A DNA stretch of 36,428 nt from Bacteroidota bacterium (lineage in GTDB: Bacteria; Bacteroidota; Bacteroidia; Chitinophagales; Saprospiraceae). The stretch is from NCBI GenBank assembly GCA_008501835.1, contig QQUB01000450.1, forward strand, positions 1-36,428, given 5' to 3'. The notes beneath the pieces were generated by a model, which saw nothing but the letters and a program-made list of their open reading frames with translations, made no database searches and was not told where the DNA came from. Shown here in pieces: positions 1 through 36,428 of this stretch. The stretch's first letter is position 1, and each line of letters begins with the position of its first letter. A program made the position numbers and the translations under genes.

Positions 1-1520
1 CATCTATTAATCCAGGAGCAGCGGAAGTTTGTGACGGCATTGATAATAATTGTAATGGCTTAGTTGATGAAGGATTTGATCTGGATGGCGATGGAGTTAG
101 TTCTTGTGGCGGCGATTGTGATGATTACAATGCTTCTGTCTATCCGGGAGCTCCGGAAATCTGTGATGGCCTGGACAATGATTGTGATGGTAGTGTACCT
201 GGAGATGAAGTGGATAATGATGGGGATGGATATTTGTCATGCAATGATTGTGATGATACTGACCCGGCTCTAAACCCGGGAGCGGTTGAAATTATAGGCA
301 ACGGTATAGATGATAATTGTGACGGGTTAGTGGATATACTTCCATATTGTACGCCAACAAATTATTATGCATGTTATTATATGTGGATTTCCAATGTGAC
401 CCTGGAAGAAATTAACAACACTTCTGGTTGTTCTTCCGGGTATTCAGATTATACATCCATGATTGCATCAGTATTACCAGGTGCCACTTACAACATATCT
501 TTTTCAGTTAGTAATTACAGTCAATACGTAAGTGTGTACATTGATTGGAATCTTGATGGTGATTTTAATGATGCCGGGGAAAATGTAGTTAATAATACCT
601 ATGTCTATTATTACTCTACAGGTTATGCAAGTTTTACAGTTCCAGCCGGTGCTAAAGGAGATTACACCATGAGAGTAATATCCGATTACTACTACATTAA
701 TGATCCTTGTTTCACCTATTACGGAGAAGTGGAGGATTATAGAGTTAGTTCCTGTGACGATCCTGATGATGATGACGTTTGTGGAGATGACGATAATTGC
801 CCGTATGATGCCAACCCAGACCAGTTAGATACAGATGGTGATGGATTGGGTGATGCATGTGATCCGGATGATGACAATGATGGCTGTCTGGATGGAGAAG
901 ATGATAATCCTCTTGTAGCAAGTGTGGATACAGATGGCGATGGTGATGCCGATGATTGTGACGATGATGATGATAATGACGGCATTCCGGATGAATGCGA
1001 CACAGCTCCGCTCGTGGACAACTATGTCTTCAATGGAATAGATGAAGATTTCCCTGCACAATGGCTATGTGGTAATAACAATAACAAAGTACTGGTTTGC
1101 CATGTGCCTCAAGGTAACCCAGCGAATGTACAAACCATTTGCATCAGTCCAAATGCAGTATCAACTCATGTTGGCAACCACGGTGGTGATTACCTTGGCG
1201 AATGCTCTTGTACTGAAGAAAACGAAGGGTTTGCGCAAAACATCAATACCAACCCTGTTTCGTCTCATGTACTCAAGGTTGACGTTTTCCCGAATCCGGC
1301 CAACACGGAAGTGAATTTCCATATGGATGGTATTGGCAAGGAAGGAACACTGGTTATCTTTGATCATCTGGGCCGTCAGGTATTGACACAGCGACTGGTA
1401 GAGTACCAGCATAACCTGCAGCTTGACCTTACAGGACCACAATTCCAAAGTGGAATCTACTTCGTATCGATCATCTCAGAAGGTGAAAAGATGATGAAGC
1501 GTTTTGTAGTAACGAAATAA
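1..1520 (+). CDS. Secreted multidomain surface protein, 5'-truncated by the window edge: MopE-like Cys/Asp metal-binding repeats, GEVED domain, thrombospondin type-3 Ca-binding repeats, T9SS C-terminal sorting domain
   Basis: The frame of the listed 210..1520 ORF stays open back to nt 3 ([31 protein letters not shown]...), so the gene enters from the left edge. It has repeated CDDxDxx[IVL]xPGAxExCDGxDN[DN]C[DN]G units, [10 protein letters not shown], and [34 protein letters not shown]3-type repeats. It also has the Cys motif [37 protein letters not shown]. The C-terminus [14 protein letters not shown]...GIYFVSI...KRFVVTK is a Por/T9SS tail. Confidence 0.85.
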
Positions 1521-1567
1521 GTAATGTTAATTTTTGAAAGGTTTATTTAATTACCTTTCATCAGGAG

Positions 1568-1601
1568 GGCCGGTACTTTTGAAAAGTGCCGGCCTTTTTT
1601 T
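1568..1601 (+). terminator. Rho-independent terminator after the T9SS cargo gene
   Basis: A 9-bp stem ggccggtac / gtgccggcc (one G-U pair) with a 9-nt loop is followed by a T7 run (1595-1601). It is preceded by a second 8-bp hairpin tgaaaggt/acctttca at 1535-1560. Confidence 0.75.
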
Positions 1602-1835
1602 GTGAGATTTTTCGAATCCTTAAAAAGGTGTAGTGAAGCAAATGTAATAACCGACAACTTTGATTTGACCTGATTAATCCTGTGTATTCCCATTTTTCAA
1701 AAGAACAATTAGGGAAATAAATATGGAGAGTGTTATCTTGGATCGGCACATTTCATTCATTTCATCGGAGTGATTTTTATTTTTCAACAAGAAACAACAA
1801 AACGAAATCCTCCAAACGGAAAGATAAACTGACAT

Positions 1836-3179
1836 ATGAGCATAGAAAAATCCAACCCTGTCGTCTCCAGAGAATTGTTGATTCCATTTATTTTGATTAC
1901 CAGCCTTTTTGCCCTTTGGGGATTCGCCAATGATATTACCAACCCAATGGTGTCTGCCTTTAAAAAGGTATTGGAATTAAACAATACCCAGGCCTCATGG
2001 GTGCAGCTGGCCTTTTACGGCGGTTATTTTACGATGGCATTACCAGCAGCAATTTTTGCCAAAAAATATTCCTATAAAACAGGGATCTTAATAGGATTGG
2101 CCTTGTATGCTGCGGGGGCCTTGTTGTTTTACCCGGCCGCTGCTTTCGAACAATTTGGCTTTTTTCTGGCGGCATTATACATTTTGACCTTTGGCCTGGC
2201 ATTTTTAGAAACAACTGCCAACCCATTTATCTTATCCATGGGTTCTGAGGAAACAGCCACCCAACGACTCAACCTCGCACAGGCTTTCAACCCAATTGGC
2301 GCTTTGGCTGGCTTATTTGTTGCACAAAATTTCATTTTAGGTTCCCTGCAATCTGATGATGTGGATGCCAGTGGCAATGTAATTTATGATACCTTGTCTG
2401 AAACGGCGAAAGCCGGGATTCGAAGTGCGGATTTGATGGTGATTAGAAATCCTTACGTGGCCCTTGGATTGGCGGTAATGGTCATTTTTGTTCTGATCGC
2501 AATAGTGAAAATGCCTGAAAACCATGAAGAAGAAAAAGGGGGAAGTATTGCTGGCGCTATTGTCCGGATTTTCAAAGGAGCGAAATTCAGAGAGGGAGTT
2601 ATCGCTCAGATATTTTATGTAGGTGCCCAGATCATGTGCTGGACTTACATTTATCAATATGCGGAAACATTGGGAATTGATAATCGATCGGCAGTACCTT
2701 ATGCAATGGCAGCGTTGGGGATTTTCCTGCTCGGGCGATGGGTTTGTACTTATTTAATGCGTTTTGTCAATACAGGAAGACTGCTGTTCTTTATGTCCAT
2801 GCTGGCCATCATTTTTACCCTTGGAGCGATTTTTATTCAAGGCATGACGGGGTTGTATAGTTTAGTCCTGATTTCTTTCTGTATGTCTTTGATGTTCCCG
2901 ACTATTTATGGAATTGCTCTGGAGGGGATGGGAGATGATGCAAAATACGGGGCTGCCTTTTTGGTGATGGCCATTGTAGGCGGTGCGATTATGCCAACTG
3001 CCCAGGGAATGATTTTGGATATTGGAGGCACTGGCTATTCAGATACGCGCATTTTGGGAGTACCTGAAGTGAACTTTTCTTTTGTTTTGCCAATGATTTG
3101 TTTTGTGGTTGTCGGTATTTTTGGCTACCGGAGTTACCGGATTCATACTTCAGAAAAAATTATTGATGCAGCCGAATAA
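1836..3179 (+). CDS. fucP: L-fucose:H+ symporter permease (MFS)
   Basis: 447 aa, polytopic. FALWGFANDITNPMVSAFKK, QLAFYGGYF, LETTANPF and QRLNLAQAFNPIGA closely resemble E. coli FucP motifs as I recall them. It sits beside a fucose catabolic cluster. Confidence 0.85.
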   Translation: MSIEKSNPVVSRELLIPFILITSLFALWGFANDITNPMVSAFKKVLELNNTQASWVQLAFYGGYFTMALPAAIFAKKYSYKTGILIGLALYAAGALLFYPAAAFEQFGFFLAALYILTFGLAFLETTANPFILSMGSEETATQRLNLAQAFNPIGALAGLFVAQNFILGSLQSDDVDASGNVIYDTLSETAKAGIRSADLMVIRNPYVALGLAVMVIFVLIAIVKMPENHEEEKGGSIAGAIVRIFKGAKFREGVIAQIFYVGAQIMCWTYIYQYAETLGIDNRSAVPYAMAALGIFLLGRWVCTYLMRFVNTGRLLFFMSMLAIIFTLGAIFIQGMTGLYSLVLISFCMSLMFPTIYGIALEGMGDDAKYGAAFLVMAIVGGAIMPTAQGMILDIGGTGYSDTRILGVPEVNFSFVLPMICFVVVGIFGYRSYRIHTSEKIIDAAE

Positions 3180-4014
3180 ATTCCGAAGGATTCAGGCCTT
3201 TTATTTTTCGGAATTGTTTGTTGAAATTGGATAAATTATTAAACCCGGATTCATAACAGACGGCACTGATATTTGATTTGTTTTCTATTAATAATTTGCA
3301 GGCATATCCTATTCGTATTTCAATTAGATACCTTGAAAAAGTCTTCTGGTGTATCCGTTTAAAGTAGCGGCTAAATGCAGAGGGGTTCATTCCTGCAATG
3401 GATGCTACGTCATTGAGTTGGATCGAATTTTTGAAATTTTTGAAAATATATTCATGGATTTCATCCGACCCTTCACTGATTTTTGTGTTCAGATAACCCT
3501 CACTGGACAAAAGGGTGATTTTTTCATGTTTGGCTAATTGGTGCAAAATCCGGAGTAATTGCATCAGCTTCTGGAAGTCATCCTTTTCTTCAATGAGTTG
3601 CCTGATGGCCGTTTGAATTGAAAAATTCAGATCTAAAAACCGGATACCCCTCCGGGCTTTTTCAAACAGATTGGACAAATGACTGGTACTGTTTAAATTC
3701 AGGAAAGCTTTTCCGACAAAATCTTCCCTGAAATGGATGCTGTAAGCGGAAGCAATAAGCCCTGAATTTTTCTGAAAGTAAGAGTCGTAATTGAGCCACA
3801 TGTGAGGTAAGTTTTTACCGATAAGAATAACCTCTCCAGGCTCAAATTTTTCAATGCTGTCCCCCACGAACCGGGTGCCCTCACTTGCTTTGATAACCAC
3901 TAGTTCCAGTTCCGGATGATAGTGCCAGATCTTTAAGAAGTTCGGCACTGTATTTTCCCGAACCGCAAAGGGTTTACTTTGGGTTGAACTCCTGTCTAAT
4001 AGTTTTGGTTTCAA
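3160..4014 (-). CDS. AraC family transcriptional regulator (N-terminal cupin sensor plus C-terminal HTH)
   Basis: 284 aa. Cupin-like WHYHPELELVVI...GDSIEKFEPGEVILIGKNLPHMW, then the AraC HTH region IAGMNPSAFSRYFKR...GFNNLSNFNKQFRKIKGLNPSEF. The start is apparently TTG at 4014. Its 3' end overlaps the fucP 3' end by 20 nt. Confidence 0.85.
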   Translation of the reverse strand: MKPKLLDRSSTQSKPFAVRENTVPNFLKIWHYHPELELVVIKASEGTRFVGDSIEKFEPGEVILIGKNLPHMWLNYDSYFQKNSGLIASAYSIHFREDFVGKAFLNLNSTSHLSNLFEKARRGIRFLDLNFSIQTAIRQLIEEKDDFQKLMQLLRILHQLAKHEKITLLSSEGYLNTKISEGSDEIHEYIFKNFKNSIQLNDVASIAGMNPSAFSRYFKRIHQKTFSRYLIEIRIGYACKLLIENKSNISAVCYESGFNNLSNFNKQFRKIKGLNPSEFIRLHQ

Positions 4015-4207
4015 ATGAAATCGGGTTGGTTTATAAATCTATTGTCCAAACACAAGTTAAAAAATATGTTCAAATTTTTTCCTTGAATTCCCTGTTAAGC
4101 ACCTCTGGGGCAATGAAAGCATCGGTTTTTATAAGTAGAGAGGTAGTCCGGCCTTTTAAAAAGAGCTATGTTTGTTTGTACTTTTAAACCATACCATTCC
4201 CTGATTA

Positions 4208-5533
4208 ATGCAGTCAAATCTATACATTACAGATATTGAAGTTAAGGATATCCGCTTCCCCACCAGTAAAACTTTGGATGGTTCGGATGCTATGAATCCT
4301 GATCCCGATTATTCCGCAGCATATGTGATTTTAAAGACCAATCATCCTGAAAACCTGGAAGGGCATGGCTTGACTTTTACCATTGGCAGAGGAAATGAAC
4401 TTTGCGTGGCCGCCATCCACTCTCTGGCACATTTGGTGGTCGACAAATCCATAAAGTCCATTACCCAAGATATGGGTGGTTTTTGGAAAGAGATTACAGG
4501 CGACAGTCAATTGCGCTGGCTGGGGCCCGAAAAAGGTGTGATCCACTTAGCTACAGGGGCAGTTGTCAATGCCGTTTGGGATTTGTATGCCAAGATAGCG
4601 GGCAAACCTCTTTGGCAATTACTGGCGGATATGTCTCCTGAAGAATTTATCAGTTGCATTGATTTCACCTACATCACCGATGCCATAACCAGGGAAGAAG
4701 CTCTTGCTCTATTGTCCGAAAAGGCTGCCACCAAAAGAGAAAGAATTGCCGAATTGAAGGTTAATGGATACCCGGCCTATACGACCTCTGCGGGGTGGTT
4801 GGGTTATTCTGATGAGAAAATGCGCAGATTGTGCAGGGAAGCCAAAGCTGAAGGGTTTACGCATTTGAAAATGAAAGTCGGGTCCAACCTGGAGGATGAT
4901 ATGCGCAGAGCAAGGATCATCAGGGAGGAAATTGGGGAGGACCTTCGGTTGATGATGGATGCAAACCAGAAATGGGATGTAAATGAGGCTATTGAAAACA
5001 TGGAAGCATTAGCAGCTTTTAACCCTTACTGGATCGAAGAACCAACAAGCCCTGATGATATTTTGGGGCATGCGAAAATTGCTAAAGCCGTTGCTCCGAT
5101 AAAAGTCGCGACAGGAGAGCATTGTCAGAACAGGGTGATGTTCAAGCAATTAATGCAGGCCAATGCAATCGACATTTGTCAGATTGATAGCTGCAGAGTT
5201 GGAGGGGTGAATGAGATCTTGGCGATTCTTTTAATGGCGGCCAAGTTCGATGTTCCTGTTTGCCCGCATGCCGGAGGGGTAGGGTTGTGTGAATATGTTC
5301 AGCATTTATCCATGATAGATTACATTGCCATCAGCGCTTCTATGGAAAACAGAATCATCGAATATGTTGATCATTTGCACGAGCACTTTCTTGACCCTGT
5401 AATCATCGAGAACGGTCACTACCTGCCACCATCTAAGCCCGGATACAGTATTGAGATGAAGCCAGAATCCCTGGAGCAGTATGAGTTTCCAAACGGAGCG
5501 ATCTGGCAGGCAGAATTAAAAGCAAAAAAGTAA
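4208..5533 (+). CDS. fucD: L-fuconate dehydratase (enolase superfamily, mandelate racemase subgroup)
   Basis: 441 aa. N-terminal ITDIEVKDIRFPTSKTLDGSDAMNPDPDYSAAYV is characteristic of FucD/ENOSF1-type enzymes. Metal and catalytic motifs are present: KMKVG, MMDANQKWD, WIEEP, ATGEH, CPHAGG. Confidence 0.85.
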   Translation: MQSNLYITDIEVKDIRFPTSKTLDGSDAMNPDPDYSAAYVILKTNHPENLEGHGLTFTIGRGNELCVAAIHSLAHLVVDKSIKSITQDMGGFWKEITGDSQLRWLGPEKGVIHLATGAVVNAVWDLYAKIAGKPLWQLLADMSPEEFISCIDFTYITDAITREEALALLSEKAATKRERIAELKVNGYPAYTTSAGWLGYSDEKMRRLCREAKAEGFTHLKMKVGSNLEDDMRRARIIREEIGEDLRLMMDANQKWDVNEAIENMEALAAFNPYWIEEPTSPDDILGHAKIAKAVAPIKVATGEHCQNRVMFKQLMQANAIDICQIDSCRVGGVNEILAILLMAAKFDVPVCPHAGGVGLCEYVQHLSMIDYIAISASMENRIIEYVDHLHEHFLDPVIIENGHYLPPSKPGYSIEMKPESLEQYEFPNGAIWQAELKAKK

Positions 5534-5545
5534 AATATACCAAAT

Positions 5546-6325
5546 ATGAAATTTAGCCTGAAAAATAAAACAGCAATTATTACAGGTGGAGCAAGTGGTA
5601 TCGGAAAAGCGATAGCAGAAACCTTCTCTGAAATGGGAGCCACTGTCCATATCATTGACGTGAACGAGCAAGCCGGTAAACAAACAGCCAGCGAATTAAC
5701 CTCGAAACACAATAGTACCTACTTTCATAAATGTGATGTGTCGAATTTCGACCAGGTAGAAAGAGTGATCAGCTCCGTTAACACTGTAAATGATGGTATT
5801 GATATCTTGATCAATAATGCGGGAATAGCCTTTGTCGGCAATATTGAAAATACACCTGAAGACGCCATGGATCAATTATACAATGTCAATATTAAAGGAA
5901 TTTTCAATTGCGCAAAAGCAGTAATTCCTTATTTTAAAGCAAAAAACAAAGGGGTGATCGTCAATACAGCCTCAATTGCTTCATCGGTTGGCATAGAAGA
6001 CAGGTTTGCCTATTCCATGACCAAGGGGGCAGTTTTGACGATGATGTATTCCATTGCCAGAGATTATCTTAAATACAATATCAGGTGTAATAGTATCTCT
6101 CCGGCTAGAATTCATACCCCTTTTGTGGATAGTTTTATCGCACAGAATTACCCGGGAAGAGAAAAAGAAATGTTTGATAATTTATCCAAAACCCAGCCAA
6201 TCGGCAGAATGGGCACGCCGCAGGAAGTAGCCGATCTGGCGCTTTATTTAGCTTCGGATGAGGCGGCTTTTATTACCGGAACAGACTTCCCGATTGATGG
6301 GGGATTTATTAAATTAAATGGTTGA
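5546..6325 (+). CDS. SDR family oxidoreductase (candidate 2-keto-3-deoxy-L-fuconate dehydrogenase or L-fucose dehydrogenase)
   Basis: 259 aa with TGGASGIGKA, NNAG and the canonical YSMTK catalytic motif. Its position in the fucose cluster suggests the role. The substrate cannot be assigned between the two SDRs from sequence alone. Confidence 0.8.
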   Translation: MKFSLKNKTAIITGGASGIGKAIAETFSEMGATVHIIDVNEQAGKQTASELTSKHNSTYFHKCDVSNFDQVERVISSVNTVNDGIDILINNAGIAFVGNIENTPEDAMDQLYNVNIKGIFNCAKAVIPYFKAKNKGVIVNTASIASSVGIEDRFAYSMTKGAVLTMMYSIARDYLKYNIRCNSISPARIHTPFVDSFIAQNYPGREKEMFDNLSKTQPIGRMGTPQEVADLALYLASDEAAFITGTDFPIDGGFIKLNG

Positions 6326-6348
6326 AAAAATAACTGTAGAAACTTAAT

Positions 6349-7211
6349 ATGAAATTAATCAGATTTGGAGAACCGGGAAATGAAAAACCCGGGCTGGAAT
6401 TGACAGATGGCTCCCGGATAGATGTATCCGCTTGCTGCAAAGATTATGATGAAAACTTCTTTGCTACGGGAGGAATGGAAGAGCTGGAAGAATGGCTAAA
6501 AACCAATAAGGAGAATTGCCCTGTTGTAGGAAATAATGTTCGACTCGGACCTCCGATTGTCCGGCCGTCCAAAATTGTTTGTGTAGGGTTGAATTATGCC
6601 AAACACGCAGAAGAAAGCGGCATGGCCATACCCGGTGAACCTGTTTTGTTTTTCAAAGCAACATCATCCATAACCGGCCCGAATGATCCGGTAATGTTGC
6701 CAAAAGGAGGCGAAAAAACGGATTGGGAAGTGGAGTTGGCAGTGGTGATCGGGAAAAAGGCTTCTTATGTTTCAAAAGAAGAGGCTATGGATTTTGTGGC
6801 AGGTTATATGATACATAATGATATCAGCGAAAGAGCCTTTCAGCTGGAGAGGGAAGGACAATGGGTTAAGGGGAAAAGTTGTGACACTTTCGCCCCGATA
6901 GGCCCTTTTTTGGCGACCAAATCAGAAATAGCAGACCCGCATAAGCTGGACCTTTGGTTGACCGTAAATGGAGAAAAACTTCAACATAGTAATACTTCCG
7001 ATTTTATTTTTGACATACCTCATGTAGTCAGCTATATCAGTCAATTCATGACTTTACTGCCTGGTGATATCATTTCAACCGGTACGCCATTTGGTGTAGG
7101 CCTTGGATTCAACCCGCCGAAATATTTAAAAGCAGGTGATGTGATGGAGTTGGGAATCGAAGGCTTGGGAGTTTCACGCCAGGAAGTTATTGCTTTTAAG
7201 AAAAATGCCTG

Positions 7212-7212
<1 letters not shown>
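6349..7212 (+). CDS. Fumarylacetoacetate hydrolase (FAH) family protein, candidate 2,4-diketo-3-deoxy-L-fuconate hydrolase
   Basis: 287 aa. KIVCVGLNYAKHAEE, DWEVELAVVIGK, GKSCDTFAPIGP and PGDIISTGTPFGVG are typical FAH-fold motifs. It lies in the fucose cluster. Confidence 0.8.
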
Positions 7213-8860
<1,648 letters not shown>

Positions 8861-8871
8861 TAATACAACTT

Positions 8872-9216
8872 ATGAGCGAGGGATTAACAAAATACTGCTG
8901 GGCCCTGGACTTGAAAGACGATGAAAATCTCATTCAGGAGTACAGAGCCTATCATCAGGCTGTTTGGCCGGAAATAATCACCAGTATTAAAGATGCCGGA
9001 ATAGAGGAATTGGAAATTTATGCAGTTGGTAATCGCCTTTTTATGATAATGATGGTCAACGAAACTTTTTCGTTTGAAAGAAAATCAGCGATGGATGCTG
9101 CCAATCCCATGGTACAGGAGTGGGAAACCTTGATGTGGAAATATCAGCAGGCATTACCTGTTGCCCGGGAAGGAGAGAAGTGGGTTCTGATGGAAAAAAT
9201 ATTTCAATTGCACTGA
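8872..9216 (+). CDS. RhaM/YiiL-family mutarotase (L-fucose/L-rhamnose mutarotase)
   Basis: 114 aa. EYRAYHQAVWPEI...IYAVGNRLFMIMMVNE...QEWETLMWKYQ matches the small ferredoxin-like RhaM family pattern (..Y...H...WPE...). Confidence 0.75.
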   Translation: MSEGLTKYCWALDLKDDENLIQEYRAYHQAVWPEIITSIKDAGIEELEIYAVGNRLFMIMMVNETFSFERKSAMDAANPMVQEWETLMWKYQQALPVAREGEKWVLMEKIFQLH

Positions 9217-9239
9217 ATTGCTAAATAATTTATAAAGAC

Positions 9240-10397
9240 ATGAGTAAGGCCAACCAATACAATCCGAATTATCCTTCTATTGATGATTTGCGTACAAAAG
9301 CCAGGAAGAGGATTCCGAAATTTGCCTTTGAATATCTGGATGGAGGTTGCAATGAAGACACCAATATCGTCAAAAATACCGCAGAGATCAGGGAAGTTGA
9401 ATTAATTCCGCATTATCTGAGTAAACATACGGGATCAAGCATGAAGACCGAATTGTTTGGTCGTGAATATGATGCGCCATTTGGCATTGCTCCTGTTGGT
9501 TTGCAGGGCCTGATGTGGCCTAAATCAGCTGAAATCCTGGCTAAGGCCGCATTTGAACACAACATCCCATTTGTTCTCAGTACAGTATCGACCTCCAGCA
9601 TAGAAACCATCGCCGAGATTACTGAGGGTAAAGCATGGTTTCAATTATATCACCCTGCTGAAGATAAGGTCAGAGACGATATCATCAGGCGGGTAGAAGC
9701 TGCAAATATGCCGGTGTTGGTCATATTAAGTGATGTGCCGACCTTTGGGTTCAGACCAAGGGATATTCGAAATGGATTGGCAATGCCTCCTAAAATGTCG
9801 ATCGGTAATATGATGCAAATTCTGGGGAAACCCCATTGGGCTCTGCAAACGCTGGTTAAGGGACAGCCCAGTTTCAAGACCCTTGAGCCTTACATGCCCA
9901 AAGGTTTAAACCTTGCACAATTGGGTAAATTCATGGATAGTACGTTCTCCGGTCGGTTGAACGAAGAAAAAATCAAGCCTATCAGGGATATGTGGAAGGG
10001 GAAATTGGTCATCAAAGGCATCGCCAACGAGGCGGACGCCGAAAGAGCCATTAAATTAGGGGTGGATGGTTTAATTGTTTCCAATCATGGAGGACGGCAG
10101 TTAGATGCCGGGGAGTCGACGATCAAGCCTTTGAAAAGGATTGCAGAAAAATACGGTGATCAAATAAAAGTGATGATGGACAGCGGGCTGCGTTCAGGAC
10201 CTGATATTGCCCGGTCTATGGCCAGCGGAGCTGCATTTACCTTCCTGGGGCGTGCCTTTATGTATGGAGTTGCAGCCCTGGGCAAGGAAGGGGGAGGTCA
10301 TACAATTTCCGTACTCAAGGTCCAGCTACAGCAGGTCATGGAACAGATTTGCTGCGAAAAAATTACAGACTTTCCGCAGTTTTTGAAGCAGCAATAG
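9240..10397 (+). CDS. FMN-dependent alpha-hydroxy acid dehydrogenase/oxidase (L-lactate dehydrogenase-like)
   Basis: 385 aa. It carries the signature SNHGGRQLD plus AFEYLDGG at the N-terminus and DSGLRSGPDIA. It would consume the L-lactate released by the last step of the fucose pathway. Confidence 0.85.
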   Translation: MSKANQYNPNYPSIDDLRTKARKRIPKFAFEYLDGGCNEDTNIVKNTAEIREVELIPHYLSKHTGSSMKTELFGREYDAPFGIAPVGLQGLMWPKSAEILAKAAFEHNIPFVLSTVSTSSIETIAEITEGKAWFQLYHPAEDKVRDDIIRRVEAANMPVLVILSDVPTFGFRPRDIRNGLAMPPKMSIGNMMQILGKPHWALQTLVKGQPSFKTLEPYMPKGLNLAQLGKFMDSTFSGRLNEEKIKPIRDMWKGKLVIKGIANEADAERAIKLGVDGLIVSNHGGRQLDAGESTIKPLKRIAEKYGDQIKVMMDSGLRSGPDIARSMASGAAFTFLGRAFMYGVAALGKEGGGHTISVLKVQLQQVMEQICCEKITDFPQFLKQQ

Positions 10398-10606
10398 TCC
10401 TGGTGCCGACTCCTGTTTAGCCGGAAATTATGATTTTCTAATCTTGATTGACACTTCATTGTTTATCACCTGGAAAACTCTACTCCGATAGTCTGTATTA
10501 TTACATCACTTTGGTAACGGTTGTGGCCAATTATTCTTGTTTTTTTACCTATCTTTAGTTGTTTCATCCTCAAACCTTAGAGGTTTTTTAACTCAAAGAT
10601 AATTAC

Positions 10607-12271
10607 ATGAAAACAGTTCTCTTTCCAAATAGAATTTTGAGCATTTTATTTGTATTACTCCCGGTTTTATTGATTGGACAGAATAGATTTTCCTGGGAAA
10701 ATGAATTTACCAAAATCGTGCATTATCCTATTATCGATTTCATTGAGTTAAATGGTTCTATATATGCTGTTTTTAAAAACAATTTTGGTTTTAGCGAAAT
10801 AACGGTTAACAACAGTGTCGTCATTAGAAAGATTGGAATGGATTTGGAAATTGAAAAGGAAGAAAAACAAAAATTGCACCATGGTAAGAAGCCAATGGGG
10901 ATCCAAAAGCTATTCAGTTATAACAATGATTTATTCATTTTAGGTAAGGTTGGCACAGGAAAACTGAAAGAACAATGGTTTGTGGTAATGGAAATGGATA
11001 CTTCCGAACTCACTCTAGGTAAAAAACGATTTGAATTTTTTACAGACAAAGATATTCCACAGTTTTTTTTCCCTGTTCAAGATGGTTCAACCGAAACCGG
11101 CAAAAATGATGGCTTTGTTTTTGTTTCGAAATTTATTGAAAGAGGAGATTCTATAGTTTCAATGGATATTTTTTATTTGGATGAAGCATTTGAAAATGAA
11201 AAAAAGTTTAATGTATCCTTGGATTTGAAGGGGCAGGAATTTGATATTAAGAAAGTATATTTTGATGGCGTAGATCAAATTTTTCTTTCAGGATATGAAA
11301 GGCCTAAAATAAGAAAGGCTAGTCTTTTTAGAACCTCTAATAAAATTTCTAATGGACATTTTTGGAGTATAAACATAAAGAGTGGAGAAGTAAACCATAC
11401 AGTATTACAATTAGATGACTTTGATCAAGGTGAAGAGAGAAAATATATAAGGGATTTTGATTTTATGGTTAAGGAGGGTTGGGTTTATATTTTTGGAATA
11501 TATTCTGAAACAGAATGGAAGCCAATGGAATATTCTCAGTCTGGGAAAGGACTATTCTTCCAAAAGATTTCACAGTTGGATCATAAAATCCAAAACTTTT
11601 TCTATCCCATTGAAGACGAAGTTATAAAAGATCATAATGAAACCAATGAAGAAAGAAAAGTGAGAAGAGAGATTCCTGATCTCGAAATAAACGATTTAAA
11701 GATCAATGAAATAGTTGAATTTGAGTCAAACGGGTTTTTAATATTTACAGAAGTCGGATATGAAAGAGTATCCAGTTCAGGGGGGCGTTATACCGGACCT
11801 AATTCTCGTTCGACACCAACTTCCGCGTATGAAAGCCATTATTCTGTTTCGAAAGATCTGATCGTTTTCCATTTAGATAAATCCGGGGAACAAATATGGC
11901 AAAGTCATATTGCAAAAAGGGATCAGAGTGAAGTCAACTATTTTCCTCCAGCAGGGTCATATTTCTACTTTATGGGAGAAAATCAAATCCAAGTATTTTT
12001 TATGGCGCCGGATTTTGCTTTCAAAAATTCAGAGTATTCTATAGCAAAAATTAAACCTATCAAATGGAATAGTTATTACAATATGGTTTTGTGCCAGGCA
12101 TCTATGAATTTACAAAATGGAAACACTGAATATAATATAATAAATACCACCTCGGGGACAAAGACTATGATACTTTCTCCTAAAGTGACTAAAAAAATAT
12201 CCTCCAACCGTTATATAGTTTTAGGTAGGATGAGAGCTAAAGCAAAATTTGGAATAATTGAAATAGAATGA
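10607..12271 (+). CDS. Hypothetical exported protein (AT-rich orphan gene)
   Basis: 554 aa with N-terminal signal-like MKTVLFPNRILSILFVLLPVLLIGQ. The long ORF lies in very AT-rich DNA. I recognise no motif. Confidence 0.6.
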   Translation: MKTVLFPNRILSILFVLLPVLLIGQNRFSWENEFTKIVHYPIIDFIELNGSIYAVFKNNFGFSEITVNNSVVIRKIGMDLEIEKEEKQKLHHGKKPMGIQKLFSYNNDLFILGKVGTGKLKEQWFVVMEMDTSELTLGKKRFEFFTDKDIPQFFFPVQDGSTETGKNDGFVFVSKFIERGDSIVSMDIFYLDEAFENEKKFNVSLDLKGQEFDIKKVYFDGVDQIFLSGYERPKIRKASLFRTSNKISNGHFWSINIKSGEVNHTVLQLDDFDQGEERKYIRDFDFMVKEGWVYIFGIYSETEWKPMEYSQSGKGLFFQKISQLDHKIQNFFYPIEDEVIKDHNETNEERKVRREIPDLEINDLKINEIVEFESNGFLIFTEVGYERVSSSGGRYTGPNSRSTPTSAYESHYSVSKDLIVFHLDKSGEQIWQSHIAKRDQSEVNYFPPAGSYFYFMGENQIQVFFMAPDFAFKNSEYSIAKIKPIKWNSYYNMVLCQASMNLQNGNTEYNIINTTSGTKTMILSPKVTKKISSNRYIVLGRMRAKAKFGIIEIE

Positions 12272-12448
12272 AAAAAAATCTTGTTTTTGTATTTTTCAAT
12301 AATGTATGACCATTTGATTGCTTATGGTTTGAACTTCCTATTGACCAATTCAAATTATTAATCTTCAATTCCTTTTTTACCCGGGAAAGCCGTACCTTAG
12401 TCCTCTTGAAAAAAAGCGTCATTTTGATGCTTAAACCAACTTAAAGTT

Positions 12449-13369
12449 ATGAGTTTACTGACGGTAGGTACCATCGCTTTTGACAGTATCGAAACACCAT
12501 TTGGAAGAGCGGAACGGGTTGTAGGCGGAGCCGGTGTTTATATTCCTCTGGCGGCATCATATTTTACGGATGATCTTAAGATAGTTTCGGTAGTAGGTGG
12601 AGATTTTCCCCCTGATGAAATCGACTATATGGTTTCAAGAGGCATTGATACAGAAGGGCTACAGGTTATAGAAGATGGCAAAACCTTCACCTGGCACGGG
12701 AAATATAAACCCAACATGACGGAGCGGGAAACATTGGATACTCAACTCAACGTCTTGGCTTCTTTTGATCCCGTTTTGCCGGAAAGTTATAAAGAGGTGG
12801 ATTACCTCATGCTGGGCAATATGACACCTTCTCTCCAGATGCGCGTTATTGATCAGCTCAAGAAGCGACCAAAGCTCATCGCGCTGGACACCATGAATTT
12901 CTGGATGGACACGGCTATGGATGAATTGAAGAAGGTGTTGCAATATGTGGATGTGCTCACCATCAATGATGATGAGGCCCGCCAGCTTTCCGGAAAATTC
13001 TCTCTCGTAAAAGCCGCAGCTTCCATTCACAAAATGGGTCCCAAATATCTGGTGGTCAAAAAAGGGGAGCACGGAGCATTGTTGTTCCAGAACAGTAATG
13101 TCTTTTTTGCCCCGGCATTACCATTGGCGGAAGTATTCGATCCAACCGGTGCGGGAGATACTTTTGCAGGCGGTTTTATCGGTTATCTTGCCTCTACGGA
13201 AGACCTTTCTTTTGAAAATATGAAACGCGCCGTAATCTACGGTTCTGCAATGGCTTCGTTCTGCGTGGAAAAATTCAGTATTGCCCGCTTAAAAGAATTG
13301 AACGACGATGAGATCACCGAAAGAATGGTGAATTTCGTGCAGTTGGTCAATTTTGATGCGAAGTTGTAG
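12449..13369 (+). CDS. PfkB family carbohydrate/nucleoside kinase
   Basis: 306 aa with the ribokinase-family signature DPTGAGDTFAGGF and N-terminal GGAGVY. Confidence 0.8.
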   Translation: MSLLTVGTIAFDSIETPFGRAERVVGGAGVYIPLAASYFTDDLKIVSVVGGDFPPDEIDYMVSRGIDTEGLQVIEDGKTFTWHGKYKPNMTERETLDTQLNVLASFDPVLPESYKEVDYLMLGNMTPSLQMRVIDQLKKRPKLIALDTMNFWMDTAMDELKKVLQYVDVLTINDDEARQLSGKFSLVKAAASIHKMGPKYLVVKKGEHGALLFQNSNVFFAPALPLAEVFDPTGAGDTFAGGFIGYLASTEDLSFENMKRAVIYGSAMASFCVEKFSIARLKELNDDEITERMVNFVQLVNFDAKL

Positions 13370-13450
13370 GTTAGTTAGCTAGTTACAAGTTGCTGGTTTC
13401 TGGTTGCTAGTTGTTTTAAAACCAGCAACCAGAAACGAGTAACCAGCAAC
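13363..13450. terminator. Bidirectional hairpin built from heptad-periodic arms between convergent genes
   Basis: The left arm is (GTTNNNN)n from 13363 and the right arm is (NNNNAAC)n to 13450. The perfect 13-bp core stem is gtttctggttgct (13396-13408) paired with agcaaccagaaac (13424-13436). Confidence 0.6.
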
Positions 13451-13457
13451 TGACATA

Positions 13458-14540
13458 TCAATAATTCACCCCTCTCAGAATATACTCCAGGTGTTGCATA
13501 TAGTCCCGCTTGGCCTTATTTGGTGCCAGGACAAATCCGTCTACATATAATAGTTCCTTTTTCTCAGGGTTATGTACCAGATAGCTGATGAATGGGCCGG
13601 CCATGTAATCATTGACCATTTCCCAAATGCCTCGAGCTTCCAGCACATAGTTTCCATTGACGGTTTTTACGGAAGTGAACATTGGCAGATCCGTATCATT
13701 GATCTTCACAAAACTTCCTTCAATAGTGGAAGAGATGTATTTTCTTCCAATATCATCCCGGATCTTTTTGAGACCTTCCGGTGTCAGTTGGCCCTGATCG
13801 GTATAGGGAACAGTGGTGATCAGAAGATTGCTGTTGTATTTGTCACTACTTCTTCTCAGCCACATCACATCACCATCATCAACCGCCTGCATGTAATCTG
13901 CAGGGATAGACAGGTCGGCTCCAAAATTCGTTAATGCACGGTTTTGAGCAGTGATATTGTTTCCGGAATGGAAAACGGCCCTTTCGATCAACGGTAAATC
14001 GTGATCCAGAATCTTCTTGGATACTCCGGGGAAGTTATCCACAATATTTTGCGCAAGCTGATCATGTGACCACGCAAACTGATAGAAGACAAACTGATTC
14101 TTGGCCCAACGGTCCTTACTGACCGGGCAGTTGTAGGAAAGATCTTCCTTGGATCGCTGAATGTTTGCTTCGCCGAGGTCTTTTTTGACCAATTGAGTGG
14201 TTTTTGAATCATCATCATTGAGGTTGGCAATGATGATGTAATTGGTCAATTCTTTCAGCAATGGCTGATGGTCAATATTGTCAGGAGTAAAATGTCTTAG
14301 GTCAAAAAGTGGCTCTGGTTGAGGAAGGATCAGGTATGGCCCCTGGTAGTAATACCTAAGGCTATCTCCGACGTGGCTTTCCCACATTTCCAGATCACAA
14401 ATGACATTGATTTGGTTTACTTTTCCGACCGCTACAGGAACAGGTCGGAAGCTATCGGTTACCTCATTCTGGCAACCCGAAACTAAAAGTACAAGTGCCA
14501 AGAAGCTTACCAGGTGGAATTGAAACTTATGCATATTCAT
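13458..14540 (-). CDS. Hypothetical lipoprotein (possibly DUF4837-like)
   Basis: The ORF runs to 14585, but MNMHKFQFHLVSFLALVLLVSGCQNE (start at 14540) gives a clean lipoprotein signal with a lipobox Cys. The family assignment is from memory only. Confidence 0.6.
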   Translation of the reverse strand: MNMHKFQFHLVSFLALVLLVSGCQNEVTDSFRPVPVAVGKVNQINVICDLEMWESHVGDSLRYYYQGPYLILPQPEPLFDLRHFTPDNIDHQPLLKELTNYIIIANLNDDDSKTTQLVKKDLGEANIQRSKEDLSYNCPVSKDRWAKNQFVFYQFAWSHDQLAQNIVDNFPGVSKKILDHDLPLIERAVFHSGNNITAQNRALTNFGADLSIPADYMQAVDDGDVMWLRRSSDKYNSNLLITTVPYTDQGQLTPEGLKKIRDDIGRKYISSTIEGSFVKINDTDLPMFTSVKTVNGNYVLEARGIWEMVNDYMAGPFISYLVHNPEKKELLYVDGFVLAPNKAKRDYMQHLEYILRGVNY

Positions 14541-14705
14541 TACGACGACTATTAATTTAATTTTCAAAAATAATACATTATACATGGCTCCGGAAATTTA
14601 AGGATGCAAACCAGTAAATCAACGGATTATGGGGCTTGCCTGCTGCATTTGGCAGGGTTGCTGATCGTTTCCTATTAGATGCCGGCCTAATCATTTTTGG
14701 TGGGA

Positions 14706-14738
14706 AGACCTCCGAGGTTTCGAAAACCTCGGAGGTCT
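14706..14738. repeat. Perfect 15-bp palindrome with a 3-nt loop
   Basis: agacctccgaggttt-cga-aaacctcggaggtct. There is no adjacent T-run on either strand. Confidence 0.8.
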
Positions 14739-14745
14739 GGGGAGC

Positions 14746-14785
14746 AAATAAAAAACCCGAATAATGACCAAAGTCAAAATTCGGG
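14746..14785 (-). terminator. Rho-independent terminator downstream of the MoxR gene
   Basis: The stem cccgaat (14756-14762) pairs with attcggg (14779-14785), with an inner tgac/gtca pairing. On the minus strand it is followed by TTTTTTATTT (14746-14755). Confidence 0.65.
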
Positions 14786-14816
14786 CTGGATGGTATTATA
14801 TCCGTAATTCTTATTA

Positions 14817-15788
14817 TTAAAACAGGCTTTTGATCACATCTTCTTCTGTGATGCCTTCCGCTTCGGCCTTATAATTTCTTACGATCCTGTGGCGAAGTAC
14901 GAAATTGGCGATAGCCTGTACATCTTCGATATCCGGTGAATATTTACCGTGGATAGCCGCATGACATTTCGCACCCAATACAAGGTATTGAGATGCCCTT
15001 GGTCCTGCTCCCCAGGAAATATACTGGTTGACCATATCTGTTGCCCGGTCAGTTCCCGGACGAGTTTTGGTTGACAGGGAAACTGCGTATTCAAGCACAT
15101 TATCTGCTATAGGGATCTTGCGGATCAATTTCTGGAAGAAAAGAATCTGCTCTCCGGTAACTACATGCTTGAGGTCATTCTGCTGAACAGTGGTTGTTGC
15201 TTTTACAATATCAATTTCCTCATCGTAAGATGGGTAATCAAGGAATATATTGAACATGAAACGGTCCAGCTGTGCTTCAGGCAGTGGGTAGGTTCCTTCC
15301 TGCTCAATTGGGTTTTGTGTTGCCAAAACGAAGAACGGTGCCGGCAATTTATGAGTGTCACCACTTACTGTAACCGACCTTTCCTGCATAGCTTCCAAAA
15401 GGGCAGCCTGTGTTTTAGGAGGTGTACGGTTGATCTCATCTGCCAAAACGATATTGGAGAAGATTGGTCCGCGATTGAATTTAAAATGGCGGTCTTCATC
15501 GAGGATCTCTGAACCGGTAATGTCCGAAGGCATCAGGTCAGGAGTGAACTGAATACGTTTGAAATCCAGGTCCAATACTTCGGCAATGGTACTTACGAGC
15601 AATGTTTTCGCCAATCCGGGTACCCCGACCAGCAAACTGTGTCCGTTGCTGAAAAGGGAAATGATCACTGCCATCACTACTTCATCCTGCCCCACGATCA
15701 CCTTACCTACTTCGCTTTTGAGGTCTTTATATGATTGTGCCAACGCGTCAACCGCTTCTACATCTGATTTAAATTCCAGTTTTGACAT
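14817..15788 (-). CDS. MoxR-family AAA+ ATPase
   Basis: 323 aa. VGQDEVVMAVIISLFSNGHSLLVGVPGLAKT (Walker A), RIQFTPDLMPSDITG and IVLADEINR (Walker B) are the AAA_3/MoxR pattern. Confidence 0.9.
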   Translation of the reverse strand: MSKLEFKSDVEAVDALAQSYKDLKSEVGKVIVGQDEVVMAVIISLFSNGHSLLVGVPGLAKTLLVSTIAEVLDLDFKRIQFTPDLMPSDITGSEILDEDRHFKFNRGPIFSNIVLADEINRTPPKTQAALLEAMQERSVTVSGDTHKLPAPFFVLATQNPIEQEGTYPLPEAQLDRFMFNIFLDYPSYDEEIDIVKATTTVQQNDLKHVVTGEQILFFQKLIRKIPIADNVLEYAVSLSTKTRPGTDRATDMVNQYISWGAGPRASQYLVLGAKCHAAIHGKYSPDIEDVQAIANFVLRHRIVRNYKAEAEGITEEDVIKSLF

Positions 15789-15868
15789 CTATGTATTTTT
15801 TGTATTTTTCTTCAAAGAAGCCGCAAGTTCTTAAATTAATTGACAATAAGCAAGCTTAATTAAATTAA

Positions 15869-16009
15869 GTTACGAGTTACGAGATTCACGTTGCGGGTTA
15901 AAGTATTCTTGTTAATTTTTTTAGAATTCATTTTGTCATTCACAAGGAAAATGGGCCACTTTAATGAATAATGATAACCCGAAACCCGAAACCTGTAACC
16001 CGAAACTTG
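15869..16009. repeat. Inverted pair of heptad-periodic tracts flanking a 74-nt spacer
   Basis: 15869-15900 reads gttacga gttacga gattcac gttgcgg gtta. 15975-16009 reads taacccg aaacccg aaacctg taacccg aaacttg. The arms are roughly reverse-complementary (cgggtta versus taacccg). Confidence 0.7.
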
Positions 16010-16015
16010 AATTGA

Positions 16016-16714
16016 TTAATCACAATTCCATAACATATCCGATAATGGATAGTTTTGATCTTGCAGGGAAAAATGCCACCATTCGGTGTTTATGGGCTTG
16101 AATCCGTATCGGAGCATTATTTCAGATAACATTTTCCTGTTTTGTAAAACGCTGTCGGGATGGTCCTGATAGGTAATATGTGCTTCCACTCCGAAATAAT
16201 CATATCCAGTTCCCATATCCAGTTCCTTACCTTCCGAGTCGACAATAGTCAGGTCCACAGCTGCACCTCGATTGTGCATAGATCCTTTTTTCGGATCTGC
16301 CACATACCTTGGGTCAGGAACTTTTTCCCACAATTTCCATTGAATGGGACGCGGACGGTAACAGTCGAACATTTTCAAGCCATAGCCTTTTCCTTGTAAT
16401 TCCTTTTGAATTTCCAGGATTTTTATCGCAGAAGCTTTACGCAAAAAGCATCTGCCGCAATCATACATTTGTTCTTTTACGAAATTGTCTGTAGTGGCAT
16501 ATTTCAGATCCATAATGATGGACGTATCTAATAAACCAATGTCTGTCCACACGCTGGTGTCGTAATCAAAAACGATCTTTTTTTCAACGACCATCTCTGG
16601 CTGCCCGACAACTTTCGTAGAATCCGGAACATTTTCCACGCTTATAGACTTCTCTTTGGTCTGTACGTTGCATGCAAGTAGAAAAAACAGAAAGCAGAGC
16701 AGTGAATATTTCAT
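16016..16714 (-). CDS. D-alanyl-D-alanine dipeptidase (peptidase M15D, VanX/DdpX-like), exported
   Basis: 232 aa with signal/lipobox MKYSLLCFLFFLLAC. It has the Zn-site motif SMHNRGAAVD (SxHxxGxAxD), FDCYRP and EWWHF. Confidence 0.85.
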   Translation of the reverse strand: MKYSLLCFLFFLLACNVQTKEKSISVENVPDSTKVVGQPEMVVEKKIVFDYDTSVWTDIGLLDTSIIMDLKYATTDNFVKEQMYDCGRCFLRKASAIKILEIQKELQGKGYGLKMFDCYRPRPIQWKLWEKVPDPRYVADPKKGSMHNRGAAVDLTIVDSEGKELDMGTGYDYFGVEAHITYQDHPDSVLQNRKMLSEIMLRYGFKPINTEWWHFSLQDQNYPLSDMLWNCD

Positions 16715-16728
16715 TTATTAAAGTTTAA

Positions 16729-16770
16729 AACCTGTAAAACCAGTAACTGGTAACCAGCAACCAGAAACTA
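16729..16770. repeat. Six-unit heptad tract of the GNAACCN family
   Basis: aacctgt aaaacca gtaactg gtaacca gcaacca gaaacta. The 17-mer aaccagcaaccagaaac (16752-16768) shares 16 nt with accagcaaccagaaac at 13421-13436. Confidence 0.75.
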
Positions 16771-16782
16771 AAGTTATTTCTT

Positions 16783-16790
16783 TACTTTTG
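16783..16790 (+). promoter_or_regulatory. Candidate Bacteroidota -7 promoter box (TAnnTTTG)
   Basis: tacttttg lies 20 nt upstream of the ATG at 16810. No clear -33 TTG is present. If real, it argues for the 16810 ATG over the 16798 TTG start. Confidence 0.4.
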
Positions 16791-16809
16791 CGTTCAATTG
16801 CCTGTTGCC

Positions 16810-18426
16810 ATGATAAATAAGCTTAAAGATATAGATAATCGTTGGTTGTATATAGCCGCGGTATTGATATTAATTCCGGCTTTATTCATTAATCTTGGAT
16901 TGATGTCTTTCATCGATGATGAGGCCATCAGGGCGTTGGTTGCCCTGGAGATGAAGATGTCCGGCAATTATATCGTGCCTACCATGCACGGGGCCTTCTA
17001 TTACAGTAAACCTCCCTTATTCAACTGGATACTCATCATTTTTTACAATCTCAGCGGAGTGGTTAATGAGTGGACGACCAGGATTCCTACCACACTGGCG
17101 TTGATGGGCTACGGTTACACCATTTTTTATTATTTCAGGAAACATTTTGATACCTATACGGCAGTTGTAAATGCTTTTGTGCTGATCACCTGCGGCCGTA
17201 TTCTGTTTTGGGATTCGATGCTGGGGCTCATAGACATTACCTATTCATGGGTGACTTTTACGGCGTTTATGGTGGTTTTTCATGAATTTAAAAAAGGGAA
17301 TTTCCTGCGGCTGTTTGTGCTATCATACCTTTTGACCGGCATTGGTTTTATGCTGAAAGGGTTCCCTTCTATACTTTTCCAGGGATTCACCTTGCTAACC
17401 TGGTTTTTGGTGGAAAAACAATTCAAAAAACTCTTTACCTGGAAGCATATTTTGGGAGGACTTGTTTTTGTAGCGATAGTAGGGAGTTATTATTTCTTTT
17501 ATTTCAATTACAATCAGACGGAAAGAGTTTTTGAAGGTCTTGCTCAGCAATCTACTACCAGGACTTTCATCGATCAGGGATGGTGGAATACTTTTGAGCA
17601 TTTGTTTACCTTCCCATTTGAAATGCTCTACCATTTTCTGCCATGGTCGTTATTGATCATCCACTTTGTCAGAAAAGATATTCGTTCCCAGATTCAGGAG
17701 AATAGGTTTATTTTTTATCTCCTGGTAATATTCCTGGTCAATATTATTGTGTATTGGACATCCCCTCAGGTTTATCCGAGATATGTATTGATGCATGCTC
17801 CTTTGTTATTTGGGGTGTTTGTTTATTTACATCAAAAGAATAAGGGCTCGTTACAGTTTAAATTGGCAGAAGGGGCATTCTTCCTTTTTGTTGCCGTTTT
17901 TGTCGGGATTTCATTTCTCCCGTTTTTCATGAAGGATCTTCAGGATCAGCCAAATTATCTGCTAAAAACTATTGTGGTGATGATACCGCTGTTTCTTTCG
18001 GCTTATTTATTCGTCGTGAAAAAGGACAGCAGGCTGTTGCTCCTGGCTATTTTCCTGCTTATTGCAAGGGTAGGGTTTAATTGGTTTGTACTTCCCGAAC
18101 GCAATGCTGAGGACAGCGGTGCTATCGTAAAGGAAACATCTGTGGAAATCGGGAACCAGTACAAGGATAAGCCGCTTTATATTTTTAATAATACCCGTAT
18201 GCAGCCGGCTAATTCTTTTTATTTGACCGTTACCAAAGGGGAAATCATCCATTTTTGCCGGGATACATTACCTCAAGGCGCTCCATTCATTCTTGACCCT
18301 TCAAGAAATGAAGACCTTGAATATCAAAAACTCGGCGAGATCTACATGCGTCATTTGGATCAGAGGTATTTCGATGTAGGTAAATTGCGAGGGAACAAGG
18401 AAATAAGGAACGAGGGAATAAGGTGA
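16810..18426 (+). CDS. ArnT/PMT-like GT-C fold glycosyltransferase (polytopic membrane protein)
   Basis: About 538 aa with many TM helices. The first periplasmic-loop motif DDEAIRALVALEM and YYSKPPLFNW are typical of GT83/GT39 enzymes. The listed ORF begins at TTG 16798, and the ATG at 16810 is preferred. Confidence 0.75.
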   Translation: MINKLKDIDNRWLYIAAVLILIPALFINLGLMSFIDDEAIRALVALEMKMSGNYIVPTMHGAFYYSKPPLFNWILIIFYNLSGVVNEWTTRIPTTLALMGYGYTIFYYFRKHFDTYTAVVNAFVLITCGRILFWDSMLGLIDITYSWVTFTAFMVVFHEFKKGNFLRLFVLSYLLTGIGFMLKGFPSILFQGFTLLTWFLVEKQFKKLFTWKHILGGLVFVAIVGSYYFFYFNYNQTERVFEGLAQQSTTRTFIDQGWWNTFEHLFTFPFEMLYHFLPWSLLIIHFVRKDIRSQIQENRFIFYLLVIFLVNIIVYWTSPQVYPRYVLMHAPLLFGVFVYLHQKNKGSLQFKLAEGAFFLFVAVFVGISFLPFFMKDLQDQPNYLLKTIVVMIPLFLSAYLFVVKKDSRLLLLAIFLLIARVGFNWFVLPERNAEDSGAIVKETSVEIGNQYKDKPLYIFNNTRMQPANSFYLTVTKGEIIHFCRDTLPQGAPFILDPSRNEDLEYQKLGEIYMRHLDQRYFDVGKLRGNKEIRNEGIR

Positions 18427-18457
18427 AAATAAAAGGAGACAGGGTGTGAGGGAAGAA
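18389..18457 (+). repeat. Purine-rich (about 85-90% A/G) tract spanning the 3' codons and stop of the glycosyltransferase gene
   Basis: gagggaacaaggaaataaggaacgagggaataaggtgaaaataaaaggagacagggtgtgagggaagaa. It contains gagggaataaggtga (18412-18426), which is near-identical to a 15-mer at the 3' end of the 33104..33934 gene. Confidence 0.7.
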
Positions 18458-18476
18458 TTACCCTATTGCAAATAGC

Positions 18477-18630
18477 TTTAACCACAGGGTTCACTGAGAA
18501 GGCACAGGGTTCACTGAGGTTGTAATAAAACAACTTATAACTCCGTATAACATTTTCTGTCTACGTTCTTGTATTATTTCACGTTAGTCTTTGCGAACCT
18601 TGCGCATCCCTAGCGCTCTTAGCGGTTAAA
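18477..18630. repeat. 154-bp element bounded by 7-bp terminal inverted repeats (TTTAACC...GGTTAAA), MITE/REP-like
   Basis: The left end has a tandem 16-bp repeat cacagggttcactgag (18483-18498 and 18503-18518). The right end has about 10-nt periodic ctttgcgaa ccttgcgcat ccctagcgct cttagcgg. It has no coding capacity. Confidence 0.55.
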
Positions 18631-18660
18631 CGTCCCTCTTCACTCAAACCCACACCTGGC

Positions 18661-18716
18661 TGCCTACTGAAGACTGCGGACTGAAGACTGTGGCCTGCGG
18701 ACTGCCGACAGGGAAC
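18661..18716. repeat. Eight-unit heptad tract of the TGNNGAC family
   Basis: tgcctac tgaagac tgcggac tgaagac tgtggcc tgcggac tgccgac agggaac. Confidence 0.8.
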
Positions 18717-18760
18717 TAAATACTATTTTCCCACCTTATCAGTATAGGGTACGTCAAAAC

Positions 18761-18791
18761 TTGTTATCTAGGGTAAAATCACATAATTTTG
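18761..18791 (+). promoter_or_regulatory. Candidate Bacteroidota promoter for thrS (-33 TTG and -7 TAnnTTTG)
   Basis: TTG at 18761-18763 and taattttg at 18784-18791, with 20-nt spacing, about 85 nt upstream of the thrS ATG. Confidence 0.5.
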
Positions 18792-18876
18792 CGTTTTCCT
18801 TAAAAAACGGTCGATTTTGACCATCAAAAAACAATTTTTAAAGGCCGGTTTGTAGCGGTCCAAAAATTTACAGACA

Positions 18877-20799
18877 ATGATAAACATTACTTTTCCAGAC
18901 GGCAATGTGCGGCAGTACGAAAAAGGGACAACTGCTTTTGAAATAGCCAGATCCATCAGTGAAGGATTGGCCAGAAATGTCCTATCAGCAAAAGTAAACG
19001 GTGAGGTTTGGGATGCTACCCGCCCGCTGAATGAAGATGCAACGATGCAATTGCTTACATGGAATGATGTTGATGGTAAAAAGACCTTTTGGCACTCCTC
19101 TGCTCACCTGATGGCAGAAGCTTTGGAAGCTTTGTTCCCGGGAATTAAATTTGGTGCAGGACCGGCAACGGATACAGGGTTCTATTATGATGTAGATCCT
19201 GGTGATTATAAAATTTCTCAGGAAGACTTTCCAAAGATCGAGCAAAAGATGCTTGAACTGGCCCGGGAAAAGAATACCTATTGCAGAAAACCGGTTACCA
19301 AGGATGAGGCCATCGAATTTTTCAAAGATAAAGGAGATGAGTATAAATTGGAATTGATCGATAAGCGCGGAGCTGATGAGGCGTTGACTTTGTATGAGCA
19401 GGGTAATTTCGTTGACTTGTGTAAAGGTCCTCATATTGCTGATACGAGCAGGATCAAAGCGGTTAAGATCATGAACGTTGCCGGAGCGTACTGGCAGGGA
19501 GATGAAAGCCGTAATCAGATGACTCGTGTTTACGGAGTATCTTTTCCAAAGCAGAAAGAATTAAAAGAATACCTCGAATTACTCGAAGAAGCCAAAAAAC
19601 GTGATCACCGTAAACTGGGTGCTGAACTGGAACTCTTCATGTTCTCTGAAAAGGTAGGTAGTGGATTGCCGATCTGGCTGCCTAACGGTACCGCATTGCG
19701 TGAGCGTTTGATGGATTACCTTAAAGCTGAGCAGGAAAAACGTGGATACCTTCCGGTGATCACTCCTCATATTGGAAAGAAGGAATTGTATATGACCTCT
19801 GGTCATTATGAAAAATATGGTGAAGACAGTTTTCAGCCAATCCACACTCCGAGAGAAGGAGAAGAGTTTTTGCTGAAACCAATGAACTGCCCACACCACT
19901 GTGAAGTTTATGCAAATCGTCCGCACTCTTATAAAGAATTGCCATTAAGGCTTGCAGAATTTGGTACTGTTTACCGTTATGAGCAAAGTGGTGAGTTGCA
20001 CGGGCTTTCAAGGGTTCGTGGCTTTACTCAGGATGATGCACATATCTTCTGTACTCCGGATCAGTTGAAAGATGAGTTCCTGAATGTGCTTGATTTGACG
20101 GTTGGCGTGTTCCGCAAAATGGGATTTGAGGATTTTACTGCCCAGATCTCTTTGCGTGATCCGGAAACTCCTGAAAAATATATCGGTACAACAGAAAACT
20201 GGGAAAAGGCCGAAACTGCGATTATTGAAGCCACTAAAGAAGTAGAGCTCAAAACAGTTACCGAATATGGTGAGGCAGCATTTTACGGTCCAAAACTCGA
20301 CTTCATGATCAAGGATGCCCTTGGCCGTTCATGGCAGCTGGGTACCATCCAGGTAGATTACAACCTGCCGGATCGTTTTGAGTTGGAGTATGTTGGTTCT
20401 GATAACCAGGCACACCGTCCGGTAATGATTCACCGTGCGCCATTTGGTTCTATGGAGCGTTTCATCAGTATCCTTATCGAGCATACTGCCGGTAAATTCC
20501 CATTGTGGCTGGCACCTGAACAGTTTGCTATTCTCCCGATCAGTGATAAGTGGGAAGCCTATGCAGAAGAAGTAAAAGCTCAGTTGGCCGTACATGATAT
20601 CCGCGGATTCATTGACAACAGAACTGAATCCATTGGCCGTAAGATCAGGGATACAGAATTGAAGAAAGTACCTTTCATGCTGATCGTTGGTGAAAAAGAA
20701 GCGGAAAATCAATCGGTTGGAGTACGACGCCAGGGAGAAGGTGATCTGGGAGCGATGAGCATCCCTGAATTTATTGAGTTCTTCAAGGGACAACTCTAA
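18877..20799 (+). CDS. thrS: Threonine--tRNA ligase
   Basis: 640 aa. N-terminal TGS domain [28 protein letters not shown], editing-domain HSSAHLMA, class II core [26 protein letters not shown], and an anticodon-binding C-terminus. Confidence 0.95.
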
Positions 20800-20801
20800 T
20801 T

Positions 20802-21716
20802 ATGCATTTGGAAGAGCTTCTGAAGGAGCTTGATGCTGTGGAAGCAAAAGCCCGGGGTCTGAGATGGAGGCGCCTGGCTTTTGCACCAGCTCGTTACGCC
20901 TTCGCCTTGTTCTTCCGGTTTGTGGTTTATCCCATCAATAAGAAAGGAGTTGTCAGGAAATGTTTTACATTTTTTGGCAGTAAAATGGAGATCGTCCTGC
21001 CTGCTGATCTCGACGTATTCCTGTTAAAGGCCAAAACGCCTGATTCGGAAATTCGGTTGACCCGTTATCTCATTCAAAACCTGAAAGAGGGTGATATTTT
21101 TGTGGATGCAGGTGCACATCTTGGATTTTATTCCTTATTGGCTTCGAAACTCATTGGTCCGGCTAGAAAGGTTTACAGTATTGAAGCTTCCAAAGCGGTA
21201 TTTGGAGTGCTAAAACGCAATACTCAACCAAGTAAGAATATCAAAGTTTACAATCTTGCAGTCGGTTTGAAAGAGGATATCCTTGAATTTCATGAGTACC
21301 CGATTTTATATTCAGAGCACAATACCATCCGCCCTGACCGGTTTAATCAGTCCGACTGGATCAGGAAAAATCCTCCACTAAAGGTGAAGGTCGAGGCCAA
21401 CAGGCTTGATGCCATGCTGGAAGACTGGATGATTCATCCCGATTTTATCAAAATAGATATTGAAGGAGCTCAGTACGATGCTATTGCCGGGTTGAAGAGT
21501 TGTTTGGAGTTTTGTAAACCAGAAGTGGCTATGGCCTACCAGGCTCGCGGTCGAAGCAATCACGCGCATAATAAGGCGCTTGTTATTGCGAAAAAATATG
21601 GATACCTCCCGCATTTGATAGAACAGGACGGGACATTGACCCTTGCTGAAAACGTGGATACCGAATTATTGGAACGAGGGCTGGACACTGATTTTATTGT
21701 GTTGAAAAGAGGGTGA
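20802..21716 (+). CDS. FkbM family SAM-dependent methyltransferase
   Basis: 304 aa. FVDAGAHLGFYSL (SAM motif I), VYSIEASK, and IKIDIEGAQYDAIAGL (the FkbM-type K-I-D-x-E-G-x-E pattern). The ATG is 2 nt after the thrS stop. Confidence 0.8.
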   Translation: MHLEELLKELDAVEAKARGLRWRRLAFAPARYAFALFFRFVVYPINKKGVVRKCFTFFGSKMEIVLPADLDVFLLKAKTPDSEIRLTRYLIQNLKEGDIFVDAGAHLGFYSLLASKLIGPARKVYSIEASKAVFGVLKRNTQPSKNIKVYNLAVGLKEDILEFHEYPILYSEHNTIRPDRFNQSDWIRKNPPLKVKVEANRLDAMLEDWMIHPDFIKIDIEGAQYDAIAGLKSCLEFCKPEVAMAYQARGRSNHAHNKALVIAKKYGYLPHLIEQDGTLTLAENVDTELLERGLDTDFIVLKRG

Positions 21717-21952
21717 CTTTGAAAATTCAATTTTTCATATTTATCTTTTTAAATTTAGTTGTCTTTCTTTTGGAAATATAGTGCCTATAACGTATTTTGA
21801 AGCCAACCCATCTGACATTTTTTACAAAATCCATGACATTTAAATAAGAGGTCCCTCTACAAGAAGACTAAACAACTACTTGGTTAGGTCCTACCATTAT
21901 GGCTTAAAACTTGACCATGGAATAGTATAACTTCCAAAAAAGTATCATAGAA

Positions 21953-24900
21953 ATGTCTAGACCCAAGAAAAACTTCAAGAGGAAAACTATCTTGAATCCT
22001 AAAGAAAGAACCAATCAATTTCCTTCTGTAAATTTAACTAGAAACCTTTTGCAGAGACATGGTGCAAGGGTGAAAAGTATCTATTTGGAGTTAAAAAATT
22101 ATAGATTTTATCATAGCCCTTCAAATAGATTGAATCCTGATAAAAGGTTTGTTGGTAGGGGTGAAATGAAAAAAAAGTTAGAAAACCTTATCACAAAATC
22201 TCAAACGAATTCAGGGACCTATCTTGTTACCGGTTTTAGAGGGATGGGAAAAACAAGTTTGGTGAATAAAGTCCTTTCTGATTTATTGAACCAGCAGAAT
22301 GCATTATATGTTCTTAAAGTCGTTTTTAGCTACCTTGTTGTTGTTTGGTTGTCTTCTTTTTTTACCATCCAAGCAGTGTTCGTTTTTTCCCTATTAGGGG
22401 TATTAGCATTCATTTATATGCTGTCAAAAAAATCTGAAGTTTCTCAAAAAAGAAGACTTAAAACTCAGGTATTAGATATTTTAAAAATTTTCGTCAACCC
22501 ATTCGAAAACGAATTGGAAAATAGTGCAAAAAGAGTTTTTGCAACAGGTTTTTCTCGAATTGGTATTGTATTAATATTTTCAAGTTTGGCACTTTTCCTT
22601 ATTAATTATCAAAAATTTGTTGCGAAATACTCGGGAAAAATTGAAGGACAAATAATTTCATATTCTGAAAAAATCAAGGTATTTATAATTGCTCTTGGGG
22701 CATATTTTTTTATTGTGATAATCATCGAACTATTTAATTTTTTCAGATACCATAGAAAAAATAATAATGAATCCAATCCATTAAATCAGAATTCGAATAA
22801 AAGAGCAAGGGGATATTTTTTTGTGATGTTCTTTTTCCTAATGACAATACTTTCATTTGTTATTATTGTCAAAAATGGATCGCCAATTCCATCTTGGATA
22901 TATACACCTTCAATAATAATTTTTTTAATAATTCTCTTAATTTTAATTTTTGGGAATCATTCAAAAAAAATATTTCACTCCTTTGTAAATAATAGTAATA
23001 TTATTCCTGTATATATAAATCTCGGAAAGGAAAACCTTTCAGAGGAGGATATTTTAAAGCTTGTAACTTATGGTTTATATAATAGCTATAAGAGAATTGC
23101 TTTACCATTCAGTTATATTAAAAGAGGATTATGGTCGTTGGGTGTAGGAATAATGGTTTACTTAATTGGATCAACTTTTTATTTCTTTGAACCTACCTAT
23201 AAGTTATTTAATGATTGGAGAATGAGGAGTAATTTGGTTTATTACTTTCCTAGTCAAACCCATTTTCTTAAGGGCGTTAATTTATCAGATGAATTAGCTA
23301 TTAATGTTATTGATACATTAGACGATACAAGGTTCCCAGATTCAACATTTTTAGAAAATTATTACACTATTGTAGTTCAAAATAAGATGGAAATTGGACA
23401 GGGTTTTTCCATTCAAGATAATTTCCTTGCTTTTACTGTTACATTGGATTACTTTTTATTAAGTATTTACGTAAATACTATCCGACCATTTATTCGGGCA
23501 GGGTTGATAAAAAATGATTCAATTAATACAGGCCCTCTTTATATTTTATCTAATACTCTAGGGTTACATCCCAATTTTAGGTTTATTCCAAGATATGATT
23601 TTCTTTTTCTCATGTATATATTATTCTTTTCTTATTTTTCTAGATGGCTTTTGAGATCAAGAGTTTGGGGTGTAAGTCATCGTGCCATTCTCAAAAAATT
23701 GAAAAACCTTGTAGATAGTCTTGAGGCAGAAATTGATATTGGAAAGGGTAGAAATATGGCAATTAATTATCCTGAAAAACTTTTTTCACTTGGCTTTACT
23801 TCGAATAAAAAGAAGAGTTATCCAATAAAAAGCGCACCAGAAATAGAAATAACCCTTATTGAAATTTTGAGAGAAATCGAGTCAATCCCAAAGCTCAGAA
23901 TGCGACCAAGATTTGTATTCATTTTTGATGAATTGGATAAGATTCAACCTCGAGAACTAAATGACAAGGATAATAACAATAACCCAAAGGATTATTCAGA
24001 ATCAGAATGGACAAAGAAAAGGCAAGACACAATTGGTACTATTTTAGCAAACCTTAAGCACTTCTTTAATTCAGCTAAAGCGAAATTTATTTTTATTGCC
24101 GGTCGAGAAATGTATGATGCAGCCCTGGCAGATATTTCAGATAGAGATGCCTTAATTGGAAGCCTATTCCATGAAGTTATTTATGTTCATAGTTTTTATA
24201 AAGACCCTGCCGATGAGAGGTTATCGGACATAACCTCAATGACTGAACGTTATATTTGTCAATTTTTGATTCCAGAAGAAGAGTTGGATGATGATCCTAA
24301 TTTGAGTAAATATAATAGTTATCTTTTAAAAAATGTTAATAAGTTATTTGAGAAAGAACAAAATAAAGAATTAGCTATTGCTAAAATAATTATGTCTCTA
24401 CATAATTTTATTTCGTATGTCTCTTATAGGAGTAACGGGGCCCCAAAAAAAATCACCAAAATTTTTGAGGAATATATCAAAGGGTATCCAGATAAAAAAA
24501 CTGACTTTGCAAGTACTATAATTACCAGAAGAGATGAAAATAGTTTGTATTTACACTTTAGCTTTAATGATCAATATATTTTTAGTGTTGGAAGGTATTT
24601 ATTTAATCCTTTTGTTATTGCAGTAAATAAATATATTAAAGCTTTTGAAGACAAATTGTTGGTTTCAACATCTTTTCTATTAAATCATATTTATAAATTT
24701 CATAAAGTGGGTTTTTCTCATAAAACCTTAGAACTTACTCCTGAAATTATTGCAATTTATAAAGCTCCCGAACTTAGAGATTTTATAAATCGATTGATTA
24801 CCTTTTTAAGTCAGACCCACCTTCGAAAAATTTTAAGTGGCTTGTACGACTTTAAATTTTATAGTCGCATTGAAAAAGAAATAGCTTATATCTCTAAAAT

Positions 24901-27427
24901 CTCCGAATCAGAGTCTGCTGCTTTTAATTTCACCCTTGACGAATCCCTAATTATAAAAAGTATTTTTAGAAATAAACTAAACAAGGTTAGAAAGTACTGG
25001 GGTAGTGAAATTGAGACAAAGGTACATGTTGAATCTGTAGCATTTATTAATAATAATTTGGGAGATTTAAGTTTTAATGATGCTAAGTATTTTGAAGCTA
25101 TTCATTATTACAAAGAGGCTTTAGTTAAAATTGATAATACCCAGATTAAGGAATTATCACCTGATCTTTTCATTTTCTTGATTAGAACCGAGTTAAAATT
25201 GGGACTTGCCTACGAAATGATAAAAAATGCAGACGAAGCCTTGATGATTTATGATGATATTAGCAGAAAAGCTATTGATTATATTCGACAGCGACATATA
25301 AAATACAATAAGGAAAGTTGGACAAAGGATCTGAAAAAAACTGAATTAATTACAATTCTTAGGTTATTTTATCAGCCTTTACTGGCAAAAATGCAATTAA
25401 TTGAAAAAAGTACAATAAAAAGTTTGACGAAAACTCAGCTTAGAGAAAACCTAGTCTCGTTTAAGCATATTATTAATGATTACCTTTCTCCGGAGCAAAA
25501 TTTTTTACTTAGAGCGGAGTATTATGATAAAATTGGTGACCTGCTTTTTTATAAAAATGGCATTCCATTTGGTAAATTTGAGAAGGGTGAGGAGGCCGGA
25601 GAAACAGACCCAAGGTTTTTTAAAGACATTCAAGAAGGTAGGTTAAACCATGAATATTTTTATTCATTGCCAGTTGGTGCGTACTATAGATATATGGTCA
25701 GTCTGACTTCTTTAATACATGTCGGTATCTCTCAGCAGCTCGACGAAAATGTAAAGATTAATTATTTTGATATTACTAAGCCCCATGAGTCTGACTGGCT
25801 TATTATTCATTATTTCACGAGTTTTTTATTCAACAGAATTGGAAAGACTTTTCCCATATCAAGGAAATCCTTCTTCCTCGCAGCTGGAAATAGCTTATCT
25901 GATGCTGGAAATACAATTCTTTCAATTATTTCGGCCGAAATTAACACTAACCCTGTTGAATTAAATTTACTTGATGTGAAAAAGTTGAAAAGGGTTTTAA
26001 GTTTTAAGATGAAAGGAGAAGGTGGGGAGGAAGCTTTAACTTTTGCTGGAGAGAATCAAATTGCGACTCTCAAAGTGGAGACAGAGAATGAACAAGAAGG
26101 AGTTTTGCATTTAAGAGAGAAAGTTAATAAGTTCTATGGAAAATTTGACCTTTGTAGGTTACATACAGCTTTAAGGTATATATATATTGCAGCAATCTAT
26201 TTTGAAAGGGCCGGAGATTATAAAGGTTTTGTGTTTCAATTATCCAAGATTTTACACGTTTTGAGGCTTATTGTTCTAAAGGTTGTTCAAAATGAAGGTG
26301 GAGCAGAACAAGTTCAAGCTCAAGCTTTTTTAGATTTTTTGAATGAGTATGTTGTCTATAAAGCTATAAGGTATAATTATAAGGCATATAAGAATTATGA
26401 CCATTCAGAAGCACAGCAATTGAAAAATTCTTTAGGTTTTGTTAACTACGAAGGTAACCAAAAAATGGAATTAGAAAAGGTTATTAAAGCTTCCACTTCA
26501 GCGGCAGAGGATATAAAGGAAATATTATTAATATACGCTGATATAAAACTCAAGTTATTTCCTGAAGAATATTTAGAATTAGAGGATGGCTTAATAAATC
26601 CATATACCAATGTAAGCTTGAGAGGAAATCGGTTGTCGGAATTGAATTATAAGAGTCATTTTAACTACAAATACCTTAAGAAATTAACTTCAGGGATTAA
26701 ACCGAATTCGAACAGAGAAAAAAGATCGGAAAGTATAATTGCACTAAAACCAATTATTAACCGATACGAGGCAAAAGAAATTATTGATAGAATTTTAGAT
26801 GGTTTTTCAAATGGTAGATTTAAAGATTTAGAAAAATTGGAGTTTATTATTTTAGATTCTATTTTCATTTTGTATGAAATGAGGCTAACTATTGAAATAT
26901 TCGGTCAATCTTATATTCATAATCATAGTTGGTATGCTTCCATTTATAGAAGGTTAGGGTTTTGGAGCATGCTATTTCATGAATATGTGGCTGGGGTTAA
27001 ATCTAGGGAAAACAAGGACTCTAAAGAGGAGAAGGATAATCGTAATAAACCTATTATTCCTAAGGTTTTTCCAAAGGGAAGGTCTCAAGTCGTGGAGGAA
27101 TTGTTAAAGAAATTAATTGGTCAGGAAGAGTTTACAGATTTAGATTCTATCTCCTTTTACGAAAAAGCTCTTAAACACTGTTATAGTATTTATGAAACTC
27201 ATTCGGAGGGACAAGCGTATCAGGATTTTATTCAGGAAATGAACTACCTGGATGATGATTTTAATGATAATTTATATCACTTCTCAGCAACCTTAGAGCG
27301 GATGCGAATAAATTTTGATATGGTAAAAAATCATATCGATGATCTTAGTGAGGTGATAAAACTAAATAAAAAAAGATTTTATTTTGAGTCCTTTTTCACA
27401 CATTTGGAAAAAACTGTAATAAATTAA
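21953..27427 (+). CDS. Giant membrane-embedded STAND/KAP-like P-loop NTPase with a TPR-like helical C-terminus (no assignable named family)
   Basis: An uninterrupted 5,475-nt ORF in roughly 30% GC DNA. In order: FVGRGEMKKKLENLI lead-in, Walker A LVTGFRGMGKTS, about 6 hydrophobic helices, strand-like IIPVYINL, about 3-4 more hydrophobic helices, Walker B FVFIFDELD, sensor-1-like FIFIAGRE, GxP-like SNGAPKKITKIF, and TPR-like NNLGDLSFNDAKYFEAIHYYKEALV. Confidence 0.8.
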   Translation: MSRPKKNFKRKTILNPKERTNQFPSVNLTRNLLQRHGARVKSIYLELKNYRFYHSPSNRLNPDKRFVGRGEMKKKLENLITKSQTNSGTYLVTGFRGMGKTSLVNKVLSDLLNQQNALYVLKVVFSYLVVVWLSSFFTIQAVFVFSLLGVLAFIYMLSKKSEVSQKRRLKTQVLDILKIFVNPFENELENSAKRVFATGFSRIGIVLIFSSLALFLINYQKFVAKYSGKIEGQIISYSEKIKVFIIALGAYFFIVIIIELFNFFRYHRKNNNESNPLNQNSNKRARGYFFVMFFFLMTILSFVIIVKNGSPIPSWIYTPSIIIFLIILLILIFGNHSKKIFHSFVNNSNIIPVYINLGKENLSEEDILKLVTYGLYNSYKRIALPFSYIKRGLWSLGVGIMVYLIGSTFYFFEPTYKLFNDWRMRSNLVYYFPSQTHFLKGVNLSDELAINVIDTLDDTRFPDSTFLENYYTIVVQNKMEIGQGFSIQDNFLAFTVTLDYFLLSIYVNTIRPFIRAGLIKNDSINTGPLYILSNTLGLHPNFRFIPRYDFLFLMYILFFSYFSRWLLRSRVWGVSHRAILKKLKNLVDSLEAEIDIGKGRNMAINYPEKLFSLGFTSNKKKSYPIKSAPEIEITLIEILREIESIPKLRMRPRFVFIFDELDKIQPRELNDKDNNNNPKDYSESEWTKKRQDTIGTILANLKHFFNSAKAKFIFIAGREMYDAALADISDRDALIGSLFHEVIYVHSFYKDPADERLSDITSMTERYICQFLIPEEELDDDPNLSKYNSYLLKNVNKLFEKEQNKELAIAKIIMSLHNFISYVSYRSNGAPKKITKIFEEYIKGYPDKKTDFASTIITRRDENSLYLHFSFNDQYIFSVGRYLFNPFVIAVNKYIKAFEDKLLVSTSFLLNHIYKFHKVGFSHKTLELTPEIIAIYKAPELRDFINRLITFLSQTHLRKILSGLYDFKFYSRIEKEIAYISKISESESAAFNFTLDESLIIKSIFRNKLNKVRKYWGSEIETKVHVESVAFINNNLGDLSFNDAKYFEAIHYYKEALVKIDNTQIKELSPDLFIFLIRTELKLGLAYEMIKNADEALMIYDDISRKAIDYIRQRHIKYNKESWTKDLKKTELITILRLFYQPLLAKMQLIEKSTIKSLTKTQLRENLVSFKHIINDYLSPEQNFLLRAEYYDKIGDLLFYKNGIPFGKFEKGEEAGETDPRFFKDIQEGRLNHEYFYSLPVGAYYRYMVSLTSLIHVGISQQLDENVKINYFDITKPHESDWLIIHYFTSFLFNRIGKTFPISRKSFFLAAGNSLSDAGNTILSIISAEINTNPVELNLLDVKKLKRVLSFKMKGEGGEEALTFAGENQIATLKVETENEQEGVLHLREKVNKFYGKFDLCRLHTALRYIYIAAIYFERAGDYKGFVFQLSKILHVLRLIVLKVVQNEGGAEQVQAQAFLDFLNEYVVYKAIRYNYKAYKNYDHSEAQQLKNSLGFVNYEGNQKMELEKVIKASTSAAEDIKEILLIYADIKLKLFPEEYLELEDGLINPYTNVSLRGNRLSELNYKSHFNYKYLKKLTSGIKPNSNREKRSESIIALKPIINRYEAKEIIDRILDGFSNGRFKDLEKLEFIILDSIFILYEMRLTIEIFGQSYIHNHSWYASIYRRLGFWSMLFHEYVAGVKSRENKDSKEEKDNRNKPIIPKVFPKGRSQVVEELLKKLIGQEEFTDLDSISFYEKALKHCYSIYETHSEGQAYQDFIQEMNYLDDDFNDNLYHFSATLERMRINFDMVKNHIDDLSEVIKLNKKRFYFESFFTHLEKTVIN
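22232..22258 (+). other. Walker A (P-loop) coding segment GFRGMGKTS, aa 94-102 of the giant ORF
   Basis: ggt ttt aga ggg atg gga aaa aca agt. It is preceded by the hydrophobic strand TYLVT and the FVGRG lead-in. Confidence 0.75.
22301..22954 (+). other. First membrane insert of the giant ORF: six hydrophobic 17-24-aa segments (aa ~117-334)
   Basis: ALYVLKVVFSYLVVVWLSSFF, AVFVFSLLGVLAFIYML, VFATGFSRIGIVLIFSSLALFLINY, IKVFIIALGAYFFIVIIIELFNFF, GYFFVMFFFLMTILSFVIIV, WIYTPSIIIFLIILLILIFG. These were called by eye, with no TM predictor run. Confidence 0.65.
23129..23653 (+). other. Second membrane insert of the giant ORF: three clear hydrophobic segments plus one weak one (aa ~393-567)
   Basis: GLWSLGVGIMVYLIGSTFYFF, NFLAFTVTLDYFLLSIYVNTI and YDFLFLMYILFFSYFSRWLL are clear. 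GPLYILSNTLGL is weaker. Confidence 0.55.
23909..23938 (+). other. Walker B coding segment RFVFIFDELD, aa 653-662 of the giant ORF
   Basis: A hydrophobic strand followed by D659-E660. About 50 aa later comes AKFIFIAGRE, a sensor-1-like hhhhxGR. Confidence 0.65.
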
Positions 27428-27609
27428 TTGTTATTGTAAAGAGAAATTATATTATGTTTTGCAAGATGGTCATACTTTGCTCTGTAGTTTATACTATTCT
27501 TTTAGAAACTTAATTATGATTTAGTATTTGACCAGATTCAATTGGAGTTGTGTTTTATGTAAAATTCGAAACACGAAAAAGTTTTAGTAGTGATTTTGAA
27601 TAGATAACC

Positions 27610-28176
27610 TTACCTACCCTTTGTCCAGGTCAAAAATTTATAAGACGTTTTGGAACTATGATCTGAACCCGGATCTTCAAAAGTATAGGTAAAGTCAACC
27701 TCTTCTTTTAAATTTACATCGTTCTCAGCAACAGCACTTTTCAAAATAGAGACCTTTTTGCCTGTATCCTGGATACAAATGCAAAGTACAGCACCTGGTC
27801 GCAAGTCATGAATAATTTTTCTGATGAAAGTAACTTCTTTTACCTTATCCTTTTTGGTAAAGTGAAACATGGAGTCCAATAAAATATAATCGTATTGATC
27901 AATTATTTCAAGGGTGTAAATGTCGTGACAAATGCCTTGTACGTTGAGTTCTTCCTGTGCCGCTTTTCCCAACATCTGTTCAATCCCCACTTCAGAAATA
28001 TCAACTCCTGTAACTTCAAAACCTAACCGTGCAACGGGTATTGCGTTTCTTCCCTGGCCGCAGCCGAGGTCGAGAACTTTGCCTTGTTTCTTTTCTTTTT
28101 CAAAAAATTCTAATAAAGCTGGAAATGCAGCCCCAAACAGATCAGGCGTTTCGTAATATTTATCGTAGCTCGCCAT
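27610..28176 (-). CDS. Class I SAM-dependent methyltransferase (TehB/TPMT-like)
   Basis: 188 aa with motif I VLDLGCGQGRNAI, then GFEVTGVDIS and a post-I acidic residue. Confidence 0.75.
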   Translation of the reverse strand: MASYDKYYETPDLFGAAFPALLEFFEKEKKQGKVLDLGCGQGRNAIPVARLGFEVTGVDISEVGIEQMLGKAAQEELNVQGICHDIYTLEIIDQYDYILLDSMFHFTKKDKVKEVTFIRKIIHDLRPGAVLCICIQDTGKKVSILKSAVAENDVNLKEEVDFTYTFEDPGSDHSSKTSYKFLTWTKGR

Positions 28177-28217
28177 TAAAAATTTATTCTAAAACCTTTA
28201 GATTACTTTATGAGAGT

Positions 28218-28622
28218 TTATCCAAAGTTGAAGGAGTTGATCCTGTTTTTTACTATCCAAATAACGAACCAAATTGAAATAGCATAACCAAATATTGGCG
28301 GAATTACCAATTCGGCAGGGAAGGGAGGTCCTGTCCAGAGTAAGAGTATATAAACCAAAACACCTCCAAAAATATATATCCCGCAACACATTGTGCCCAG
28401 GGGAATTCCCCACTTGTTCTTTTTCCACAAAGCAAAGCCTGCCAGTAGAGATAACGGGCCTGCTACAATCAAGTCTCCATAGGGGATCAATACTTTTGAT
28501 AAATCTGTTTGGTCAAAGAGCACTCCTTCGCCCCAGGTATATAAAGCCCCTACAATGGCAAAGATCCCGGTAGAAAAGAACAGGAAGGAAAAGATTTTGA
28601 TTTGAGTATTGTTGAGCGCCAT
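28218..28622 (-). CDS. Small hypothetical membrane protein (about 4 TM)
   Basis: 134 aa with four hydrophobic stretches (IFSFLFFSTGIFAIVGALY, LIVAGPLSLLAGFALW, CCGIYIFGGVLVYILLLW, PPIFGYAISIWFVIWIV). I recognise no motif. Confidence 0.55.
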   Translation of the reverse strand: MALNNTQIKIFSFLFFSTGIFAIVGALYTWGEGVLFDQTDLSKVLIPYGDLIVAGPLSLLAGFALWKKNKWGIPLGTMCCGIYIFGGVLVYILLLWTGPPFPAELVIPPIFGYAISIWFVIWIVKNRINSFNFG

Positions 28623-28650
28623 TTGGTATATAAGTTTATGAAATAAAAAC

Positions 28651-29043
28651 TCAGGTTGTCGGTTCGATCAGATCCCAGAGGTTACCATAGAGGTCTTCAA
28701 AAACAGCCACTTTTCCATAAGGTTCTTCCACTGGTCCCCGTACGATTTTGATGTCATGGGCCCGAAGGTTTTTAAAATCTCTGTCGAAATCATCGGTGTG
28801 CAGGAATAGAAAAACCCGTCCGCCACTTTGGTTACCTATAGCTGTTTTTTGTCGTTCGGTTCCTGCCTGGGCAAGCAAAAGGCAACATTGTTGGTCACCT
28901 CTGGGTTTGACTCGCACCCATCTCTTTGTTGGAGTCAACGGGGTGTCTTCGACCAGTTCAAAATTTAATTTGCGGACATAAAAATCAATGGCCTCATCAT
29001 AATTCTTGACTACCAGGGCAATATTGGCTATTCTTTGTTGCAT
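28651..29043 (-). CDS. VOC family protein (glyoxalase/bleomycin-resistance/dioxygenase fold)
   Basis: 130 aa. IANIALVVKNYDEAIDFYVRKLNFELVED and PYGKVAVFEDLYGNLWDLIE are typical paired beta-alpha-beta-beta-beta module sequences. Confidence 0.75.
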   Translation of the reverse strand: MQQRIANIALVVKNYDEAIDFYVRKLNFELVEDTPLTPTKRWVRVKPRGDQQCCLLLAQAGTERQKTAIGNQSGGRVFLFLHTDDFDRDFKNLRAHDIKIVRGPVEEPYGKVAVFEDLYGNLWDLIEPTT

Positions 29044-29077
29044 CTTAGAGTTGGTTTATAAGCAAAAATACTCCATA

Positions 29078-30787
29078 TCAATCATAAAATCTCCAGGACG
29101 ATTGAAAGTCTTTGGTTATCGATTGATCCGTTAATATTACACGGACCATTTCCACAGGCATATTGTTTTCCCTTAAAACGGCATCATGGAATTCTTTATA
29201 GGTCATTTTACCACTATCTACCAACTCTTCCTTCATGGCCCTGAATTGTAAACCGCCCACCATGTAAGCGATCTGATACAGCGGACCGTAATTGCCCGTA
29301 AACGACCGGCGAACCTCTCCTTCCGCATTTGCCCTTTCATGGCCTACTCTGTCCACCAGGAAATCAATGCATTGCTGCGGGGTCCATTCTCCCAGGTGAT
29401 AATTGATGGAAAAAATGATCCTGGCACAGCGGTGCATGCGCCAGAATAACATACCTATCCTGTCTTCGGGAGAACGGGGAAAATCCATATCCCAGAGCAT
29501 TAATTCCCAGTACAATGCCCAGCCTTCCGTCCAGAATGGTGTATAGAAGAAGCGATATTCGTGGTTCCGGTCGTTCATGAATCCCTGCAGGTGATGTCCT
29601 GCAATCAATTCATGATGAACGGTTGCCCTTGAAAAGTAAGGGTTGTTTCCACGCATGGACATCATTTTCTGCTCGTGGGTCATTTCATCCGTTGGATAGG
29701 AGATCTGGAGTACTTCTCCTCCAAGGAAGAACGGACTAATCAATTGTCTTTTCGGTGAAATCATCCTCATACGCCAGGTCTCTTCGGCTATTGGAGGTAT
29801 GGTCAGCAGGTCGTGCTTTTTGAGGAAGTCTACGGATTGATTATAAAGTTCGAGCATGGCCTCCGGTTGATGACCCGGTTCCACAAAGGCCATTTTTACC
29901 TTTTCCTGGGCTTTTTTCCAGTCATCGCCAAAACCCATTTCCCTGGATGCTTTTAACAGCTCCGCATCACACCAGGCAAACTCTTTATTGGCAATGGCCA
30001 CCAGCTCCTCCGGAGAATAGGGGATCATTTGATATTGAAGCTGACGAATGAGTTCCTGTTTTCCAATCGGTTTGCCAATGATACCGCTTCCGTCGTCTTT
30101 TGGTAAGGTTAAAGTATCAACACAGGTGCTTATGAGTTTGGAATAATCATTCAGTACGCTATCCAGTTCTTCAAATGTTGTGGATGTCCACCAGGTGAAT
30201 TGCGGATCATAATCTTTGTAAAAGGAAAATACACTTTTTAAGGCTTCCTGGTGTCCCTTAATGATACCTTTGGCTCTTCTGGTCAGATTTCTCGGGAATA
30301 CGGGCTGTGTTTTATCAATGGCTTTTGATTTCTCATGAAGGGCATGCATTACTGCATTCAGTTGCCCGGCAACCGCTTGTCCATCCAGATGTTTACCTCT
30401 TCTTCTTTGCTTTTCAAGCTGATAAATTGGATCACTATAATTCAGCCATTGCCAGACAGCTTCGTATTCTGATTTTTCAACGGATAGTTGGTGCAACCGT
30501 TCATTCAGGTGTCTTTTAAAAAGCAGATAATCCACTTTTCCTCCGGTTGAGAGCTTGTCAAATGGCATAACTTCCAGGCGGGACAAATAATCCTGACAAA
30601 ATTGTTCAAATCTTTCCCGGCGTTCAGGTGAGTTTTCAATGAAATAATACCGGGATAAACTTCCATAATCTGCCCGATAATTAATAGCGAGATCATAAAG
30701 TTCTGTGACTCCAGCGGATGGGAGATTTTGACCAATAGAAATTTGGATACTCAAAAAGAAAATCAAAAAAGGGAAATACTTCTTCAT
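29078..30787 (-). CDS. DUF885 family exported protein (metallopeptidase-like)
   Basis: The ORF runs to 30814, but the start at 30787 (MKKYFPFLIFFLSIQISIGQ) gives a signal peptide. HHELIAGHHLQ resembles the DUF885 HExxPGHHxQ motif. Confidence 0.7.
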   Translation of the reverse strand: MKKYFPFLIFFLSIQISIGQNLPSAGVTELYDLAINYRADYGSLSRYYFIENSPERRERFEQFCQDYLSRLEVMPFDKLSTGGKVDYLLFKRHLNERLHQLSVEKSEYEAVWQWLNYSDPIYQLEKQRRRGKHLDGQAVAGQLNAVMHALHEKSKAIDKTQPVFPRNLTRRAKGIIKGHQEALKSVFSFYKDYDPQFTWWTSTTFEELDSVLNDYSKLISTCVDTLTLPKDDGSGIIGKPIGKQELIRQLQYQMIPYSPEELVAIANKEFAWCDAELLKASREMGFGDDWKKAQEKVKMAFVEPGHQPEAMLELYNQSVDFLKKHDLLTIPPIAEETWRMRMISPKRQLISPFFLGGEVLQISYPTDEMTHEQKMMSMRGNNPYFSRATVHHELIAGHHLQGFMNDRNHEYRFFYTPFWTEGWALYWELMLWDMDFPRSPEDRIGMLFWRMHRCARIIFSINYHLGEWTPQQCIDFLVDRVGHERANAEGEVRRSFTGNYGPLYQIAYMVGGLQFRAMKEELVDSGKMTYKEFHDAVLRENNMPVEMVRVILTDQSITKDFQSSWRFYD

Positions 30788-30816
30788 AAACAATGGATTT
30801 GGTGAAATCAGCAAGA

Positions 30817-32016
30817 TTATTGTCTCCTGGCAGCTGCTACGTCGATCCCTTCAAGGATCACCCTGCATGCTTCTCTTATCTGATCTGAGTTGATGATCAG
30901 GGGAGGAGCAATTCGCAGTGAACTGTCGTTGAACAGAAACCAGTCGATCATTATTCCATTGTCAAGACAATGGGAAATTGTATTCTTCAGGAAATCAAAA
31001 TCGCCGAGTTGTACAGCCATCATGAGGCCAGCATTACGGATTTCCCTGATCTCGGGATGGACCAGTAGTGATTTAAAAAGATTGGCTTTGGCGGTAACTT
31101 CTTCTATCAGGTTACTTTCCAATAAGTATTCTAAGGTAGCCAGAGCTGCAGCACAGCTTACAGGGTGTCCTCCAAATGTAGTAAGGTGTCCAAGGATGGG
31201 ATCAGTTGCAAGTTGTTTCATCATCTTTTCGGAAGCGATAAAGGCTCCAATGGGCATACCTCCTCCCATCCCTTTTGCGAGCAAAAGCACGTCGGGAACT
31301 ACATCGTATTGTTCAAAAGCAAAAAGACTTCCTGTGCGACCATAACCCGTCTGGTTTTCGTCAAAGATAAGGACGGAACCGGTTTCATCGCAACGCTGTC
31401 TCAATTGCCTGAGGTAATCGTTTTTTGGTGGATTAACTCCTGATTCTGACTGAACAGTCTCTACGATTACCCCTGCAGTTTTTTCAGTGATCTTTTCCAG
31501 GTCTTTTTTATCGTTGTAGGTAATGTGGCTGACTCCGGGAACAAGGGGGTGGTAGGATTGAGTTAAGTCTGTTGGCCACATCAGACTGGCTGAGCCATGA
31601 GAACTTCCGTGGTAGGCATATTTGGCAGAAATGATCTCCATTTTTCCGGTGACCTTTTTCGCCAGTTTCATGGCGCCCTCCACGGCTTCACTGCCGGAAT
31701 TGACAAAATAAACGCTGTTGAGGTTGTTGGGAAGATGATCACAGAGCAGTTTGGCTAAATGTACCTGTGGTGCCTGAATATGTTCACCATACACCATGGT
31801 GTGCAAGTATTTTTCAGTCTGGCTTTTAATGGCTTCGACAACTTTTGGGTGGCAATGGCCCAGGTTGCTGACACCCATTCCCGAGATGAGATCCATCCAC
31901 CGTTGCCCAGATGGGGAATAAAGGTACATTCCTTCACTGCGCTCTATTTCCAGCTTGAGCGAAAAAGGGCTGGTTGGTGCAATATGTTGAAGGAATAATT
32001 GTCGTAATGATGCCAT
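30817..32016 (-). CDS. Class-III (aspartate aminotransferase family) PLP-dependent aminotransferase, acetylornithine/ornithine aminotransferase-like
   Basis: 399 aa with NSGSEAVEGAMKLA, FDENQTGYGRTG (DExQTG motif) and LLLAKGMGGGMPIGAF (PLP lysine region). Confidence 0.85.
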   Translation of the reverse strand: MASLRQLFLQHIAPTSPFSLKLEIERSEGMYLYSPSGQRWMDLISGMGVSNLGHCHPKVVEAIKSQTEKYLHTMVYGEHIQAPQVHLAKLLCDHLPNNLNSVYFVNSGSEAVEGAMKLAKKVTGKMEIISAKYAYHGSSHGSASLMWPTDLTQSYHPLVPGVSHITYNDKKDLEKITEKTAGVIVETVQSESGVNPPKNDYLRQLRQRCDETGSVLIFDENQTGYGRTGSLFAFEQYDVVPDVLLLAKGMGGGMPIGAFIASEKMMKQLATDPILGHLTTFGGHPVSCAAALATLEYLLESNLIEEVTAKANLFKSLLVHPEIREIRNAGLMMAVQLGDFDFLKNTISHCLDNGIMIDWFLFNDSSLRIAPPLIINSDQIREACRVILEGIDVAAARRQ

Positions 32017-32285
32017 ATTGCTAAGGTAATAAAATTTTATCAGGGTAAAATATATCCTTTTTCCATAACTTGCGTATACAATGTTTGGTTAGCAAGACCA
32101 TTAAATTTTGCTAATGAAATCTTAAAAAATTTAATTTTTCTTCTTTTTGAACATCCTTTTCCCTTATGAAATCGTTATGGATGTGAGGTAGAGGAAATTA
32201 TGTTTTTTGTCAGGTATGGCAAAACATATTTTGAATAGAGATCAGTGGTGATAGTATTTATAGAATTACAAGAGTGAGTTAAACA

Positions 32286-32996
32286 GTGAAACAAGCGACC
32301 CTTACTTTCCTAATTGCCTTGTTGTTGTTGTCATGCGACAGGGAAACCGTCAGAATGGACGATTTTGATGTCCATGGAATTGATGTGTCCCATTACCAGG
32401 GGCGTATCGACTGGCCTACGGTAAGCGAACAGGGGTCGATTTTGTTTTTGTTACAACCACTGAAGGAGGAGATTACCAGGATTTCTATTTTCTGTGATAA
32501 CTGGGATCTCATGCGTATGTATGAGATCAAAAGGGGGGCCTACCATTTTTTCCGGCCCAATACACCTGTAAATTTACAGATCGCCAATTTTGTAGATAAC
32601 GTGGAACTCGAAGCAGGAGATCTTCCCCCGGTGCTGGATGTAGAAACCTATGACGGTGCTTCAAAATTAGAGATCATTAGTGGTATGCGACAGTGGTTGT
32701 ATGCCATTGAGATTCACTACAATGTAAAACCTATCATTTATACCAATCTGAAATTTTTCAATAAAAACCTGGCCGGACAGTTTCGGGATTATCCGCTTTG
32801 GATCGCCCGGTACAATACCCGCGAACCCAGACTGGCAGATAGCCGGGAGTGGGACTTCTGGCAGTATGGTAATAAAGGTACTCTTGCCGGTATTGAAGGG
32901 TATGTTGATTTCAATGTGTTCCAGGGAGATTTGGAAAGTCTTGATTCGATGTGTTATGAGCCTGCTGCAGTGATTAGTGAGCAGCGGGAGGATTAG
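32286..32996 (+). CDS. GH25 family lysozyme (muramidase) lipoprotein with a roughly 19-codon internal segment apparently out of frame
   Basis: GTG start and lipobox LLLLSC. GH25 motifs HGIDVSHYQGRIDW, RGAYHFF, LPPVLDVE, PLWIARY and FWQYGNKGTLAGIEGYVDFNVF are present. The expected GvDFvfvkatEG block is readable only in an alternative frame over 32435-32491. Confidence 0.8.
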   Translation: MKQATLTFLIALLLLSCDRETVRMDDFDVHGIDVSHYQGRIDWPTVSEQGSILFLLQPLKEEITRISIFCDNWDLMRMYEIKRGAYHFFRPNTPVNLQIANFVDNVELEAGDLPPVLDVETYDGASKLEIISGMRQWLYAIEIHYNVKPIIYTNLKFFNKNLAGQFRDYPLWIARYNTREPRLADSREWDFWQYGNKGTLAGIEGYVDFNVFQGDLESLDSMCYEPAAVISEQRED

Positions 32997-33028
32997 TCTT
33001 CAGTCTTCAGTCTCCAGTCTTCAGTCCA
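32994..33028. repeat. Five-unit heptad tract (NAGTCTT), the reverse complement of the 18661-18716 family
   Basis: tagtctt cagtctt cagtctc cagtctt cagtcca. The reverse complement aagactg matches tgaagactg at 18668-18676 and 18682-18690. It starts on the GH25 stop codon. Confidence 0.8.
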
Positions 33029-33047
33029 CGTTTTCAGGCTTAAATTT

Positions 33048-33130
33048 TGTCCTTCTGTCCTTCTGTCCTTTTACCCTTGCCCCTTCTGGCCCCTTCTGTC
33101 ACCCTATTCCCTTACTTCCTTTTTTCCTCG
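33048..33130. repeat. Polypyrimidine (plus strand) tract with 3x octamer TGTCCTTC and 2x CCCCTTCTG
   Basis: The octamer units are tgtccttc tgtccttc tgtccttt (33048-33071). ccccttctg occurs at 33080-33088 and 33090-33098. Only about 11 purines occur in 83 nt. The tract runs into the stop and last codons of the minus-strand gene ending at 33104. Confidence 0.75.
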
Positions 33131-33934
33131 AAACTCCCATACTTCAATTCCTTTGTCCTTGTCACAGATATACACGAACTGGTGTTTTACCTTGGCAATG
33201 GCTCCTTTTGTGATGGTTCTGGGAAGCTGGATGGGTTTTTCCTTCAGGGAATTCAGGTCCAGTTGAAACAGGGAGCTGTCCCGTTGAAAGATCAGGTTGT
33301 TTTTGGAATACTGAAAATGTTTGATTCCGGGGATGGGCATTTCTTTGTCAAATTGGGCGAAGTTGTCAAAAATAATGATCCCGCTTTCCGGCACATTAGC
33401 ATAGATGTACCCCTTGTGGGCTTCCATTTGAGTGATAACGGGGGTTTTGTCGAAATACAAACTCAGGTCATCGCTGATCTCAATGGCTTGTCCTCTTTCG
33501 TCTATCAGTTTAAGGAGGAAATTGGAAGCATCGAATACCCATAATTTATTTTCTATTGACAAACATGCTGCGGTAATTTCCAAAAGGTCTGGACCAAAGA
33601 GGTCAAATTGTCCGGATTCGGTCAGGGTACGGTTGAGAGTGATGGCGGTCTGGTAATCCGGGTAAAAAAGCAGTAAGTTCATGGGGTTAGCAACGTCGAT
33701 GGTTGCAGGGCGTCCCATTTCGTTATTGCTGTATCGGAATAATTCATCACCATTTGGCCCGTATTTGGTCAGAGTATTTGTTGGGCTGAGTGAATAAACA
33801 TTCAAGAGATCATCTACTGTGAAATCCGTGAAGGTTCCTTTAATGGTATGGACGAGGGAAAAATCACCGGTAGTTTGTGCCGGAGCATGGAATACAATTA
33901 AAAGGAACAGACATCCTGTGAACAGGAATTTCAT
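33104..33934 (-). CDS. Hypothetical exported protein
   Basis: 276 aa with signal peptide MKFLFTGCLFLLIVFHAPAQ. The sequence is beta-rich and I recognise no motif. Confidence 0.6.
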   Translation of the reverse strand: MKFLFTGCLFLLIVFHAPAQTTGDFSLVHTIKGTFTDFTVDDLLNVYSLSPTNTLTKYGPNGDELFRYSNNEMGRPATIDVANPMNLLLFYPDYQTAITLNRTLTESGQFDLFGPDLLEITAACLSIENKLWVFDASNFLLKLIDERGQAIEISDDLSLYFDKTPVITQMEAHKGYIYANVPESGIIIFDNFAQFDKEMPIPGIKHFQYSKNNLIFQRDSSLFQLDLNSLKEKPIQLPRTITKGAIAKVKHQFVYICDKDKGIEVWEFRGKKEVRE

Positions 33935-34350
33935 GTGCAGTTTTATTTATGGAATGGGATTTGGGGTGGTTTTATTGTTTTTGAGTTATCGTTATTTGCC
34001 TTATGCACTGAATAAATTCCACCTGTATAGTACTACCTCAACTTTCTTTGTTAAACGGGCCAAAAAAGTAAATTGGTAACAGATCATTGAGCCCAGCTAC
34101 GCCATATGGCAGACGCAAAGGGATCAGTGTGCTGTTGCTGGGGGGGCGAAGTGTTTTTTTCCGGAATACCGATCAATTCACTCCCGACCCTTCGGATTTC
34201 CCTGACGGCGGGACAGGTTTGTTCATTGCTCAGCGATCCTTATCGTTTTTGTTGTTAATCAATTCAATGGGATGTTTTTCGCTTTTTTACAAATGAACAG
34301 GAATTTATTTCATTTTGTCGTATTATTACCTGACCAAAAATTAACTAAAA

Positions 34351-35691
34351 ATGAAAATTAAACCTTCGATTTTGTATTGGTTCCTTTTGGGCCTTATTTC
34401 CTGCAATTCTAACGCTCAAACCAAAATACAGACAGGAACCCTTTCCAGCGATGTTATTTATTTTGAATATGCGATCTATTTTTCCGGGGAATCAGCGGTA
34501 GACAGCAGTTTTGTTGCAGGATTGATCAAGGAAAAATATCCGGAAGTTGAGGTTTTGAATACATTTCCTGAGTCTGAAAATGTTTCAGGTGCTAAAATGT
34601 TGATAAGTGAAGTCACTAATGTTCAGGAAGATTTTCTCCCGCCGGATCTGGAATATTTGAAATTCGCTTCTAACGGTTTAAGTGATGAGCAAAAAATGGC
34701 TCTACAGGGTTCGAAGTTTGCTATTGTGTTTGATTTCTTCTGTGAAGAGTCTCGATGGATGTCAACATTTGAAATGGCGAATCTTTTAATGCTGGACCTT
34801 GCAAAAAACACCAATGACATTATTTGGGATTCAGAAACCCGGGAGGCATTTTCCCGATTTTACTGGAAAGAAAACAGATTGGTTAAAAAGGAAGGAATAA
34901 ACGTTAGCAGGCATATAACCATCCATTTATATCAGAAAAATGAATACTGCCGGGCAATTACACTGGGGATGTTAAAATTCGGATTGCCTGAGATATGTAT
35001 TGAAAACCTCTCCTGCCATAATACGGGAAATATCTCCAACCTGATCAATTTGACTGCCCAGACGATTTTGGAGAATCCAAAGATTGAGAGAAAAGGGAAG
35101 TTGTTTCTGGATATAGATTTGATCAAAAATGAAGAACTGAAAGGTGTCCTGGAAAGTTCATTGATCAATAATGCTCAACGGAAATCTGAAATTAACATTT
35201 TACAAGGCACCTGGGAAGAGGGGGATACAGATAACAGGATTTTAGAAATCGGGTTTTCAAATAAAAACCCACAGGTGGAGCACGATCAGTTGATGACAAA
35301 AATATTTGGTGCTCCGGAAGATGAAGTGGAATACCTCACTCATGATGATGAATTACTTGCAGCAAGCCAACGAGCGAAGGACAAATTACCAGCTTTATAT
35401 TTGGAATTTTCTGCAGGATTGACTGAGGAGGGGACTTCTTTGTTAATGAAGTTTCCATTTGAGAATTTAGTGGGAGAACAGGAGTGGATGTGGGTTGAGG
35501 TATTAAAATGGGAGGACAATAAAGTCACGGGGCTATTACAAAACGATCCCCGGATAGTTAAGGGATTAAAATTTGGGCAGGAAGTAACCAAAGACGAGAG
35601 GGATATGTTTGATTATATCATCTATTATCCTGACGGAACCGAAGAAGGAAATGAGACCGGTAAAATTATTTCAAAACAACAAAAAGATTGA
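34351..35691 (+). CDS. Hypothetical lipoprotein with a C-terminal DUF2314-like domain
   Basis: 446 aa with lipobox FLLGLISCNSN. C-terminal EQEWMWVEVLKWEDNKVTGLLQNDPRIVKGLKFGQEV...MFDYIIYYPDG resembles the DUF2314 pattern (E.mWV.v...G.L.N.P....G....i.DW). Confidence 0.6.
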   Translation: MKIKPSILYWFLLGLISCNSNAQTKIQTGTLSSDVIYFEYAIYFSGESAVDSSFVAGLIKEKYPEVEVLNTFPESENVSGAKMLISEVTNVQEDFLPPDLEYLKFASNGLSDEQKMALQGSKFAIVFDFFCEESRWMSTFEMANLLMLDLAKNTNDIIWDSETREAFSRFYWKENRLVKKEGINVSRHITIHLYQKNEYCRAITLGMLKFGLPEICIENLSCHNTGNISNLINLTAQTILENPKIERKGKLFLDIDLIKNEELKGVLESSLINNAQRKSEINILQGTWEEGDTDNRILEIGFSNKNPQVEHDQLMTKIFGAPEDEVEYLTHDDELLAASQRAKDKLPALYLEFSAGLTEEGTSLLMKFPFENLVGEQEWMWVEVLKWEDNKVTGLLQNDPRIVKGLKFGQEVTKDERDMFDYIIYYPDGTEEGNETGKIISKQQKD

Positions 35692-35705
35692 TTGAGTAGT
35701 GTTGC

Positions 35706-36392
35706 CTACCCTTCTTCAATCGCCATAAAAAAGTCATAAACCATCACCAAACTATCTTCCATATAACTTTTGCCAGGGATCAGCCGATTTAGGTGAAGTT
35801 CCATAAGCTCCTCATCCTGTGACATCATTTTGAAAACAGTTCTGCAGACTTTGGCATATCTTTCGACATCCGGCACTATGGGAGGGTCAACTGCTTTTAC
35901 TTTTTTAAGGAAATTTACAAAAGCTTCATGATTGTGTGGGGCGTAATTATCCGGGTATCTGAAGGCGAGGTAGAGGAATGTCATTTCATATCCGTCTTCA
36001 TGATAGTGGTTGTTTTCGATAGAGGCAGGATTGGCTTTTTTGAAATTCTCCAGGAACAGGTCACAGTAAAAAATAAACCTGCCCAGGCGCCCTTCAAGTG
36101 ATTTGGATTCATCGTATAGTTCTCCGAACATTTGCCTGGTCCAGTCGGGGTCCATTTTGATGAATTCCAGCATAATGCGTTTGGGTTCGTAGTTTTCCCG
36201 TTTCCACAGCCTTTTTGTGGTGGAGTTCTGTAAACTATCGTCATACATTTTTGAAAAGTTCTCCTCTTCAGGGGCCCAGTGCTTTTGGAACAGGGACTGG
36301 CTTTCCCACAGGTGTAATCGGCTGCCTTTGTTTTCGGACCGGAGGAAGGATTTGTAAAACTCGAATAGTTCTTTAAGCTGTCTGACGTTCAT
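35706..36392 (-). CDS. Hypothetical cytoplasmic protein
   Basis: A 228-aa ORF with no signal peptide and no motif I recognise. Its composition is similar to neighbouring host genes. Confidence 0.5.
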   Translation of the reverse strand: MNVRQLKELFEFYKSFLRSENKGSRLHLWESQSLFQKHWAPEEENFSKMYDDSLQNSTTKRLWKRENYEPKRIMLEFIKMDPDWTRQMFGELYDESKSLEGRLGRFIFYCDLFLENFKKANPASIENNHYHEDGYEMTFLYLAFRYPDNYAPHNHEAFVNFLKKVKAVDPPIVPDVERYAKVCRTVFKMMSQDEELMELHLNRLIPGKSYMEDSLVMVYDFFMAIEEG

Positions 36393-36428
36393 TTATCGGA
36401 TTTTCGGCGAAGATACCCGATAGAATGC

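Follow-up and report, generated by a model that had tools for sequence, protein, structure and literature searches.

The KAP family of P-loop NTPases was reportedly described by Aravind et al. in 2004, with Kidins220/ARMS and PifA among its members. In canonical KAP proteins, the membrane helices are inserted between the motifs called Walker A and Walker B, and the generic proposal for these proteins is NTP-dependent membrane scaffolding, as performed by Kidins220 in animals; KAP proteins also have non-immune roles, of which Kidins220 is an example. Membrane-embedded P-loop NTPases have recently been shown to act in phage defense, Tmn between 2023 and 2026 and the KAP fusions during 2026, and, to our knowledge, all the tested proteins of this kind come from Pseudomonadota or Bacillota. 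Tmn, a YobI-family transmembrane NTPase defense protein (PMC13001434, bioRxiv 10.1101/2022.08.21.504612), carries membrane helices within the P-loop domain and a sensor arm built as a solenoid, is not part of a conserved operon, and exports Mg2+ upon sensing the phage protein RIIB; its membrane part has been experimentally established as the effector, and PADLOC results served its authors for finding it (PMC13001434). Additionally, EF_KAP and three metagenomic proteins, all four of them KAP NTPases whose C-terminal region is unknown, protect against phage, and both the Walker B motif and the C-terminal region are needed for this protection (PMC13552941, PLoS Biol 2026).

The window analyzed here, a 36,428-nucleotide stretch of a Saprospiraceae chromosome, contains one giant gene whose closest characterized analogues are Tmn, EF_KAP and PifA. 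The window protein, with 1,824 residues, is much larger than PifA.

Architecture of the giant protein

The coordinates of the gene, of the parts of its product and of the surrounding features are collected in Table 1. Since stops make up roughly 8% of random codons at about 30% GC, a frame that stays open over this length in DNA of such composition excludes a chance origin; the intact frame and the conserved motifs described below show that the ORF of the original prediction is real. The ATG at 21953 is preferred over the alternative start of the gene caller (a TTG at L60), because the homologues keep residues 37-56, which are encoded 5' of that TTG. Across the family, 7 of 81 loci have a split reading frame.

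Table 1. Positions of the giant gene, of its encoded segments and of the insertion that carries it
Feature	Position	Strand	Basis or remark
Giant ORF	21953..27427	+	Intact, 1,824 aa, ATG start
N-terminal lead (aa 37-56), FVGR (aa 66-69), strand 1 and Walker A with its helix	22061..22288	+	Invariant residues, AAA_16 match, AF2
Insert 1 (aa ~117-335): six membrane helices that separate the Walker A helix from strand 2	22301..22957	+	Hydropathy, predicted
NTPase strand 2 and next helix, IIPVYINLGKENLSEEDILKL..., aa 346-391	22988..23125	+	Conserved in all 21 aligned, AF2
Insert 2: helix 7 (aa ~392-412), ~136-aa loop with YFPSQ (aa 432-436), helix 8 (aa ~549-567)	23126..23653	+	Hydropathy, predicted
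Second half of NTPase core: Walker B, R690/K702 helix, strand 4, R731, strand 5	23834..24232	+	Invariant residues, AF2
Helical lid with YRSNGxPKK and winged-helix-like module (aa ~865-1010)	24233..24982	+	Best-conserved part of the family
C-terminal alpha-solenoid (TPR/HEAT-like), ~800-810 aa	24983..27424	+	AF2, Foldseek, weak TPR profiles
Conserved end of solenoid, YLDDDFNDNLYHF, aa ~1721-1800	27113-27352	+	Conserved residues
AT-rich insertion, 5.9 kb, giant gene and its own flanks only	21710..27624	.	blastn break vs L087
FkbM-type methyltransferase gene	Stop at 21716		Left of insertion
TehB-type methyltransferase gene	27610-28176	-	Right of insertion

Residue conservation was computed on an alignment of 21 homologues, in which forty-one residues, those of every catalytic motif among them, do not vary; the motifs, the DE pair of Walker B included, are intact. 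The P-loop core is composed of three segments (aa ~60-116, 346-391 and 628-760) parted by two membrane inserts, and it is from these separated segments that five confident strands are drawn in the AF2 model. In the first segment, FVGRGEM (aa 66-72, with G68 and R69 invariant) precedes the Walker A motif GFRGMGKTS (G97, M98, G99 and K100 invariant); the Walker A region matches positions 1-64 of the Pfam AAA_16 model and is folded by AF2 into a strand (88-93) and a helix (100-112), with pLDDT values of 77-86. The second segment contains the conserved IIPVYINLGKE (aa 350-356), modeled as a strand (350-356) that is followed by a helix (364-383; pLDDT 83-90). The third contains, 559 aa after Walker A, the Walker B motif FIFDELDK (D659, E660, L661, D662 and K663 invariant), and continues with a sensor-1-like AGRE in strand 4 (G717 invariant, R718 present in at least 90% of the aligned sequences) and with the invariant R731; here AF2 places strands at 653-659, 711-716 and 741-744 (pLDDT 83-89), and a weak AAA profile match covers aa 649-715. 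The original prediction had named the FVGRxxE lead-in, K100, D659/E660, the AGRE with R718, and G829/P831, and had proposed a strand-2-like segment: the positions proved right, the residues are conserved in the 21 sequences and the segment is a strand in the AF2 model. When the 1,020-aa N-terminal model was submitted to Foldseek, all the top matches were AAA+/STAND-type ATPases, albeit weak ones (E of at least 0.025, the best being RdrA with E = 0.025), and the membrane inserts probably spoil this alignment.

The two inserts differ in strength of signal and in conservation. Insert 1 gives six strong Kyte-Doolittle peaks at aa 118-334 (19-residue means of 1.9-2.8), in agreement with the six hydrophobic helices claimed to follow Walker A. 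It is the least conserved part of the window protein (40-aa windows show 6-14% identity to the query), and its number of helices across the family is 0, 2, 4 or 6, the last being the number in the window protein. Insert 2 gives three weaker peaks (1.54, 1.45 and 1.38), the first and last of which correspond to helices 7 and 8. Two is also the commonest helix count at this site among 169 family members, and the count has to be even, because both halves of the NTPase must share one side of the membrane. The best reading is, therefore, a total of eight predicted membrane helices; the second insert had been correctly anticipated, but not the three to four helices attributed to it (~393-567), nor the resulting total of nine to ten. 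The long loop between helices 7 and 8 is best read as outside-facing, and the loop charges are broadly, though not cleanly, consistent with the NTPase being inside. This loop varies together with insert 1: its median length is 137 aa in members with insert-1 helices and 30 aa in members without them, and an xPSQ motif is present in 73 of the 131 former and in none of the 38 latter. In 24 of the 169 members, the helices of insert 2 are the only ones.

After the core, the lid and winged-helix-like region reaches 57-66% identity to the query in 40-aa windows and contains the invariant residues Y825, G829, P831 (these three in the GxP-like YRSNGAPKK), D900, K915, H917, R942, N992, F993, D996 and E997 (21 aligned homologues). 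STAND proteins also possess the sensor-1 arginine and a GxP-like motif, neither of which is diagnostic alone. The remainder of the protein is all-helical in the AF2 model of the C-terminal ~870 aa (pLDDT 73.5, pTM 0.79), with which Foldseek retrieved solely alpha-solenoid/TPR/HEAT proteins (e.g., Ctr9, transportin/CRM1, Naa15 and separase); profile searches gave a TPR_2 match below threshold at aa 1031-1057 (E = 0.054) and, against the PDB, weak matches of the tail to the TPRs of APC7 and HOP. Conservation in the solenoid is moderate, not hypervariable, and near its end at least 90% of the sequences keep H1750, G1753, D1768, D1772, H1776 and R1783. A HEPN-like reading of the C-terminal H-x6-R was considered and rejected, given that the two residues come in the opposite order to those of Rx4-6H and that profile support is absent. 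No enzymatic domain (nuclease, protease, TIR, etc.) was found with Pfam, NCBIfam, PADLOC, PDB profiles or Foldseek, so that the earlier description of a TPR-like helical tail with no recognizable enzymatic effector holds. We propose this tail as a sensor or scaffold arm.

Family assignment and distribution

Searches with the full-length protein (Pfam, NCBIfam, PADLOC and PDB) returned only P-loop-tip and weak TPR matches, and in PADLOC, NCBIfam and Pfam none was above threshold for the native protein; in the Pfam search (hmmscan, E <= 1) AAA_16 was listed with 31.1 bits, together with others, and KAP_NTPase was not. Excision of insert 1 restores the KAP_NTPase match: the window protein scores 25.5 bits when insert 2 is retained and 26.0 bits when both inserts are removed (cut-off 20); the match of the trimmed protein starts at Walker A, reaches Walker B and takes up positions 3-168 of the 293 in the model. 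Three homologues pass the same cut-off unmodified (P0060 with 32.7, P0103 with 31.2 and P0052 with 21.3 bits). A match to the C-terminal half of the model (~170-293) was sought, and every match ends at 166-171. Judging by these profile matches, the giant protein is an elaborated, unnamed branch of the KAP-clade P-loop NTPases, as foreseen in the proposal of a KAP-like P-loop NTPase with helices inside the NTPase domain; a single family would, by the predicted topologies, range from members with the simple KAP layout and two helices to a form with eight helices and a sizeable domain outside.

The STAND side of the original prediction fared unevenly. The details that it listed (the FVGR lead-in, the sensor-1 arginine and the GxP-like motif) are conserved, but an Avs-type STAND layout finds no support, given that the NACHT, NB-ARC and Avs models all stay below threshold: the scores are 13.6-17.9 bits for NACHT (cut-off 26.7), 16.5 for NB-ARC (23.5) and 12.8-16.4 for nSTAND1 (27.1), and no Avs model in PADLOC matched the window protein or 21 family members. 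Of the profiles expected to appear once the inserts were masked, KAP_NTPase did so above its cut-off, NACHT and NB-ARC stayed below threshold, and AAA_16 is listed for the native protein. Similarly, the layout had been called undescribed and unassignable, which is correct in the sense that no curated model matches the native protein, but not in the sense of lacking precedent, since simpler KAP members exist and Tmn and the KAP fusions precede it.

With the KAP family (PF07693) the window family has in common the helices between Walker A and Walker B, an NTPase predicted to be cytoplasmic, the fusion to helical repeats and a sporadic occurrence in prokaryotes. It differs in an additional site of insertion, which lies after the Walker A helix and before strand 2 and accommodates six extra helices in the window protein; in the widening of the canonical hairpin to a predicted outside loop of ~136 aa in the window protein; and in the match being confined to model positions ~3-170 of 293, after which a family-specific lid/winged-helix-like module follows.

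Using aa 630-1020 as the query, phmmer found 1,001 representative proteins (~1,000 clusters at 50% identity), which, among the 150 matches listed, have 600-2,419 aa, most of them 1,200-2,400 aa. Relatives are present in 218 of 185,579 species representatives (~0.1%), mostly in Bacteroidota and scattered across six phyla (Bacteroidota, Nitrospirota, Ignavibacteria/Kapaibacterium, Calditrichia, Cloacimonadaceae and Acidobacteriota/Aminicenantia). One genome carries two copies, and two Ekhidna assemblies have the family gene at different loci. In three Flavobacteriaceae genera the same UvrA-like neighbor stands beside the family gene, which suggests some vertical inheritance. No family copies were found in 72,556 plasmids, 50,697 phages and 2.9 million viral contigs. 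Giant ORFs present in some flanks were considered as tandem paralogues and discarded, as they have no BLASTP similarity to the family.

A single-gene insertion and its neighborhood

In the window, the giant gene lies in an insertion bounded by the stop codons of two methyltransferase genes that converge on it. In the syntenic relative L087, whose ThrS is 99% identical as a protein, blastn homology stops at 21709 and starts again at 27625, with 25 bp separating the two sides there; the giant gene is absent from this same site in all three syntenic relatives (L086, L087 and L088, with ThrS identities of 99%, 98% and 91% among them). The GC content is 0.29-0.32 in the insertion versus 0.40-0.46 in its flanks, and the GC3 of the giant gene is 0.258 versus 0.455. 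This holds for the family at large, whose gene has a lower GC content than its neighbors in 65 of 65 loci (median gap of 7.2 points, maximum of 27) and a lower GC3 in 86% of loci. Part of the low GC may reflect the K/N/I/F/Y-rich composition of the family proteins. At the insertion, we found no integrase, tRNA gene, flanking direct or inverted repeats, target-site duplication, Rfam match or extra ORF, and a scan of it for sigma-70 promoters and terminators gave background levels. The giant gene is accessory and is probably carried as a single-gene cargo of horizontal origin.

The gene also stands alone in a wider sense, as had been claimed: across 80 related loci, neither conserved neighbors of at least 90 aa nor conserved small ORFs (30-200 aa, within 700 nt) accompany it. 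The genes around it were sampled as 129 proteins within two genes on either side, from ~40 loci, among which response regulators, ECF sigma factors, proteins with T9SS sorting tails and UvrA-like proteins are the most frequent families. The expected association with defense islands was not seen among these 129 proteins (Pfam and PADLOC), a result which, with no matched control, means absence of support and not refutation. Type I methyltransferase models match just two of the 129, and one of the two belongs to a type I restriction-modification system adjoining a family locus (L004); beyond that system, the scans gave generic hits.

Possible function and comparison with known defense systems

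We favor, with moderate confidence, the reading of the giant protein as a self-contained, membrane-integrated signaling NTPase of the KAP type, which would by itself serve as the sensor when the cell is in conflict with phages or mobile DNA. A defense role of the family is plausible, and we infer it by analogy; the inference is strengthened by the gene being accessory and foreign. In such a mechanism, the cytosolic solenoid, and possibly the outside loop too, would bind a trigger derived from a phage or a mobile element (by analogy with Tmn, EF_KAP and PifA), the binding would release a STAND-like nucleotide switch and lead to oligomerization, and the clustered membrane helices would then become the effector, through an ion leak, ion export or membrane perturbation, so that the infected cell or the invader would be arrested. 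For the elaborated subtype (with 2-6 extra helices and a YFPSQ loop of 130-370 aa), a bolder version, which we regard as unlikely, would make it an envelope-coupled, outside-in immune sensor consisting of one transmembrane protein: its outside domain would sense phage adsorption or injection, or another envelope event, the cytosolic KAP/STAND-like switch would drive oligomerization, and the multi-helix module would finally form an NTP-gated pore. Such a receptor, if true, would be a new class and stand apart from Tmn, for which the phage protein sensed is a cytosolic one.

Part of the evidence would fit a non-immune membrane scaffold or signaling NTPase, an accessory physiological gene whose solenoid would organize, in an NTP-dependent manner, complexes for envelope functions, secretion, gliding or cell-cell signaling. 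The neighbors, being of a housekeeping and regulatory nature (response regulators, ECF sigma factors, T9SS-sorted and UvrA-like proteins), point in this direction, as do the lack of defense-island enrichment in the 129 proteins (again with no matched control), the failure to find plasmid, phage or viral copies in the collections searched, the neighbor shared by three flavobacterial genera and the moderate to good conservation of the solenoid and of the C-terminal end; a conserved, predicted outside loop with YFPSQ would also suit envelope sensing. Nevertheless, a family that is so rare and patchy (~0.1% of species, in six phyla), missing from the same site in syntenic relatives, compositionally foreign in all 65 loci, with frames split in some of its loci and with no conserved partner genes that could hint at a pathway (80 loci), argues against a physiological role of this kind, which we consider possible but on the whole unlikely.

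We find it quite improbable that the protein is an NTP-driven transporter or gated channel for an ordinary substrate, with the eight helices forming the permeation path under the regulation of the NTPase and the solenoid. The intimate fusion of eight predicted helices to a P-loop domain that is hydrolysis-competent by its motifs, and the ability of Tmn to move Mg2+ (PMC13001434), are consistent with this idea, but the helices of insert 1 are the least conserved and vary in number from 0 to 6 or more, which makes them unfit for a specific substrate pathway; moreover, no transporter family was found in Pfam/NCBIfam or among the Foldseek matches, and an AT-rich, strain-variable gene in every host would be unexpected for a specialized physiological transporter. 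Still further from what we regard as credible is a non-working gene, either a decaying foreign remnant or an annotation artefact: the strongly foreign composition and the split frames in some relatives could be taken that way, but not so the 1,824 codons open in 30%-GC DNA, the forty-one invariant residues with all catalytic motifs among them, and the about 1,000 representative clusters that share a long conserved core.

Whichever its role, the family amounts to about 1,000 additional sequence clusters, with proteins of 1,200-2,400 aa that come mainly from Bacteroidota, a phylum with poorly charted defense systems, and current defense-finding models match none of the 21 members tested. The series from two to eight helices lends itself to the question of whether the membrane part serves as anchor, sensor or effector, and the clean single-gene insertion, together with the empty sites in relatives, provides a ready cassette with native flanks.

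Under the favored reading of a self-contained signaling NTPase, three groups of known systems offer themselves for comparison. With the Avs/STAND proteins, the window protein shares an FVGR of the AAA_16 type, the sensor-1 arginine, the GxP-like lid motif, the winged-helix-like module and the C-terminal helical repeats, and would share the logic of a sensor, then a nucleotide switch, then oligomerization; it differs in having no N-terminal effector domain and an NTPase split by membrane inserts. The EF_KAP group, which we compared by description, resembles it in the KAP NTPase domain, in the membrane helices and in a large C-terminal region with no known domain, and acts as a stand-alone anti-phage system; its members are, however, smaller (the C-terminal region of EF_KAP has 322 aa), have two helices, belong to Bacillota and adjoin small serine recombinases, whereas the window gene has no recombinase nearby.

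Tmn differs from the window protein in size and topology (about 1,270 aa and two helices versus 1,824 aa and eight helices) and in its genetic setting, being common on F-type plasmids of Enterobacteriaceae, whereas the window family is chromosomal, largely from Bacteroidota and absent from the plasmid collection. No relationship to Tmn was detected at the level of sequence profiles: PADLOC 2.0.0 returned no tmn hit for the window protein (E <= 1) or for 21 members (E <= 0.1), and the YobI family does not appear in the Pfam and NCBIfam output. The decameric assembly in the membrane, the ATP turnover stimulated by the trigger (RIIB), the Mg2+ export and the plasmolysis are features of Tmn itself. 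Both are, on the other hand, single genes with no conserved operon, with helices within the P-loop domain, a long C-terminal solenoid without clear repeats and no separate enzymatic effector, and both show a variable C-terminal length and, occasionally, two copies per genome. Tmn may be taken as the best working model of how the giant protein might act.

A KAP-type NTPase core split by membrane inserts

The giant gene is an intact ORF in a stretch with a GC content of 29-32%, against 40-46% in the surrounding chromosome, and each motif named in the original prediction (a membrane-anchored STAND/KAP-like NTPase with a TPR-like tail) lies where that prediction had placed it. In an alignment of its product with 20 homologues (20-70% identity), we found invariant residues in the FVGR motif (G68, R69), in Walker A (G97, M98, G99, K100), in Walker B (D659, E660, L661, D662, K663) and at R690, K702, G717, R731, Y825, G829 and P831, with R718 kept in at least 90% of the sequences. 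The ATG is a better start than the TTG at codon 60 (L60) chosen by the gene caller (product P0001, 1,765 aa), since the latter loses aa 37-56 (G.R.K.I..EL.NY.F.HSP), which are conserved among homologues.

Searched uncut in Pfam, the protein matched only AAA_16, near threshold and around Walker A, and, weakly, TPR; NCBIfam gave P-loop matches far below threshold, and PADLOC one match (mad8) limited to the P-loop. Across family members, Pfam recovers AAA_16 in 19 of 21 and KAP_NTPase (PF07693) in 4 of 21; three simpler members exceed the KAP_NTPase cut-off of 20 bits without any editing (32.7, 31.2 and 21.3 bits), through a match that spans Walker A to Walker B. Excision of the inserts, as the original prediction had proposed, also brought the giant protein above this cut-off: it scored 25.5 bits once insert 1 (the six-helix block that follows the Walker A helix) was removed, and 26.0 bits, aligned to model positions 3-168 of 293, once insert 2 (two helices around a loop, before Walker B) was taken out as well. 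These scores indicate that insert 2 is located where the KAP model tolerates insertion, and that insert 1 is what masks the relationship. Judged by profile, the family is a member of the KAP clade, and its sequence points to a KAP-type P-loop core that is competent for hydrolysis and is interrupted by two membrane inserts. The match covers the first ~170 model positions only, the C-terminal half of the model being unmatched in the family. The family then continues with a module of its own (aa ~680-1010), which is lid/winged-helix-like and carries STAND-like sensor-1 arginine and GxP-like motifs; nowhere else is the protein conserved so well (in 40-aa windows, identity to the query is 57-66%).

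In the AlphaFold2 model of aa 1-1020 (pLDDT 67.9, pTM 0.64), confident strands at 88-93, 350-356, 653-659, 711-716 and 741-744 are predicted to make a five-stranded core put together from three separated segments. Foldseek returned weak matches for this model, every one an AAA+/STAND-type ATPase (RdrA, TnsC, PAB2304, ClpX, Cdc6 and CED-4/Apaf-1). The C-terminal 874 aa are all-helical in their model (pLDDT 73.5, pTM 0.79), which resembles alpha-solenoids only (Ctr9, transportin/CRM1, Naa15, Ski3-type TPRs and separase), and none of the methods used found an enzymatic domain in the protein. The extreme C-terminus (aa 1721-1800) is unusually conserved for a solenoid end (E.H.EG.AY ... YLDDDFNDNLYHF.A..ER, with H1750, G1753, D1768, D1772, H1776 and R1783 kept in at least 90% of sequences) and has no profile match; it might act as a cap for autoinhibition or bind a metal or ligand. 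Some homologues have extra C-terminal domains, which could be fused effectors or gene-calling fusions: P0022 (2,113 aa, Candidatus Magnetobacterium casense, locus L060) has a ~330-aa extension matching the alpha-amylase C-terminal beta-sheet domain (PF07821, E = 3e-8), and P0012 (2,285 aa) has a precomputed DAO match (PF01266).

Membrane architecture across the family

The hydropathy profile of the giant protein has six strong membrane segments (aa 118-334) and three weaker peaks (393-411, 492-510 and 549-567). Small HMMs for Walker A, strand 2 and Walker B served to delimit the inserts in 169 members, and the hydropathy peaks within them were then tallied. Insert 1, from the Walker A helix to strand 2, contains 0, 2, 4 or 6 helices, mostly an even number, and insert 2, which separates the strand-2 helix from Walker B, in most cases contains two; topology requires even numbers if the parts of the NTPase are to come together on the same membrane face. 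The loop between the two conserved helices is a short hairpin (median 30 aa) in members without insert-1 helices, and has a median of 137 aa (maximum 367 aa) in members with them; an xPSQ motif is present in 73 of 131 members with these helices, versus 0 of 38 without. The giant protein counts among the elaborated members, with eight predicted helices; its ~136-aa loop (aa 413-548) would lie on the outer side, the loop charges being broadly, not cleanly, in line with a cytoplasmic NTPase. Insert 1 has the lowest sequence conservation of all regions.

A horizontally acquired, strain-variable gene

The upstream-encoded ThrS, 91% identical to that of a named Saprospiraceae MAG, places the window in Saprospiraceae. 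In L087, a syntenic relative (identity 99% for ThrS and 83-88% for DNA), the genes for the FkbM-type and TehB-type methyltransferases stand tail to tail, 25 bp apart; between them the window has 5,915 bp with the giant gene as sole content. A search for tRNA genes, integrases, repeats, target-site duplications, Rfam matches and further ORFs accompanying this insertion found none. The giant gene is missing from the same syntenic site in relatives with ThrS 98% and 91% identical, and two Ekhidna assemblies carry the family gene at different loci. In all 65 loci with enough flanking sequence, GC is lower in the family gene than in its neighbours (median gap 7.2 points; largest gaps 36% vs 63% and 30% vs 53%), and GC3 is lower in 86% of loci (0.258 vs 0.455 in the window). 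The giant gene is stand-alone, horizontally acquired and strain-variable.

The stretch downstream of thrS differs among relatives: L087 carries both methyltransferase genes and the 133-aa ORF, L086 lacks the TehB-type gene (except for a 132-bp remnant of its 3' end) and the 133-aa ORF, and L088 and L089 lack the FkbM-type gene too. The landing spot already turns over. A second AT-rich ORF in the window (GC 0.323, GC3 0.281) has no match in Pfam, and its N-terminus resembles a signal peptide; it, too, may be an accessory insertion, because the blastn alignment to L086 begins only past it, at 12355.

Searching 1.84 billion representatives with phmmer for the conserved core (aa 630-1020) gave 1,001 proteins (703 at E <= 1e-30), the best 150 being 600-2,419 aa long, mostly 1,200-2,400 aa. 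With one genome per species, relatives occur in 218 of 185,579 species, with two copies in one genome. Most are Bacteroidota (Saprospiraceae, Flavobacteriaceae, Cytophagales, Chitinophagales and Bacteroidales), and the remainder belong to Nitrospirota (several Candidatus Magneto- genera), Ignavibacteria/Kapaibacterium, Calditrichia, Cloacimonadaceae and Acidobacteriota/Aminicenantia. Searches of plasmids (72,556), phage genomes (50,697) and viral contigs (2.9 million) yielded no copy. Of 81 loci, seven (L007, L018, L025, L028, L047, L081 and L085) have the gene broken into two adjoining ORFs, through either pseudogene formation or MAG assembly errors.

Coordinates of the features discussed, in the window and in loci of related genes
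Feature	Locus	Coordinates	Remarks
Giant gene	window	21953-27427 (+)	1,824 aa, ATG start
Segment affected by TTG start	window	21953-22130
Conserved C-terminal end	window	27113-27352
Insertion	window	21710-27624
FkbM-type methyltransferase gene	window	20802-21716
TehB-type methyltransferase gene	window	27610-28176
133-aa ORF	window	28218-28622
Second AT-rich ORF	window	10607-12271 (+)	554 aa
UvrA-like paralogue	L003	15639-18419	Gaetbulibacter
UvrA-like paralogue	L023	6296-9121	Winogradskyella
UvrA-like paralogue	L035	15751-18534	Hyunsoonleella
Very large flank ORF	L041	34-9039
Very large flank ORF	L010	9-5672
Very large flank ORF	L025	5-6046
Very large flank ORF	L071	2038-7131
Small ORF	L001	9429-10001	Ekhidna, 190 aa
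Small ORF	L002	9580-9996	Ekhidna, 138 aa

Neighbourhood, possible roles and known systems

Across 80 loci, neither a conserved neighbour gene nor a conserved adjoining small ORF was found. Response regulators, ECF sigma factors, T9SS-sorted proteins and UvrA-like paralogues make up most of the 129 neighbour proteins (up to two genes on each side); only two match a type I methyltransferase model, one of them in a type I restriction-modification system adjoining the gene in L004. The expected defence-island association was not seen in this count, which is without a matched control. In three genera, the family gene adjoins a UvrA-like paralogue (~926 aa, matching PADLOC mad3 and mad8), through either inherited synteny or a functional link. 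Four loci have very large flank ORFs (1,700-3,000 aa) with no BLASTP similarity to the family. In two Ekhidna loci, a small ORF without Pfam match ends at, or a few bases from, the start of the giant gene; its counterpart is not conserved elsewhere in the family and is absent from the window.

By analogy with characterised systems, we lean towards a role of the giant protein in defence or conflict. The solenoid, and perhaps also the outside loop, would bind a phage- or mobile-element trigger, the nucleotide switch would then drive oligomerisation, and the clustered helices might disturb the membrane or transport ions, so that either the cell or the invader is arrested. This mechanism is proposed because of three precedents, Tmn, four KAP NTPases and PifA. 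Tmn carries two helices within the P-loop domain, binds phage RIIB through a solenoid arm, assembles into a decamer, exports Mg2+, brings about plasmolysis and has no conserved operon (PMC13001434); the four KAP NTPases, with C-terminal regions described as unknown, act against phage, and for this neither the C-terminal region nor Walker B is dispensable (PMC13552941). Less probably, the giant protein has a non-immune role as a membrane scaffold or in signalling, and a physiological transporter is improbable, since the extra helices differ in number among members and show little conservation.

No curated NCBIfam or PADLOC model matches the family, and an Avs identity was rejected. Compared with the canonical KAP layout, the family adds a further site of insertion, which can hold as many as six helices or more, has a widened outside loop, and replaces any match to the model's C-terminal half with its own post-NTPase module. 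No profile relationship to Tmn was found with PADLOC, and the resemblance to its way of working is one on paper. Membrane-embedded NTPase defence is now an established idea, and this large, Bacteroidota-centred eight-helix branch, as yet uncharacterised, is open to direct testing.

What the first reader, a model, noticed from the sequence alone, without database searches (positions are those of the whole stretch)
22232..23938. Two separate membrane inserts split the ATPase core, raising a topology-parity puzzle and a possible periplasmic loop
Insert 1 begins about 15 aa after the Walker A helix and contains six hydrophobic segments. An even number returns the chain to the cytoplasm for the IIPVYINL strand. 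Insert 2 shows three clear segments (aa 393-412, 489-510, 548-567) plus a weak one (aa 527-538). An odd count would leave Walker B on the wrong side of the membrane, so a fourth helix or a re-entrant loop is implied. The roughly 75-aa loop at aa 413-488 (EPTYKLFNDWRMRSNLVYYFPSQTHFLKGVNLSDELAINVIDTLDDTRFPDSTFLENYYTIVVQNKMEIGQGFSIQD) would then face the periplasm and could be an extracytoplasmic sensing or contact surface. KAP NTPases, as I recall them, have a single insert of 2 or 4 helices. A second insertion point would be new.
Basis: inference. Interest (0 to 1): 0.7.

Follow-up and report, generated by a model that had tools for sequence, protein, structure and literature searches.

The report
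Membrane-threaded giant STAND/KAP-like ATPase

Summary
ORF 21953-27427 (+) has Walker A at aa 94-101 and Walker B at aa 654-662. Two hydrophobic inserts lie between them, separated by a conserved strand-helix unit (IIPVYINLG, aa 350-383). Insert 1 has six TM helices. Insert 2 most likely has two (aa 389-412, 548-568), not three or four: 86 of 104 relatives have exactly two. The positive-inside rule puts the whole aa 413-547 loop outside. So there is no parity problem, and the predicted periplasmic loop is larger than proposed.

AlphaFold2 (pLDDT 78, pTM 0.78) calls all five core strands as strands. With both inserts removed in silico, the core passes the Pfam cut-offs for AAA_16 and KAP_NTPase and aligns to ORC4 across the junction.

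Relatives have both inserts, either one, or none, so these are two permissive loops with modular gain and loss. Human KIDINS220, the KAP prototype, already has two TM hairpins 114 residues apart, so a second insertion site is not new. The C-terminal 824 residues form an alpha-solenoid with no recognisable effector domain. The gene stands alone and has atypical GC content. Function is inferred, not shown: a Tmn/PifA-like membrane conflict sensor.

The parts
21953..27427 (+). Whole gene: 1,824-aa membrane-threaded P-loop ATPase plus alpha-solenoid. GC is 30.4%, against 41.6% in the flanks.
   Evidence: ORF list. GC and GC3. It aligns full length with homologues of 1,400-2,400 aa.
22061..22213 (+). 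Conserved cytosolic N-terminal lead-in (aa 37-87), including strand aa 42-46 and helix aa 70-81.
   Evidence: Alignment occupancy is about 0.9 from aa 35. AF2 strand and helix, pLDDT 80-93. The database gene call P0001 starts at aa 60 and would cut this region.
22214..22288 (+). Strand beta1, Walker A (GFRGMGKT, aa 94-101) and helix alpha1 (aa 100-112).
   Evidence: Invariant R96, G97, G99, K100. AAA_16 hit over aa 65-131. AF2 strand aa 88-94 and helix aa 100-112.
22295..22954 (+). Insert 1: six TM helices in three hairpins (AF2 helices aa 115-134, 139-164, 192-226, 237-274, 281-308, 314-332), placed in the alpha1-to-beta2 loop.
   Evidence: Hydropathy. AF2 helices. K/R-rich loops at aa 158-196 and 264-287 are predicted cytosolic. 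The insert varies from 0 to 10 segments across the family and is only 36% identical to the closest homologue.
23000..23101 (+). Core strand beta2 (IIPVYIN, aa 350-356) and helix alpha2 (aa 364-383), cytosolic, between the two inserts.
   Evidence: Family motif I-x-I-N-L-G with occupancy 0.9. AF2 strand with pLDDT about 91. It aligns with beta2 of ORC4 once insert 1 is removed.
23117..23188 (+). TM7 (aa 389-412), predicted to run from inside to outside.
   Evidence: Hessa sum 1.9. Conserved as hydrophobic in the family. AF2 helix with pLDDT 88-91. K/R is enriched on its N-terminal side.
23189..23593 (+). Predicted extracytoplasmic loop (aa 413-547, 135 aa) with a semi-conserved YFPSQ motif (aa 431-435).
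   Evidence: Positive-inside statistics over 87 relatives. Loop length is 10-367 aa in the family. No Pfam domain was found. It evolves fast: 47% identity against 86-91% in the core.
23411..23497 (+). Long helix aa 487-515 inside the loop. It is most likely a loop-domain helix, not membrane-spanning.
   Evidence: Borderline Hessa sum of 4.75 in the query only. Relatives carry K/R at aligned positions 492, 493, 504, 508, 510 and 511, with conserved D499 and Y506. Only 4 of 104 relatives show a third segment.
23594..23656 (+). TM8 (aa 548-568), predicted to run from outside to inside.
   Evidence: Hessa sum 3.4. Conserved as hydrophobic. AF2 helix with pLDDT 90-92. It is followed by the K/R-rich stretch RSRVWGVSHRAILKKLK.
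23657..23908 (+). Conserved cytosolic linker (aa 569-652) with helices aa 576-590 and 628-643, leading into Walker B.
   Evidence: Alignment occupancy 0.9. It is present in the insert-less relative P0032. AF2.
23909..23941 (+). Strand beta3 and Walker B (FVFIFDELDK, aa 654-663).
   Evidence: Invariant D659, E660, D662, K663. AF2 strand aa 653-659 with pLDDT about 94.
24083..24109 (+). Strand beta4 with a sensor-1-like G717-R718-E719.
   Evidence: Nearly invariant in 61-103 sequences. AF2 strand aa 711-717.
24110..24952 (+). Strand beta5 (aa 741-745) and helical or winged-helix-like domains (aa 720-1000) carrying an invariant GxP motif (G829, P831). This is the most conserved part of the protein.
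   Evidence: It is 91% identical to the closest homologue.
24953..27424 (+). C-terminal all-alpha solenoid (aa 1001-1824, TPR/HEAT-like), with no recognisable enzymatic domain.
   Evidence: AF2 pLDDT 84, pTM 0.88, helices only. Only weak solenoid-type fold matches: CRM1, nucleoporins, LGN TPR, APC. Faint TPR Pfam hits.

Best explanation
The gene encodes a single-polypeptide, inner-membrane-anchored ATPase switch of the AAA_16/STAND-like (ORC/Cdc6-type) kind.

Architecture. Its P-loop domain is interrupted at two helix-to-strand loops. Six TM helices sit between helix alpha1 and strand beta2. A TM hairpin (TM7 and TM8) bracketing a 135-aa extracytoplasmic loop sits after helix alpha2, ahead of the conserved linker that leads into strand beta3 (Walker B). 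The topology is N-in with eight TM helices. Walker A, strand 2, Walker B, sensor 1 and the roughly 1,250 residues after TM8 are all cytoplasmic.

Geometry (inferred). In the P-loop fold every helix-to-strand connection lies on the edge of the sheet opposite the nucleotide site. Both inserts therefore leave the domain on the same face. That face is pressed against the membrane, and the ATP site and the side faces used for oligomerisation stay free. This would explain why these two loops are permissive and why relatives carry TM hairpins at site 1, site 2, both or neither.

Function (inferred by analogy, not shown). The C-terminal alpha-solenoid, possibly together with the outside loop, binds a trigger. 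Nucleotide-dependent oligomerisation then brings the TM bundles together and perturbs membrane or ion homeostasis, as described for Tmn and PifA. No separate effector domain or partner gene is present.
For: Shown:
- Two inserts separated by a conserved strand-helix unit.
- The AF2 model has pLDDT 78.4 and pTM 0.78. All five core strands (aa 88-94, 350-356, 653-659, 711-717, 741-745) are called as strands at pLDDT of about 90 or more. There are six long helices in insert 1 plus TM7 and TM8.
- 86 of 104 relatives have exactly two hydrophobic segments in insert 2.
- Insert 1 counts are mostly even: 0 in 10 relatives, 2 in 34, 4 in 19, 6 in 23.
- Positive-inside rule: 3.63 and 2.98 K+R on the cytosolic flanks against 1.95 and 1.69 on the loop flanks. 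The cytosolic side is richer in 75 of 87 relatives.
- A natural insert-less relative, P0032, keeps every core block.
- The in-silico spliced core passes AAA_16 (33.6 bits, cut-off 32.6). It also passes KAP_NTPase (26.3 bits, cut-off 20) in one continuous alignment from Walker A to Walker B. It aligns to ORC4 across the insert-1 junction.
- Nearly invariant sensor-1 G-R-E and an invariant GxP motif.
- Weak fold matches are all AAA+/STAND proteins: CED-4, ORC/Cdc6, Apaf-1, RdrA, BrxC.
- The C-terminus is an alpha-solenoid.
- No conserved neighbour in 80 loci.
- GC3 of 25.8% against 42-46% in neighbouring genes.

Analogy: Tmn has TM helices inserted after Walker A plus solenoid arms, forms a membrane decamer and defends against phage (PMC13001434). 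KAP-domain proteins defend against phage in a Walker-B-dependent way (PMC13552941).
Against: - No model coordinates were available. Sheet assembly is inferred from DSSP strand calls and confidence values, not from measured contacts.
- Whether helix aa 487-515 lies in or on the membrane in this particular protein is unresolved. Its hydrophobicity (4.75) exceeds anything in the soluble part.
- My TM calls use a simple hydropathy scan, not a trained topology predictor. 15 of 104 relatives give odd counts in insert 1, probably threshold noise.
- The sequences used for the positive-inside test are related, so the p-value overstates independence.
- Function is analogy only. There are no PADLOC or YobI hits. 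Only about 10 of 123 immediate neighbours in other genomes look defence-related. In this window the neighbours are housekeeping genes.
Confidence: 0.7

Rival explanations
1. Insert 2 crosses the membrane three or four times: aa 393-412, 489-510 and 548-567, plus a weak helix or re-entrant loop at aa 527-538. Only aa 413-488 would then be periplasmic, and aa 511-526 would be cytosolic.
For: In this protein alone, aa 492-510 has a Hessa sum of 4.75, more hydrophobic than any 19-mer in the soluble 1,120 residues. AF2 builds a 29-residue helix there. Three other relatives also show a third segment.
Against: - aa 527-538 is not hydrophobic (sum above 8).
- Relatives have K/R at five or six aligned positions and a conserved mid-helix Asp in the aa 492-510 segment.
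- 86 of 104 relatives have exactly two segments.
- A three-TM version would put Walker B outside the cell, which cannot work for an ATPase.
- The four-TM version needs a 12-residue polar stretch to span the bilayer.
Confidence: 0.12
2. Same architecture, but a housekeeping role rather than a conflict or defence role. For example, an ATP-dependent scaffold for envelope, gliding or secretion machinery, or for signalling, at the Bacteroidota inner membrane, comparable to the scaffold role of KIDINS220 in animals.
For: - The core and solenoid are strongly conserved over their full length in many phyla, including a conserved C-terminal DDDFND motif.
- There is usually a single copy.
- Neighbours are mostly housekeeping genes, with no strong defence-island signal.
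- No effector domain is present.
Against:
- GC and GC3 in this window are strongly atypical, which implies recent horizontal acquisition.
- There is no conserved operon partner, which a machine component would normally have.
- Its closest characterised design analogues among bacterial proteins, Tmn, PifA and EF_KAP, are all phage-defence proteins (PMC13001434, PMC13552941).
Confidence: 0.3
3. The P-loop assignment, or the idea of inserts, is wrong. The hydrophobic stretches would belong to an unrelated membrane domain fused between two non-homologous pieces, and the Walker-like motifs would be coincidental.
For: The native protein has only a sub-threshold AAA_16 hit that covers Walker A alone. 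Whole-model fold matches are weak, with E of 0.02 or more.
Against: - Walker A, Walker B and GxP residues are invariant, and sensor-1 G-R-E is nearly invariant, across 61-103 sequences.
- The spliced core passes two Pfam cut-offs collinearly.
- Insert-less and single-insert relatives exist.
- AF2 places all five strands with high confidence.
Confidence: 0.03

Closest known systems
KAP family P-loop NTPases (Kidins220/ARMS, PifA; Pfam PF07693; Aravind et al. 2004, cited from memory and via PMC13001434 and PMC13552941)
   Same: - TM helices are inserted inside the P-loop domain between Walker A and Walker B.
- These are large multidomain proteins with repeat arrays.
- KIDINS220 has two TM hairpins (500-520/525-545 and 660-680/686-706) separated by 114 cytosolic residues and flanked by Walker A and B (PMC11408833, PMC10707181). 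That is most simply the same two-site layout.
- The spliced query core and 5 of 24 relatives hit PF07693.
   Different: - The native query has no PF07693 hit.
- The hits that do occur cover only profile positions 3-168 of 293, from Walker A to Walker B.
- The family profile matches PifA only at the Walker A motif (hhalign probability 5.6%).
- Here site 1 holds six helices (0-10 in relatives). Site 2 carries a 135-aa outside loop (10-367 aa in relatives), where KIDINS220 has 4-5-residue loops.
- The region after Walker B looks STAND-like: sensor-1 Arg and a GxP motif.
Tmn / YobI-family transmembrane P-loop NTPases (PMC13001434)
   Same: - A TM hairpin is inserted right after the Walker A helix, equivalent to site 1 here.
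- The ATPase is held at the inner face of the membrane.
- A long C-terminal alpha-solenoid arm follows.
- It is a single-gene system with no separate effector domain.
   Different: - No YobI Pfam or PADLOC Tmn hit.
- Tmn has two TM helices at one site, not eight at two sites, and no sizeable outside loop.
- This protein is about twice as large.
- Oligomeric state and any ion-export activity are unknown here.
STAND / AAA_16 NTPases with TPR sensors (Avs/bacterial NLR-like proteins, Apaf-1/CED-4, ORC/Cdc6-type AAA+)
   Same: - AAA_16 is the best Pfam match: 23 of 24 relatives, and the spliced core is above the cut-off.
- nSTAND1, NACHT and NB-ARC give faint hits.
- There is a sensor-1 Arg and a GxP motif.
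- The layout is an NTPase, then helical domains, then a TPR-like solenoid.
- The best, though weak, fold matches are CED-4, ORC/Cdc6 and Apaf-1.
   Different: As far as I know and could find in the literature library, canonical STAND proteins are soluble with an uninterrupted NTPase domain, and usually carry an N-terminal effector. This protein has no N-terminal effector and has eight TM helices inside the NTPase domain.

Membership tests
KAP NTPase (PF07693) | P-loop NTPase with Walker A and Walker B | tested here: met
   GFRGMGKT at aa 94-101 and FVFIFDELDK at aa 654-663. The key residues are invariant in 61-103 sequences.
KAP NTPase (PF07693) | Two or four TM helices inserted within the NTPase domain | tested here: met
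   TM helices lie between Walker A and Walker B, but there are eight here. Relatives have 0 to 12.
KAP NTPase (PF07693) | Match to the Pfam KAP_NTPase model above its gathering score | tested here: inconclusive
   - Native query: no hit at E<=1.
- Artificial spliced core: 26.3 bits against a cut-off of 20, but only profile positions 3-168 of 293.
- Relative P0103: 31.2 bits.
- 5 of 24 relatives hit at E<=0.1.
KAP NTPase (PF07693) | Specific similarity to a prototype member (PifA) beyond the Walker A motif | tested here: not met
   hhalign of family alignment A3 against F-plasmid PifA gave 38 aligned columns around Walker A, probability 5.6%. The PDB holds only the KIDINS220 ankyrin part, residues 1-432, so that prototype could not be compared.
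STAND / AAA_16-type AAA+ NTPase | Match to AAA_16 or STAND NTPase models | tested here: inconclusive
   - AAA_16 scores 31.1 bits on the native protein, just under the 32.6 cut-off.
- It scores 33.6 bits on the spliced core.
- 23 of 24 relatives hit AAA_16. 10 of 24 hit nSTAND1 faintly, and NACHT and NB-ARC are faint.
STAND / AAA_16-type AAA+ NTPase | Sensor-1 arginine after strand 4 and a GxP motif in the helical domain | tested here: met
   G717, R718 and E719 are nearly invariant and G829 and P831 are invariant in the family alignments. Equating these with the STAND motifs is my inference from position in the AF2 secondary structure.
STAND / AAA_16-type AAA+ NTPase | C-terminal superstructure-forming repeats | tested here: met
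   An 824-aa all-alpha solenoid with pLDDT 84. TPR/HEAT-type fold matches. Faint TPR Pfam hits.
STAND / AAA_16-type AAA+ NTPase | Structural match of the NTPase module to solved STAND or ORC proteins | tested here: inconclusive
   The top Foldseek hits are CED-4, ClpX, ORC/Cdc6 and Apaf-1, but at E=0.02-0.1 and TM-score of 0.25 or less. The 530-residue inserts degrade the alignment.
YobI / Tmn | Sequence match to YobI-type NTPase or Tmn defence models | tested here: not met
   No YobI family among the Pfam hits at E<=1. PADLOC gives only a faint mad8 hit and no Tmn.
YobI / Tmn | Two TM helices inserted in the P-loop domain after Walker A, followed by a solenoid arm | tested here: met
   Site 1 is at the same position, and a C-terminal solenoid is present. 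This is architectural resemblance only.
YobI / Tmn | Membrane oligomer that triggers ion export or plasmolysis on phage sensing | not testable with these tools
   This requires expression, phage challenge and structural work.

The most novel reading that the evidence does not exclude
The fast-evolving extracytoplasmic loop between TM7 and TM8 (10-367 aa across the family) is a true outside sensor. TM7 and TM8 connect directly to helix alpha2 and to the linker preceding Walker B. The loop could therefore gate the cytosolic STAND-like ATPase switch from outside the cell. That would make this family a bacterial outside-in transmembrane NLR-like receptor, detecting for example phage adsorption or injection, or envelope damage. 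Gain and loss of hairpins at the two sites would tune this coupling.
Probability: 0.15. Interest if true: 0.8.

Novelty: new variant of a known kind. Interest (0 to 1): 0.4.

Why it matters
P-loop ATPases with TM helices threaded through the catalytic domain are rare. They have only recently become experimentally tractable: Tmn in 2026, and KAP-domain defence proteins in 2025-26.

This family has about 700-1,000 clusters at 50% identity, mostly in Bacteroidota, and almost all members are annotated as hypothetical. It offers a natural series of closely related proteins with no insert, a site-1 insert, a site-2 insert, or both. TM counts run from 0 to 12 and outside loops from 10 to 367 aa.

That series is a ready-made comparative system for two questions. 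How does membrane insertion couple to ATP hydrolysis? Which loops of the fold tolerate it? If the family is a defence or conflict system, it would add a large single-gene membrane sensor in a phylum where defence is poorly mapped.

For the scan itself, the useful result is that the headline puzzle (odd parity, new insertion site) is not real.

Tried and rejected
- The founding KAP paper (Aravind et al. 2004) could not be read under its PMC id, DOI or PubMed id. Its content is cited from memory and from papers that cite it.
- KIDINS220 structures in the PDB cover only residues 1-432, the ankyrin repeats. The position of strand 2 between its two TM pairs could therefore not be checked directly.
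- A profile search of PDB sequences with alignment A2 gave only TPR-type noise.
- A second homologue search, seeded with the KAP-positive relative P0103, returned only 16 family fragments and no classical KAP proteins.
- tblastn of the spliced core against 72,556 plasmids found no match.
- The promoter and terminator scan was uninformative, with counts at shuffle level, and Bacteroidota promoters are not covered by it.
- Model coordinates are not exposed to the Python sandbox. Strand pairing and the depth of helix aa 487-515 could not be measured.
- Long outside loops in relatives contain no Pfam domain. The DAO and alpha-amylase-C hits in P0012 and P0022 are C-terminal fusions or read-throughs, not loop domains.
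- I rejected the idea that insert 1 is a conserved transporter-like domain. The number of helices varies from 0 to 10, and identity to the closest homologue is only 36%.
- I rejected an operon-partner model. The largest neighbour cluster spans 4 of 80 loci, and that cluster and at least one of the 3-locus clusters look like fragments of the gene itself.
Full report
**1. What is there**

The finding lies inside one intact ORF, window 21953-27427 on the + strand, 1,824 aa. No other ORF of at least 100 aa overlaps it on either strand.

The coordinates are exact. nt 22232 is the first codon of the Walker A motif GFRGMGKT (aa 94-101). nt 23938 is the last base of the codon for D662 in the Walker B strand FVFIFDELD (aa 654-662). 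About 550 residues therefore separate the two Walker motifs. In an ordinary P-loop domain the distance is roughly 60-100.

A 19-residue hydropathy scan (Hessa biological scale and Kyte-Doolittle) gave these results:
- Six strongly hydrophobic segments in aa 117-334.
- Two more at aa 393-411 and 550-568.
- A borderline one at aa 492-510 (sum 4.75).
- No 19-mer below 6 in the 1,120 residues downstream of aa 700. The signal is well above this protein's own background.

**2. The split is a family trait, and the pieces are one domain**

A protein search returned 104 homologues of 1,230-2,400 aa. Nearly all are unannotated or named 'hypothetical', 'ATP-binding' or 'P-loop NTPase fold protein'.

An exhaustive search counts 716 clusters at 50% identity with E<=1e-30 and 1,024 with E<=1e-10. 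They are mostly Bacteroidota: Saprospiraceae, Cytophagales such as Dyadobacter, Runella, Spirosoma and Ekhidna, Flavobacteriales and Bacteroidales. Others are magnetotactic Nitrospirota, Ignavibacteria, Calditrichia and further groups.

In the alignment the conserved blocks are:
- aa 37-115 (Walker A);
- aa 346-385 (IIPVYINLG plus a helix);
- two hydrophobic helices at aa 393-412 and 548-567;
- aa 573-650;
- Walker B;
- everything from aa 700 to 1000, including a nearly invariant G717-R718-E719 after strand 4 and invariant G829 and P831.

AlphaFold2 on aa 30-1000 with 60 homologues gave pLDDT 78.4 and pTM 0.78. DSSP calls strands at aa 88-94, 350-356, 653-659, 711-717 and 741-745, all at pLDDT of about 90 or more. 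It shows six long helices in insert 1 and helices at aa 389-410 and 550-568. I had no access to the coordinates. Pairing of the strands into one sheet is therefore inferred from the strand calls and confidence values, not measured.

Three sequence-level controls support it:
- A natural relative, P0032, lacks both inserts yet keeps every core block in order.
- When I removed both inserts from the query in silico, the 563-aa core passed the Pfam gathering scores. AAA_16 scored 33.6 bits against 32.6. KAP_NTPase scored 26.3 bits against 20, in one alignment running from Walker A to Walker B.
- The spliced core aligns to Drosophila ORC4 straight across the insert-1 junction. IIPVYINL falls on ORC4 strand 2 (E=0.005).

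**3. The parity puzzle**

I anchored each of the 104 sequences on Walker A, strand 2 and Walker B and counted hydrophobic 19-mers at a relaxed threshold.

| Region | Result |
|---|---|
| Insert 2 | 86 have exactly two segments, 10 have none, only 4 (including the query) have three |
| Insert 1 | 0 in 10, 2 in 34, 4 in 19, 6 in 23, 8-10 in 3; 15 have odd counts that look like threshold noise |

The column-by-column view of the query's aa 487-515 segment is informative. Relatives most often have Arg or Lys at aligned positions 492, 493, 504, 508, 510 and 511. Asp499 is present in 55 of 90 and Tyr506 in 67 of 90. In the family this is a polar-bearing loop helix. The query happens to have Leu, Ala, Ser, Asn and Ile at five of the six basic positions and keeps Arg at 511.

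The positive-inside rule agrees. Over 87 members with two segments, the 15 residues before TM7 and after TM8 carry 3.63 and 2.98 K+R. The loop-side flanks carry 1.95 and 1.69. The cytosolic side is richer in 75 of 87. The sequences are related, so the p-value is only indicative.

The simplest topology is N-in with eight TM helices and the whole aa 413-547 segment outside. No fourth helix or re-entrant loop is needed. Its length ranges from 10 to 367 aa in the family (median 125), and it has no Pfam domain. With insert 1, it is the fastest-evolving part. Against the closest homologue the loop is 47% identical and insert 1 is 36% identical, while the core blocks are 86-91% identical.

**4. Two permissive loops**

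The family contains every combination:
- Both inserts: most members.
- Site 2 only: P0040, P0048, P0057, P0060, P0064, P0065, P0066, P0084 and P0103, with 2-4 helices. This group includes both proteins with a precomputed KAP Pfam hit.
- Site 1 only: P0046, P0051, P0052, P0063, P0067, P0068, P0069, P0071 and P0072.
- Neither: P0032.

From the established topology of the P-loop fold, all strands are parallel, the nucleotide sits at their C-terminal edge, and the helices return to the opposite edge. Both insertion points, the alpha1-to-beta2 loop and the loop after alpha2, therefore lie on the edge away from the ATP site. Both TM bundles can enter the same membrane while the catalytic and oligomerisation faces stay free. 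This is inference, not a measurement.

**5. Rest of the protein and its context**

Residues 1001-1824 are predicted as an all-helical solenoid (pLDDT 84, pTM 0.88). It has only weak TPR/HEAT-type fold matches and no enzymatic domain.

No neighbour is conserved. The largest cluster among the flanks of 80 loci covers 4 loci, and that cluster and at least one of the 3-locus clusters look like fragments of the gene itself.

In the window the gene sits between an FkbM-type and a TehB-type methyltransferase, in an ordinary Bacteroidota chromosomal region with ThrRS, sugar-acid catabolism genes and a T9SS-sorted protein. Its GC is 30.4% against 41.6% in the flanks. Its GC3 is 25.8% against 42-46% in neighbouring genes, which points to recent horizontal acquisition.

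Of 123 immediate neighbours in about 65 other genomes, roughly ten hit defence models: WYL, PDC-M49A, AbiLi, a type I methyltransferase and a phospholipase. This is suggestive in a few loci, but without a baseline it is not a defence-island signal.

**6. Comparison with what is known**

*KAP NTPases.* They are defined by TM helices inserted in the P-loop domain (Aravind et al. 2004, which I could not open). Published KIDINS220 coordinates place TM helices at 500-520, 525-545, 660-680 and 686-706 within the KAP domain at aa 440-953 (PMC11408833). Walker A and Walker B lie juxtamembrane on either side (PMC10707181). Strand 2 and helix 2 have nowhere to be except the 114-residue cytosolic stretch between the two hairpins. 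The prototype most likely already uses the same two sites. I could not test this directly.

Membership of this family in KAP is only partly met:
- The native query has no PF07693 hit.
- The spliced core and 5 of 24 relatives do hit, but only over the Walker A to Walker B half of the model.
- The family profile matches PifA only at Walker A.

*AAA_16/STAND.* The features here are at least as strong:
- 23 of 24 relatives hit AAA_16.
- There is a sensor-1 Arg and a GxP motif.
- The C-terminus is a TPR-like solenoid.
- The best fold hits are CED-4, ORC and Apaf-1, although they are weak.

*Tmn/YobI.* It is the nearest design analogue with a worked-out mechanism. It has a TM hairpin after Walker A and solenoid arms, forms a membrane decamer, and causes Mg2+ export and plasmolysis on phage sensing (PMC13001434). 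No sequence relationship was detected.

I found no paper describing this family in the library searched.

**7. Verdict**

- The split, the even count in insert 1, strand 2 and an outside loop all hold.
- The parity puzzle is an artefact of reading one sequence.
- The 'new second insertion point' claim does not hold.

What remains of interest is a large, unannotated clade with an unusually elaborate version of a known design (8 TM helices, a big outside loop, a giant solenoid). It also provides a natural series of insert gain and loss at two sites. Function is unknown. My best guess, a Tmn/PifA-like single-gene membrane conflict sensor, rests on analogy, sporadic distribution and atypical GC. 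I hold it at about 0.35-0.4, against about 0.3 for a housekeeping scaffold role. Novelty is a new variant of a known kind. Interest is 0.4.

Noticed in passing
window 21953-22130 (aa 1-59 of the ORF): The public gene call for this protein (P0001, 1,765 aa) starts at aa 60. It would remove a region that is conserved across the family (occupancy about 0.9 from aa 35) and contains a confident AF2 strand (aa 42-46). The true start is probably the ATG at 21953 or another start before aa 30.
   Followed up: partly
window 21953-27427 against its flanks: The gene has 30.4% GC and 25.8% GC3, against 41.6% and 42-46% in neighbouring genes. It looks like a recently acquired single-gene insertion. In two homologous loci the contrast is much smaller: 37.7% against 39-40% in L001, and 26.4% against 31% in L002.
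   Followed up: yes
window 10607-12271 (+): A 554-aa ORF with no Pfam hit at E<=1e-5 coincides with a second local GC dip (33% at 11001-12000). It may be another foreign or orphan gene.
   Followed up: no
window 16798-18426 (+): A 542-aa ORF with a TTG start has no Pfam hit. It lies just upstream of thrS.
   Followed up: no
window 210-1520 (+): A protein with a GEVED domain and a Por_Secre_tail (type IX secretion sorting) domain. This marks the window as Bacteroidota chromosomal DNA.
   Followed up: partly
window 14817-15788 (-) and 13458-14585 (-): A MoxR-type AAA_3 ATPase gene has a 375-aa ORF directly downstream on the same strand. This could be a MoxR plus partner pair. The partner was not annotated.
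   Followed up: no
P0032 (1,368 aa, Logan assembly): A natural family member with no TM segment at either insertion site but all core blocks intact. It would be useful as a soluble reference for structure and biochemistry. I did not check whether it is full length or functional.
   Followed up: partly
L077:11829-13865 and L082:7739-9775: In two Bacteroidales/Prevotellaceae genomes a 679-aa gene lies at the homologue's 3' end (9 bp away in L077). Two neighbours in the scanned set hit the PADLOC candidate defence family PDC-M49A very strongly (E=1.8e-248). I attribute those hits to these two ORFs from their size and shared cluster, since the scan output does not say which members matched. This is the only recurring defence-like neighbour seen.
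   Followed up: partly
P0012 aa 1962-2273; P0022 aa 2032-2096: Two relatives carry extra C-terminal domains: an FAD-dependent oxidoreductase (DAO) and an alpha-amylase C-terminal beta domain. These are either real fusions or gene-call read-through into the next gene.
   Followed up: no
L009 and L010 (Candidatus Magnetocorallium paracelense): Two paralogues of the giant gene lie on different contigs of one magnetotactic Nitrospirota genome. Candidatus Magnetobacterium species also carry the family.
   Followed up: no
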